Assembly: GCA_037447605.1 (NCBI GenBank)
Contig: CM074809.1
Span: 362,689 to 426,688 of the forward strand
Length of the DNA stretch: 64,000 nucleotides
Source of the DNA: Zygnema circumcarinatum SAG 698-1b
Lineage: Eukaryota > Plantae > Zygnematophyceae
Direction of reading: 5' to 3'
Positions 1 through 64,000 of this stretch are shown piece by piece. The notes below the pieces were generated by a model. It did no database searches and had not been told where the DNA came from. It was given only the letters and a program-made list of their open reading frames with translations. The position numbers and the translations under genes were made by a program. Positions within the stretch are counted from its first letter, which is position 1. The number at the start of each line of letters is the position of its first letter.

Positions 1-597
1 AGCCAATAATGTGCTAGTTCGGGGGAGGCAAGCTTCACTTCGCATGGCACTCGTGTTAATAGCTTCCTAGCTTTGTTCAAAGTGAACGAAGTAAGCGCCG
101 CAATCTTGTTTATGTACTGAAAAGAAACTTCGAGTGTGTGTCTCGAAAAGGGACCAGAATGATTATCCCAGTCAACTCGGTGTTGTACCGTAGCCAATGG
201 GTTTGCATTCATCCCCGGGCGTAAAGTGCTTAGTTCCCTTCGGTCACCCTTGTGGCCGTCACCCGCAATTCGCGCAATCGTGTGTGTGTTCCAACATGAG
301 AAATGTGTCCTCACGGCTAACTTCCGTTTCACCCCAATAAGGAGCTCCCTTTCCCGTATGTTCATTCGGTACTCGTGTAATTGAGGGGAAGATTCGCGAA
401 AACTTCTCTCGGAAGCCTTCCCTAATTCCACATAGGCTGTTGTACCTATTCGCGATAAATCGCTACACTTCCACGAAAGACTACCCTTCTCCGGTAGCTT
501 CACGCGACCCACGTAGAGGTGCGCCCGGAGGGGTTTATTGCACAAGGCTCCTGCAAGGTTAGATAAACCAGCGAATACCGGATGCTCAGCCCCGCAC
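1..597 (-). mobile_element. Group II intron in nad4, 5' portion (position equivalent to nad4i461); continues beyond the window start
   Basis: Coding similarity ends at ...CCA ATG TT, followed by GTGCGG, the group II 5' consensus GUGYG. The read-through PMLCGAEH resembles the land-plant nad4 exon 1/intron 1 boundary as I recall it. The insertion lies after nt 458 of this CDS, which equals 461 if the reference CDS is one codon longer. Confidence 0.9.
1..597 (-). CDS. Putative intron-encoded protein (maturase) N-terminal region, in frame with nad4 exon 1
   Basis: 199 consecutive stop-free codons continue the nad4 frame through the intron to position 1 (LCGAEHPVFAGLSNLAGALCNKPLRAHLYVGRVKLPEKG...EVKLASPELAHYW). 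No RT motif is reached inside the window. Confidence 0.65.
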
Positions 598-1055
598 AAC
601 ATTGGAATAAGAACACTTTCAAAAAACACGTAAAATAATAGCAAATCCAGCATACAAAACACAGCTATCATGAAGGATTCTAAAATCAAAAACGCTATTA
701 TGTATTCTTTCTTGTAATTTTGAATGGTAACCCAACCTACCAAAATGCAGATAGGTACCAAAAAGGTAGTCAAAATTACAAACAATAAAGAAATACCGTC
801 TAATCCAATGTAAAAATTGATATTAGAATAAGGAAGCCAGTTGATAGTTTCTACAAACTGAAAATTTGGAGTAGAATTATCAAATCGAATCCAAAACAAA
901 AGTGAATACACAAAAGTAATCAAAGTAATACAAAAGCCAACACTGCGTATTAGTCGTATTCTTGAAGCCGGAATAGCTAAAACGAGAATAGCTCCAAGTA
1001 AAGGCCATAAAATTAGAGCACTTAGGCCAGAAAACAAAGCACTAATAAATTGCAT
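598..1055 (-). CDS. nad4: Mitochondrial NADH dehydrogenase subunit 4, exon 1 (organellar sequence in a nuclear context)
   Basis: Manual translation from the ATG at 1055 gives MQFISALFSGLSALILWPLLGAILVLAIPASRIRLIRSVGFCITLITFVYSLLFWIRFDNSTPNFQFVETINWLPYSNINFYIGLDGISLLFVILTTFLVPICILVGW...EYIIAFLILESFMIAVFCMLDLLLFYVFFESVLIPM, the recognisable plant mitochondrial Nad4 N-terminus. It is 458 nt, AT-rich, with no stops or frameshifts. It is missing from the ORF track because the frame has no stop inside the window. Confidence 0.97.
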
Positions 1056-1076
1056 ATAGATGGTTGTGTTCCAAAT

Positions 1077-1078
<2 letters not shown>

Positions 1079-1114
<36 letters not shown>
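1079..1114. repeat. (GA)n microsatellite at the mitochondrial/nuclear junction
   Basis: Perfect GA run 1079-1107 followed by CGAGAGA; it lies only about 23 nt upstream of the nad4 ATG. Confidence 0.95.
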
Positions 1115-1368
1115 TTGCACAGTACACAGCGTTTGCAGGTGTACCAGGGTGCGCATAGCATAGAAGCACAAAGAGAGGCAGCCGCATTCTTTATAATGCC
1201 CGAAACAGGACTTGCACACTCGGAGCATCTTTAATCACTACATTTTGGTGACATTAATACAACAAAAATTTGAGATCTTGTAAAAGGAAAGCTACAGCAC
1301 ACAGTAGATACTCAATCCTCAATTTTTCGGCAGGTTAGGAGGCAATCAAATGGTTTCAGAATGATTGC

Positions 1369-4300
1369 CTGCAAGTTTGAAACTTGGCCTCCTGCCAATG
1401 AGGCAGGAGGGGCCAACCGGAGGTTGTGAGTGAGTTTGTACTCATCGGTTGGTCGTTCCATTCCTCCAGGGCGAACAATCTGCAATGTAAAAACATCCCT
1501 AATTGATTATCTTTTCTAGGAGGGATGCAAGACAGGCAGACATATCTGCAAGGTATCTGCAGTCATCAACCATATTCCCTGCAACGATGGTGAGAGAAGG
1601 GAAGAGAGCGAATGAGGGGGACAGGGAAAAAGTGGAGGCAGCAGAGTTTATGACGATGCTCCAAGCTGCATGAATTCTAGAAAGCAGACCAGTTTGCTTC
1701 AACTTGCAAGAAATGAGAAGTCTGCACTTACCATTTCTGGAAGCACAACAAGCACAACACATCACTCTAACACTCCCACACACTGATATGACATGCCTTC
1801 CAGGGCAAGCCATGTTTCCTCAAATCAATACTGGTGACTCAAGCTACATATGGAAGCTCACCGTAAATGCAATCCCGCTATTCTTCAGCTCTTTTTCCGC
1901 TTGTGCTTTCCAGATGAGCACCCCCCAAAAGAGGCTGCAAGCACGAAAACACGAAAGAAGGGGGTCGTCAATATGACTGCACTCCACAGGGTTTTTTTGT
2001 CTTCGTGTGTTTTCAAGGTGATGTCGCCCACTTGCAAGTCGCGAGCAAAAAAAAAGACATACATCCTACTTGGTGACAAATAAGCTTGGATATATACAGA
2101 GACTGAATAGTGGGGGTGTCAAGGGAGGGCGGGGGGGGCAGGAAATGGAAAGATGGAAGAGAAATGGGAACGAGAACAGAGAAAGAGCGGGAAAGGGGAA
2201 GAAGAGGAGGAAGGGGAGAAACTCCATCCTGCCGGATGGAGTGAAAAAAATGTGATCAACCAATATGAGAAAGACTGGCATGCAGTGTACAAACTGACTG
2301 TACATCTGACAATACAGGAACGTTCAATATACGAATATTATGTAATTCCCCCACAGCGTTACATTGGCAAGAAAACGCAGGCGACTGATGAGGAGGTGCA
2401 ATCTGAATTCTCATGCAGCCAATGTGAGAATGGGGCACGTACTTCAACAAAGACGCAGGGAATCCAAATTTCTCCGTTCCAAGCGACGAGACCAGCACAA
2501 ACTGGTTCACATCTAACTCCTTCGCTGTAGATGAAAAAACACAACGCCCATGTGAGAGTTTCCTAGTGGGCTTCCACCTACAAGTGTTACAGCCTATGCA
2601 TGTATAACCAGATTCGAGTGGATGCCCCACAATACAAATTTGTAAATACTGCACCCCCTAGAGATGTTTGAAGGAACGGAGCGAGAAAGTCGAATCGGCA
2701 TAAACAATCACGCGGTATTTTAGATCAGTGCCACGATTGAGAGTGGCACTTGCATTTTACAAGAAGCACGATTCATAGCCGGTCAACTAACAGGCACATT
2801 CTATCAAGCTTACAGAATTACCTGCTTTGATGAGGTTCTTTGTTGCTTGTCCATCGATGCGGTAAGGGCCAGTTATATTCAAGGCATCACTCTCACTTGC
2901 TCCGATTGTACAAACAACCTTCCCTGCTGCACCAATAGCCTCCTCCAGAGTTTCCGGATTCTCCAAATTAACCTCAATAATCTCTACTTGCTTGCGTTTC
3001 CCACCAAATAACTGCAACATAAACACAAGCTCAGGAGAATGTTTTAGATGAAGAACGAAGAAGGAAAAGCAAGCAGTTGAGACGTTTTCCAAACTATGCA
3101 ACTGCAGAGGCTAGCACTTGGGAAACCAAAACTGGGTTGGAACGACCAACAGAAGGACAGCAGTTTTATTTCAAACATTCACTCGTTTCGAATAACAGAT
3201 GGTACATGGACTCGGTCAAATCCCCTCAAATGTACTTCAAAATTTCCCAAGGAGTAAATTAATGGAAACAAAGCCAATTTCAGAGCCAGATTGCACATCA
3301 TATAGCCCTCCAACATTGGCAGCCAAACTTGGAAACTGGCTGGCAGAGTTACGCATAAAGAAGTGGAAGCCAAAAACAGCGAAACTAAAATTTGCATGAC
3401 AGAGAACAGTGAGGTCCTCGCCAAAGCACAATTACCTTCCCCAATAGTCCGCTCCCACTTGATCCCTCAATGACCTGTACGGTACAAGCAACAGTTAGAC
3501 TATTTGAGGATTGAAGCGAAGGAGGAACACTCTACTCGTGGTCAACTCGTGGATGGTATGCATTTCAACTGCCTCTCAGGACTTCCAGTATTGCGCTAGG
3601 CTACAACATGCATACAGTAGTGAACAGGAAGAAGCATGGTGCGTGCTGGCAAGGAGCAGGTGTGTTCCATACATCGGCAAACTCCGCCTCCGCCATTTCA
3701 GGATTCCGCGTACCGGCTCGCACCTTGAATCCCATCTTGACCAATTCTCTGCAAGAGTCAGACATACGAGAAGCCACCTCAGCCTGCAAACTTGACAGAT
3801 ATAAAATTGAGACAAAGCAACAATGAATCTGATTTTGTAAAACCAGCCAAGATTCATACAGAGACATTGTTCGGTAGTGATAACATCAAGGATACAGGAA
3901 GGCTGAGCCATGACTACACAGACGATGAATGTGACAGCAATTAGCTGAGTAAAATGTAAACCTTTCGTGACAGTGTAGAGCATGCGAGAAGACTGACTGA
4001 CTGCACACACCTGACAAGACGGGATCCAACTCGTCCTGTTGCTCCGGCCACAAAGACGAGACTGTCATCACGGGGCAGTTCTCGAGCCGGCCTATCATCA
4101 GCTCCACCAAAGAGAAGCTTCAGTGTTCCAGCTAGTTTCTGCGTCCCTCCCATTGACAGTTTCACCGTACCGCTGTTGCTCGGAGCCGGAGTATTCACTA
4201 CCTTACTCTCACCAGGCTTCTGTCGAAGTATACCTGAATACACCGATGCGGCCATTTAACCATCTCATATAGGGTTAGTCAACCAAGAGTTCACTCAGCA

Positions 4301-5220
4301 TGCTCAGACCTATTCTTAGCTAGTCGAGTGGAGGGCCATATCGTAGGCAGGAAAGGTACCAAAAAACGATAGAGGCCTAGTTGTTGATTTAACCCTAGAC
4401 ACCGGTTGCATCTCCAAAACCAGAGCTCCAATAGAAAACCTAATGCTTGGATGCCCTAACATACATCTTTCGATCTGAGGACGATGTGTTTGAACTTATC
4501 AGTCCCAAGACTCAAAAAGTGTATGTGCACGATTCAGAAACGTTAAAGGCAGGAGATAAAGGCATAGCTTATAAGAGGATATACAATTAAAGAAAAAAAA
4601 AGAACTGCTGTACATCTTCCAGACGGGGTTGGAGCTATTATAACCCTACTCCAACACGCAAAATGGTGGATATGCATTGAGTCAGGGTCGCTCCCGATTG
4701 AAAAGAGACCTTTCAAAACACCTACCGTTGATGTTGACGAGAAGGTAAGGATAGTAAAGAAATTTTACTATGGATTATTTGATCTGGATATGATATGTCA
4801 TTGTCAAGCAATGCAACAACAGCGCCTTTCCACTTTGACATATCGCATTAACCCTAATAACCCGTTTCATGATAAACTTCAAAACATCTTGACAGAAACA
4901 TCTGTGTGCACTCCGAGTCACCGATTCCAAGGTGCTAATGGTGGTTTTGCTGGACAAATCCTTCACTTCGCCTCATCAAATTTTCGGCCACTTTACTTTT
5001 GAACGAGCATCTCACCTCCAAGCTTGGCTGAAACAAGGACCGATCCTTGATTGCTTCTCAGACTCCTCGTCCTGCTCTTTCCTGCAACCTCCGCCAGCTT
5101 CACGTATCCACCATAGCTTGGCCTAGGCAACAGAGCTCCCTTCTTCGACTCCGCCCCAGCCAGCAGCAAGTCTCCTGCTCCCAGCCCTGCGTGGGCTCGC
5201 GCCATGGCGGGGCACGACAT
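1369..5220 (-). CDS. TIC62: Tic62-like plastid NAD(P)-binding Rossmann-fold protein, multi-exon, 3' end absent
   Basis: Exons: 5220-5016 (transit-peptide-like; start codon uncertain), 4233-4011 (VFVAGATGRVGSRLV), 3748-3673 (ELVKMGFKVRAGTRN), 3011-2822 (IGASESDALNITGPYRIDGQATKNLI), 2524-2443 (FVLVSSLGTEKFGFPA), 1934-1862 (LFWGVLIWKAQAEKEL), 1479-1369 (IVRPGGMERPTDEYK...GGQVSNLQ). The motifs match plant Tic62. Introns are GT-AG, with a probable GC donor after the last visible exon. Confidence 0.9.
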
Positions 5221-5472
5221 CGTGAGCAAGCTCCCTCAGGGGAGCCTTCCTGCCTCAGCTATGGCTGGCGCTCCTCCCCTTTCCCTTTCCTCCTGTCCCA
5301 GTGGATGCCAAACCTTGCAGCAACGAGCGAGAGCGAGAGTGAGAGCGAGAAAGGGAGAGGGGGAGAGAGGGAGAGAGAGAGGAAGATGGAGAGAGAGGCG
5401 GAGAGTGAGAGAGAGAGGGCGAGGACGCGTGGCCCCACAGCGCGCATCCATGCAAGATCGTTGCAGTCAGTG

Positions 5473-5560
5473 ATTGGTCCGTTCGGATAGGCTCGGACTT
5501 TGGGCCAATTGGAGCGCGCGACAGCTGCGGCCAGACGGCCCCGCAATGCGCCACGTGTCC
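5473..5560. promoter_or_regulatory. Candidate bidirectional promoter core between the Tic62-like and pTAC16-like genes
   Basis: ATTGG at 5473, palindromic CCAATTGG at 5505-5512 and G-box GCCACGTGTC at 5550-5559. These sit between GA-rich putative 5' UTRs of two divergent genes whose starts are about 725 bp apart. Confidence 0.55.
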
Positions 5561-5945
5561 CTGCTGCGCTCCAGGAGGCTGCAGCTTGCAAGAAGAGGGA
5601 GAGAGAGGGAGGGAAAGTGGAGGGAGAGGGTGAGGGAGAGGGTGAGGGAGAGGGAGATAGCCGCAAAGTGTTGTGGTGAGAGCGGTGGAACAGACGTTAT
5701 TGAAGGATTGAGCTGTCCTGTTGACTGAAGGAAGTTTTCAGGTGTGGCGCATTGTTGGAAACGAGCGCAGTTAGTTATTGAAGGAGGAGAGAGCGGTCGG
5801 CAAGGAAGGAGGAGCGGCGGAGTAGGAAGACAGGAAGTTCAAGTGAGGAGCTCAAACAGGCTGCATTGCTAGATACTTTAAGGTTAGAGATTTAAATCGG
5901 GATTTTTCGGCATCTAAAAGGGACCCGAGAGGTGGAACTGTGGCC

Positions 5946-8820
5946 ATGGCGAGTGCTACCGCGCATGCTATTCTGCCAAATGTGCACTGCTTGCGCCGGG
6001 AAGCTCTGCATGAGAGCAAGACCTCTACTGAATTTTCTAGCAGAGTAGCTCTTGGAGGTGCGGAAAGCTTGTCGAAGAGGCAGATCTCTTTCCAGAAACC
6101 TTGCGATCAAAAGTTTGCGCTGCACGTGCAAGCTGCAGGAAAGACTACGAAGTTTCAGACTCAAGCCTCGAAACCAAAGAAATCTGAAGAAGATGAAGCA
6201 AGTACTCGTCCAGCAATTAGCAGTTTTTTGGCTTTAAGGCCTCCCACCTTGACTGCTCTCCAGCTCTTTGGCCGGCGACAACTGGATTCCAACACGGTTT
6301 TTGTAACAGGGGGCAGTGGACTAACGGGAGCGCGCATTGCATTAGAGCTCTTGCATGAGGGATTTCGAGTGAGGGCGGGAGTCCCTGATTTACGCGAGGC
6401 GCAAGAGCTTGCACAAATTGCTTCTCAATATCAGGTATTTACAACAGAAATAAATAAGGAACGGCATTGTTATGATAAGTTCACTCAATGAAGTCAGAAT
6501 GAGGAAAAAGTTTGAGCGGATCGATTTAGAGTGCGAATCCTTTAAGCATGTACACTACCCAAATGATGAAAGTTACAAATGGACAGTTTGCATTTTCAGA
6601 CATTAAGATCGGTAATAGCTTGTCGAACTATAGTTACACTTGTGCTAGTCTTATGATTATAGTTGTAAGGATGACTAAAGATGTGTACGATGGATAACTT
6701 CTTACTCGTAGCTATGGTTGTTGCTGTGATATGGCGTACTGCGCAGCTAATCAGTGCGGAGGAAGCAAAGCGTCTGAATGTGGTGGAGTTCAACGTGAAT
6801 GATACAGAGCTAACGGCAAAAGCGATAGGCAATGCAGGAAAAGTGGTGGTCACTATTGGCCCCTGCGAGCTCGGACCTACAGGGAAGATCACAGTTAGCG
6901 ATGCTGCAAAAATATTCGAGGCAGCACAACTCGCTAAGATCAAAAGTTTTGTCCTCGTGTTGGAAGCTGGTGGCTTCGGATCGCTAGCTAAAGGACCAGA
7001 GGGCTTCTTTGCAAAGCTTTTGTCATTTCTCAACGTGTTCAAGAAGAAGGACGAGGTTTCTCTCTCGGAGTTGATTGAACGGATAGTTGATAGTGAAGTG
7101 GATTATACTCTGATACAGACGGGGGCCTCTGAAGGAGTTCTTGACTCCTATGGGGCCACACACAATATCGTGATTGGCCCGGAGGGAGCAGCGCTCGGGG
7201 GCAAGGTGTGGACAGAAGCCATTATGCTCGAAACGAAAGATGCCTTCCGAGTTTTCTGCTGCATATTTCTGACTAGTTGAAGCTTGTCCGACCTTTTGCA
7301 TGGTGGAGGTGCTGGGACTTCGTCTTTTCAAGATCTGTCAAAACATGACATGCATATGACTACTTTTTTGATTTTTAAAATTCCTGTTTTTTTCATTCAG
7401 ATTTCAAAACTTCAAGTTGCATCAGTTGTAGCAAATTCTCTCGCCAATCCTGCCGCCACGGAGAACAAGGTATAGTAGTAAAAACTATTTCCTGAAAGAA
7501 ACTTCTGAAGAATTCTGGTTTTCGTGGCACTGAACAGCATAACTAGCACTTGGTTAGGGTGGCCTCACCGCTAGCTTAGAATGATATTATGATGATGTGA
7601 CTTTTGACATACAGATCGATATGCAACTATTTCGCTATTTGTATGTTTGTGCTACCATTGTAAAGCAGCTTTAACGGTGAATGTGAGCTGCTTCTGACCT
7701 TGGAAAAGCTGGATTTTGGAAAAGCTGATTTCTGACAGAGTGGCTCTTGCCGTTGTTGTCAGATTTTTGAAATCTCCGCCAGCATGGATGCACCTGCAGT
7801 GCCTTTGGTGCAGCTTTTCAGGTATGCTTATCAATGTCTAGTCAATTTTACGTTCAGTGGCGTGTAAGCTTGCTATTCCAGGGCTCGTCTGAAGAGGAGC
7901 AAATGGAAGAGATATAATTTGTTTCACCTTGGGGCTTGAGCTTCGTACTACCATAGTCAGAAGTAAAACCTTGTAGCTGTTGAGCTGTTGATTGAAAAGC
8001 GTTCTTTCTCGTGTGCAGTACTGTAGAAGTAGATGGACGAAGAGCTGCAGCAGCAGAAGCAAAAGCATCAGCTGAAGCTGAAGAGAACGAACGACAGGTA
8101 CGGGCTCAGGCAGAAGAGGCTGCCAAGCTTGCCGTGGCAGAAGCTCGTGCTGCAGCAGAGGAAGCAGCTGCATTGGAAGCAGAGGCTCGCCAAGTTGCAG
8201 GTAAGAGTGCAAACGATTGATTACGTTAGAATGAGTTTTTTAGAGGAACGGGAAGTAGACTGGCTTCTTGTTATGTGGTGATAGTCGTTCGTTCAGAACT
8301 GGCGACAATATACCAAATCATCGCTCAGGTATTGCTCAGCCTTTGTGTAAATCTTGCAGCCGAGGAGGCCAAAGCAGCTACCCAGGCAGAGAAGGCGCTT
8401 GCAAAAGCAAAGGCGGTTTCTGCATCAGTCGAGGAGCTGACAACATCGTTAGCGCAAGTTGAAAAGGGGGCCGAGCCTGCCCCCAAAGCCAGTCTTCCAT
8501 CCTTCAACTTTGGAAACCTTGGAGCTAAGGTTCTCTCCTCTGTTCAGTCCGGTTTGGCAAAGGAGAGCGAAAACGGGAACGCACTCACCTCTGCAGAGCC
8601 TCCGGTAACTGCTGAGAAGCCTGCCCCTTCAGCTGCAGAACCCCCCACTGGGCTGAGAAAGCTGAGGCAGAGAGGTGAGAGGAGAAAAGCTGCCCCTCCC
8701 CCTCCTCCCCGTCCTGCTGCACCAGCAGCACCCTCCGCACCTGTAGAGAAGAGGAAACTGCTGGGAGTGTTTCAGCAGGAGACAACCTTTGTAGATGCCT
8801 CTGATGCCGGGGATTTCTAG
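5946..8820 (+). CDS. PTAC16: Plastid transcriptionally active 16-like NAD(P)-binding protein, 6 exons
   Basis: Exons 5946-6434, 6747-7205, 7401-7469, 7763-7821, 8019-8200 and 8360-8820, with compatible phases. Motifs TVFVTGGSGLTGARIALELLHEGFRVRAGVPDL, KAIGNAGKVVVTIG and the C-terminal GVFQQETTFVD match plant pTAC16. Confidence 0.92.
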
Positions 8821-9469
8821 AAGGTGAAAAATGATGGAGCATATTGGCTCGTTGGCCGATATCCGCCGCCAGCAGCAGGAAGTTGTGAGCTTCGAAAATT
8901 GACAGATTTTAGGCCTGTCTTCCAAGCCAAAGGAAGGGTGATTTGTAGCATCAAGAGAGTGCAAAATTTTGTTGAGTGAGTTTGTATAATGGAGGGCCTG
9001 GTTGTGGTCTCTCCCTCCCCCTCTATCTCCCCTTTTTTTAGGGTTTACTTTATCAAGATTTTGCTTCGATTGTTGTCACATTTTGAGGGGCGGCGCTTGG
9101 TCCTCTTCGTAGGTTGAAAAAAAAAAAATGTCGTAGTTCGGCTCCCTTCAACGTATGGTCATTTTGGTGCTTGTAGACCTTAATAGTGCTCAGGGTCGCA
9201 GGAAATACTCCGTCGTCAGTTATCAGGCACATGTAAAGAACAGTTTTATGAAGGATGATTTCTTCCTTGGTGGTCGGCTTTGTTGTAAGAAGCAACGTCT
9301 GTGGGAGGTTTCTCATTCAAGTTGAGACCAAAGCTGAAGATTGCAATGTTTTATTGTTACTGTTTTTTTCTTTTTGGATTACTTTGCTTTCCAGCAAGTG
9401 GTTTAAAAGTGGTTTGAAATCCTCATGGGTGGATGGCACAGAAAAGAACACTTTTTAAGACCAATTTCG

Positions 9470-9690
9470 TGTAGAACTGGGCCCTACTTCTCCCTCAGTT
9501 TCAGATTTTCCTTTCCTAGACAACTTCAGCAATCTCAATCATTCAGTGCACAGCACACTTATCCACAAAAGGCTTTATTCCAAAGTTGAACAGGAGCACA
9601 AGCATCCTATGCTTTCCCTCATAGCTCCGGTTAACTTTGGAATAAAGCCTTTAATCTGAAACTGAGGGACAAGTAGGGCCCAGTTCTACA
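9470..9690. mobile_element. 221-bp foldback / MITE-like element
   Basis: TGTAGAACTGGGCCCTACTTCTCCCTCAGTTTCAGATT (9470-9507) and its reverse complement (9653-9690) match at 37 of 38 positions, around a 145-bp spacer. No TSD is visible. Confidence 0.7.
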
Positions 9691-10137
9691 TTCCGATCGA
9701 AATGACCATGCGAAACAAAAATAATCAAGGAACTGACACGAAATTTAACCGAACACCATCCATCATAAGCAATGAAACAAGACCAGAAGATGAATCTGCA
9801 ATCCAACAGACCTGCACTAAAACTAAACTTCTTCTTTTTAAACCGAAAGGAACTAGAGTAACCACCAAAGCGAAAAGGAGACTTAGTTGGTACAATAAGT
9901 CCACTTTCGGGCTTCACTTCCTGCGGAAAGGAGAGGGAGTCTTCCCCCTCCCCTCCCCTCCCCTCCCCTCTNNNNNNNNNNCCCCTCCCCGCAGGTCGCG
10001 TCCCAGCCCCATGGGTGGCCTCCCTCGGTTCCATCAGGGCCAATTTTGCTGACATGACGCCGACGTGGCTGTCACTTCTGCGATATGTGCCACGTCACAT
10101 GTTAAGTTCCACAACGCATAATCCCGGTTCCCACTTT

Positions 10138-10500
10138 GGGTGGGTTTCCATCAGCGTTTTTTCGCCGACGTGGAGGTACAGGCGTAGTTTTGGAGGATGA
10201 TGTGGCGCCGTCGTGGAGCCGACTAGGACCGACGTGGAGGTACAGGCGTAGTTCCCCAGAACTCACCTCAGGGTGGGTTTCCATCAGCCCGTTTCGTAAC
10301 GAGCTCGTTACGGGCCACGTAGGACGCCGTTTTGCAGATAAAAAGCCGAGTTCCATCAAAACGCCGTTTTCCAATCAGCGATCGCCACGTGTACGATATG
10401 AAGCGTCCGCCGTGGCCCACCGCGGTTACCGCACGCGCGTCGCTGCCGACAGTTTTTTAGGGTTTGCAGGAAGCGACGGCCGCCGCCACTACAGCCGCCA
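10138..10500 (+). repeat. GC-rich dispersed repeat family, copy 1 (terminal motif GGGTGGGTTTCCATCAGC)
   Basis: The motif occurs at 10138 and about 10272. The blocks CAGGCGTAGTTCCCYAGAACYCACCTC and CCGTGGCCCACCGCGGTTACCG are shared, in reverse orientation, with 18000-18473. Confidence 0.75.
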
Positions 10501-11498
10501 CCTCCGCTCCCTTCTCTTCCCTCCTCCCCTGCCTTTCGCAACAACGCCATTCGCGGCGTTTGCCTCGCAATTCACCAGCATTAAATATTATTGTTGTGGT
10601 GGAAGTTGTGGAAAGGACATGTGACAACATACGTCTCTCTTTTCGTTTTTTTCCTTCTCCAAAATGCAAGCATAAAAAAATGAAAAGAATGAGAATGAAA
10701 GCAAAAATCTGACAGTGAAAATTTGCCAATCACGTACTCAAATTAATTAAACAAAAAGAATAATAATAATTACAATCCTAATCAATTGCTTCTAAAGCGC
10801 GGAGGAGCGGTGACACAACCATTAGACCTTCACCACAGAGTGCGATCTCCTTCCTCCCTTTAATAGAAAATCTCCATCGGTGCGAGAAGTAAAGGGAGAG
10901 CCCCCCCCTCTCCCGGCATGCTCCAGAGCCGTCTCCAAACCCTAATCCTAAGGCGAGAATGGGAAGAGAGGCCCCTCGGTGCTCATCCCTGTCTGTTTTA
11001 GGGTTAGCATCGGAGCCCTGCGCTCCGCAGCCCTTCCTCTTGTAACGAGCTTTCACGTCGTTTTGGCTGACTGGCTCATGGAATGCTCGTTGTTTGTTCT
11101 GAGGATCTTGGGCTTCTCCTCGCGGTTTTTCACAATAGTCGGCAGCCATGGCTGCACCTTGGGAAGCTTCCTCGGCGCTGAAGCGACCTGGGACCACGAC
11201 CGGTGGTCACCGAGCGTTGACGGCTTCCAGCCAGCGTGGCAGTCGCACGCTGGCGGATCTTTGGTAGCCACGTGGCGGCACGCGAATGGTCGTAATGGCG
11301 TTACACCACCTCCGGAGCAGCATTCTGTGCACCGGCTGCAGCGAGGCTCCCCCCCTCCCCACCGTCGATCGCCACGATCGGAATTGCTGCAGCTTCCCGC
11401 CCCCCGGCCGCCCACCCGCCCTGCAGCGTCCTCCCAGGTACGGCGCAGCGCCCGAGCGTTCGACGCCGGCCGAGCGCGCGGTCACCGCGGTGCCGATT

Positions 11499-11577
11499 GC
11501 CACGTAGATGCCACGGTGGCGCCACGTCTGCCACGTCGATTCCACGTCTACATGTCCATCCACGTCGGCGCCACGTC
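11499..11577 (-). repeat. Array of CCACGT (ACGTGG, G-box/ABRE-like) motifs
   Basis: Seven (G/T)CCACG(T) units, several spaced 11 bp apart. Confidence 0.7.
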
Positions 11578-11637
11578 ATTTACAACCACTGAAATTGAAC
11601 TTCGGGTGTGCTCGCCGCCGCTTGCCCACCGCCCATT

Positions 11638-12240
11638 AGGGGGTCTCAGACTTAAACAAAACTTGGTAATCGTACAGCTTGGTAATTGGTAATCGGGGAT
11701 AGAGAAATTGGTAATAATGATTACTTTGCCGAACCTGTGCCGAACCAAATGCAAGTCAACGCTGGTAATCGTACAAGTCCGAAATTGGTCATGGGCGCCC
11801 CAGGACTTGGTAATCGTACAGCCTATCACCAGAAACTTATCACCACCCAAAACGGTGGTTTTCGGTCTCCGCGAAAGGAAATGGTAATGAAACGGGCGTC
11901 ACCATGACGTCCACACCCCGGCCTGACATCCCCCTCCCCGCCCGCCGCCACAGGGGTCCGGGTTTGCAATTCAAAATTGCGGCATCTGACGTCAGGTATC
12001 GGCGATCTACCCGCGCCGTTCGCAGCCTTTTTTTAAGTTTGAGACCCCCCCGCGCGGGCGAAGTTGGTCATCGCGCCTTTGGAAATTGGTCATACCGGCA
12101 AATGCGGAGTGGTGATAAAGTCACGTCGCGTCACGATCACGGTTACGTTCGGGGGGCGCGAGACTGGTGAAGTTGACTCGAAAACTTGGTAATCGTACAG
12201 CTTGGTAATTGGTAATCGTTTTTTAAGTCTGAGACCCCCT
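11638..12240. mobile_element. 603-bp non-autonomous TIR element (PIF/Harbinger-like MITE)
   Basis: Perfect 19-bp TIRs (AGGGGGTCTCAGACTTAAA at 11638-11656, reverse complement at 12222-12240) are flanked by a 3-bp duplication ATT (11635-11637 and 12241-12243). The interior has many TGGT(A/C)AT motifs and no ORF with recognisable similarity. Confidence 0.85.
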
Positions 12241-12663
12241 ATTGAAATTGAACATCGTGTCCTGGTACCGGTAGGTCTAGAGTTCGATCTCTGCTGGAGG
12301 CGTGTTTGCTACACAGCCCGAGCGAGCGAGGGAGGCCCTGCTTGCGGAGAGCGGTGTGTGGCGGCCGCGNNNNNNNNNNTCTTTTTTTCTATCCATCCAT
12401 TTATGCAGCGTCGTTTACTTACCTCTTTCTTCTATTGCAGAAATGGATCCAAGAATTCCTCATCTCTATCCTCATCATCTAGGGTTGAGTCCAGAAGACG
12501 AAGCGTGGAGCGTATTTGATGATGCCTCTTATCTAGTGAAGAAGAATGGATGTATTATAGGAGATGAAGAGCTTAAAAGGACAATATTTGCAGCGGAAAC
12601 GACAATTGAAGATGAAGAGGAACAAAGACGCGACATGCCTATAAAGCCAAGGTATGCTATTGG

Positions 12664-12880
12664 CTTTCTGCTTTCTGCTTTTCACTTTCTGCTTTCTGCT
12701 CTGTGCTTTCTGCTTTTTGCTTTTGGCTTNNNNNNNNNNATTCTGCATTCTGCATTCTGCATTCTGCATTTTGTATTCTGCATTTTGCATTCTGCATTCT
12801 GCATTTTGCATTCTGCATTCTGCATGCTGCATTCTGCATGCTGCATTCTGCATTCTGCATTCTGCATTCTGCATTCTGCT
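12664..12880. repeat. Heptamer microsatellite (CTTTCTG)n grading into (CATTCTG)n in a Crypton intron; repeated at 13603-13743
   Basis: Directly visible tandem 7-mers; they are the source of the spurious MQNAEC and ILHSAFC ORFs. Confidence 0.95.
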
Positions 12881-14455
12881 TGTTGTTTGCTGCTTTCTCT
12901 CTTTCCCTCTTTGCTGCCCGATCTCTCCTTCTCTCCCTCCTTACTTGCTCTCCCCCTCCCCCCCCCTCCCTCCTCCTCCCTCTCTAAATGTCTTTTAGTT
13001 TTTTGTGTCTACAGGATGTTCATTGATCCTAAACGAGGGACTGTTAAGGATAAACTAGCGCTTTCAGACTTTCAAAAGTTATTAAGGTATATGGGGTCAT
13101 TCAACAACGAAACATATTTAAAGTATGGTAGTATGGTAGCTACAGCAAAGGCAATGATGCTTCGAGGAGATGACCAAAGATCAATTCGGTTGGTCGATCT
13201 ATTTATTGATGATATGGCTACAACAGCTATTGGCCCATCTGAATGTACTGTCCTAGGTGTGGTGTCACGTGGGGGGAAAAAGAACTCGGGAGGAGCAGTC
13301 CAATATGGGGCTTCCTTTAGACATTCAGATCCGGAATTTTGCAGTCATGGATGGATATCACGATATTTGTTCCACAGGTTCATTGTATCAGAAGAACCTC
13401 CTCCAGATCTTCGGAGCAACTACCTTTGGTGAGTCTAAACTTATCCAATCAACTATTATTTGTGTATTTTGTTTTATATTTTTGCACAAATGTATTGTTT
13501 TTATTGACACGTTTGTTTGTTGATTTGCAGGTACAAAACCTTATTGTTTCCATCCAAAGACTCCACTGAGGTTGAAATGTGTCGTGAAGCACNNNNNNNN
13601 NNATTCTGCATTCTGCATTCTGCATTCTGCATTTTGTATTCTGCATTTTGCATTCTGCATTCTGCATTTTGCATTCTGCATTCTGCATGCTGCATTCTGC
13701 ATGCTGCATTCTGCATTCTGCATTCTGCATTCTGCATTCTGCTTGTTGTTTGCTGCTTTCTCTCTTTCCCTCTTTGCTGCCCGATCTCTCCTTCTCTCCC
13801 TCCTTACTTGCTCTCCCCCTCCCCCCCCCTCCCTCCTCCTCCCTCTCTAAATGTCTTTTAGTTTTTTGTGTCTACAGGATGTTCATTGATCCTAAACGAG
13901 GGACTGTTAAGGATAAACTAGCGCTTTCAGACTTTCAAAAGTTATTAAGGTATATGGGGTCATTCAACAACGAAACATATTTAAAGTATGGTAGTATGGT
14001 AGCTACAGCAAAGGCAATGATGCTTCGAGGAGATGACCAAAGATCAATTCGGTTGGTCGATCTATTTATTGATGATATGGCTACAACAGCTATTGGCCCA
14101 TCTGAATGTACTGTCCTAGGTGTGGTGTCACGTGGGGGGAAAAAGAACTCGGGAGGAGCAGTCCAATATGGGGCTTCCTTTAGACATTCAGATCCGGAAT
14201 TTTGCAGTCATGGATGGATATCACGATATTTGTTCCACAGGTTCATTGTATCAGAAGAACCTCCTCCAGATCTTCGGAGCAACTACCTTTGGTGAGTCTA
14301 AACTTATCCAGTCAACTATTATTTGTGTATTTTGTTTTATATTTTTGCACAAATGTACTGTTTTTATTGACACGTTTGTTTGTTGTTTTGCAGGTACAAA
14401 ACCTTATTGTTTCCGTCCAAAGACTCCATTGAGGTTGAAATGGGTCGTGAAGCAC
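12740..14455 (+). repeat. Near-identical 853-bp tandem duplication across a 10-N gap
   Basis: 12740-13592 matches 13603-14455 (offset 863). Six substitutions were seen, all in the last ~150 bp. Confidence 0.92.
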
Positions 14456-15275
14456 AATCAAAGTTCATGAAAAAAATCATTGAGCACTTAGATCTCAGCT
14501 GTTCAGGCACCTTGCACATATTCCGTGGCGCGGCAGCAAGGGAATGTTTCGCGCACTCTTGTGGGTTTGATCAAATCCAGGTGGCAGGGAGGTGGGGCCA
14601 AGCTTCAAATAAATCCCTTGCAATCAATTACCTTTCTTCGATTGTCCCTCCAGTCTGTAGGGTGCTTGCAGGATTCAAAAAAGAAGGCGATGATTATTTT
14701 TTGGAGCGTTCTTGTCTTAAACCAAATGAAGCGCTTGTGAATATGGTTTTCCCATTTCTTCCCAACCTTGAAGCTACTGTACAGCAGGTAATATGTCATA
14801 CTGCATGGATCTTTTGGCTGGAAGACAGAGAAAGGGTGTGAAAGAGATTGAGAGGAGGGGAAAGGGTTAACGTTATGTGTTTTTATGTGTAGATTACTCG
14901 TGGAGTGCCTTTTAAGTCGCGGAATCTTTCAGCAGGAGGCTTTGTGGACATGCTGCGTTATTTTGCATGTGTTTTATTGCAAGATGCAGTGTTCGCTCCA
15001 CAAATTCCACTGTTCGCGAATCATCCATTCTTCCAACGGTGAGCAATGGGGATGGTCTTCCTTTTAGGGTTGCTGCTGCTTTCAGGAATGTTATTGCTTT
15101 TCCTGTTGCTGCCCCTTTTGCACTTGCTGCTTTTAGTGCTCCTTTCTCTGCTTCTGCTGCTGCTGCTCCTGTTTCAGCTGCTTTTGCTGTTGTTGAGAAA
15201 ACACTGCTACAACTGTTGTTGCTGCTGCTGTTGTTGAGAAAACACTGCTACAGCTGCTGTTGCTGNNNNNNNNNN

Positions 15276-15362
15276 GCGTGTACAAACCACAAGAGCTCCT
15301 CTGAAGGTGGGTATGGCCAACAATTATCTCTCTGGTCAATTGCCTGAGTATGATAAGGGGAA
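15276..15362 (+). other. Possible exon fragment with a plant-type LRR-like motif
   Basis: One frame reads RVQTTRAPLKVGMANNYLSGQLPEYDKGK and ends at a GTGAGT donor. NNYLSGQLP resembles the LxxNxLSGxIP LRR consensus. It is a single short match between two gaps. Confidence 0.3.
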
Positions 15363-17979
15363 GTGAGTATTATCATCTGAAACCTTTCTTTTTTGGAGAA
15401 GGTATTAGAGGTAGGGCCTATTGCTGAAAATTAGATCGTTCAAAAAAAAGCATTTACTTTAGAAGGGTAAGTGGTGGATACAAAGGTAAGAAGGACGAGA
15501 AGTTTGCTGCCACAGAAAGAGTGAATAAGGGAGGCTGAGATATGGGAATGGAGTAGTTGATTAGCGGATGCGAGTGTGCCTAATTAAATAAATAACTGCG
15601 ACTGATACCTTGTATATTGTTGTGTAGGTGTGCGTGGCCAAGGTAGATGACGATGACTCGGAGCACCTGAAGGACTGCATTGTACTCACTACGCCACCGT
15701 GAGTCTTGGGGGATGCATGGATCACTGAGACGATGATATCAAAGCGCACGCAGGGGATGGAGTTAATGGATGTGTTTGCTGGGAAATACAGGAACTATGG
15801 CGCAGCTTCACGGTGTGGGGGCTAGTGAAGCTTCTGCAGTACTGTTTTGGGGATATCTCTTGTGTGGCTTTCCGCTAATTGGCTTCATGGTGATCTGCTT
15901 CGCACTCTTCTTCTGATGCTNNNNNNNNNNAGTTGTCTAGCAAGCGGAAGGTCGGAGTCGTCATGCAAGTGTGCGTAATTTTAATACAAACGACTGAATG
16001 TTTTCCCTTTTATACTCTTGTGCAGGCGTGCGTGGCCGTGCCAGACGACGATTCGGGGCAGTTGCAGTACTGCATCGTACTCAGTACGGGACGGTGACGC
16101 TGGGGGAGAACTTTGTAGAGCAGTGCTACTACGGGAAGGGGGCCCTCTTCTAGCACTTTGCGGTTCTTAGGCACTTCCAAAATAAGAGCATTCTAAAAAC
16201 CTGCAAGTATCAAATTCGTGTATCGTGAATGGGCAGTTACGTAAATCTGAAATTAGAATTGGACACCCCGGAGGTGGGCAAGGCCCTAGCTGAACTGAGG
16301 GTTGAATTGTGCCTCCACTAGTGAGAAATGGCCGACTCTGTAAATAAAAGGATGGGTTCTGGATGAAAGGCCATGTCAAAACTCAAGACATATGCTGGGG
16401 TCGTTTGTGAGAATTTCAAACGCTTAGAGCAACGGGAGAAGGAGGGAAAGCAGAGAGAGGCAGGAGAGGAAGAGGAGGGATGGAAAGGATGGAGGGAGGG
16501 AGGAGGGAGGGAGGGAGGGAGGGAGGGAAGGAGGGAGGGAGGGAAGGAGGGAGGGAGGGAGGGAGGGAGGGAGGGAGGAGGGAGGGAGGGAGGGAGGGAG
16601 GGAGGGAGAGAAGGGAGGGAGGGAGAGAGGGAGGCGATCTCGAGAGAGACGTGGATTGTTGCCCAAAAGAGTGCCTTCCCCTACCCCACTCTCTACTTCC
16701 TCTCCTTCCCCCTTTCCCTTTCTTTCAGCATTTACTACTTCCTCCCTCTTTGTTACATTCCTTGGCATTGCATAACTGGGAACCACTGTCCATGGTCCTA
16801 TCTCGCCATCACTTGCTGGTAAAACATGGGCGTCTGCGTGAGAGACCAATTTTTTTCTTTTCGCCGATAGTCACATAAATAGAGCGAGAGATAGTGGGGA
16901 GGGGGGGGGGGGGGGGGGACGAGCAGCAGCAACCACAGCAGGCAAAAGGCAAAGAAACACAGCCACACGGAACCAAACGCAACAAACACAAACCAAAAAA
17001 AACCGCGTAACCCCAGAAATCAAAGGCAAATGAACACATTGGTAGCACAAACAAACACATACAAAACCAGATAGGTGCACCTCATGCAAATGACGCAACC
17101 AAACCTGTCCTCGCGTATCCGTATGCGAACAAACACACAAAATACATATATAAAGCGAAAGAATACAATTAAACACACTATATACACAATTACACGCAAA
17201 TAGACCAACCAAATAAATACTAATGCATATAAGAAGTGAAGGACTCGCAACCACACAACCAAACTCAAACGTAACACATGTTAGACAATTAATATTGCAT
17301 GATTCCCTTTTCATGACTTTTGTGCCTTTGGGAAATGAAGGACATGTGTGTAGACACGACCAAAGAATCGCAAAACGCAGAGGAGCTAAGAGCGATTGGT
17401 AATGGAAGTGGCATTGATCTCATGATGCCGAAGCCAAGAAAAGTACGTGGAAAGGAGGTGGAAAGCTACGCCGAGGCACAACAACGCCTACGCTTACGCG
17501 TTTGGTACGAGTCTCCTGATAACCACATGGCTGTGTGCGAGGGTGCAACATGGGCGGGTGCGTGCGAGGCGTCCCTTGGCCGCGGGCCGCGGGCCCGAAG
17601 CGCGGCGGCTACCGGCTACGGCTACGTGTACGCTCGAGTTACAGGTTACATGCTGCGGTTACGGCGGGGGCTACAACGTACGAGGGCTACGGTGTACGGA
17701 CGCATAGAGCCCGAACTCGCGAGGGCGCCACGTAGGCGCCACGTAGGCGCCACATAGGCGCCACGTCGGACAACTGATTCAGTCGTCGCATCGTGACCGC
17801 ACATTGAGCGTGCGAAGCAAAATCGACGGCAGGCGGCGCGCTGCAGGATGTTAGTGAAACTCTAGCTTCTTTCGGTCCCTGCAGCGAATTCGCACGTCCG
17901 TACCATGGTTTTGCGCTGCACCGAGCCGCGTTTTTTGCGGCCCCAACGCTGCAGGCACGTGTGGAGCATAGTGAATACC

Positions 17980-18473
17980 TGTGGAACGGTGCTCGTTACC
18001 ACGTGGCAGCCACGTCGGCGCCACGTTGGCGGAAACGGCCTCATGGAACCCATGGGTCGTCGTCCATTACGACGCCACGTCGGAATAACGGGCTGATGGA
18101 AACCCGCCCTCAGGAGGTGGGTTCTAGGGAACTACGCCTGAGTTTTCCAATCGTGCGCCGCCGCGTGGCGTTGAAGATCCGTTTGAGATGCCACGGGGGT
18201 ACGGCGGCCACGCTGGCGCACAGCCGCCAACGCGCGGTGACCGTAGGTCGGGGTGGCGGCGGCGGCGGTGGCGGCCGTACGGTAGCGCCTCCGCTCAACC
18301 CTTCCCTTTGGCGACGCACGTACGGTAACCGCGGTGGGCCACGGTGGACGAGTAAGTGTGTCCACGTGGCGTCCTTTGATTGGCTCGCGCGACCTCTGAT
18401 GGAACCCGCAATTCTCCCTTCATGACTCTAATCCGATGTGGCGGTACAGGCAAACGCTGATGGAAACCCACCC
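17980..18473 (-). repeat. GC-rich dispersed repeat family, copy 2
   Basis: It carries two GCTGATGGAAACCCRCCC motifs (about 18092 and 18456). The 17980-18110 part is the reverse complement of 47931-48096, and other blocks match 10138-10500. Confidence 0.8.
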
Positions 18474-21400
18474 TTTAACAGCCCACCACGTGGCTGATGT
18501 AGATATGACTGGGACGCCACGGTGGCGGAGATGCCACGTCGGCTGACTGCGGTGACCGCCGGTCAAGGTGACAGGGTCTCGCCGACGCAAGAACGGTAGC
18601 AGCGGTGCGCCACGCTGGAATCCGGAATTGTACCACGTGAAGATCCCTGACTCGACAGAGGCTGTCAGTGAAATTGTAGCTTTTTAGCCATGACTAACTA
18701 GACACTGGTCCGTCCTTTGGTCAGTTCCATGTGTGCTGTAAAACTGCCAACAGTTTATTTAAGCTAGCCATATCTCTGGCTAGCAATGAGGACCACTGAC
18801 TAGTCATGCATGGCTGACTAATGGCGACAAATGGTGACTAAAGTGACTTCCCTTGCTGCACATCAGCCGACGTGCTGTACGGACATCCACCAAACGGAAA
18901 ACGACAAAAAAACTGCGTCCACATGCGCGTAATCGCCGTCCGATTTGCCAGAAGAAAATCAGCCAGCCAATCAGAAGCGCCTATTTGACGTACGGCAATG
19001 TACGGTACATTGCACACAATGTACGGTAGTGTACCATACTGTACGAATGGATTGGCTTACTTGCCGGAACGTTTATTATTTTGGTTCAAATTCCCAAACC
19101 ATATCCATAAGTTGCGCCTTTCAGGATGCCACGTGGCAGAAAAATCTTTTTTGATGAATTTGGGCCTCAAATTCGGATTTTCTGCGCAGCTGAGTGGCAC
19201 CACGTCAGCAGGCATCACGTGGGCAGGCTGACCAGAGCGCGACACGTGTCAGTTGGACCCGGTGTGGAAAATTTTGGGGGCAGATCGGGCAGAAGGAAAT
19301 GTTTTCAATGTAGGTGGTTCCTCAGCCCGTGATTGTCAATACATTTTTTTCTGACCGGACAGTACTCTGAAAAATAAAAAATCTCGCTTTTTCCTAGGCA
19401 GAAGAAATTACTATTGAATTAGATGTTATCTTCCATAGCTATACATATTTCCTAATTTTTTTTTAAGATACGGTAAAAAACTATGGGCATGAAAATTTTG
19501 GATCCGGAATTTTTGTATGGCTTTGGAAAACAATAAGTTTAGGATGGCGGGCAGAAAAAAAAATGTCGGCTCTGCAAGGCGGGCACCGTGCGTGACAGAT
19601 GTCACGCGGCGTCCCCTCCGCCCCTGGTCGCACTTTTTTGCTTTTTGGAGGCGAAAGGGAAGGGAGGCGCCGGCGGGCGCTTTTAGGGTTAGGGTTGGAG
19701 AGAGCAGGGGAGAGAGAGGGGGGGGAAGGGAGAGCGGAGGGAGAACCGGGAGGGAGGGAGAGGGGGGCGAAGGGGGGGGGAGAGAGAGTGGAGGGAGAGA
19801 GGGAGTGGGGGGAGGTAGGGAAGTGTGAGGGGAGGAGAGGGCTGAGAGAGAGGGAGGGTGGTGGGAGACGGGGAGAGAGAAAGGAAGGGGAGGAGGAGAC
19901 GAGGAAAGATCAGAGAGGAAGGGAGGAGGGAGGGAGGGAGGCACGAGGAGAGAGTAGGAAGGGATTTTGTAAAGGACCAGGGGGAGTGTGTGAAGTCTGG
20001 AAGGTAGAGGTGAGATTGGAAGGATTGAGATAAGAACAAGTAGTGAGACAAATTAGGCCTGGGCATAGGGCGAGGACAGAGAGAGAGTGTGAGAGAGAGA
20101 GAGAGAGAGTGAGAGAGAGAAAGAGAAGAGAGAGAGCTGGAGACGAAAAATTATGAGATGTAACATACCAAGTGGACTCATGCACCTCATGCCGACGAGT
20201 CAGGAAATCGCATCCGTGGAAGTCGACGAGTCTCACACATGTCAGATACTCTCGCTTTTTCTGTGTCTCCGTCTTTCTTCCTCTGTCTGCTTCTACCTCT
20301 TCCACCCTCTCTCTGCGCTTCTCCCTCCACACTCTCTTTCCATCTTTCCTCGCCTTCCCTCATCTCTCTTTTTCCCTTTTCTTTTCCCTCGCGCCTTTTG
20401 TCCTCAACTCCCTCCCCATCTCTTTGTCCTCTTTCCCTCTTCCCACATTGTTTTCCCTCTTCACCATCTCTTTCCCGTTCTCCCTCCCACCTACGGCCCT
20501 CTCCCTCGCTTTCCCACCCACCCTCACCCCCCCGCCTCCCTTCCCCCTCTAGTCTAAAGGTTCTTCCTGCCGATTTGTTTGCAGTTGACAGCGCGTCCGC
20601 GGGACTTTGCAAGGGAGGTGGATCTGAAAAACTTCTCTCACTACTCCAGGTACTTCCCTCTCCCCTCTCCCCGCTTCCCGCTTCCCGCTTCCCGCTTCCC
20701 GCTCCCCGCTCCCCGCTCCCAGCTCCCCTCTCCCCTCTCCCTTCTCCCCTCTCCCTTCTCCCCTCTCCCCTCTCCCTTCTTCCCTTCTTCCCTCTCCCCT
20801 CTCCCCTCTCCCCNNNNNNNNNNCCCCACACCAATTCGAACCAGCCGTGGTAGTCTGACAGGTGTCGGTGTATTTGGCAGAGAGAGACATCTGGTGATGT
20901 CGCGACTTTAGCGAGCTCTCCGCAGTCAGGTTACACCTCCCTTCCCTTCTCAATCCCGTCTACCTCTATAGACTCCGGCCTCTTCCCATTCGATTACAAC
21001 CTACCGTCTCTCAATGGCGTGGCGTTCTCTCCCGCCGCCACCTCACAAAAGTGCGTTGTCGCTGCAGGGAATGTCGACCAGGAGCATCCTTCTTCTCTGG
21101 GGGGGGGGTCCGTCAGCTGCGAGCTCTATCCCCAGCAAGAATGCACAGAGGTTCGGGGGTTGTTCATCCCTCTCTGGCCTTCCCTCCTTGCTCTTTGTTT
21201 CTTTCCAATTTTTCATTAGCATGCAGGTTTTTTTTTGGTTTTTTGGTTTGGTTTTTGGTTCGTCCCGTTACTTTTTTTTTTGCAGGGATTCATTTGGGGT
21301 ATTTCCGTGCATGATGCTTGAGGGCTTGGGGTTCTATAGGATGGGCTGCAGCTCGGAGCTGATTCAACTGTTGACTTTCTGCGGGCGGGCTTGTCGCCGC

Positions 21401-21483
21401 TCGCGGCGGGAGAAGAGAGAGGGAGAGAGGCGGGAGTGGGAGAAGAGGCAGAGGAGGGAGATGAGAAGAGGAAAGTGGGGAAG

Positions 21484-22629
21484 ATGGGAGGAGTAGGGCA
21501 GGAGCCGGCTGAGCAGGATCGGTTGAGAGGCCAAAAAAGGTCTGCGGGAGAGGTGGTGCGAGGTGGGGTGGCTGGAATAGGACAAGAATATGTGAAGGAG
21601 GAAGTGACGGATGTTCCTGACTCAAGTGGGGAGTTCGAGTTGGGGGAGACTGCAAGTGGAGGGGGCGGAAGGAATTCGAAAAAGCCGCGACTTGTATGGA
21701 CAGCGGAGCTGCATTCGCGATTCATGAATGCAGTAAATCATTTGGGAGTGAAGAGTGAGAAAGAGGCCCGCCCTGTCAGAAGTGTTTGTACTGTTGTTGA
21801 AGTGGATAGTATTGTTTTTTTGTTATATGTGAAGGAGTCGTATGTGTGCATGCAGTCGTGAGCAGTTTCTGTCAGGTCTGTAGCAATGGATCCTGCATGA
21901 CTATCCAGTCTCAGTAATTGTAAAACACGGCGAAGAAAACTCCTTCAATCCTTTCTGTTAGGTCTGTTTCCTTAAGTTGATGTCTTTTTGACCGGGCAGA
22001 TGCACTGCAGCCGGACACTTTGTGGTATTCAGATTTGTACGACTTCATCTTTTCCTCTGGGAACTGAAACCGTTAAATAGTGCCTTTTTCTGAGAAAAAC
22101 TTTTCTGGGGCTGCAGATGCTGTTCCTAAGACGATTCTGCAACTGATGAATGTGGAGGGAATGACAAGGGAGAATGTGGCGAGCCATTTACAGGTGAGCC
22201 GAGATGCTCGACGTTTTTTTCCGCCACAGAGAAGAGAAATGGGAAAAGATAAAGTAACCTATTTTTACTGGCTCTCGGTGTATGCCAGAGCGAGTGATGG
22301 GCATTTCGACCTTCCACGACTGATTCGACATTGCAGAGCATACATGATATGAGAATGGGGAATATTTGGGTCTCTGCAGAAGTATCGACTTTACTTGAAG
22401 CGGTTAGCAGGGCTACCACCCAGCGCCCGCCTCCCCTCAGATATGATGATGGGAGGGGGCCCCCAGATGCTCTATGGGGGTCATCCTCAGATGGACATGG
22501 GGCATGGCATGATGATGCCTCCCCAAGGCATGCCTATGCATGGCCCTCCACTTCATCAGGTACACCCTCTCCTTCCTTCCCCATTTGCCTTTTGCTAAGA
22601 TCCATCAGTAACGTCACTTCTCGACGTCT

Positions 22630-22669
<40 letters not shown>

Positions 22670-23494
22670 TTCTCTCTCCTCCCTTGTCTTTCGGGTGTGG
22701 AACGCTGTAAGGAGACACTGCGAAGCAATGTGAATGAAAGCTGATGTACAAAAGAGAACTGGGGAATGGATGACTGAGAACAGACAGGACATCCAATGGG
22801 AAGCCACTTCTCAGGGAGTCCCCACTCACATGGCCTCCCTCGCCCCGATATGGGAGCCGTGCTTGCGACACATGGCAGCCATACAACCGCCGTCGGAATG
22901 CCACTTGGCGGCCGCATGGACCCTATGGCAGGCTACCCCGGACCCTCAGACCATATGGGAGGAGGAGGAGGAGGAGGGGGAGGGGGAGGTAGCTACCGAC
23001 TCTCTCCCGTTTCTCCCTCCCAATACAGTCAGCAGATGTACGGCTGCCCACCCTCTCTTCAAGGAGCTTCACTACACCATCCTTGGGAGGCTGCGCAAAT
23101 GCCAGGTGTCGCTGCAGGATTGGGCAACATGGGGGGAGGAGGGGTCCCTGTACAAAATCAAAATGTAGGGGGGCCATATCACAGCAGGATGCCACCTGGC
23201 AATGCGGGATTGGGTGCACCGACCACATACCTTATGCCGAGCGATGGATCATGTGGGATTGGACCTATGTCTACAATGGGCTCCCCTGTGCCTGCAGGGA
23301 GACTCCATTCAGAGGGGGGGATGGCTATGTTGGGGCAGCAACAGGGGGGGCAGATAGACTTCATGTCAGTGGGAGGGGGATGGGCAGGAGATGGGATGGG
23401 AGGGGAGGAGGCAGCCATGGCTGCATGGTCGGATGACAGGGGGCGGCACAGGTGGATGGATGGGGGAGCCGGTTCAGGGTCCCGCCCATGGTGA
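21484..23494 (+). CDS. LUX: LUX/PCL1-like GARP (SHLQKY-class MYB) transcription factor
   Basis: Exons ~21484-21754 (start uncertain), 22117-22193, 22380-22559 and ~22784-23494. The spliced domain [59 protein letters not shown] has the LUX-type signature and no receiver domain is seen. A Gly/Pro/Met-rich tail follows. Confidence 0.8.
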
Positions 23495-24871
23495 AGCTAG
23501 ACGGGTGTATGGAGTAGGGAGGGAGGGAGGAGGGAGGAGGGAGGAGGGGGAGAGGGAGTGAGCGAGAACAAGTATGGACGGAGGGGGCTATCATCTTCAG
23601 AGAGAGAGAAAGAGAGAGGGGGATACACACACGGTGCGAGAGAATGAGAAAGGGACAAGGGGATAGAGAGAGAAAGATAGATAGAGGGAAGGGAGAGAAC
23701 GAGAGAGAGAGAGGGAAGAAATTGAAGAGGGGAGAGGGGTGGAGAGGGGGGCAAGGATTGCAAGGATTGCCTTGAAGACGAAGCTTGAAGACGGCAATCA
23801 ATGTTCATTTTTTTTTTTTTTTGCAGCGACTGGATTGGAAGGTTTAGAGAGAGAGAGAGCAATGGCAAGATTAATGATATGGCTTCAATTGCCAACTTGG
23901 CTTCCTTGGAGGCCATAATAACCCGGCCCTAAAGCGAAGGCTCACACTTACTACGGTGGGCTTCGCATCGCACATTTGGGAGGGCCAACATTGTTAATCT
24001 TTTCATATTGCAACGGCCCAACAGGTAGATTTGCAGCGCAGAAAGGATTGCTAAGGTTTTGATTGTTTTGAGTGTGTTTTTTGAAGGGCCTTAGGTGCTC
24101 TGTTTTCGTGTACATTGCTGAGAGAGAAGGGGGGTCTTATGCCAACTAGAAAGTGGTAGATCTACATTATAGAAGATGTGTGTTGAGCTGCTTCTCGAAG
24201 AACTAGGTCTGAGAGAAGAAGCTCGTTGGTGTGCGGCCTATGCGCCTCGTTGAAGTACTTGTTTCGACCTAAAATTTGTAAATCAAGTCAAAATAAGGGA
24301 GTGTGTGAGGTCTTCTAGAGATTAAATGCGAGTTTCTTTGTTGGTACCTCGCTTATTGCAAAGCTGCAAATCTGGCCTAAAGCAAAAATTGAAGAAACGA
24401 GGGCGAGGAGGAAAGTCGCCAGTCTCCAGCAACAATGCGCCTTTTTGGGAGCCATGTCTATGGCTGAAACTTGAGTCAAAACGTATTGGACCGCCTTGAA
24501 AGAGAAGCAGTTGCCCATCAGTTGCCTGCGACTCGGATTCCTTCCATTCCCTGAAAAGCTGCTTGCAATGCACCACTGTATATAGCAAATTGCAATGTGG
24601 CTATGGTCGCCAACGCCGAGGCGAATGAATGAAGGACTTCAATATGGGCAATGCTTGCCATGTGCACTGCGGCACCATTAGTGTGGGTACGTGACTAAAC
24701 GGTTTGGCCTAAACTGATTGTTTAGTAAGCGAGAACCTCGTGGAGCAAGTAATGTGGGCTGTGAAATGAAAATTAGAAGAGAAAAAAATACACTGTCAAC
24801 TGATAATGAAGGCTGTAGTGGACTCCGTGGCCTGCAGGGCTCCTTCAAAAGTGTACTCCAATCTCATTACT

Positions 24872-25162
24872 CCCCATGGCACCCATGGCCCCCATGGCCC
24901 CCATGGCACCCATGGCCCCATGGCCCCATGGCCCCATGACCTCATGGCCACATGACACCCATGGCCCCCATAGCCCCAATGGCCTCCATGTCACCCATGG
25001 CCCCATGGCCCCATGACCTCATGGCCCCATGGCCTCCATGGCCCTCATAGCCCCCATGACAACATGGCCCCATGGCCCCATGGCCCCATGGCCACATGGC
25101 TCCCATGGGCCCTACGGGGCCATGCCATGCCATGCCATGCCATGTGCCATGCCGTCCATGGG
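24872..25162. repeat. Degenerate 9-bp minisatellite (CCCCATGGC)n
   Basis: About 25-30 units built on the palindrome CCATGG, grading into (GCCAT)n at the 3' end. Confidence 0.9.
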
Positions 25163-25407
25163 AGGGAGTGCGGAGGCGGCGAGGAGGACGCGACTGCAGG
25201 CAGGCAGGGAGGGAGGCAGCCATGGCCCCGCACGTGTCGCCGCGCCTCCGCGGCCTCGCTGGCGCCTCCCCCGCCACGGGATGCCCGTCAGTCGGCCTCG
25301 CTCGCACCTGCGGATAAAGCTGCAGAGGGGCGCGTCTAGGGGGGCCCGCAGGGAGGGAGGGAGGGAGGGAGGGAGGGAGGGAGGGAGGGAGGTAGGGAGG
25401 GGGAGCC

Positions 25408-41520
<16,113 letters not shown>

Positions 41521-42423
41521 AGGAGACGCATCCTGATCTCGCACAGCATTCACTGCTCGAAAGGGGGGCAGCAATAATGGGTCTAATTTTGATAATATTA
41601 CGGAAGTCCCACCTTTGAATTTCGGAATTTTGAAATTTCGCCGTCAGTGCGTGCCAGTCCAGTTTCCACTCCCATTTTTTTTTTTTTTTTTCCAATGGAA
41701 TCTTTCTTCAGTCCAAGGATAACGGCTAGCTGTTTTTTTCAACAAAAAAAAACCCGTTTTGTAGCGTGGGAGTGAGGAAGTTCCTTTTTGATAGCCGGCG
41801 ACCTGTGTCCATAGCTTTGTACATTTCTGTAGCACGCAAGGTATTAGGCTCACCTGGATTTTGTGAATGATTGTATAGCCCACCTCACCTTGGAGATGCA
41901 GCTCCCAAATATGAACAGTTTTTACTCTTGTTCTTGTGGATGGGTTTGAAGAGGAAACCTGTGTAGAAGGGGCCACTGTAGAAGCAATACAGCGTTTGTA
42001 GCACAAGTCGAGAAGTTGAGCCTGCCGTCAAAAAGTTGCAATGTACTCTTATCAAGTTAGACAGATTCAAAACAGTGATTCGAAGATTAGAACTCGAGGA
42101 AAACTTGAAATTTTGAAAACTTGAGGAGCGAAGGAATCTTGTGGATCTATCTCATAGAAAAGGCCATGTACGGATGATGATGTGATATGATGTGATGTGA
42201 TATGATCTGTCATTTTATGGGTCGGTATGCGCACAAATGAACCTGAACCTGGCACATCATGGCAGAGGAGGTGCTCGTCAACATGTACAACATGAGAAAG
42301 CACATGGATACATGGACATGAGCTCGTCCAGATATACGAATAGGGTGCAAAGTGTCATGGTGAAAGTAAACATCCCAATGCAACATCAACATCATCATCA
42401 TCATCATCATCACCATCATCATT

Positions 42424-42454
<31 letters not shown>

Positions 42455-44664
42455 CAATCATCTTGATCATGATCATCATCATTGTCCATGTGTAACACAC
42501 GAAGCTTTCTCTCTAACCAAGTAAGCAACTTGTAAAGAGAAAGCCCCAAAAAGGGCCAAACAGCAAATATTTGAAGTTTCCTAATTCCTACTTGTGACAC
42601 CTCTCTTATCGCCCCAACGCCCTAAAAACCTGAAAAAGCTAAAAAAGACAAACAGACAGACTCTTGTACATTCAAACAAAGCATTTCCAACTCCTCGAAT
42701 TATCAACTCTGCCCTTGTTCCTTGTGTGCTGTGAATTTTTAAGACCCCTAAAATATCAACATCTCTCTTTTCTCCCAAATCGCTCCCACTCTTTCTGCCA
42801 AGATGCAGTCAACCACCCCTAAAACATTGCAACACGTCGTTACAAATGATGCTAAAAATAAATCAAACAACACAAAAATTTTCCTAAGAAATCCTTGATT
42901 GATACCATTGGTTTTCTTCAGTCAAATTTAACGCAGTCGCTCGTTGACTTGCTTTTAACGCAATCGCTCGTTGACTTGCTTTGACCTCTGCCTGCCCCCC
43001 ATGGTAGTGACTTTTCTCTCTCCCTCAAGTCTCGGATCTCTCTTCATTCACACAAAAAGAGGTTCCTACACCCCCTCTTCCCCCAAATAGCGACCTCTTC
43101 CTCTCCTTAAAGCCCCGGCTCTACTTTTACTCTCACAAGATGAGGTTCCCTCCTCACTCTCTCCCCGGTAATGACCTCTGTACCTCCCTCAAATACGGGC
43201 TCTACCTTCACTTTCATAGGTAGAGGTACTTGCCTCCCCATCCCCTTTGTAGTGACTTTTTCTTCTCCCTCAGGTCCCGACTCTCGCTTTGTTTTCATAG
43301 GAAGAGGTTCCCACCCCCTCCTCCCCCAAATAACGACCTCTTCCTCTCCTTCAAGTCTCGGCTCTCCTTTTACTCTCATAGGAAGAGGTTCCCACCCCCC
43401 CTTCCCCCAAATAAGAACTTCTTCCTCTCCCTCAAGTCCCGGCTCTATCATCCTCATAGGAGGAGGTACCTGGTCCTTTCTTCCCCTGGCAAAGGCCTCT
43501 CCNNNNNNNNNNGTTTCTCTTATCCCCTTTTCGTTTTTCACTCTCTAACCCTCCCTTTACCCCCCCACCTTCTCACCCATCCACTCTCCCACCCCCCTCC
43601 CTCCCTCCCTCCCCTCCCTCCCTCTCTCTCTCTCTTCCCGGCACAGGTCTGCGCAAGTGTCAGTGCAGATGCCGGCAGTTTGCAGGAGCTCGTACAATGG
43701 AATGAGCTCTACGGAGAGGGAGGCTCTCGCAGGCGGACCACTCTCTCCTACTTCATGTGAAGGAGACGCATCCTGATCTCGCACAGCATTCACTGCTCGA
43801 AAGGGGGGCAGCAATAATGGGTCTAATTTTGATAATATTACGGAAGTCCCACCTTTGAATTTCGGAATTTTGAAATTTCGCCGTCAGTGCGTGCCAGTCC
43901 AGTTTCCACTCCCATTTTTTTTTTTTTTTTTCCAATGGAATCTTTCTTCAGTCCAAGGATAACGGCTAGCTGTTTTTTTCAACAAAAAAAAACCCGTTTT
44001 GTAGCGTGGGAGTGAGGAAGTTCCTTTTTGATAGCCGGCGACCTGTGTCCATAGCTTTGTACATTTCTGTAGCACGCAAGGTATTAGGCTCACCTTGGAT
44101 TTTGTGAATGATTGTATAGCCCACCTCACCTTGGAGATGCAGCTCCCAAATATGAACAGTTTTTACTCTTGTTCTTGTGGATGGGTTTGAAGAGGAAACC
44201 TGTGTAGAAGGGGCCACTGTAGAAGCAATACAGCGTTTGTAGCACAAGTCGAGAAGTTGAGCCTGCCGTCAAAAAGTTGCAATGTACTCTTATCAAGTTA
44301 GACAGATTCAAAACAGTGATTCGAAGATTAGAACTCGAGGAAAACTTGAAATTTTGAAAACTTGAGGAGCGAAGGAATCTTGTGGATCTATCTCATAGAA
44401 AAGGCCATGTACGGATGATGATGTGATATGATGTGATGTGATATGATCTGTCATTTTATGGGTCGGTATGCGCACAAATGAACCTGAACCTGGCACATCA
44501 TGGCAGAGGAGGTGCTCGTCAACATGTACAACATGAGAAAGCACATGGATACATGGACATGAGCTCGTCCAGATATACGAATAGGGTGCAAAGTGTCATG
44601 GTGAAAGTAAACATCCCAATGCAACATCAACATCATCATCATCATCATCATCACCATCATCATT

Positions 44665-44695
<31 letters not shown>

Positions 44696-45347
44696 CAATC
44701 ATCTTGATCATGATCATCATCATTGTCCATGTGTAACACACGAAGCTTTCTCTCTAACCAAGTAAGCAACTTGTAAAGAGAAAGCCCCAAAAAGGGCCAA
44801 ACAGCAAATATTTGAAGTTTCCTAATTCCTACTTGTGACACCTCTCTTATCGCCCCAACGCCCTAAAAACCTGAAAAAGCTAAAAAAGACAAACAGACAG
44901 ACTCTTGTACATTCAAACAAAGCATTTCCAACTCCTCGAATTATCAACTCTGCCCTTGTTCCTTGTGTGCTGTGAATTTTTAAGACCCCTAAAATATCAA
45001 CATCTCTCTTTTCTCCCAAATCGCTCCCACTCTTTCTGCCAAGATGCAGTCAACCACCCCTAAAACATTGCAACACGTCGTTACAAATGATGCTAAAAAT
45101 AAATCAAACAACACAAAAATTTTCCTAAGAAATCCTTGATTGATACCATTGGTTTTCTTCAGTCAAATTTAACGCAGTCGCTCGTTGACTTGCTTTTAAC
45201 GCAATCGCTCGTTGACTTGCTTTGACCTCTGCCTGCCCCCCATGGTAGTGACTTTTCTCTCTCCCTCAAGTCTCGGATCTCTCTTCATTCACACAAAAAG
45301 AGGTTCCTACACCCCCTCTTCCCCCAAATAGCGACCTCTTCCTCTCC

Positions 45348-47368
45348 TTAAAGCCCCGGCTCTACTTTTACTCTCACAAGATGAGGTTCCCTCCTCACTC
45401 TCTCCCCGGTAATGACCTCTGTACCTCCCTCAAATACGGGCTCTACCTTCACTTTCATAGGTAGAGGTACTTGCCTCCCCATCCCCTTTGTAGTGACTTT
45501 TTCTTCTCCCTCAGGTCCCGACTCTCGCTTTGTTTTCATAGGAAGAGGTTCCCACCCCCTCCTCCCCCAAATAACGACCTCTTCCTCTCCTTCAAGTCTC
45601 GGCTCTCCTTTTACTCTCATAGGAAGAGGTTCCCACCCCCCCTTCCCCCAAATAAGAACTTCTTCCTCTCCCTCAAGTCCCGGCTCTATCATCCTCATAG
45701 GAGGAGGTACCTGGTCCTTTCTTCCCCTGGCAAAGGCCTCTCCCACAACAACACCTACCCCCGGCTCCACCTTTACCCTAACTGGTAAAGGTGTTCGAAC
45801 ATTTGGCTGACCTTCTTTCTCCTTCTTGAAAGTCCCACTTTCAGTCATTAAGCATCGCCTCTTCTGCTCCACATTGACAATCTCATTGTTCAGCTCCTCC
45901 CCCTCTTCCTGCATCGCCTGCATGTCGTCAAAACGATACTTTCTCTTCAGGAGTGGCTGCTGATCGGCATTCCTCGCCTTCCTTGCCGTCTCACACACCT
46001 GTGAAAACACATTATCATTAGCATCATCATCGCCGTCGTCCTCATCGTCATCGTCGTCATCATCATCATCATCAATCAATCATCAATCAATCATCACTCA
46101 ATCATCAATCAATCATCATCAATCATCATCAATCATCACCAAACAAATCATCAATCAATCATCAATTAATCAATCATCAATCAATCATCATCAATCATCA
46201 TCAATCATCATATATGCATCAATTATCATGCATCAAACAATCAAACATCAAACACAAAAAAAAAAAAACATCAGCATTATCATCATCGTCATCATCATGA
46301 AGCTTACCTCGAGTATGTTATCAGCCGGTTTCCTCGTGCGCTCCTCCACTGACACCTTGAGCCTTTTCGCCTCCGCCTCGCCGTCATACACAGCCATCCT
46401 CTTCATACCAACAACCTCTCGCGCTCTCTGTTCAGTTGCACTGAATTCCGCTGCCTGCTGCTCCGCCTGCCTCTTTTTGTTCAGCATATCCTCTCGCTCA
46501 GCACGGAGGGCCATCATCTCTCCAATCCTGCGATCGAAGCCTCTCTTCCCCTGCTCCAGCTTCATCATCATCTGCTTCGAGTTTGCCTCCACCTGTTCAA
46601 AGAGCAGCAGAATAGACTGTGATGAAAAATGAGCTCAAAGGAAACAATCACGATGAGGAACTCAGTTAGCAGAATTACGACTGCCACGACGAATAAATCT
46701 ACGTTATGGCAAGCAGCAAGCAAAGCGTGGTCTAATTATTAGGTGCTGCGCATGTCCGCCACGTGGCAAGCTCCATCCGAAATCACGGTGACATTCTCTC
46801 TCCATTGCTTATAGATTCTCCGAGCGATCAAGTGTAGAGAGAGAGAGATAGAGAGAGAGAGTGAGGGAGCGAGAAAGAGAGAACGAGAGCGAGAGGGAAA
46901 AAAATAAGACCGTACCTGTTTTGCCTTCAGTAGAGGTTGGCTCCGCCATGCGGAGATTCCCGCCCTTGGAACTGCCACATGCTCCGTGTGGAAGCGGATG
47001 CCCCTAAGCAGGGCCCTCCGCTCCTCTGCATGCTTCTCTCTAGTCTCTTCATCAGCGGCGTTCCGCGCATGCCATGGCTGGCGACTTTCCACCTTCAATG
47101 ATTCTTTGGCGCCTTCGTCCTTCTCCTTTTCACCGGCCTTTTCCTTTGCTTCCGACTCCTGCTCATGCTGCGCCGTTGGTGGAGCAAAAGCTGTGGCTTT
47201 AGCGTGGGATCGCATGCCCTTGATGCTCTCCATTACGGCCTCCTCCTTCGCAGGGGCAGGCCGCCCAAAGAACCAGCTCCAAAGGGATCCTGCAGAGCCT
47301 ACTTTTGCAGAGGCCTTTGCAGGGCTGCCCTTGGGAACGAAGACCGTTTTCATATCGAAAAACGACAT
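45348..47368 (-). CDS. Uncharacterised 462-aa protein: charged/coiled-coil middle and C-terminal ~27-aa tandem repeats
   Basis: Three phase-0 GT-AG exons, 47368-46916, 46592-46308 and 45998-45348, join into one open frame starting MSFFDMKTVFVPKG. No family was recognised. Confidence 0.7.
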
Positions 47369-47544
47369 ATTTTCCCGTGTTTGAATGCAGAAGAGGAAGC
47401 AGATTGTTGCTGAGAACGAAAGTCAGCGTACCTTTTAACTCTCCGTTTCCTCCTAATTCTGTGCCTTCCTCTTCACCGAAAAAATGAGCTGAAAGCTCCA
47501 ACTGTTAACCTTTGACCGGGCCCCTCAAAAGCACCTGCAAGGTC

Positions 47545-47696
47545 GTCGCACGATCGTCGCACAAAGTCGCATTTGAGTCGCACAGAGTCGCATGAACGTC
47601 GCAAAACGTCGCATTACGGTCGCACAGAGTCGCATAGGAATCGCACATAGTCGCACAAGGGTCGCAGGTCGCACAAGTGTCGCATGGCTTTGCGAC
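47545..47696. repeat. Helically phased GTCGCA hexamer array
   Basis: GTCGCA starts at 47545, 47556, 47566, 47577, 47587, 47598, 47608, 47619, 47629, (ATCGCA 47640), 47650, 47661, 47668 and 47679, with an inverted TGCGAC at 47691. The spacer sequences differ. Confidence 0.9.
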
Positions 47697-47930
47697 GCTT
47701 GAGTCGACACGTGGCGCGCTGGGAGCGTCCGTATGGGCCTGCCCGGCGCTATCCCGAGCCAGAAATCTCCACGTGTCCCAAAGAGCGCGGAGCGCATCGT
47801 GGCCGTCGTTGGAACGATCGGACGGACGGGAGTGGTCTCCGCAGCCAGTGTACGGGTTCACGCGTGCGCTGTGCCGATGTGGCCGCCAGGATAGGTAGGC
47901 GCACGTTCAAAAGTTCACGTGACAGGCTTT

Positions 47931-48096
47931 GGGTGGGTTTCCATCAGCCCGTTATTCCGACGTGGCGTCGTAATGGACGACGACCCATGGGTTCCATGAG
48001 GCCGTTTCCGCCAACGTGGCGACAACGTGGCGCCAACGTGGCGACAACGTGGCGCCAACGTGGCTGCCACGTGGTAACGAGGCACCGTTCCACAAG
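47931..48096 (+). repeat. GC-rich dispersed repeat family, copy 3, with a tandem ACGTGGC array
   Basis: Begins GGGTGGGTTTCCATCAGCCCG and is the reverse complement of about 17980-18110. ACGTGGC occurs at 48014, 48025, 48036, 48047 and 48058, followed by CCACGTGG at 48068. Confidence 0.85.
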
Positions 48097-48683
48097 GCTT
48101 TCTAGTCACCGCGTTCCGTCGGAAGCATTTTCGTTCTTTTGTGGTCTCGTGTGACTCCTAAACACTTTAGTCCCTCGTGGTTCCACATGCTGCTTTTGTC
48201 CATGTACAATTGACGGCCTCGCCATCGTGAGTTCAATGCCATTTTCCCTATTTTCTTTAGTTTTTCATATTAACCATTTCTATGTGCATATGAAGGCGTC
48301 GAATCGCGATCAGAGATCCATGCCAATCCACATGACCCCTTGGTTGCCACAACACCGTTGTACAAAACAGTATGGGCAAGCGTGGTCACATGGGGTTTGA
48401 GTAACCAACCAACCACACGCACGCCAGGGAGATCAGATGTGAAGCATGGGATCAGAGTGCACGAGTGTGCATCTTTGTGGTGACTTTATCGAGTCACTTA
48501 ATCAAGTGGTAACAGAATTGAACACGAGAGTTCTAGAAGTTTACCTTCAAGTAGAAGGCTCAGCTAACTCTGCTTAAAAACGAAACGATTAATGAGAAGG
48601 TGCCGAGTTGGAACATAAAACACCGTTAAGGTTGAACTTACTGGGCGAGTCATACATGTACTCTATTCGGATGCAGGCGCCGG

Positions 48684-51600
48684 CTAAGGGAGCGATTGCT
48701 TGAAGCTGAGGAGGAGGCTTTGCAGGAGTTGGAGGGATGTGGAGGTTATCGTCTGGAGGCTCTCATGAAATGCCTGCCCACATCCAAAAGAATCGGCCCA
48801 CAATGATCCTCTCGAGGGGTATAGGGACAGAGGGGAGGGGGGGAGGGAGGAAGGGAGTGGGGGGGGGGAGGAAGGGAGTGGGGGGAGGGAGGAAGGGAGT
48901 GGGGGGAGGGGAGGGAGCGAGGGAGGGGAGGAGAGGGCAGCGGAGGGGAGGGGAGCGGGAAGGAAGGAAGAGGAGGGAGGGAGGGAGGAAGGGAGGACGA
49001 GGAGGAAGGGAGGAAGAGGAGGAAGGGAGGGTCTGGGAGAGGGAGGGAGGAAGAGAGTGCGGGGAAGGGAGGGAGAGGGAGGGAGGGGATGGTGGGAGGG
49101 AGGGAGCGAGAAGCTGTTCCATAACGCAGAACTGAGTTGACCTGAGAAAGCAGGCTTACAATAAAGTGCTCGAGGACGGGAACCAACGAAAGTAGATTGC
49201 CACCTGGCAGAAGTCGCTCAATGGATTTCCGTGCACTGTCACTGCGAGTGTCCTCAATTCAGAGTACACCGTGATTTAGGATTTTGAAAAACATGAAACA
49301 GACGCCCTTAGGGATACAGCAGGTGGAGGGACACAGGTAACACTATTTTGTAGATAAGTAACGCAGAAGAATCCAAAACTGCAAATGTATGATTGAATAA
49401 TCCCTATGTCTGCTTCACAACCGCAACAACTCTCTCCCTCTCACACACACACACTCTCTCTCCCTCTCTCCCTCTCTCCCTCATCTCTAACTTGAATAAA
49501 GAACAGCTGTTCCCCCAACCTACAATTAATATCAGGCACGAGGACGCTTAAGACTTGAAGTTCAGAAAGGGGTCTGCGGGACCTAATAGTGTTAGTAGTG
49601 AACAAGACATGATCTTTCCGGTCTAGGGGTTTACCTCTCTTGTGAGAGGAAGGCGAGGAGAAGGGCAGCATATGCTTCCAGCATCATGGCTTCTGCCTCC
49701 TTCTCTCCTGCTGCCATCTGTTCATCTTCATCCATGGCCTGCTATATGCACCACATACACACATCCCCAAATGGACTTAATGAATGAAATTATGCCATGC
49801 CGAGCCTTGCATGAACCATATTTGTTCCGAAGGGGGGCCGGGGGGAGAAGGTGGTTGTGAGGCCTATCTACATCGCTCGCTCCCTCTCTCCCTCCCACAC
49901 ACACCCATGTATGCAAATACCTTTGGCTGCAGCTGATGCGCCGCATCTCGGAAGGATTCCCCAGCGCCTCTTCTACTCAAGAAAAGGGAACATAGAAACG
50001 GTATCATTCCCAGCCGCTCCTCTTCAATGTATCCTTCACCAGCAGGAGGCAGCGCTAAAGTGCATTCCAGCACAGCCAGATGGCCCCTGCAAGAACATTG
50101 ATTTTATCAAACCATACATTAATATATATCATATGTGTATTTGTATCTGCGTTTATGTGTGCTTATAAGCTACACCCACCACCAAACTCCATCAGTAACA
50201 AAAACACGAGGATCTCAACCATGGCCTATACAGCAATCTCAGAGATAGCAGAATGTGCCATACATTCATAGTGAAGTGGAGGCCACCTGTACTCACCTAT
50301 TGGTCTCGTTTTTTTCGATCAAGTTCACAAGCACACCCAACACCACCATAAGGAGGTCCCCATCCTCAGCAGGAACCTCTCTTTTCCGGCCCTCCCTCCT
50401 TCCCTGACTGGCCTTCTCCACGCTCGCTTCCATGACTTCTCCTCTCTCCTCCCCCCTCTCTCTGCCTTTCTCGCTCAGAGCGGCTTCACAGAGATGTGGA
50501 CATTTTGAAAGGGCCAGATCCGACATTATTTGAAGTCCTCGAGCAGCTGCCACTTGCTTGCAGCCTGTCTGATTTTCATTTGTTAAGTTCATAATTACCT
50601 GCAGACAGCAGAAAGAGCAGTTTTTTGAGAAAAAACCCGCATTTCAAGGGGGCCAAAATTTGTTATTTTGTCAAGATAATCACACGATATGCCAGATAAA
50701 GGGGATGCGGAGACTATGCACATAGTGTGACAGGGAGGCATAAGCGCGTAGTGAAAGATTCAGATTTTTCCTTTAGATGGCTAATGGTTAATCATCGATC
50801 GTGACGATCGATTTTAAGCTTTTTTGTCTTCGTATGTTGATGGATCCTCAGTGCTCACCTTGACAGCAGAAACGAGACAGTCTTCGACTAAAAGTTGGTA
50901 AAACTTTACATTCTCTGTACTCCTCACTCTGCTTTTAGTCTCCCTTCCTTTCACTCTCTCAGAGCTCAAAGGTAGCTGGGCAGCTCCCATTTCCACCTCC
51001 TCTCCCACATCGAAATGGAACGGATCAACGGAAAGTGAATCTTTATGTTTATTTGCATTGCTACTCCTACGATGTATTCCAGTCAGTCCTCTCCCTCCCA
51101 GTCGCCCCCTCACCTCTGGAGTTAAATCTGATCCCAGCCTTAAAGGCCCTTTACCTACACTACCCTTCACGAAATCCTCTCTCTCAAATTCGAAATCATT
51201 TCCCATAAGTGGATGTTTTGCTACTCCTTCCCTTTCCATCTCTCCCTTGTTCGGCCTTCCTTCAAGAAAAGGTAAAGGCAGTCCACCCTTTGTACAACCT
51301 GAAAAGGGAGCTGAGGGTCCCTTAGCAGATGGGACTTCTGGACGAGGTGGGAGAGAAAAAGAAGGGAGAGGAGGTCGGCTCCTTGAAAAGAAAGTTCGAG
51401 GTTCGCTCTTTACACTTTCTTCCTGTTGACTCTCATCCTCCATGTCCCCGTTGAACTCTGAATCCTTACTTCTTTCACAAGTTTGTAGATCGCTATCCTT
51501 CCGCCTCCTATAGACCCTGTCTTGCCTGTCACTACCTTCTCCCTCCCCTTGACCTGCATCCATATTCCTCCTCTTTGAACAGTTTCGTTGAGCAGTCGCT

Positions 51601-54600
51601 TCCTCTACCGACACTCCTATCTCCGCCTCCTGCTGTGAGTTTAAATCCACCATCTCTACTGTTGTATCTCTGGTCCGTCCTGCCATATATGTCTCATATT
51701 TCTCCTCACATTCCCCCCTCGGCCTCTCAGATTCTTTCTCCTCCTTCCCGCCGTTCGGCTGTACTTCTGAGTTTCTTTTCAACGTGGCATCCAAACCTGA
51801 AACCGGTTAAGTCACTGGTTAATGCATGCTTTTCTTAAACTTCTGACGGCTTTGAGAACGTATCATGCATCCTTTCAATCTTATGGGTTCTGCGAAGAGT
51901 GTTCTTTTTTTGGCAAAGAAAAACTTCCATTTTACTTGTTCAAAATGCATCTTCGAGCATAAGCAAGTGTTACGCTTGTGAAACGCTAACTTGTGATGTG
52001 CGCCTTAGTGCACATGCAAACAGGCTATTGAGAGTGAGCATAAACGAAAATACCAGAAAGCATTTCAACACTGTTCAATAGCAGTCCCACAAAGGCGCGC
52101 GAACTCCCCTCTTTGCCTCGTTCATTGATAGAGAGTTGGAGTAGATGCTTCTGCACGGGAGAATGCCAATACTAGCACCAGTCAGGCCTTCTTGCTCCCT
52201 CCCTCCTTCCTGCACCTCTATCTCCTCTCTCCCTTTCCCCATTCTCTCCTCTCTCCTCTCATCGCTCAATTCTCCTTCACTCTATCCATTCTTTGCCTCG
52301 CCTTTATTCTCTCTGTAACTTCTCCTTTCTCGTCTCCTCAATCCTACTCTCCTCTACTCTTTCTACTTTCCTCTCCTCCCATCGTTTAACTAACCGACTC
52401 CAAACCAACCTGATTTCCTTCGCTTAAAAATGTCACATTCTCCAATAATCGCAGACACCGGAGAAGCGTAGCAAGCCCATATCGCGCATTTTGTTCTTCT
52501 GAAACATCTTCAAACAGTGTCGGCTCTCCTTCCTTCACCCATACATCATCCGCTTTCAACCATGTCTGTTCAACCACCACCCTTTAACTTTTCAGGGCTC
52601 GCTACCTCCCTAATTTTTTTTCCCCTCATCCGATAAACAACCTTCAATTCACACACTAACAGGGCCACAATGATCTAGCCCAACTGGACACCCACTGGGG
52701 CTTCATTCAAATCCATCGTTTCGAGCTTTGTCGTCTAGAAAAAGCATTTGAAACTACAACGGTTGATGGGTTTTTAAGGATTTTACCTGCAGCCGCACAA
52801 TAGAGAGATTGACGAGTTCACATACTGCAGTGAGACCTCCTTCTTCTCTCAACCGGTCTTTAAAGCGTCCAACTTTCACTCCGCCACTACCACCATTCAC
52901 ATCTGTTCCCTCACCCTCGAACAGTTTGATCTGTAAGCTTCACTAGAAACAGGATGTCAGATTTAAGAAGCTAATGTATACCAGTTCATGCAAAAAGTCT
53001 TCAGAAAAGAGTACATTCATATAAGGCTCATGAATCTTTCAATTCCAGCATCATCTAAAGGGGTTGTCACTCTAAAGTGATTGACCTAAAGCCACTTACA
53101 ATCGTATTTTTGGTCAACATGCAAACTGACTTGTCTTGTTGTCACCCAGCCAACAGGCAGTATTCATCAAGATATACAAACATTTATGCAACAAAGAAGG
53201 GACACATCTATGTATATGCACACCCCTCTCCCCTACCTTCTCTTTTTCCTTTCTTCGTATTAAATACATACTGTATATACATGCTATATCCTTCCTTTAA
53301 TGCACATTTTATCGCAAACACGACTTTCCCACCATCGAGTACTGTTGCTGAGCTGCACGCGCTCTCCAAGGTCATTAAAGCCAGCCATGAAGGGCTGACG
53401 TCATCTCCAATCACCACCCCAAATCGAGAGAAGTCTGCAGCACTTCCATCCTTGACTCGTTCCCCCACCTCGACTTTCTCCCCCTTAGAATTCGAATTCA
53501 TGTTAAGTTTAAACAATGCTTGGACTCGTGTGACCATTGAAGCTCCGACTCTTTCACTGGCCGACTTTTTGAAGCTGCCTGGGCTGCGAATCCCTTTGGG
53601 AGTTCCCACTTCGCCAGATTTCATTTCATGAAATTCAAGCAAACCCAAGAGAAAATGAACGAATTTTATCGAGTCGAAAAGGACTTCATCGAAACCCTGC
53701 AAAACAGCCTCAATTAAAAATGAATTAGTGCAAGCACCCAAGTTTTGACTTGGGACGTGATGCAGATTTCAGTTTGGATTCAGTTTCAGTTACAAGATCT
53801 GGAATTTCTTGGCCGTTTGATTATAACCAGGAAGCAACTTGTACTCTCCTTCAGCATCATCGCTAGTGAGTACGACGAAGTAGCAGAAAATGACAAAGTG
53901 AAGATGATGTTATTCTGGATTCACGCCTGTCATATTCTTGCCTGCACATCATGTTTCTCCCACTTAAACATACCCTTGCCCATCTTACTGAAAACTCTGA
54001 TAAAAATTCCTGCATGTCTATTCTTCTCACCACAAAAACTTGCACCAACTTCAACCCATCTCACGATCAATTGCTAGAGGAAAAGACCAGAGCTTACATA
54101 TCACATGCTTAGGGGGATGGCGGCGAGAGAGGAAACGAAAGGGAGAGTGAGGGGGAAAGAGAGAGAGGAAAGAGAGATTACGTCGCTTGCTAAGAAAAAG
54201 AGAACAGCTGCTGCCGCCAGTGTTAAGGGAGGATCATCCGTCGGCAAATCCACGATTGCCTCCACTAGAGGACGGGCTAGCCTGCCGATATCACAAAAAG
54301 TTATCAAGAGAGTACTTTTAGAAACGTAAAGAACTCGGAATATTGTTCTCAGCAATGCAAAGGCAATTCGGTATAACCAGATCACTTTATCCACCCCTTA
54401 TCGTGTTCAAAGGATGACAAAAACTTGCAAAAAAAAATACAAATACTGACGACACCTCAAAAAGTCTAAGAAAAAAATGTCACAACACTGACATCCTGAA
54501 AAACTTAAGAGCCCCAAACCCCGCGAACCCTGAACCCCTCAACAACCAAACCCACTCACCCTTGCGTTTTCAGAAGCCTCCTTCGATCTATGGACCTGCA

Positions 54601-55663
54601 CAGCTGCGCCATTGCTGCCATGCTCGCTCGAAGCACTCGCAATGGCTGCCCTTTTCGCAGTCCATCTATGGCAAAGTGAACTTCATCAACATGCTCAATC
54701 ATCTCCCCACTCTCCTGAGCCTCCATAAGAGAAGCGGAGGGGGGAGCTGCAGGAACTGCAGTTGTCACCCAATCGATTTCCCCCTTCTGCCGGTGTCGGC
54801 TTCCTACTCCACCTCCCTTCCTCTCACTCCTTCCAATCACACTCCTCTTCCGCACAATGCCCCCACCAAGTGCGTCTCCAGACCCCATCGAACTTCCTTC
54901 TAGAAGCAGAGACTGCATTTTTAGAGTCTTCCGTGACGATGACGGTGCGGCTTCTCCTTTTTCCAGCTTCCTTTTCCTCACCTGACTGTGAGAGGGAGAC
55001 GAAGGAGCAGAATCGGAATTGAAAAGAGGAATTTGTTTCCTACGTTTAAAGACTTCATCTGCATTGTCTTCTCGGAGAGGTTGTGAATTATAACTTGAAC
55101 GTTTCGGCGGCGGTGGCATATAATTTCCCAGCTTCGTGGAAGCAGGTGCATTTTCCGGGTCACAGCCTGATAAGGGATGCTCCTCTATTTCTTCTTCTTC
55201 ATCCGTTTGACTGAATCGATATTCTTCAATGCTTGATCTGCATCTCAATGACTGGCTCAAGTCTAAATTCTCAGCTTGCGATTCCTGCGCAGGCGACGAG
55301 GACGCGACCGAGAACAAAACAACAGAGAAAAGTAGTTAATGTAAAGGAGCTCAATGTAGTATCGTATGCATGTTAAGAAACCATGCTATGAACTCTATGC
55401 TTTTGGACCAACAAGTATTTGAATGCACACAGGTTGAAACATTTGAGACGCGCAATGCAGGCACCGTTTCCAAAAAAAAATGTAATACAAACGCAGAATG
55501 TAAACCAAAAAAAAGCCGATTTATTTGTTCTTGCCTGAGAAGAAAAAGCATTGAACAAAAGCGATTCTTGTGAACTCCAAAAGGACTCTTGCGAGCCTTC
55601 CTCTGACTGGCTGCTCCGCCCTCCTCCGCACCTCTGCCGTCGCTGATAAGTTCGGATCAGCAT
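48684..55663 (-). CDS. WAPL: Wings apart-like cohesin release factor, 14 coding exons
   Basis: Exons: 55663-55535 (MLIRTYQRR; GC donor), 55284-54560 (MEAQESGEMIEHVDEVHFAIDGLRKG), 54281-54182, 53696-53333, ~52902-52787 (FKDRLREEGGL), ~52565-52410 (LLRCLRLLENVTFLS), 52150-52054, 51796-50859 (EDCLVSAVK), 50598-50297 (MNLTNEN..GC; LGVLVNLIEK), 50086-49921, 49738-49635 (GEKEAEAMMLEAYAALLLAFLS), 49241-49160 (LVPVLEHF), 48773-48684 (AFH...*). The motifs match plant WAPL; the listed set has 13 segments, so the exon count is approximate. Confidence 0.93.
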
Positions 55664-55719
55664 GATCGCGAAAGAAGGCGCGCAAATGGCCTGGACTTCT
55701 GAGACCTGCAAGTAATGCA

Positions 55720-55776
<57 letters not shown>

Positions 55777-56604
55777 AAGGAAGAGAGAGAGAGAGAGAGA
55801 GAGAAGTGAGAGAGCGAGATGTGTGAAATGTTTGAACAAAACCTTCTGCATCCTGCACATATTTCAACAAGATTTTCTGTGGAATAATAATGTAATATAA
55901 TGTGGAATCAGTTCAACGAACACTTCTGCCTCCAGCAGTACGGTGGGGTATAGCTTCAAAAGTTCGACTTCTTCCGACCAACCTGCAACCAATACTATAA
56001 AGCCTGAAGAAGAACTCTACAGAGATCAGTTTCCTGCATTTCAATAAGCCGCGGTCTCCTGCTTAAGCCTGATTCCAAAAAGATTGATTGAGAGCCAGTC
56101 ATGACGTCAGCCCTAAAAAATGTCCGTAAAATTGTAACCGCATGCTGAAGAAATCGAGACATGTGCACTCAATTGTTCCAGCTCGCATTCATTCCCGTCC
56201 CGCATTCGTACCTGCAAAATGTAAAGCTGCCGCCAACGGTCTTTCAAAAATTTGAACTTATCAAATGACTGATGATGATGCTGCTGCTTTCAAAAATGGA
56301 GAAAAAATATCTATTTTTTTGTTGCAAGTATTCTCTCTCTCTGTGGATGCGGATGCCACATGAAGGCTATATGCCATGGCTGAATGAATATCTGAATATT
56401 TTTGCTAAATTTTTGCGCCGCATTTCTGGCAGAGAGCAGAAAGCACCATCCATTTCAGGCAGGCAGACCTTCACATCACATTGAACAGGGGTGCAGAATA
56501 TCGCAAGTGTAGGATAATCCTGCACGCCCTCTTTTTCATATCTTGCACGGGTAACGTAAATATGTTACCGTGGAGGGGCAGACGGTTCTCTCGCAAGGTT
56601 TGAA

Positions 56605-56668
56605 CCAATCCTGGGATGCCACGTGGTAAATTTGTCGTACATGTCGATCTCTGATTGGGCCACGTGGT
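56605..56668. promoter_or_regulatory. Twin CCAAT + G-box module between the divergent WAPL and hydrolase genes
   Basis: CCAAT at 56605, GCCACGTGGT at 56618-56627, ATTGG at 56654 and an identical GCCACGTGGT at 56659-56668. Confidence 0.55.
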
Positions 56669-56841
56669 GGATACCCAAGTTCACTTTTCCAAGCTTTCTT
56701 TATCGCCCTTTTCCCTCTCTTCTTCGACTTCCTTCTTTCGTTTTTCTTTCCAAATAAAAGAAAAAGAAAGGGAAGAAAAGAGAAATAGTCTCGCTCTCAA
56801 TGCTCTCTCAGACCTAAATTTTTTCGTTTGCAGCACATGAA

Positions 56842-58811
56842 ATGAGCGCGTCAAGCAGCGGCGAGCCACCTCTGCGACCGCTCATAGTCTTCGCTCATGG
56901 CGCCGGCGCAGGAGCATCCTCAGACTTCATGCAAAAGTAAGCCTCTTCTCTGAATCGTGTAAATTTTAAATGCAAACATTGCGTCTATTTTTTTTTCATA
57001 ATATTCACTCCAAAAAGAAAATGCTTCGTCTCGATAAAGCATAGAAGCCGTATTTTAAGCCCTAAATGGCACCCTGCACTCGGCCCTATAGGGATGGCTG
57101 GCTGCAAGCTGAATAGGGAGCGTCTTCCAATGGGGATTCGCCACTTAAATACAAAGGGAGAAAAAAAAAGTCTTTTGTTCCCCCTGTTTTTAAGGGCCCA
57201 ATGCGAGGCTATGTTTGACTGATGCTTTTAATATCATCTTTCATCTTGAACCTTGCCCTTTGAAAGAGCCCTTTGAAATGGAAAGAAAACGTTATGAAAG
57301 ATAAGGGAATGTTCAGTTGCTACATTTCTAAGATTTCATTCAATTTTCACTTTCATATTTCGCTGCTGTGAATTTTTTCACTAAGCACTTATTTTCTACC
57401 ATTAACGGATTGGTGGGCAGGTGGAAAGTCCTCCTCTCTGAAGCAGCAAACGCTGTGGAGGTTGTGACCTTCGATTATCCGTGTGGGTATATGCAACAGA
57501 ATCGCGCCCACTATTGCATGTTGAATCATTTATTATTTTGCATGAGTACGCTAGCTGATTGGAGTAGTTGAATTGTGCTTGTTATACAACCAACTGTCGA
57601 AGACTCTGTCTGTGTGAGCCAAAAGCACACGGTTAAGGAAGCGAGGCAGAGTGGGGGGGAAAGAGAGAGTGAGAAAGGAGAGGGGATGGGAGAGAGGGAG
57701 AGAGAGGAGTGGGGGGGGGACGATGGGGAGACAGGAGAGAGGGGGGAAGTGAGAGAGAGAGAGAGGAGAGGAGGGGGAGAGAGAGAGACGAAAGGAGGGG
57801 GAGAAAGAAGCGAGGGCGGGGCAGGAGAGGAGAGAGGGAAAGAGAGACAAAGAGAGAGAGAGAGGCAGAGAGGGAAGTGAATGTATGAGCATGCATTCCT
57901 GTTTATGCGTGCTGCTTTGTTCACGTTGAAGTTACAACATTGCAACATAGAGAAGAAAGAAATGTTGAACAAAGGCTTAGCTGGTTTGCCGATCTCGTTG
58001 GGATGTGGAAACCCTATACACTTCGTACAACTTAAACAGAAGCCCTTCATCACGAGTGTTGTTCAGTTTTCACTTCAAGCATTTGACCCTTATATCCATT
58101 CTCCATTTCTATATCCGCTTTCCGCCGTCTAGAAATATTTCTCAGTGAAATCATGTTAACTGTTTTTTTTTCTTATTAGTTAGGACTGTTTTATCAAAAG
58201 CCTTCCTTTATCCCCTCTCTCCCCCGGGCTCCCTTTTTTTTTCTTTTTCCAGTCATGGCTGGAGGCAGGCGAGGAGTCGCTCCTAAGCCGGAGACTTTGC
58301 TGCCTTTTCACAAAGAACAGATTGAAGCAGCCATGGCCGCCCATCCCGGTCATCCTCTTGTACTTGTGGGCAAATCTCTCGGTTCCAGGTACTGCAAAAT
58401 CTGCAGAGCTAAGCTGCATTACAAGGGAAAGGTAGAGTGAGGACTGAGAGAGAGGAGGGAGGTCGAGACTGGAGATGCGGGAGAGGAACTGAGTGCAGAC
58501 GAGAGTGGAGGTGGAGATGGGAGGGAGGCTGAGATAGAAGAGAAGAGAAGGGGGGGGTCCGAAAGGGAGGAGAGGAGAGTGGGTGTTTTGGGGCAGGTCA
58601 GAGCGAGAGAGGGAGAGTTGGGGAGAGGAAACTGCAGGCGATGGAGATGGAAGGTGGGAGGGTGGATATTACTTTGCTCTTAACGACATGGTAGGGACAG
58701 GCAATGAAATACCCATCTGTCTCCTTTCTAGGTTATAGGGTGAGCTGCCTCCTGGCTGGAGAACACAGCTGTCCTGCCAAAGCGGTCGTCTGCCTTGGCT
58801 ACCCTATAAAG
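56842..58811 (+). CDS. Alpha/beta-hydrolase (KANSL3/TEX30-like, At5g41850-type), 5' four exons; 3' end lost in the 100-N gap
   Basis: Exons 56842-56936 (LIVFAHGAGA), 57421-57482 (VEVVTFDYP), 58253-58388 (HPGHPLVLVGKSLGSR, nucleophile elbow GxSxG) and 58739-58811 (AVVCLGYPIK). Confidence 0.88.
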
Positions 58812-58884
58812 GTTAGATCCCTGCCTCCCTCCCTCCTTTCCTCCCTCTCTCCCTCTCTCCCTTTCTCACTTCCCTCCCTCCCTC

Positions 58885-59208
58885 CCACTCCCCTCCCCCT
58901 CCCCCCTCCCGCTCCCGCCCTCCCCTCCCTCCCTCCCCCTCCCCCCTCCCTCCCCCTCCCCCTCCCCCTCCCCCTCCCCCTCCCCACTCCCCTCCCCCTC
59001 CCCCTCCCCCTCCCCCCCTCCCCCTCCCCCTCCCCCTCCCCCTCCCCCCCTCCCCCTCCCCCTCCCCCTCCCCCTCCCCCTCCCCCTCCCCCCTCCCTCC
59101 CCCTCCCCCTCCCCCTCCCCCTCCCCCTCCCCCTCCCCCTCCCCCTCCCCCTCCCCCCTCCCTCCCCTCCTCCCTCCCTCCTCCCTCCCTCCCTCCCCCT
59201 CCCTCCCC
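58885..59208. repeat. (CCCCTC)n tract (G-quadruplex-prone on the minus strand) running into the 100-N gap
   Basis: Tandem CCCCT(C) units are directly visible. Confidence 0.9.
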
Positions 59209-59854
59209 NNNNNNNNNNNNNNNNNNNNNNNNNNNNNNNNNNNNNNNNNNNNNNNNNNNNNNNNNNNNNNNNNNNNNNNNNNNNNNNNNNNNNNNNNNNN
59301 NNNNNNNNTTCTGTTAACACCCAATGATCAAAATTAATTAAATTAAATTAATCATCAAAATGATGCAGATCAGAGATATCAAGTCTCATTATTTCTGGGG
59401 TTTGTAAGAAATTCCAAACATGGGCTTTTCAAAAATATTAGGGTTTTGTGGCAGTTTCTGCAGTTCTGTAAAAATTTAGGGTTTCCAGACCAGCCAGAAC
59501 TTCTCTCAGGCCTATAGGGTTGCTGTGGAGGTTCCTTTCTGACTCACATTCAAAGACTTCAAAATGAAAGGGGTTTTAAGGGATTTTAGGAAGGGATGGA
59601 GGGAGGGAGGAGGAGGGAGGGAGGGGGGAGGGAGAGGAGTAGGGGGGAGGATGGGGAGGGGTGAGGAGGGGGAGGAAGGGGAAGGGGGGGGAAGAGGGGG
59701 AGGAAAAGGAGGGAAAGGGGGGGAAGGGGGGAAGGGAGGGAGGAGGGAGGAGGGAGGAGGGAGGTTCTCCCAAAGGAGTTTTCCCACTTCCTCTCCTTCT
59801 CTCCACTCTGCACTGCCCATCAGTCTTCTACGTAAGTTAGGGAATTCACAGCAC

Positions 59855-62800
59855 CTGACTGTTGTTTGTGAGCTTCGCGTATTTGTAGAGAAATGCGAAC
59901 GCCTGCATGATGCACTGATTCCGGTTTCGAATGCGCGAGCCGGCAGAGAGAGAGAGGAGAGCAGTTCCTGCTTCCTCCAATCCATCACTCAGCACATCTC
60001 ACTCTTTCACTCTATCTCTCACTCACTCACTCACTCACATGAGCTGAAAGTGCAAACAATACAGCGCAGAAATCGACGGCTGTTGAACTGAACTGAACTT
60101 GTATATAGAATAAAAAAAAGGGGGGAGTGAGGGATTTGTGGGAGAGAGTGAAAAGCTGTGCGGTTCCATGTCTTCGTTAAAGAACGTTTTAAGTTGTTTT
60201 ACCGCAACGGAGAGCAAGGAACTCGCTGTTGGGCTGCAGCTTGAAGGCCTGCAAGTACTCCCTCAGCGCGGCCTGCATGTGGCCAGATGTCGCGCTCAGA
60301 TTGGCCGAAACCACGAGGGCGGGGACGCTCTTCGGGTGACGTGTCCTCATGTGCTGCACCAGACGGAGATGCCGCTCCGCCAGCTCTCCCTCTCTGGGGG
60401 AGAGAGAGAGAACACAGAGAGAGAGAGGGGGAGAGAGAGAGAGAAGGGGGGAGAGAGAGAGGGAGAGAGAGAGAGAGAGGGGGAGAGAGAGAGGGGGGAG
60501 AGAGAGGGAGAGAAAAAGAGAGAGGGAGAGGGGGGGAGAGAGAGGGAGAGAGAGAGAAGGGGAGAGCGAGAGGGAGAGAGAGAGGGGAGGAGAGAGAGAT
60601 GGAGAGAGAGAGAGACGAGAGAGAGAGAGAAACGACAGGTTGTCAGGGTCTAAAGTTAACGGTTTACGGTGTAGGTCAGGACAAACAGAGTAAGGAATAA
60701 AATAAATGAATACATCTGGTTTAGGAAAAGTTGCATTTCTGGGGAACCCGGAGATTTTAAACAGGAAGTAATACCTGGCAAAATCAGAACACTTAATTCG
60801 GAACCCGAGAAAACCCCAAAATCAGAAACACTGAAACCAAAAAGACCGAAAACCCAAAAAACCAAAAACCGAAAACCCAGAAAACCCAAAACCAGAAACT
60901 CGAAACCCAGAAAACTGTACGATCCTGAAAGTTGCAAACCGAGTGCCCACCTTGCCATGTAGCGGTAAAAAACATTCCACAGTTTGCAGGAATGAGGGTG
61001 CTGCAAAATTTCACTGCGAATTCCGTCCAGGCGGTCATCTGGAAAAACTTTAATGGGCAGAATGACAGGATCTGGGGCAGCCAAAAAAAACAGGAATTCC
61101 ACATTTCAGCGCCGTCAAGAGACGAAGATTAAAAAATACATACAGTGCACTTTGATTTAAAGTTAAAAAGGAAGAAAAGCCACGAAGTCTCCTTTGTTTG
61201 GTTTGTCCGAACGAGACAGGAACTAAATAGCAAAAATCTATCTTCAAAGGCCCAGAAAATGTACAAACAATATACTTAGAAGCCAAAAGCTTAAATTCAG
61301 AAGCTTAGGACCCTCAAATTCCCAAAATTCCACCGCCAAAATGTTAAAACGACTCACAGCCCTAAAACCCTGAGCCCCACCTCGTTTCCTTCTTCCTTTT
61401 GACTTCCTTACTCTTTCAAGAACAAAAATTGAAAACCCAAAAGCCACAAGAAGAAGACCACGATTCTCGAGGCAACCGCCTGCAACCGCCCCTACCGCTA
61501 AACCCAAAACCCTAAAAACCCTAAACCTAAGGACCTTGGTTTCTCTCACCTTCACTGAGCAGACGCAGCTGCGCCCTCCTCGCACGTGTGAGCCCTCTGC
61601 ATGCCTCCAAAGCGGAGTTCACAAGGAAGGAGGCCTCCTTCACGCGGCCAAGTCCGGCCAACTCGCGGCATGCCTGCACGCAATAAGGAAGGATGGGANN
61701 NNNNNNNNGGGAGGGGGAAGGGGAGCAAAATGAATTACAGACCGTAAGGACGAGCTGAAAGCTTGCATCATCACGAAGCATTCCCGGGATCGGAGGAGTT
61801 TTGGAGGGAGGGAGCTCGGCATCCTGAAAAACCATTTAAAAAAAAAAAAAGAGCGGTAAGTTTGTTTTGTAAAGCTCTCTCTCGGTGTCTCCCTCTCTCT
61901 CTCTCTCTCTATAGTTGTTTCAGGCATACGTGTGGAAAGGGGAATCGGAGAGTGGGAGAAGGGCAGGGACGGAGCGGAGGTGGAGATTGGGAGACGGTGG
62001 GGGAGGGTGAGAGGGCGAGAGGCCGCAAGGGGAGAGGAGAGGGTTAACACCCCACTCCCCTTCCTCTCCCTTCAGCACAAGTTTGAAACTCGAATAGGAG
62101 GCCAAGAAACGTGTTGGAAATTCGGTCTATCGCTTTTGTCAAAATTGGCCGAACTAATTCTAAAAACTAAATGAGTGCTGTTTATCTAGTTATCTATTCC
62201 CTCTCCCACTCCCCCTTCCCCCCTCATTTTTTATCTCTCACCTCTCCTTCCATGTCCTCGTCACTCCGCCACTCCCTCCCTTCCGCTAAAGCTTCCGCTT
62301 TAGCTGCCTCCTTTTTGGCAGCTTCTTTCTCTGCCCGCTTTTTAGCTCTCGCTACTCCCGCTCTGCACGAAAAAAGAAAAAACACTAAGAAAAGGAAACA
62401 ACAACTGAAAAAACAGTCTAATAAACATAACAAACAAACAAGTGATGGTAGAAGAAATAAGTTTTTTAACTTATGTTCTCAAATTAAAAGAATTGATGTT
62501 ATCTCTAAGGGCATATTTTAAGAGACTTACGCCACATTTCGAGGGAGAGGAGGAGCGTATTCTTGGAACACTCCCTCCTTCACCAGAAGGCCTTCTCCCT
62601 CTCTCCCTCCCTCTCCCTCTCCCACCTCTGCCGGCCTATGCTTTCTCACCAACCCCGGATGGTCCTTTTTTGCCCGCAGTAATGCCTGCACTCCCACTCG
62701 CTCACATCCCTTCGTTTAAAAAAAAATTCCCCCCTTTCCCCCTCCCTCCCACCCCTCCTGCTCTCCCTTCTCTCACTCTCTCTCACTCTCCACCCCCCCC

Positions 62801-63791
62801 CTCTCTCTCCTTCTCTCTCTTGACAGTTTTTTGTTTCCTCACTCTCTCATGCCTAGCAGAGTCTACCGACTCACACGTGTGTTTTCGCGCTCGATCCGAA
62901 TTGTCTCTTTGATTAAGGGGAGGGAAGCTTCCAGGAAGGCATCCAGTCTCCCAGCGAGGTGCAAAATCTGGGCTTGTAGTAACTTCACTTTTGCATCCTC
63001 CCACCACCTCTTCACTCTCACTCTCTCTCTCTCCCCCTCCTCCTCCCGTTTCCTTGCCTGCTGTTCCTCCTCTGGAAATGAAACCCCACCTCGATACAAC
63101 AGTCAGTCGGCCAATCAATCAGTCAGTCCATCAATAGATAAGTTTTTGTGAGACAACAATGTGGATGAGAAAGACATGCACAGAGAAACAAGTACATCAA
63201 TCATACAATATATATATACATATATGATGATATATATATGATATGATATATATGTATGTATGTATGTATCATATATATATGATATATGTGTATATATATG
63301 ATGGGCGATACATACCTGGAGAGGGGCGTAATATGAGAAGACCCTCATCGAATTGTTTGACCCGTCCGTACAGTTCTCCAAGAGCTAATCTCGATTCCAA
63401 GTGATCTGGAACAGCATGCACCACTGCACCCCCCCCCACCCGCAGAAAAAAATAAACAATTAGGATCCCACAGACACAATTTCCATAAAATGTGGTGAAA
63501 AGAGCAGACCTGGGTGAAAGAAAACAAAACTCAAATTCACTTTCTGTTTGTCAAAGATGATTCTTATGATGGAATACAATGCAATCTGATAACGGAGTTC
63601 TAATTTTGTTCTGAGTAGTGGGAGGCCCCCCTTCTCTCCCATACGCGCTATGCTCCACCTTCCTCTCCCTCTCCTCTCCTCTCTCTCCTCTCCCTCTCTC
63701 TCCTCTTCTCACCTTTCTTGTACACTTCAATGGCTTGCTGGTTGCTTCCAGCCTTCATGTGGCACTGTCCAATTTTGACCCAAAGAGGTGG
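59855..63791 (-). CDS. GTF3C3: General transcription factor IIIC subunit 3 (Tfc4/tau131, TPR protein), internal exons; 5' part beyond the window, 3' end lost in the gap
   Basis: Exons: 63791-63713 (LWVKIGQCH), 63423-63316, 63071-62875 (RWWEDAKVKLLQAQI), 62685-62531, 62362-62242 (RAKKRAEK), 61823-61743, 61673-61550, 61038-60951 (QHPHSCKLWNVFY), 60393-60203 (HMRTRHP...ALREYLQAFKLQPNS), 59967-59855 (GTALLSLS...RNQCIMQAFAFLYKY). The order matches plant TFIIIC-3. Confidence 0.88.
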
Positions 63792-64000
63792 CTGCACTCC
63801 CTCTCCCTCCCCCCCTCCCATCTCTCAACTCCAAAACCCTACTTGCCCTCAAACCTCCTCCACAATTTCTACTCCATAACAGGAAAAAACGGACTCCTCC
63901 ACGCACGAAAACTGAAACTGAATGAAACTGAAACTGAACCTGAAATCGAAATCCAACTTAAAATTGAACCGACAAAATGAAGGAAATGAAACCGAAAGAA

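Follow-up and report, generated by a model that had tools for sequence, protein, structure and literature searches.

In yeast, the introns aI1 and aI2 of cox1 encode RT/maturases whose reading frame continues that of the upstream exon, translation passing through the 5' domains of the ribozyme, and proteolytic processing of these proteins is known. Mitochondrial pieces that have ended up amid nuclear DNA (NUMTs) are commonly found within introns.

For the group II intron nad4i461g2, sizes of 3.1 and 5.7 kb have been reported in Coleochaete and in Zygnema circumcarinatum, respectively, together with long maturase frames (family F17) which run on unbroken from the upstream nad4 exon in both algae, whereas only small maturase traces are left in this intron in land plants (Zumkeller and Knoop 2023, PMC10012718). 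That nad4i461g2 bears a maturase in Z. circumcarinatum is thus already known, having been published in 2023. In the same study, the F17 maturases are placed in one group with matR; nMAT1/2 are grouped with family F03, and nMAT3/4 with family F10 (PMC10012718). For these strains, the assemblies of the nuclear and of the mitochondrial genome have been described by Feng et al. 2024 (PMC11096116), a paper in which the term NUMT does not occur.

The window analyzed here is a stretch of 64 kb of the Z. circumcarinatum assembly, the first bases of which carry, on the minus strand, nad4 exon 1 and the beginning of this intron, next to a nuclear gene. The features assigned in it are as follows, "L011" being a metagenome contig of a Zygnema relative, P0001 the deposited Z. 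circumcarinatum nad4 protein and X4 a DNA sequencing run.

1..597, minus strand: group II intron nad4i461g2, first 597 nt (5' GTGCG plus domain I), frame open, continuing past the window start
598..1055, minus strand: nad4 exon 1, 458 nt, ATG at 1055 (protein match to P0001, spliced contig at 598)
1056..1080, minus strand: mitochondrial nad4 leader, ~25 nt (homology to L011 fades at ~1078-1082)
1079..1114, no strand: (GA)n microsatellite at the junction of insert and nuclear DNA (from the sequence)
1115..1368, minus strand: remainder of the host intron of a Tic62-like gene (22.4x depth in X4, skipped by the mRNA contig)
1369..1479, minus strand: Tic62-like exon adjoining the insert (mRNA contig, weak NAD(P)H-binding match)
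1862-1934, 2443-2524, 2822-3011, 3436-3472, 3671-3748 and 4011-4235, minus strand: upstream Tic62-like exons (2.1-kb mRNA contig)

Exon 1, its splice site and the open frame

The translation of exon 1 matches the nad4 protein of Zygnema circumcarinatum at 152 of 153 residues, and the sole difference is the codon that is split by the intron, which is inserted in phase 2. The usual 5' end of group II introns is GTGCG, and exactly these letters are found at 597..593, the end of the exon reading ...CCAATGTT|GTGCGG. The length of 458 nt for exon 1 is explained by the alga having one codon fewer at the N-terminus.

Sequencing reads were considered as Logan contigs from four runs of the same organism, which were compared with 4,500 letters of the window. 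In the runs X15 and X16 a 1,268-nt contig spans 598..1071. At one end it continues with 794 nt that are unlike the window and are the true mitochondrial upstream region, and at base 598 it is connected to a stretch of 30 letters, the reverse complement of which, T ATT ATA ATT GGT GTA TGG GGG TCA AGA, translates to FIIIGVWGSR, which is the start of nad4 exon 2. Because base 598 is joined to exon 2 in these contigs, the 5' splice site 598|597 is used in vivo; X15 was guessed to be RNA and X16 to be DNA, and spliced contigs are present in both. Contigs without splicing occur as well, covering 1..627 and extending 176-190 nt beyond the window start.

A detail of the deposited nad4 protein may be mentioned here. 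P0001 (GenBank/UniProt) has the sequence ...VLIPMIIIGVW... at this place, but ...VLIPMFIIIGVW... is obtained from the spliced contigs, in agreement with other streptophytes, and the annotated boundary between exon 1 and exon 2 in P0001 seems to drop one codon (F).

Starting from the nad4 ATG at 1055 (minus strand), the translation of 1-1055, which begins MQFISALFSGLSALILWPLLG, passes through 351 stop-free codons down to base 1. The intron part of this frame amounts to 199 open codons when the codon split by the junction is included, and the original prediction that the nad4 frame is free of stops from GTGCG to the window edge therefore holds. The remaining two minus-strand frames of the same stretch contain 10 and 14 stops, and the plus-strand frames 6, 6 and 12. 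On the basis of base composition, the probability of 0 stops in 198 codons is 4.8e-5, to which the value of about 7e-5 given originally comes close, and the frame remained open in 0 of 20,000 dinucleotide-preserving shuffles. The open nad4 frame through the intron is not a product of chance. It had also been pointed out that the frame is missing from the program-made list of open reading frames, which is correct and is due only to the omission of ORFs that run off the window end.

The 198 intron residues had no match in Pfam. When the 351-aa translation was used in a word-based protein search, no read-through ORF of the same species was obtained, and two exact-pattern scans of metagenome contigs for sequence past the window start returned no match.

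The intron in land plants and the frame in algal relatives

For comparison, mitochondrial loci were reached via read-through ORFs, namely those of a moss (L008-L010), the exon of which is 99% identical to Funaria, of spinach type (L005-L007) and of two further taxa (L001-L004). The junction ATGTT|GTGCGG is common to moss (L008), spinach (L006), L001 and L004. By blastn, the window and the moss loci L008-L010 are 71% identical across 932 nt, a stretch made up of the exon and 446 nt of the intron; for the intron alone, ~446 nt of domain I align to moss with ~70% identity, and conserved intron blocks are common to all five aligned sequences. As judged from the sequence, the same insertion site and the ~446 nt of homology to the moss and spinach introns identify the window intron as an orthologue of land-plant nad4i461g2, and the view that the intron at i461 is shared with land plants has thus been borne out by the identical site and by the alignment of domain I.

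The moss and spinach introns both carry the Rfam Intron_gpII domains V/VI at their ends. With lengths of ~0.8 kb (<800 nt) in moss and ~1.6 kb in spinach they are too short to hold a maturase, and in the land-plant orthologues compared the read-through frames close after 59-147 codons. For these orthologues, the original statement that the land-plant intron carries no ORF is supported.

Within the window, Rfam yielded nothing at gathering score over the entire 64 kb, and only a chance miRNA-like match on 1..1200 with E up to 10. For domain I of this intron there is no corresponding Rfam model, and domains V/VI are situated beyond the window. A search by eye for EBS1/IBS1 pairing found no consistent register across the taxa.

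When the 198 intron residues were used in an exhaustive profile search, six proteins were matched. The best match was an ORF of 861 aa from Coleochaete scutata (P0121), with 60% identity over residues 18-159 (E 5e-30), which contains the domains RVT_1, Intron_maturas2 and GIIM. Its cluster mate P0127 (1,019 aa) begins inside nad4 exon 1, and the frame of this protein leads from exon 1 through the translation of domain I into an RT (with YADD), domain X and an HNH-type tail. When P0127 was in turn taken as the query of a word search, no Z. circumcarinatum orthologue of 560-1783 aa was listed, and the search led to the protein P0131 on contig L011 (2509-7092), which belongs to a relative of Zygnema.

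P0131 comprises 1,527 open codons starting at the nad4 ATG. It is 81% identical to the window at the amino acid level, the nucleotide identity of L011 being 85.6%, from window position ~1081 down to ~98; positions 1..97 do not align to L011, though they are at mitochondrial depth. Domain X (Intron_maturas2, residues 1374-1470, E 1e-17) lies ~4.1 kb from the nad4 ATG in L011 and is 58% identical to the domain X of Coleochaete. The RT part shows 38% identity to the Coleochaete RT, with HGEK where Coleochaete has YADD, and no match of Pfam RVT_1 was obtained in P0131 even at E 10. In addition, the protein stops soon after domain X and is without an endonuclease. The loss of the RT site and of the endonuclease, together with the good conservation of domain X, suggests that the protein of the Zygnema relative is probably a splicing factor only. 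A search of L011 with Rfam for the 3' end of the intron found none, as the contig ends first, and the ORF is followed only by hairpin repeats.

Of the RT and domain X motifs for which the fused ORF was to be searched, Coleochaete has the RT with YADD and domain X, the relative has domain X and lacks YADD, and the window shows none of them. In Z. circumcarinatum itself, the continuation of the frame into a maturase rests on PMC10012718 and on the relative with its 85.6% nucleotide identity.

Two further observations concern the relatives. In the MetaClust proteins P0122 (507 aa) and P0125 (655 aa), the read-through translation of domain I of nad4i461g2 passes on into RVT_1, and they represent further lineages in which the RT of nad4i461g2 is retained at least in part. 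On L011, long near-perfect hairpins, which are miRNA-like in Rfam, are located at 7366-7508 and 7576-7749 just after the intron ORF, and a similar palindromic insert is present within the ORF at residues ~360-420 of P0131. These hairpins look like mobile palindromic repeats which swell the intron.

The divergence between the window and L011 differs between exon and intron. In exon 1 the mismatches at codon positions 1/2/3 number 14/6/40 (p 1e-7), whereas in the first 500 nt of the intron they number 27/25/27 (p 0.95). Both indels between the two sequences are 3 nt long, and no stop arises. The flat distribution in the intron, combined with indels of 3 nt only, indicates that the amino acids of domain I are free to change, with the frame being kept open. 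The contrast between exon and intron shows cleanly that over ribozyme domain I selection acts on frame openness only, and this pattern is the one expected if ribosomes must pass from the nad4 ATG through the 5' part of the ribozyme to the maturase.

Depth, junction and host gene of the nad4 piece

In the DNA run X4, the depth is ~5000-5400x over 1..1063, with 0 differing letters in the deep contigs, and 22.4x across 1120-4500. The jump in depth and the absence of differences mean that 1..~1070 is letter-identical to the high-copy mitochondrial genome, and that the remainder is single-copy nuclear DNA. Upstream of the ATG, the homology to L011 ends where the (GA)n run begins. The stretch 1072-1119 is bridged by no contig in the four runs, because the aligner masks the repeat. 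Genes for tRNA, rRNA or other mitochondrial RNAs were found nowhere in the 64-kb window, either by the tRNA search or by Rfam at gathering score.

Some minor contigs of run X4 should be noted separately. Two contigs of 60 nt, at 821-880 and 852-911, have one differing letter each and a depth of ~9-10x. They could be sequencing errors that recur at such depth, or stem from a further nuclear copy, or, in case mitochondrial reads were used in polishing, show the actual letters of the nuclear copy. Other contigs, at 190-229, 465-495 and 878-925, match the nad4 piece partly and then continue with unrelated letters on both sides, which suggests either that the genome holds more fragments of the same mitochondrial region at other places or that mitochondrial subgenomes are rearranged.

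The Tic62-like gene has the same orientation as the nad4 piece. Its exons were examined singly, and their NAD(P)H-binding match is weak. The stretches skipped by the mRNA contig end in CT..AC, corresponding to GT..AG introns on the minus strand. This contig exits the window at 1369 with ~1,049 nt still to come and would continue in an exon that lies before base 1. Since it skips everything from 1368 down to base 1, the host intron, with its first base at 1368, would contain the entire nad4 piece. The nuclear location of the piece rests on the assembly and on this host mRNA contig.

Beyond the Tic62-like gene, a second gene is arranged head to head with it, and has its first exon at positions 5940-6491 (plus strand). 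This gene starts with a GxxGxxG motif of NAD(P)-binding type (VFVTGGSGLTGARIALELL); possibly the two genes are a pair of paralogues. Between these two NAD-binding genes, 5200-5700 is GC-rich (~60%) and of low complexity, with SL/ER/GE-repeat ORFs on both strands, and is probably simple sequence of a promoter or 5' UTR.

Origin of the open frame and comparison with known systems

Our analysis makes it very likely that 1..~1080 (minus strand) is a young NUMT, consisting of nad4 exon 1, preceded by ~25 nt of its leader and followed by the first 597 nt or more of nad4i461g2, which lies in an intron of the Tic62-like gene and whose open frame was inherited from a maturase-bearing mitochondrial original. 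Being spliced out together with the host intron, it would have no function in the nucleus, and the openness of its frame would be a legacy of that original. In the mitochondrion, a maturase gene situated in domain IV would not need a start of its own. By analogy, ribosomes would start at the nad4 ATG on unspliced RNA and travel across the 5' splice site and through domain I as far as the maturase, which may then aid the splicing of its own intron, as in yeast cox1 aI1/aI2 and other group II maturases, and the fusion product may be cleaved later on.

The original prediction that this lineage retains a maturase-bearing intron consequently stands for the mitochondrial gene, given the Coleochaete protein P0121 and its cluster mate P0127, the protein P0131 and PMC10012718; the copy in the window, on the other hand, is in all likelihood a NUMT, and the finding had already been published. 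Indeed, the published distribution of nad4i461g2, to which the prediction had referred for a check, includes frames continuous with the exon and encoding a maturase in this very species (PMC10012718). The suggested bearing on the origin of the plant nuclear maturases nMAT1-4 is not supported by PMC10012718, which groups F17 with matR and not with nMAT1-4.

There are other ways in which such a stretch might arise. The nad4 piece could be an assembly chimera, in which mitochondrial reads were wrongly joined to a nuclear scaffold at the (GA)n run and no real chromosomal insert exists. This would agree with the 100% identity of the stretch to very deep mitochondrial DNA, with the lack of Logan contigs bridging 1072-1119 in four runs and with the low-complexity run located exactly at the junction. 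However, the same nuclear gene appears to lie on both sides, as the mRNA contig leaves at 1369 with ~1,049 nt left, so that sequences would have to be wrongly joined twice within a single intron to produce such an artefact; we give this explanation a small but real chance. Much less probable is that the frame is open for reasons unrelated to translation, as a side effect of base composition or of the conserved RNA structure in domain I. The amino acids of domain I are indeed without selection at the protein level (27/25/27), Pfam is empty on the 198 residues, and in the land-plant orthologues, too, 59-147 codons are read through until a stop is reached. Yet none of the 20,000 shuffles was open, the two other frames contain 10 and 14 stops, both indels relative to L011 are multiples of 3, the frame reaches RT and X domains in Coleochaete and in the Zygnema relative (the RT of the latter being degenerate), and PMC10012718 likewise describes a maturase frame for this species.

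Least probable of all, and only slightly below the preceding explanation, is that the nuclear copy is a working or nascent nuclear maturase gene and a step towards the nuclear maturases. Streptophyte mitochondria use the standard code, and the copy is undamaged and in sense orientation within a transcribed gene, all of which would suit such a role. It sits, however, in an intron that is spliced out, and a promoter of its own and a targeting peptide are absent.

As to what the locus may mean, we suggest only tentatively, and consider it rather doubtful, that the Zygnema nad4i461 protein is an intermediate of maturase decay, which is still translated as a fusion with exon 1, has grown through insertions to over 1,500 residues, has lost the RT site and the endonuclease and has kept domain X, standing between the complete mobile form of Coleochaete and the ORF-less intron of land plants, and that sense-oriented nuclear copies show how pieces of such a gene reach nuclear transcription units. 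The features that would mark the decay intermediate, namely the missing RT site and endonuclease and the retained domain X, are seen only in the sequence of the Zygnema relative. The wider significance is small, since the maturase-bearing state has been published (PMC10012718) and intronic NUMTs are common. For annotators, it is advisable to mask 1..~1080 as mitochondrially derived, lest it be called a nuclear nad4 or maturase gene.

Compared with known systems, land-plant nad4i461g2 shares with the window the insertion site, the 5' end GTGCGG(A/G)GCTGAGC and ~446 nt of domain I (~70%), but the introns compared are short and their read-through frames are closed after 59-147 codons. The yeast introns aI1/aI2 share with nad4i461g2 the layout of an RT/maturase fused in frame to the exon; their proteins are active reverse transcriptases and the introns are mobile, whereas the protein of the Zygnema relative is without YADD and endonuclease. 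The matR of seed plants (mat-nad1i728g2) is found among the matches of the search with P0127, which include matR proteins such as a Mayaca maturase (36% identity). According to PMC10012718 its intron belongs to the same family F17, and it resembles the protein of the Zygnema relative in its degenerate RT part and conserved domain X. It differs in its host gene and site, and it is not fused to the upstream exon. With NUMTs the locus has in common a mitochondrial piece amid single-copy nuclear DNA, here within an intron, and a sharp jump in depth at the edge; in relation to typical NUMTs there is nothing unusual about it except that it is very young (0 differences seen) and has its junction at a microsatellite. 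Closest are the mitochondrial nad4i461g2 introns of Z. circumcarinatum and C. scutata (F17), the published Zygnema intron being of the same species, gene and site as the window. In comparison with this 5.7 kb mitochondrial intron, the window holds a truncated nuclear copy, of which exon 1 and the first 597 nt are visible.

Follow-up and report, generated by a model that had tools for sequence, protein, structure and literature searches.

We report part of a gene on the plus strand of the window, the 64-kb stretch of DNA analyzed here, that to judge from its sequence contains introns and encodes a Crypton-type (NDC10_II-type) tyrosine recombinase in which the catalytic set is complete. The locus probably represents a copy of a Crypton-type DNA-transposon gene with introns that belongs to a green-algal lineage and whose ends would most likely fall into assembly gaps. 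What is established is the recombinase domain with its six catalytic residues, the splice structure with intron positions that are conserved, the redundancy of one contig and the placement of the domain in its clade. The gene as assembled is not a complete transposase.

Recombinase domain and exon structure

All homology searches were run exon by exon. Exon 2 (13878-14291) matches the Pfam family NDC10_II (PF16787) at model positions 37-128 with an E value of 7.9e-10; its score of 38.7 bits on this fungal-based model lies above the curated family cut-off of 26.3 and supports membership of the Crypton/NDC10_II type. Exon 3 (14394-14787) is colinear with model positions 152-264 at a sub-threshold E value of 0.058. 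The two exons carry the first and second halves of the recombinase domain, respectively. Searching single exons with phmmer against PDB sequences returned only noise, and an NCBIfam search of the exons gave no match.

The residue set of tyrosine recombinases is present in order and with the usual spacing. In exon 2, the catalytic arginine lies in MLRGD (R50, codon 14026-14028) and the lysine in GGKKN (K88, codon 14140-14142); they are kept in 45 and 44, respectively, of the 46 full-length relatives that we retrieved with this exon. Exon 3 provides the histidine and arginine of HIFR (H41 at 14515-14517, in 41/46 relatives, and R44 at 14524-14526, in 43/46), the tryptophan of GRW (W67 at 14593-14595, 41/46) and the nucleophilic tyrosine of NYL (Y79 at 14629-14631, 43/46). 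From the H-x-x-R motif it is 23 residues to the tryptophan and 12 more to the tyrosine, a spacing that we take to be close to that of Cre. The full R-K-H-R-W-Y pattern is found in order in the window and in 37 of the 46 relatives. Splice junctions are canonical and in phase throughout, and no exon contains a stop (the 317 codons of exons 2-4 are all open). The initial sequence-only reading, which had proposed an intron-containing Crypton-type recombinase that keeps R, K, H-x-x-R, W and Y and lacks internal stops, is therefore borne out by the profile match, the five motifs and the junctions.

Exon 1 (12443-12651) begins with an ATG at 12443, two bases 3' of a strong AG acceptor with a pyrimidine tract that ends at 12440. 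It comprises 69 codons and a split Arg codon, and ends in AG before the donor GTATGC. The acidic character that had been noticed for this leader is real (16 acidic versus 8 basic residues), and its composition (GC 41.5%, GC3 30%) is similar to that of exons 2-4. The 5' part of intron 1 (12652-12729) runs from this donor through a (GCTTTCT)n-type microsatellite into the gap at 12730-12739; the 3' part (13603-13877) has a (GCATTCT)n microsatellite and a C/T-rich tract and closes with the acceptor CAG. The intron interrupts the reading frame in phase 2, three codons before an I/V-D-P motif, at a site identical to that of the environmental relative L003. Exon 2 opens with a G after this CAG and ends in TG before the donor GTGAGT of intron 2 (14292-14393; 102 nt, acceptor CAG, phase 2). 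Exon 3 ends in CAG before the GTAATA of intron 3 (14788-14892; 105 nt, acceptor TAG, phase 0). Introns 1-4 all share their positions and phases with L003, which is about 50% identical in sequence.

Exon 4 (14893-15038) encodes a conserved helical segment that follows the catalytic tyrosine (F..L...V.LQD...HP.F), and is the sole match in six frames to an HMM of the relatives' post-catalytic block (E 1.6e-8). It ends in CG before a phase-2 donor, GTGAGC. Left unspliced, this donor would lead to a TGA at 15040-15042 and end the protein at about 388 residues. The conservation of the donor with L003 implies further exons, so that the gene model is incomplete and runs into the gap at 15266-15275, as had been supposed when the C-terminus was described as hidden by a gap. 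The intervening 15039-15265 probably belongs to intron 4 as its 5' part. It is a microsatellite that is poor in A and rich in (GCT)n, contains a 41-bp tandem repeat pair (family D7) and extends into the gap. An Ala-rich stretch had been described here as following the domain. It can be read in a single frame, yet none of the three frames contains a stop, the AT skew of about -0.4 is that of the intron 1 microsatellite, and a 29-nt intron (15039-15067) would be needed to bring it into the frame of exon 4. We therefore rejected it as coding sequence, and it looks like an intronic (GCT)n microsatellite.

Assembly of the locus

The locus is repeat-rich and broken into tiny contigs, one of them redundant. 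Unsized gaps bracket the gene at 12370-12379, 60 nt upstream, and at 15266-15275, 227 nt downstream, and the gap-bounded block between them (12380-15265) is AT-richer than the GC-rich flanks in which it is set (GC 42-44% in the gene versus 54-56%). Exons 2-4 and every catalytic residue lie on one gap-free contig (13603-15265). Exon 1 is alone on a 350-bp contig (12380-12729), and is probably linked to exon 2, to judge from scaffolding, phase, composition and the conserved intron position. The gap at 12730-12739 falls within intron 1, where it is flanked by two related 7-nt microsatellites, and leaves the frame untouched.

The gap at 13593-13602 is not a continuous join. The contig before it (12740-13592, plus strand) repeats 13603-14455 over 853 bp with 6 mismatches, every one of which lies in the last 145 bp, and copies the 3' part of intron 1, exon 2, intron 2 and the first 62 nt of exon 3. 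One of the two copies must therefore be skipped in the gene model. Contig redundancy explains this better than a true exon duplication, which we rejected: each copy starts with the first base that follows a gap, and the same arrangement of a block, a gap and the block again recurs in the window at 43.5 kb (41273-43502 and 43513-45743). The contig is an assembly artefact or, alternatively, a collapsed second copy or allele; the six differing sites suggest a second near-identical copy or allele. The redundant 853-bp block had gone unmentioned in the sequence-only reading. In practical terms, such redundancies of this assembly can mimic exon duplications.

The redundant contig aside, the window has no second copy, and no termini, target-site repeats or second full copy were seen in its 64 kb. 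Direct repeats of 6 bp are typical of CryptonF elements. The segments at 10038-10443 and 18003-18473 were considered as terminal inverted repeats and rejected: they are 76-100% complementary and not in mirror order, and one of them recurs at 47.9 kb. The lack of mirror order and the recurrence indicate a dispersed repeat. Elsewhere in the window we found NAD_binding_10 and WAPL ORFs and, among its ten largest other ORFs, no further Pfam family.

Missing domains

Two parts of the relatives' proteins are not assembled in the window. In the CryptonF layout, the recombinase is joined to a GCR1_C domain, which 27 of the 46 full-length relatives carry. An HMM built from the regions of these 27 gave no match when all six frames of the 64 kb were searched, the best E value being 0.81. 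Nor does the window contain the N-terminal domain (Y..F..WC..G..P.P helices) as far as two HMMs can tell. The first, built from 33 relatives, gave a best E of 0.45 and the second, from 8 near-clade sequences, 0.09, whereas they do find the domain in L003 and L004 (E 4e-11 and 2e-10). Comparison of 15000-17000 and 11000-12500 with the contigs of the relatives by tblastx gave no match. Exon 1 belongs to no Pfam or NCBIfam family and is not recognized by Atlas; against the positionally equivalent exon of the relatives it scores -1.6 bits, and shuffled versions score higher. As far as can be detected, it appears unrelated to the family.

The sequence-only reading had called the element potentially active. 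We do not retain this description, since neither an N-terminal domain nor a GCR1_C-like tail occurs in any frame of the window; of the two families for which it had proposed an HMM search, NDC10_II was matched and GCR1_C was not found in six frames.

These absences would also be expected if the locus were a truly truncated relic that is not self-mobile, of which only the part with the catalytic domain survives, for example through deletion or partial insertion. Exon 1 would then be a chance or captured ORF, consistent with its lack of relation to the family, the stop directly after exon 4 would be used if the donor were not, and the copy would be too young to have gained stops. We consider such a relic unlikely: exons 2-4 remain open and keep all family-conserved residues, splice signals are intact at both outer edges (the acceptor before exon 1 and the conserved donor after exon 4), and unsized gaps lie close by on either side, where the missing exons are expected.

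In the reading that we favor, of a transposon gene whose ends lie in gaps, what has been assembled would be limited to exons 2-4, which form the catalytic core, and to an acidic leader exon without relation to the family. The missing 5' and 3' parts, namely the N-terminal domain and a GCR1_C-like DNA-binding tail, would most likely be hidden by the two unsized gaps (12370-12379 and 15266-15275). The GCR1_C-like domain in particular may sit in the latter, because exon 4 ends at a conserved donor. By analogy with known Cryptons and other tyrosine recombinases, the enzyme would cut DNA through the tyrosine at 14629-14631 via a 3'-phosphotyrosine link, and the element would be excised as a circle and reinserted at a short matching sequence.

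Relatives, origin and meaning

Among 1.8 billion representative proteins, exon 2 has 305 relatives at E<=1e-3, the best of which is 51% identical. A collection of 15 billion proteins contains no near-identical protein, whether searched with the exon 2 part of the ORF at 12302-13429 or with exon 2 alone, and thus yields no annotated product, no hint of a spliced transcript and no paralogue. The closest relatives are environmental eukaryote contigs of 38-39% GC that are about 50% identical. These include L001, L003 and L004 from the GROS21 metagenomes (exon 2 47-51% and exon 3 35-38% identical to the window), which are matched in tblastn by exon 3 (E 1e-26 to 4e-28) and, for L001 and L003, by exon 4 (E 1e-6 to 5e-6). 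Green-algal relatives are the P0010/P0153 cluster, from the Chlamydomonas chlamydogama transcriptome MMETSP1392, and P0005/P0155, from Tetradesmus obliquus (OEZ86_004450). The relatives are multi-copy, with three paralogues in one metagenome series and a cluster of 19 members for P0154.

These green-algal and environmental relatives share the catalytic residues of the window. They have two N-terminal exons bearing the Y..F..WC..G..P.P motif, whereas the window has the acidic exon instead, and at their C-terminus a GCR1_C or GCR1_C-like region (a Pfam match in P0010, a weak GCR1_C-like tail in L001 and L003), which the window is without. The phylogeny that had been suggested for the domain groups it with green-algal sequences, in a clade with Chlamydomonas chlamydogama and a Tetradesmus-like protein that is split from the named fungal CryptonF with support of 99/95. 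The CryptonF elements known from fungi and oomycetes (Goodwin et al. 2003; Kojima and Jurka 2011, PMC3212892) resemble the window in encoding an NDC10_II domain with the full catalytic pattern in an intron-containing gene, but neither their GCR1_C nor their N-terminal domain is assembled here. The predicted recombinase would be of the NDC10_II/CryptonF kind, from a lineage distinct from the named fungal elements.

The fold has also been put to use by hosts. Yeast Ndc10/Cbf2 (CBF3 subunit A; PDB 4aco and 6gyp) belongs to the same fold family and is matched by the profile of the relatives at E 5e-20. The gene could be a domesticated host gene, in which a Crypton-derived domain with a new acidic N-terminus serves as a site-specific recombinase or DNA-binding protein. 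An intact ORF, conserved introns, a leader exon that matches the other exons in composition, and ordinary nuclear neighbors (the NAD_binding_10 and WAPL ORFs) would all fit. However, the known Crypton-derived genes (Ndc10/Gcr1 and the DUF3504 genes KCTD1, ZMYM2-4 and QRICH1) have lost their catalytic residues (PMC3212892), whereas the window keeps all six, and is in this respect unlike domestication of the Ndc10 or DUF3504 type. In addition, no orthologue exceeds 51% identity among the representatives searched, the variant sequence of the redundant contig is a hint of more than one copy, and the gene model is incomplete, as the donor of exon 4 shows. Domestication therefore appears distinctly unlikely. 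That contaminant or mis-scaffolded foreign contigs (fungal, oomycete or from another alga) were placed between host contigs is very improbable: the gene is indeed spread over four tiny contigs with 10-N gaps at their ends, its GC content is below that of the flanks and its closest relatives are environmental contigs of 38-39% GC, but no sequence in the databases searched is more than about 50% identical to it and the scaffold carries plant-lineage genes. Fungal contamination, specifically, is unlikely because the domain groups with green-algal sequences, outside the named fungal CryptonF.

Most descriptions of Cryptons come from fungi, oomycetes, diatoms and animals (PMC3212892), and we found none for streptophytes in the literature searched. 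The locus adds to a known kind of element one further copy, from a green-lineage alga, and is no proof of an active transposon; being incomplete as assembled, it adds little by itself. A bolder reading, which we hold only tentatively and consider improbable, is that an old green-lineage CryptonF-like branch, whose intron positions have stayed the same through about 50% sequence divergence, is still active in a streptophyte alga and that the locus is a functional copy with its ends hidden in the gaps. A rarer variant would have the host retain a Crypton recombinase that is still catalytically competent, has acquired a new N-terminus and performs a host function. If the copy is catalytically intact, the range of tyrosine-recombinase DNA transposons would extend into the plant lineage, and its grouping with chlorophyte sequences, outside the fungal clade, would favor long residence in green algae over a recent transfer from fungi.

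A spliced recombinase gene with a conserved active site

The sequence of 12000-16000 and the ORF table yielded a four-exon gene model on the plus strand, with exon 1 at 12443-12651 (ATG at 12443; 3′ end AG/GTATGC), exon 2 at 13878-14291 (preceded by CAG/G; 3′ end TG/GTGAGT), exon 3 at 14394-14787 (3′ end CAG/GTAATA) and exon 4 at 14893-15038 (preceded by TAG/A; 3′ end CG/GTGAGC). Codons for Arg (AG+G) and Trp (TG+G) are split across junctions. All four exon translations are free of stops, as the sequence-only reading had stated, and the motifs that it had listed as intact lie in exon 2 (MLRGD and GGKKN) and exon 3 (HIFR, GRW and NYL). Exons 2-4, including all the catalytic residues, are found on a single gap-free contig (13603-15265). 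The codon positions and phases of introns 1, 2, 3 and 4 are identical in the window and in L003, an environmental metagenome contig whose sequence we inspected, which by itself makes the splice model sound.

Homology searches were run one exon at a time, with the exons unjoined. Exon 2 alone exceeds the Pfam cut-off for the NDC10_II recombinase domain (PF16787; 38.7 against 26.3 bits, E 7.9e-10), while exon 3 aligns, at a sub-threshold score (E 0.058), to the part of the model that comes next. When exon 2 was searched exhaustively with HMMER against 1.84 billion representatives, 305 proteins scored E≤1e-3, and the top hit was 51% identical. Among the full-length relatives, NDC10_II is present in 46/46 and GCR1_C, a C-terminal DNA-binding domain, in 27/46; together the two domains make up the CryptonF layout. 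A profile of these relatives matches the yeast Ndc10 structures 4aco and 6gyp (E 5e-20). The window's exons were entered as separate fragments into an alignment of the 46 full-length relatives, where R50 and K88 (exon 2) and H41, R44, W67 and Y79 (exon 3) occupy columns kept in 41-45 of them; the complete RKHRWY pattern is common to the window and 37 relatives. Both the profile match and these columns bear out the proposal of a Crypton-type tyrosine recombinase with a full catalytic set. The spacing (H-x-x-R, 23 residues to W, 12 more to Y) is one that we take to resemble that of Cre.

Exon 1 is the only exon on its 350-bp contig; we link it to exon 2 on the strength of scaffolding, compatible phase, matching base composition and an intron of identical position and phase in L003. 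It is acidic, as had been noted (16 D/E against 8 K/R). Family-model searches matched it to no family, and it has no similarity to the positionally equivalent exon of the relatives, shuffled versions scoring higher. Two bases upstream of its ATG is the end of a strong acceptor, with a pyrimidine tract and CAG, which could be that of a 5′-UTR intron or a hint of absent upstream exons.

At the other end, the exon 4 donor is kept in L003; it is a real intron donor and the gene therefore extends past 15038, in agreement with the earlier view that the C-terminus is not visible. Exon 4 matches the relatives' post-catalytic block (E 1.6e-8), and family similarity stops exactly at its end. Were intron 4 retained, a TGA at 15040 would close a protein of ~388 residues. 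The Ala-rich stretch said to follow the domain in the protein does not hold up as coding sequence: an A-poor microsatellite of (GCT)n type occupies 15069-15265 and includes a 41-bp tandem pair. None of its three frames contains a stop, its strand bias is that of the intron 1 microsatellite, and it reaches the exon 4 frame solely via a 29-nt intron. From these features we interpret it as the first part of intron 4. An HMM built from the relatives' GCR1_C regions has no match in six frames of the 64-kb window, and neither do HMMs for the N-terminal domain built from broad and near-clade relative sets; the same N-terminal HMMs detect L003 and L004 at E ~1e-10. With both domains absent, the locus as assembled encodes the catalytic core only.

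Gaps, redundant contigs and neighboring repeats

The 853 bases at 12740-13592, enclosed by two gaps, repeat 13603-14455; the initial 708 agree fully, and the last 145 carry 6 mismatches. Both copies start on the first base after a gap. We rejected an exon duplication in favor of contig redundancy, of which there is a second case at 43.5 kb: 41273-43502 recurs at 43513-45743, immediately on the far side of the 10-N gap 43503-43512 (99.96% identity over 2231 bp), in the same [X][gap][X] pattern. Overlapping contigs joined by 10 N and left unmerged are therefore a recurrent fault, and any "tandem duplication" adjoining a gap in this assembly is to be distrusted. The join at 13593-13602 is discontinuous, the base truly following 13592 being 14456. 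The gap at 12730-12739, with a (GCTTTCT)n run on one side and a (GCATTCT)n run on the other, lies inside intron 1 and so leaves the frame unaffected. Three of the redundant contig's six differences fall in intron 2; the other three are in exon 3, where two alter a residue. They suggest a second, near-identical copy or allele.

Several other repeats occur in the window. Dispersed patches at 10038-10443, 17999-18473 and 47931-48041 carry GGGTTTCCATCAGC and CGCCACGT motifs; the first two flank the Crypton locus in opposite orientation, and one of them is 95% identical to the 47.9 kb site. As they are not in mirror order, we rejected them as terminal inverted repeats of an element. A mini-exon-like cassette, present in two copies only and unrelated to the Crypton family, lies on either side of gap 15921-15930 (15560-15720 and 15945-16110, 78% identical), each copy with ~24 open codons (core C-I-V-L) from an AG acceptor to a GTGA donor. 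Just upstream of gap 12370-12379, within a degenerate TTGGTAATCG-type repeat run, 26-nt inverted arms (11634-11659 and 12219-12244, 92% complementary) flank an exact direct repeat of 38 nt (11658-11695 and 12181-12218). The 1371 open codons at 35740-39855 match no Pfam family; the other frames and the opposite strand are open too, the stretch is ~60% GC and internally repetitive, and its openness looks compositional or repeat-driven rather than that of a gene.

Relatives, origin and possible mobility

The best matches are protein fragments on short eukaryotic contigs of one environmental metagenome series (L001-L005, GC 38-39%), with tblastn identities of 47-51% for exon 2, 35-38% for exon 3 and 36-47% for exon 4. 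L003 and its paralogues have two further exons upstream, coding for the N-terminal domain (Y..F..WC..G..P.P), and downstream exons that give a weak GCR1_C-like match. At least three such paralogues, 83-92% identical in protein, are carried by L003 (1100-3731), L001 and L004 (~38% GC). Complete-looking and intron-rich, with the N-terminal domain, an intact recombinase and the weak GCR1_C-like tail, they amount to a multi-copy, so far undescribed relative of the gene in the window.

A quick tree of 141 rows, built on the exon 2 region, placed the window in a 26-row clade (SH-aLRT 98), apart from 115 others. A more careful tree of 47 rows recovered the same split at 99/95 and joined the window to the environmental relatives with support 95/80. 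Named members on the 115-row side are all fungal (Tilletia, Penicillium, Rhizopus, Thermomyces, Panaeolus, Rhodocollybia); those on the window's side are green algae. They are P0153, a protein from the Chlamydomonas chlamydogama transcriptome MMETSP1392, and P0005, to which Tetradesmus obliquus OEZ86_004450 is 92% identical. The tree is unrooted and has only ~135 columns. It speaks against contamination by fungi and against recent acquisition from them, and is no proof of vertical descent. The same scaffold carries exons of ordinary nuclear genes, an NAD_binding_10 ORF (6681-7277, plus strand; Pfam E 1.2e-8) and an ORF matching the start of WAPL (54559-55317, minus strand; Pfam E 6e-6). The Crypton exons (GC 42-44%, GC3 30-43%) are somewhat AT-richer than these ORFs and the flanks.

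The locus could be read as a host gene, and within the 64-kb window no termini, target-site repeats or second copy were seen, nor was a near-identical protein found in a 15-billion-protein collection. Known Crypton-derived host genes, however, have lost the catalytic set (PMC3212892), unlike this locus, which keeps it in full. The redundant contig carries variants, the AT-richer block is edged by gaps, as expected if an assembler breaks at repeat borders, and relatives are multi-copy, with three paralogues in the metagenome series and 19 members in the cluster of P0154, another retrieved protein. Taken together, the locus may be a mobile element.

The Crypton locus is incompletely and redundantly assembled. 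What the sequence-only reading observed is upheld, as is part of its interpretation: judged from its sequence, the locus holds a genuine Crypton-type recombinase gene whose active site is intact, belonging to a green-algal branch of a CryptonF-like family.
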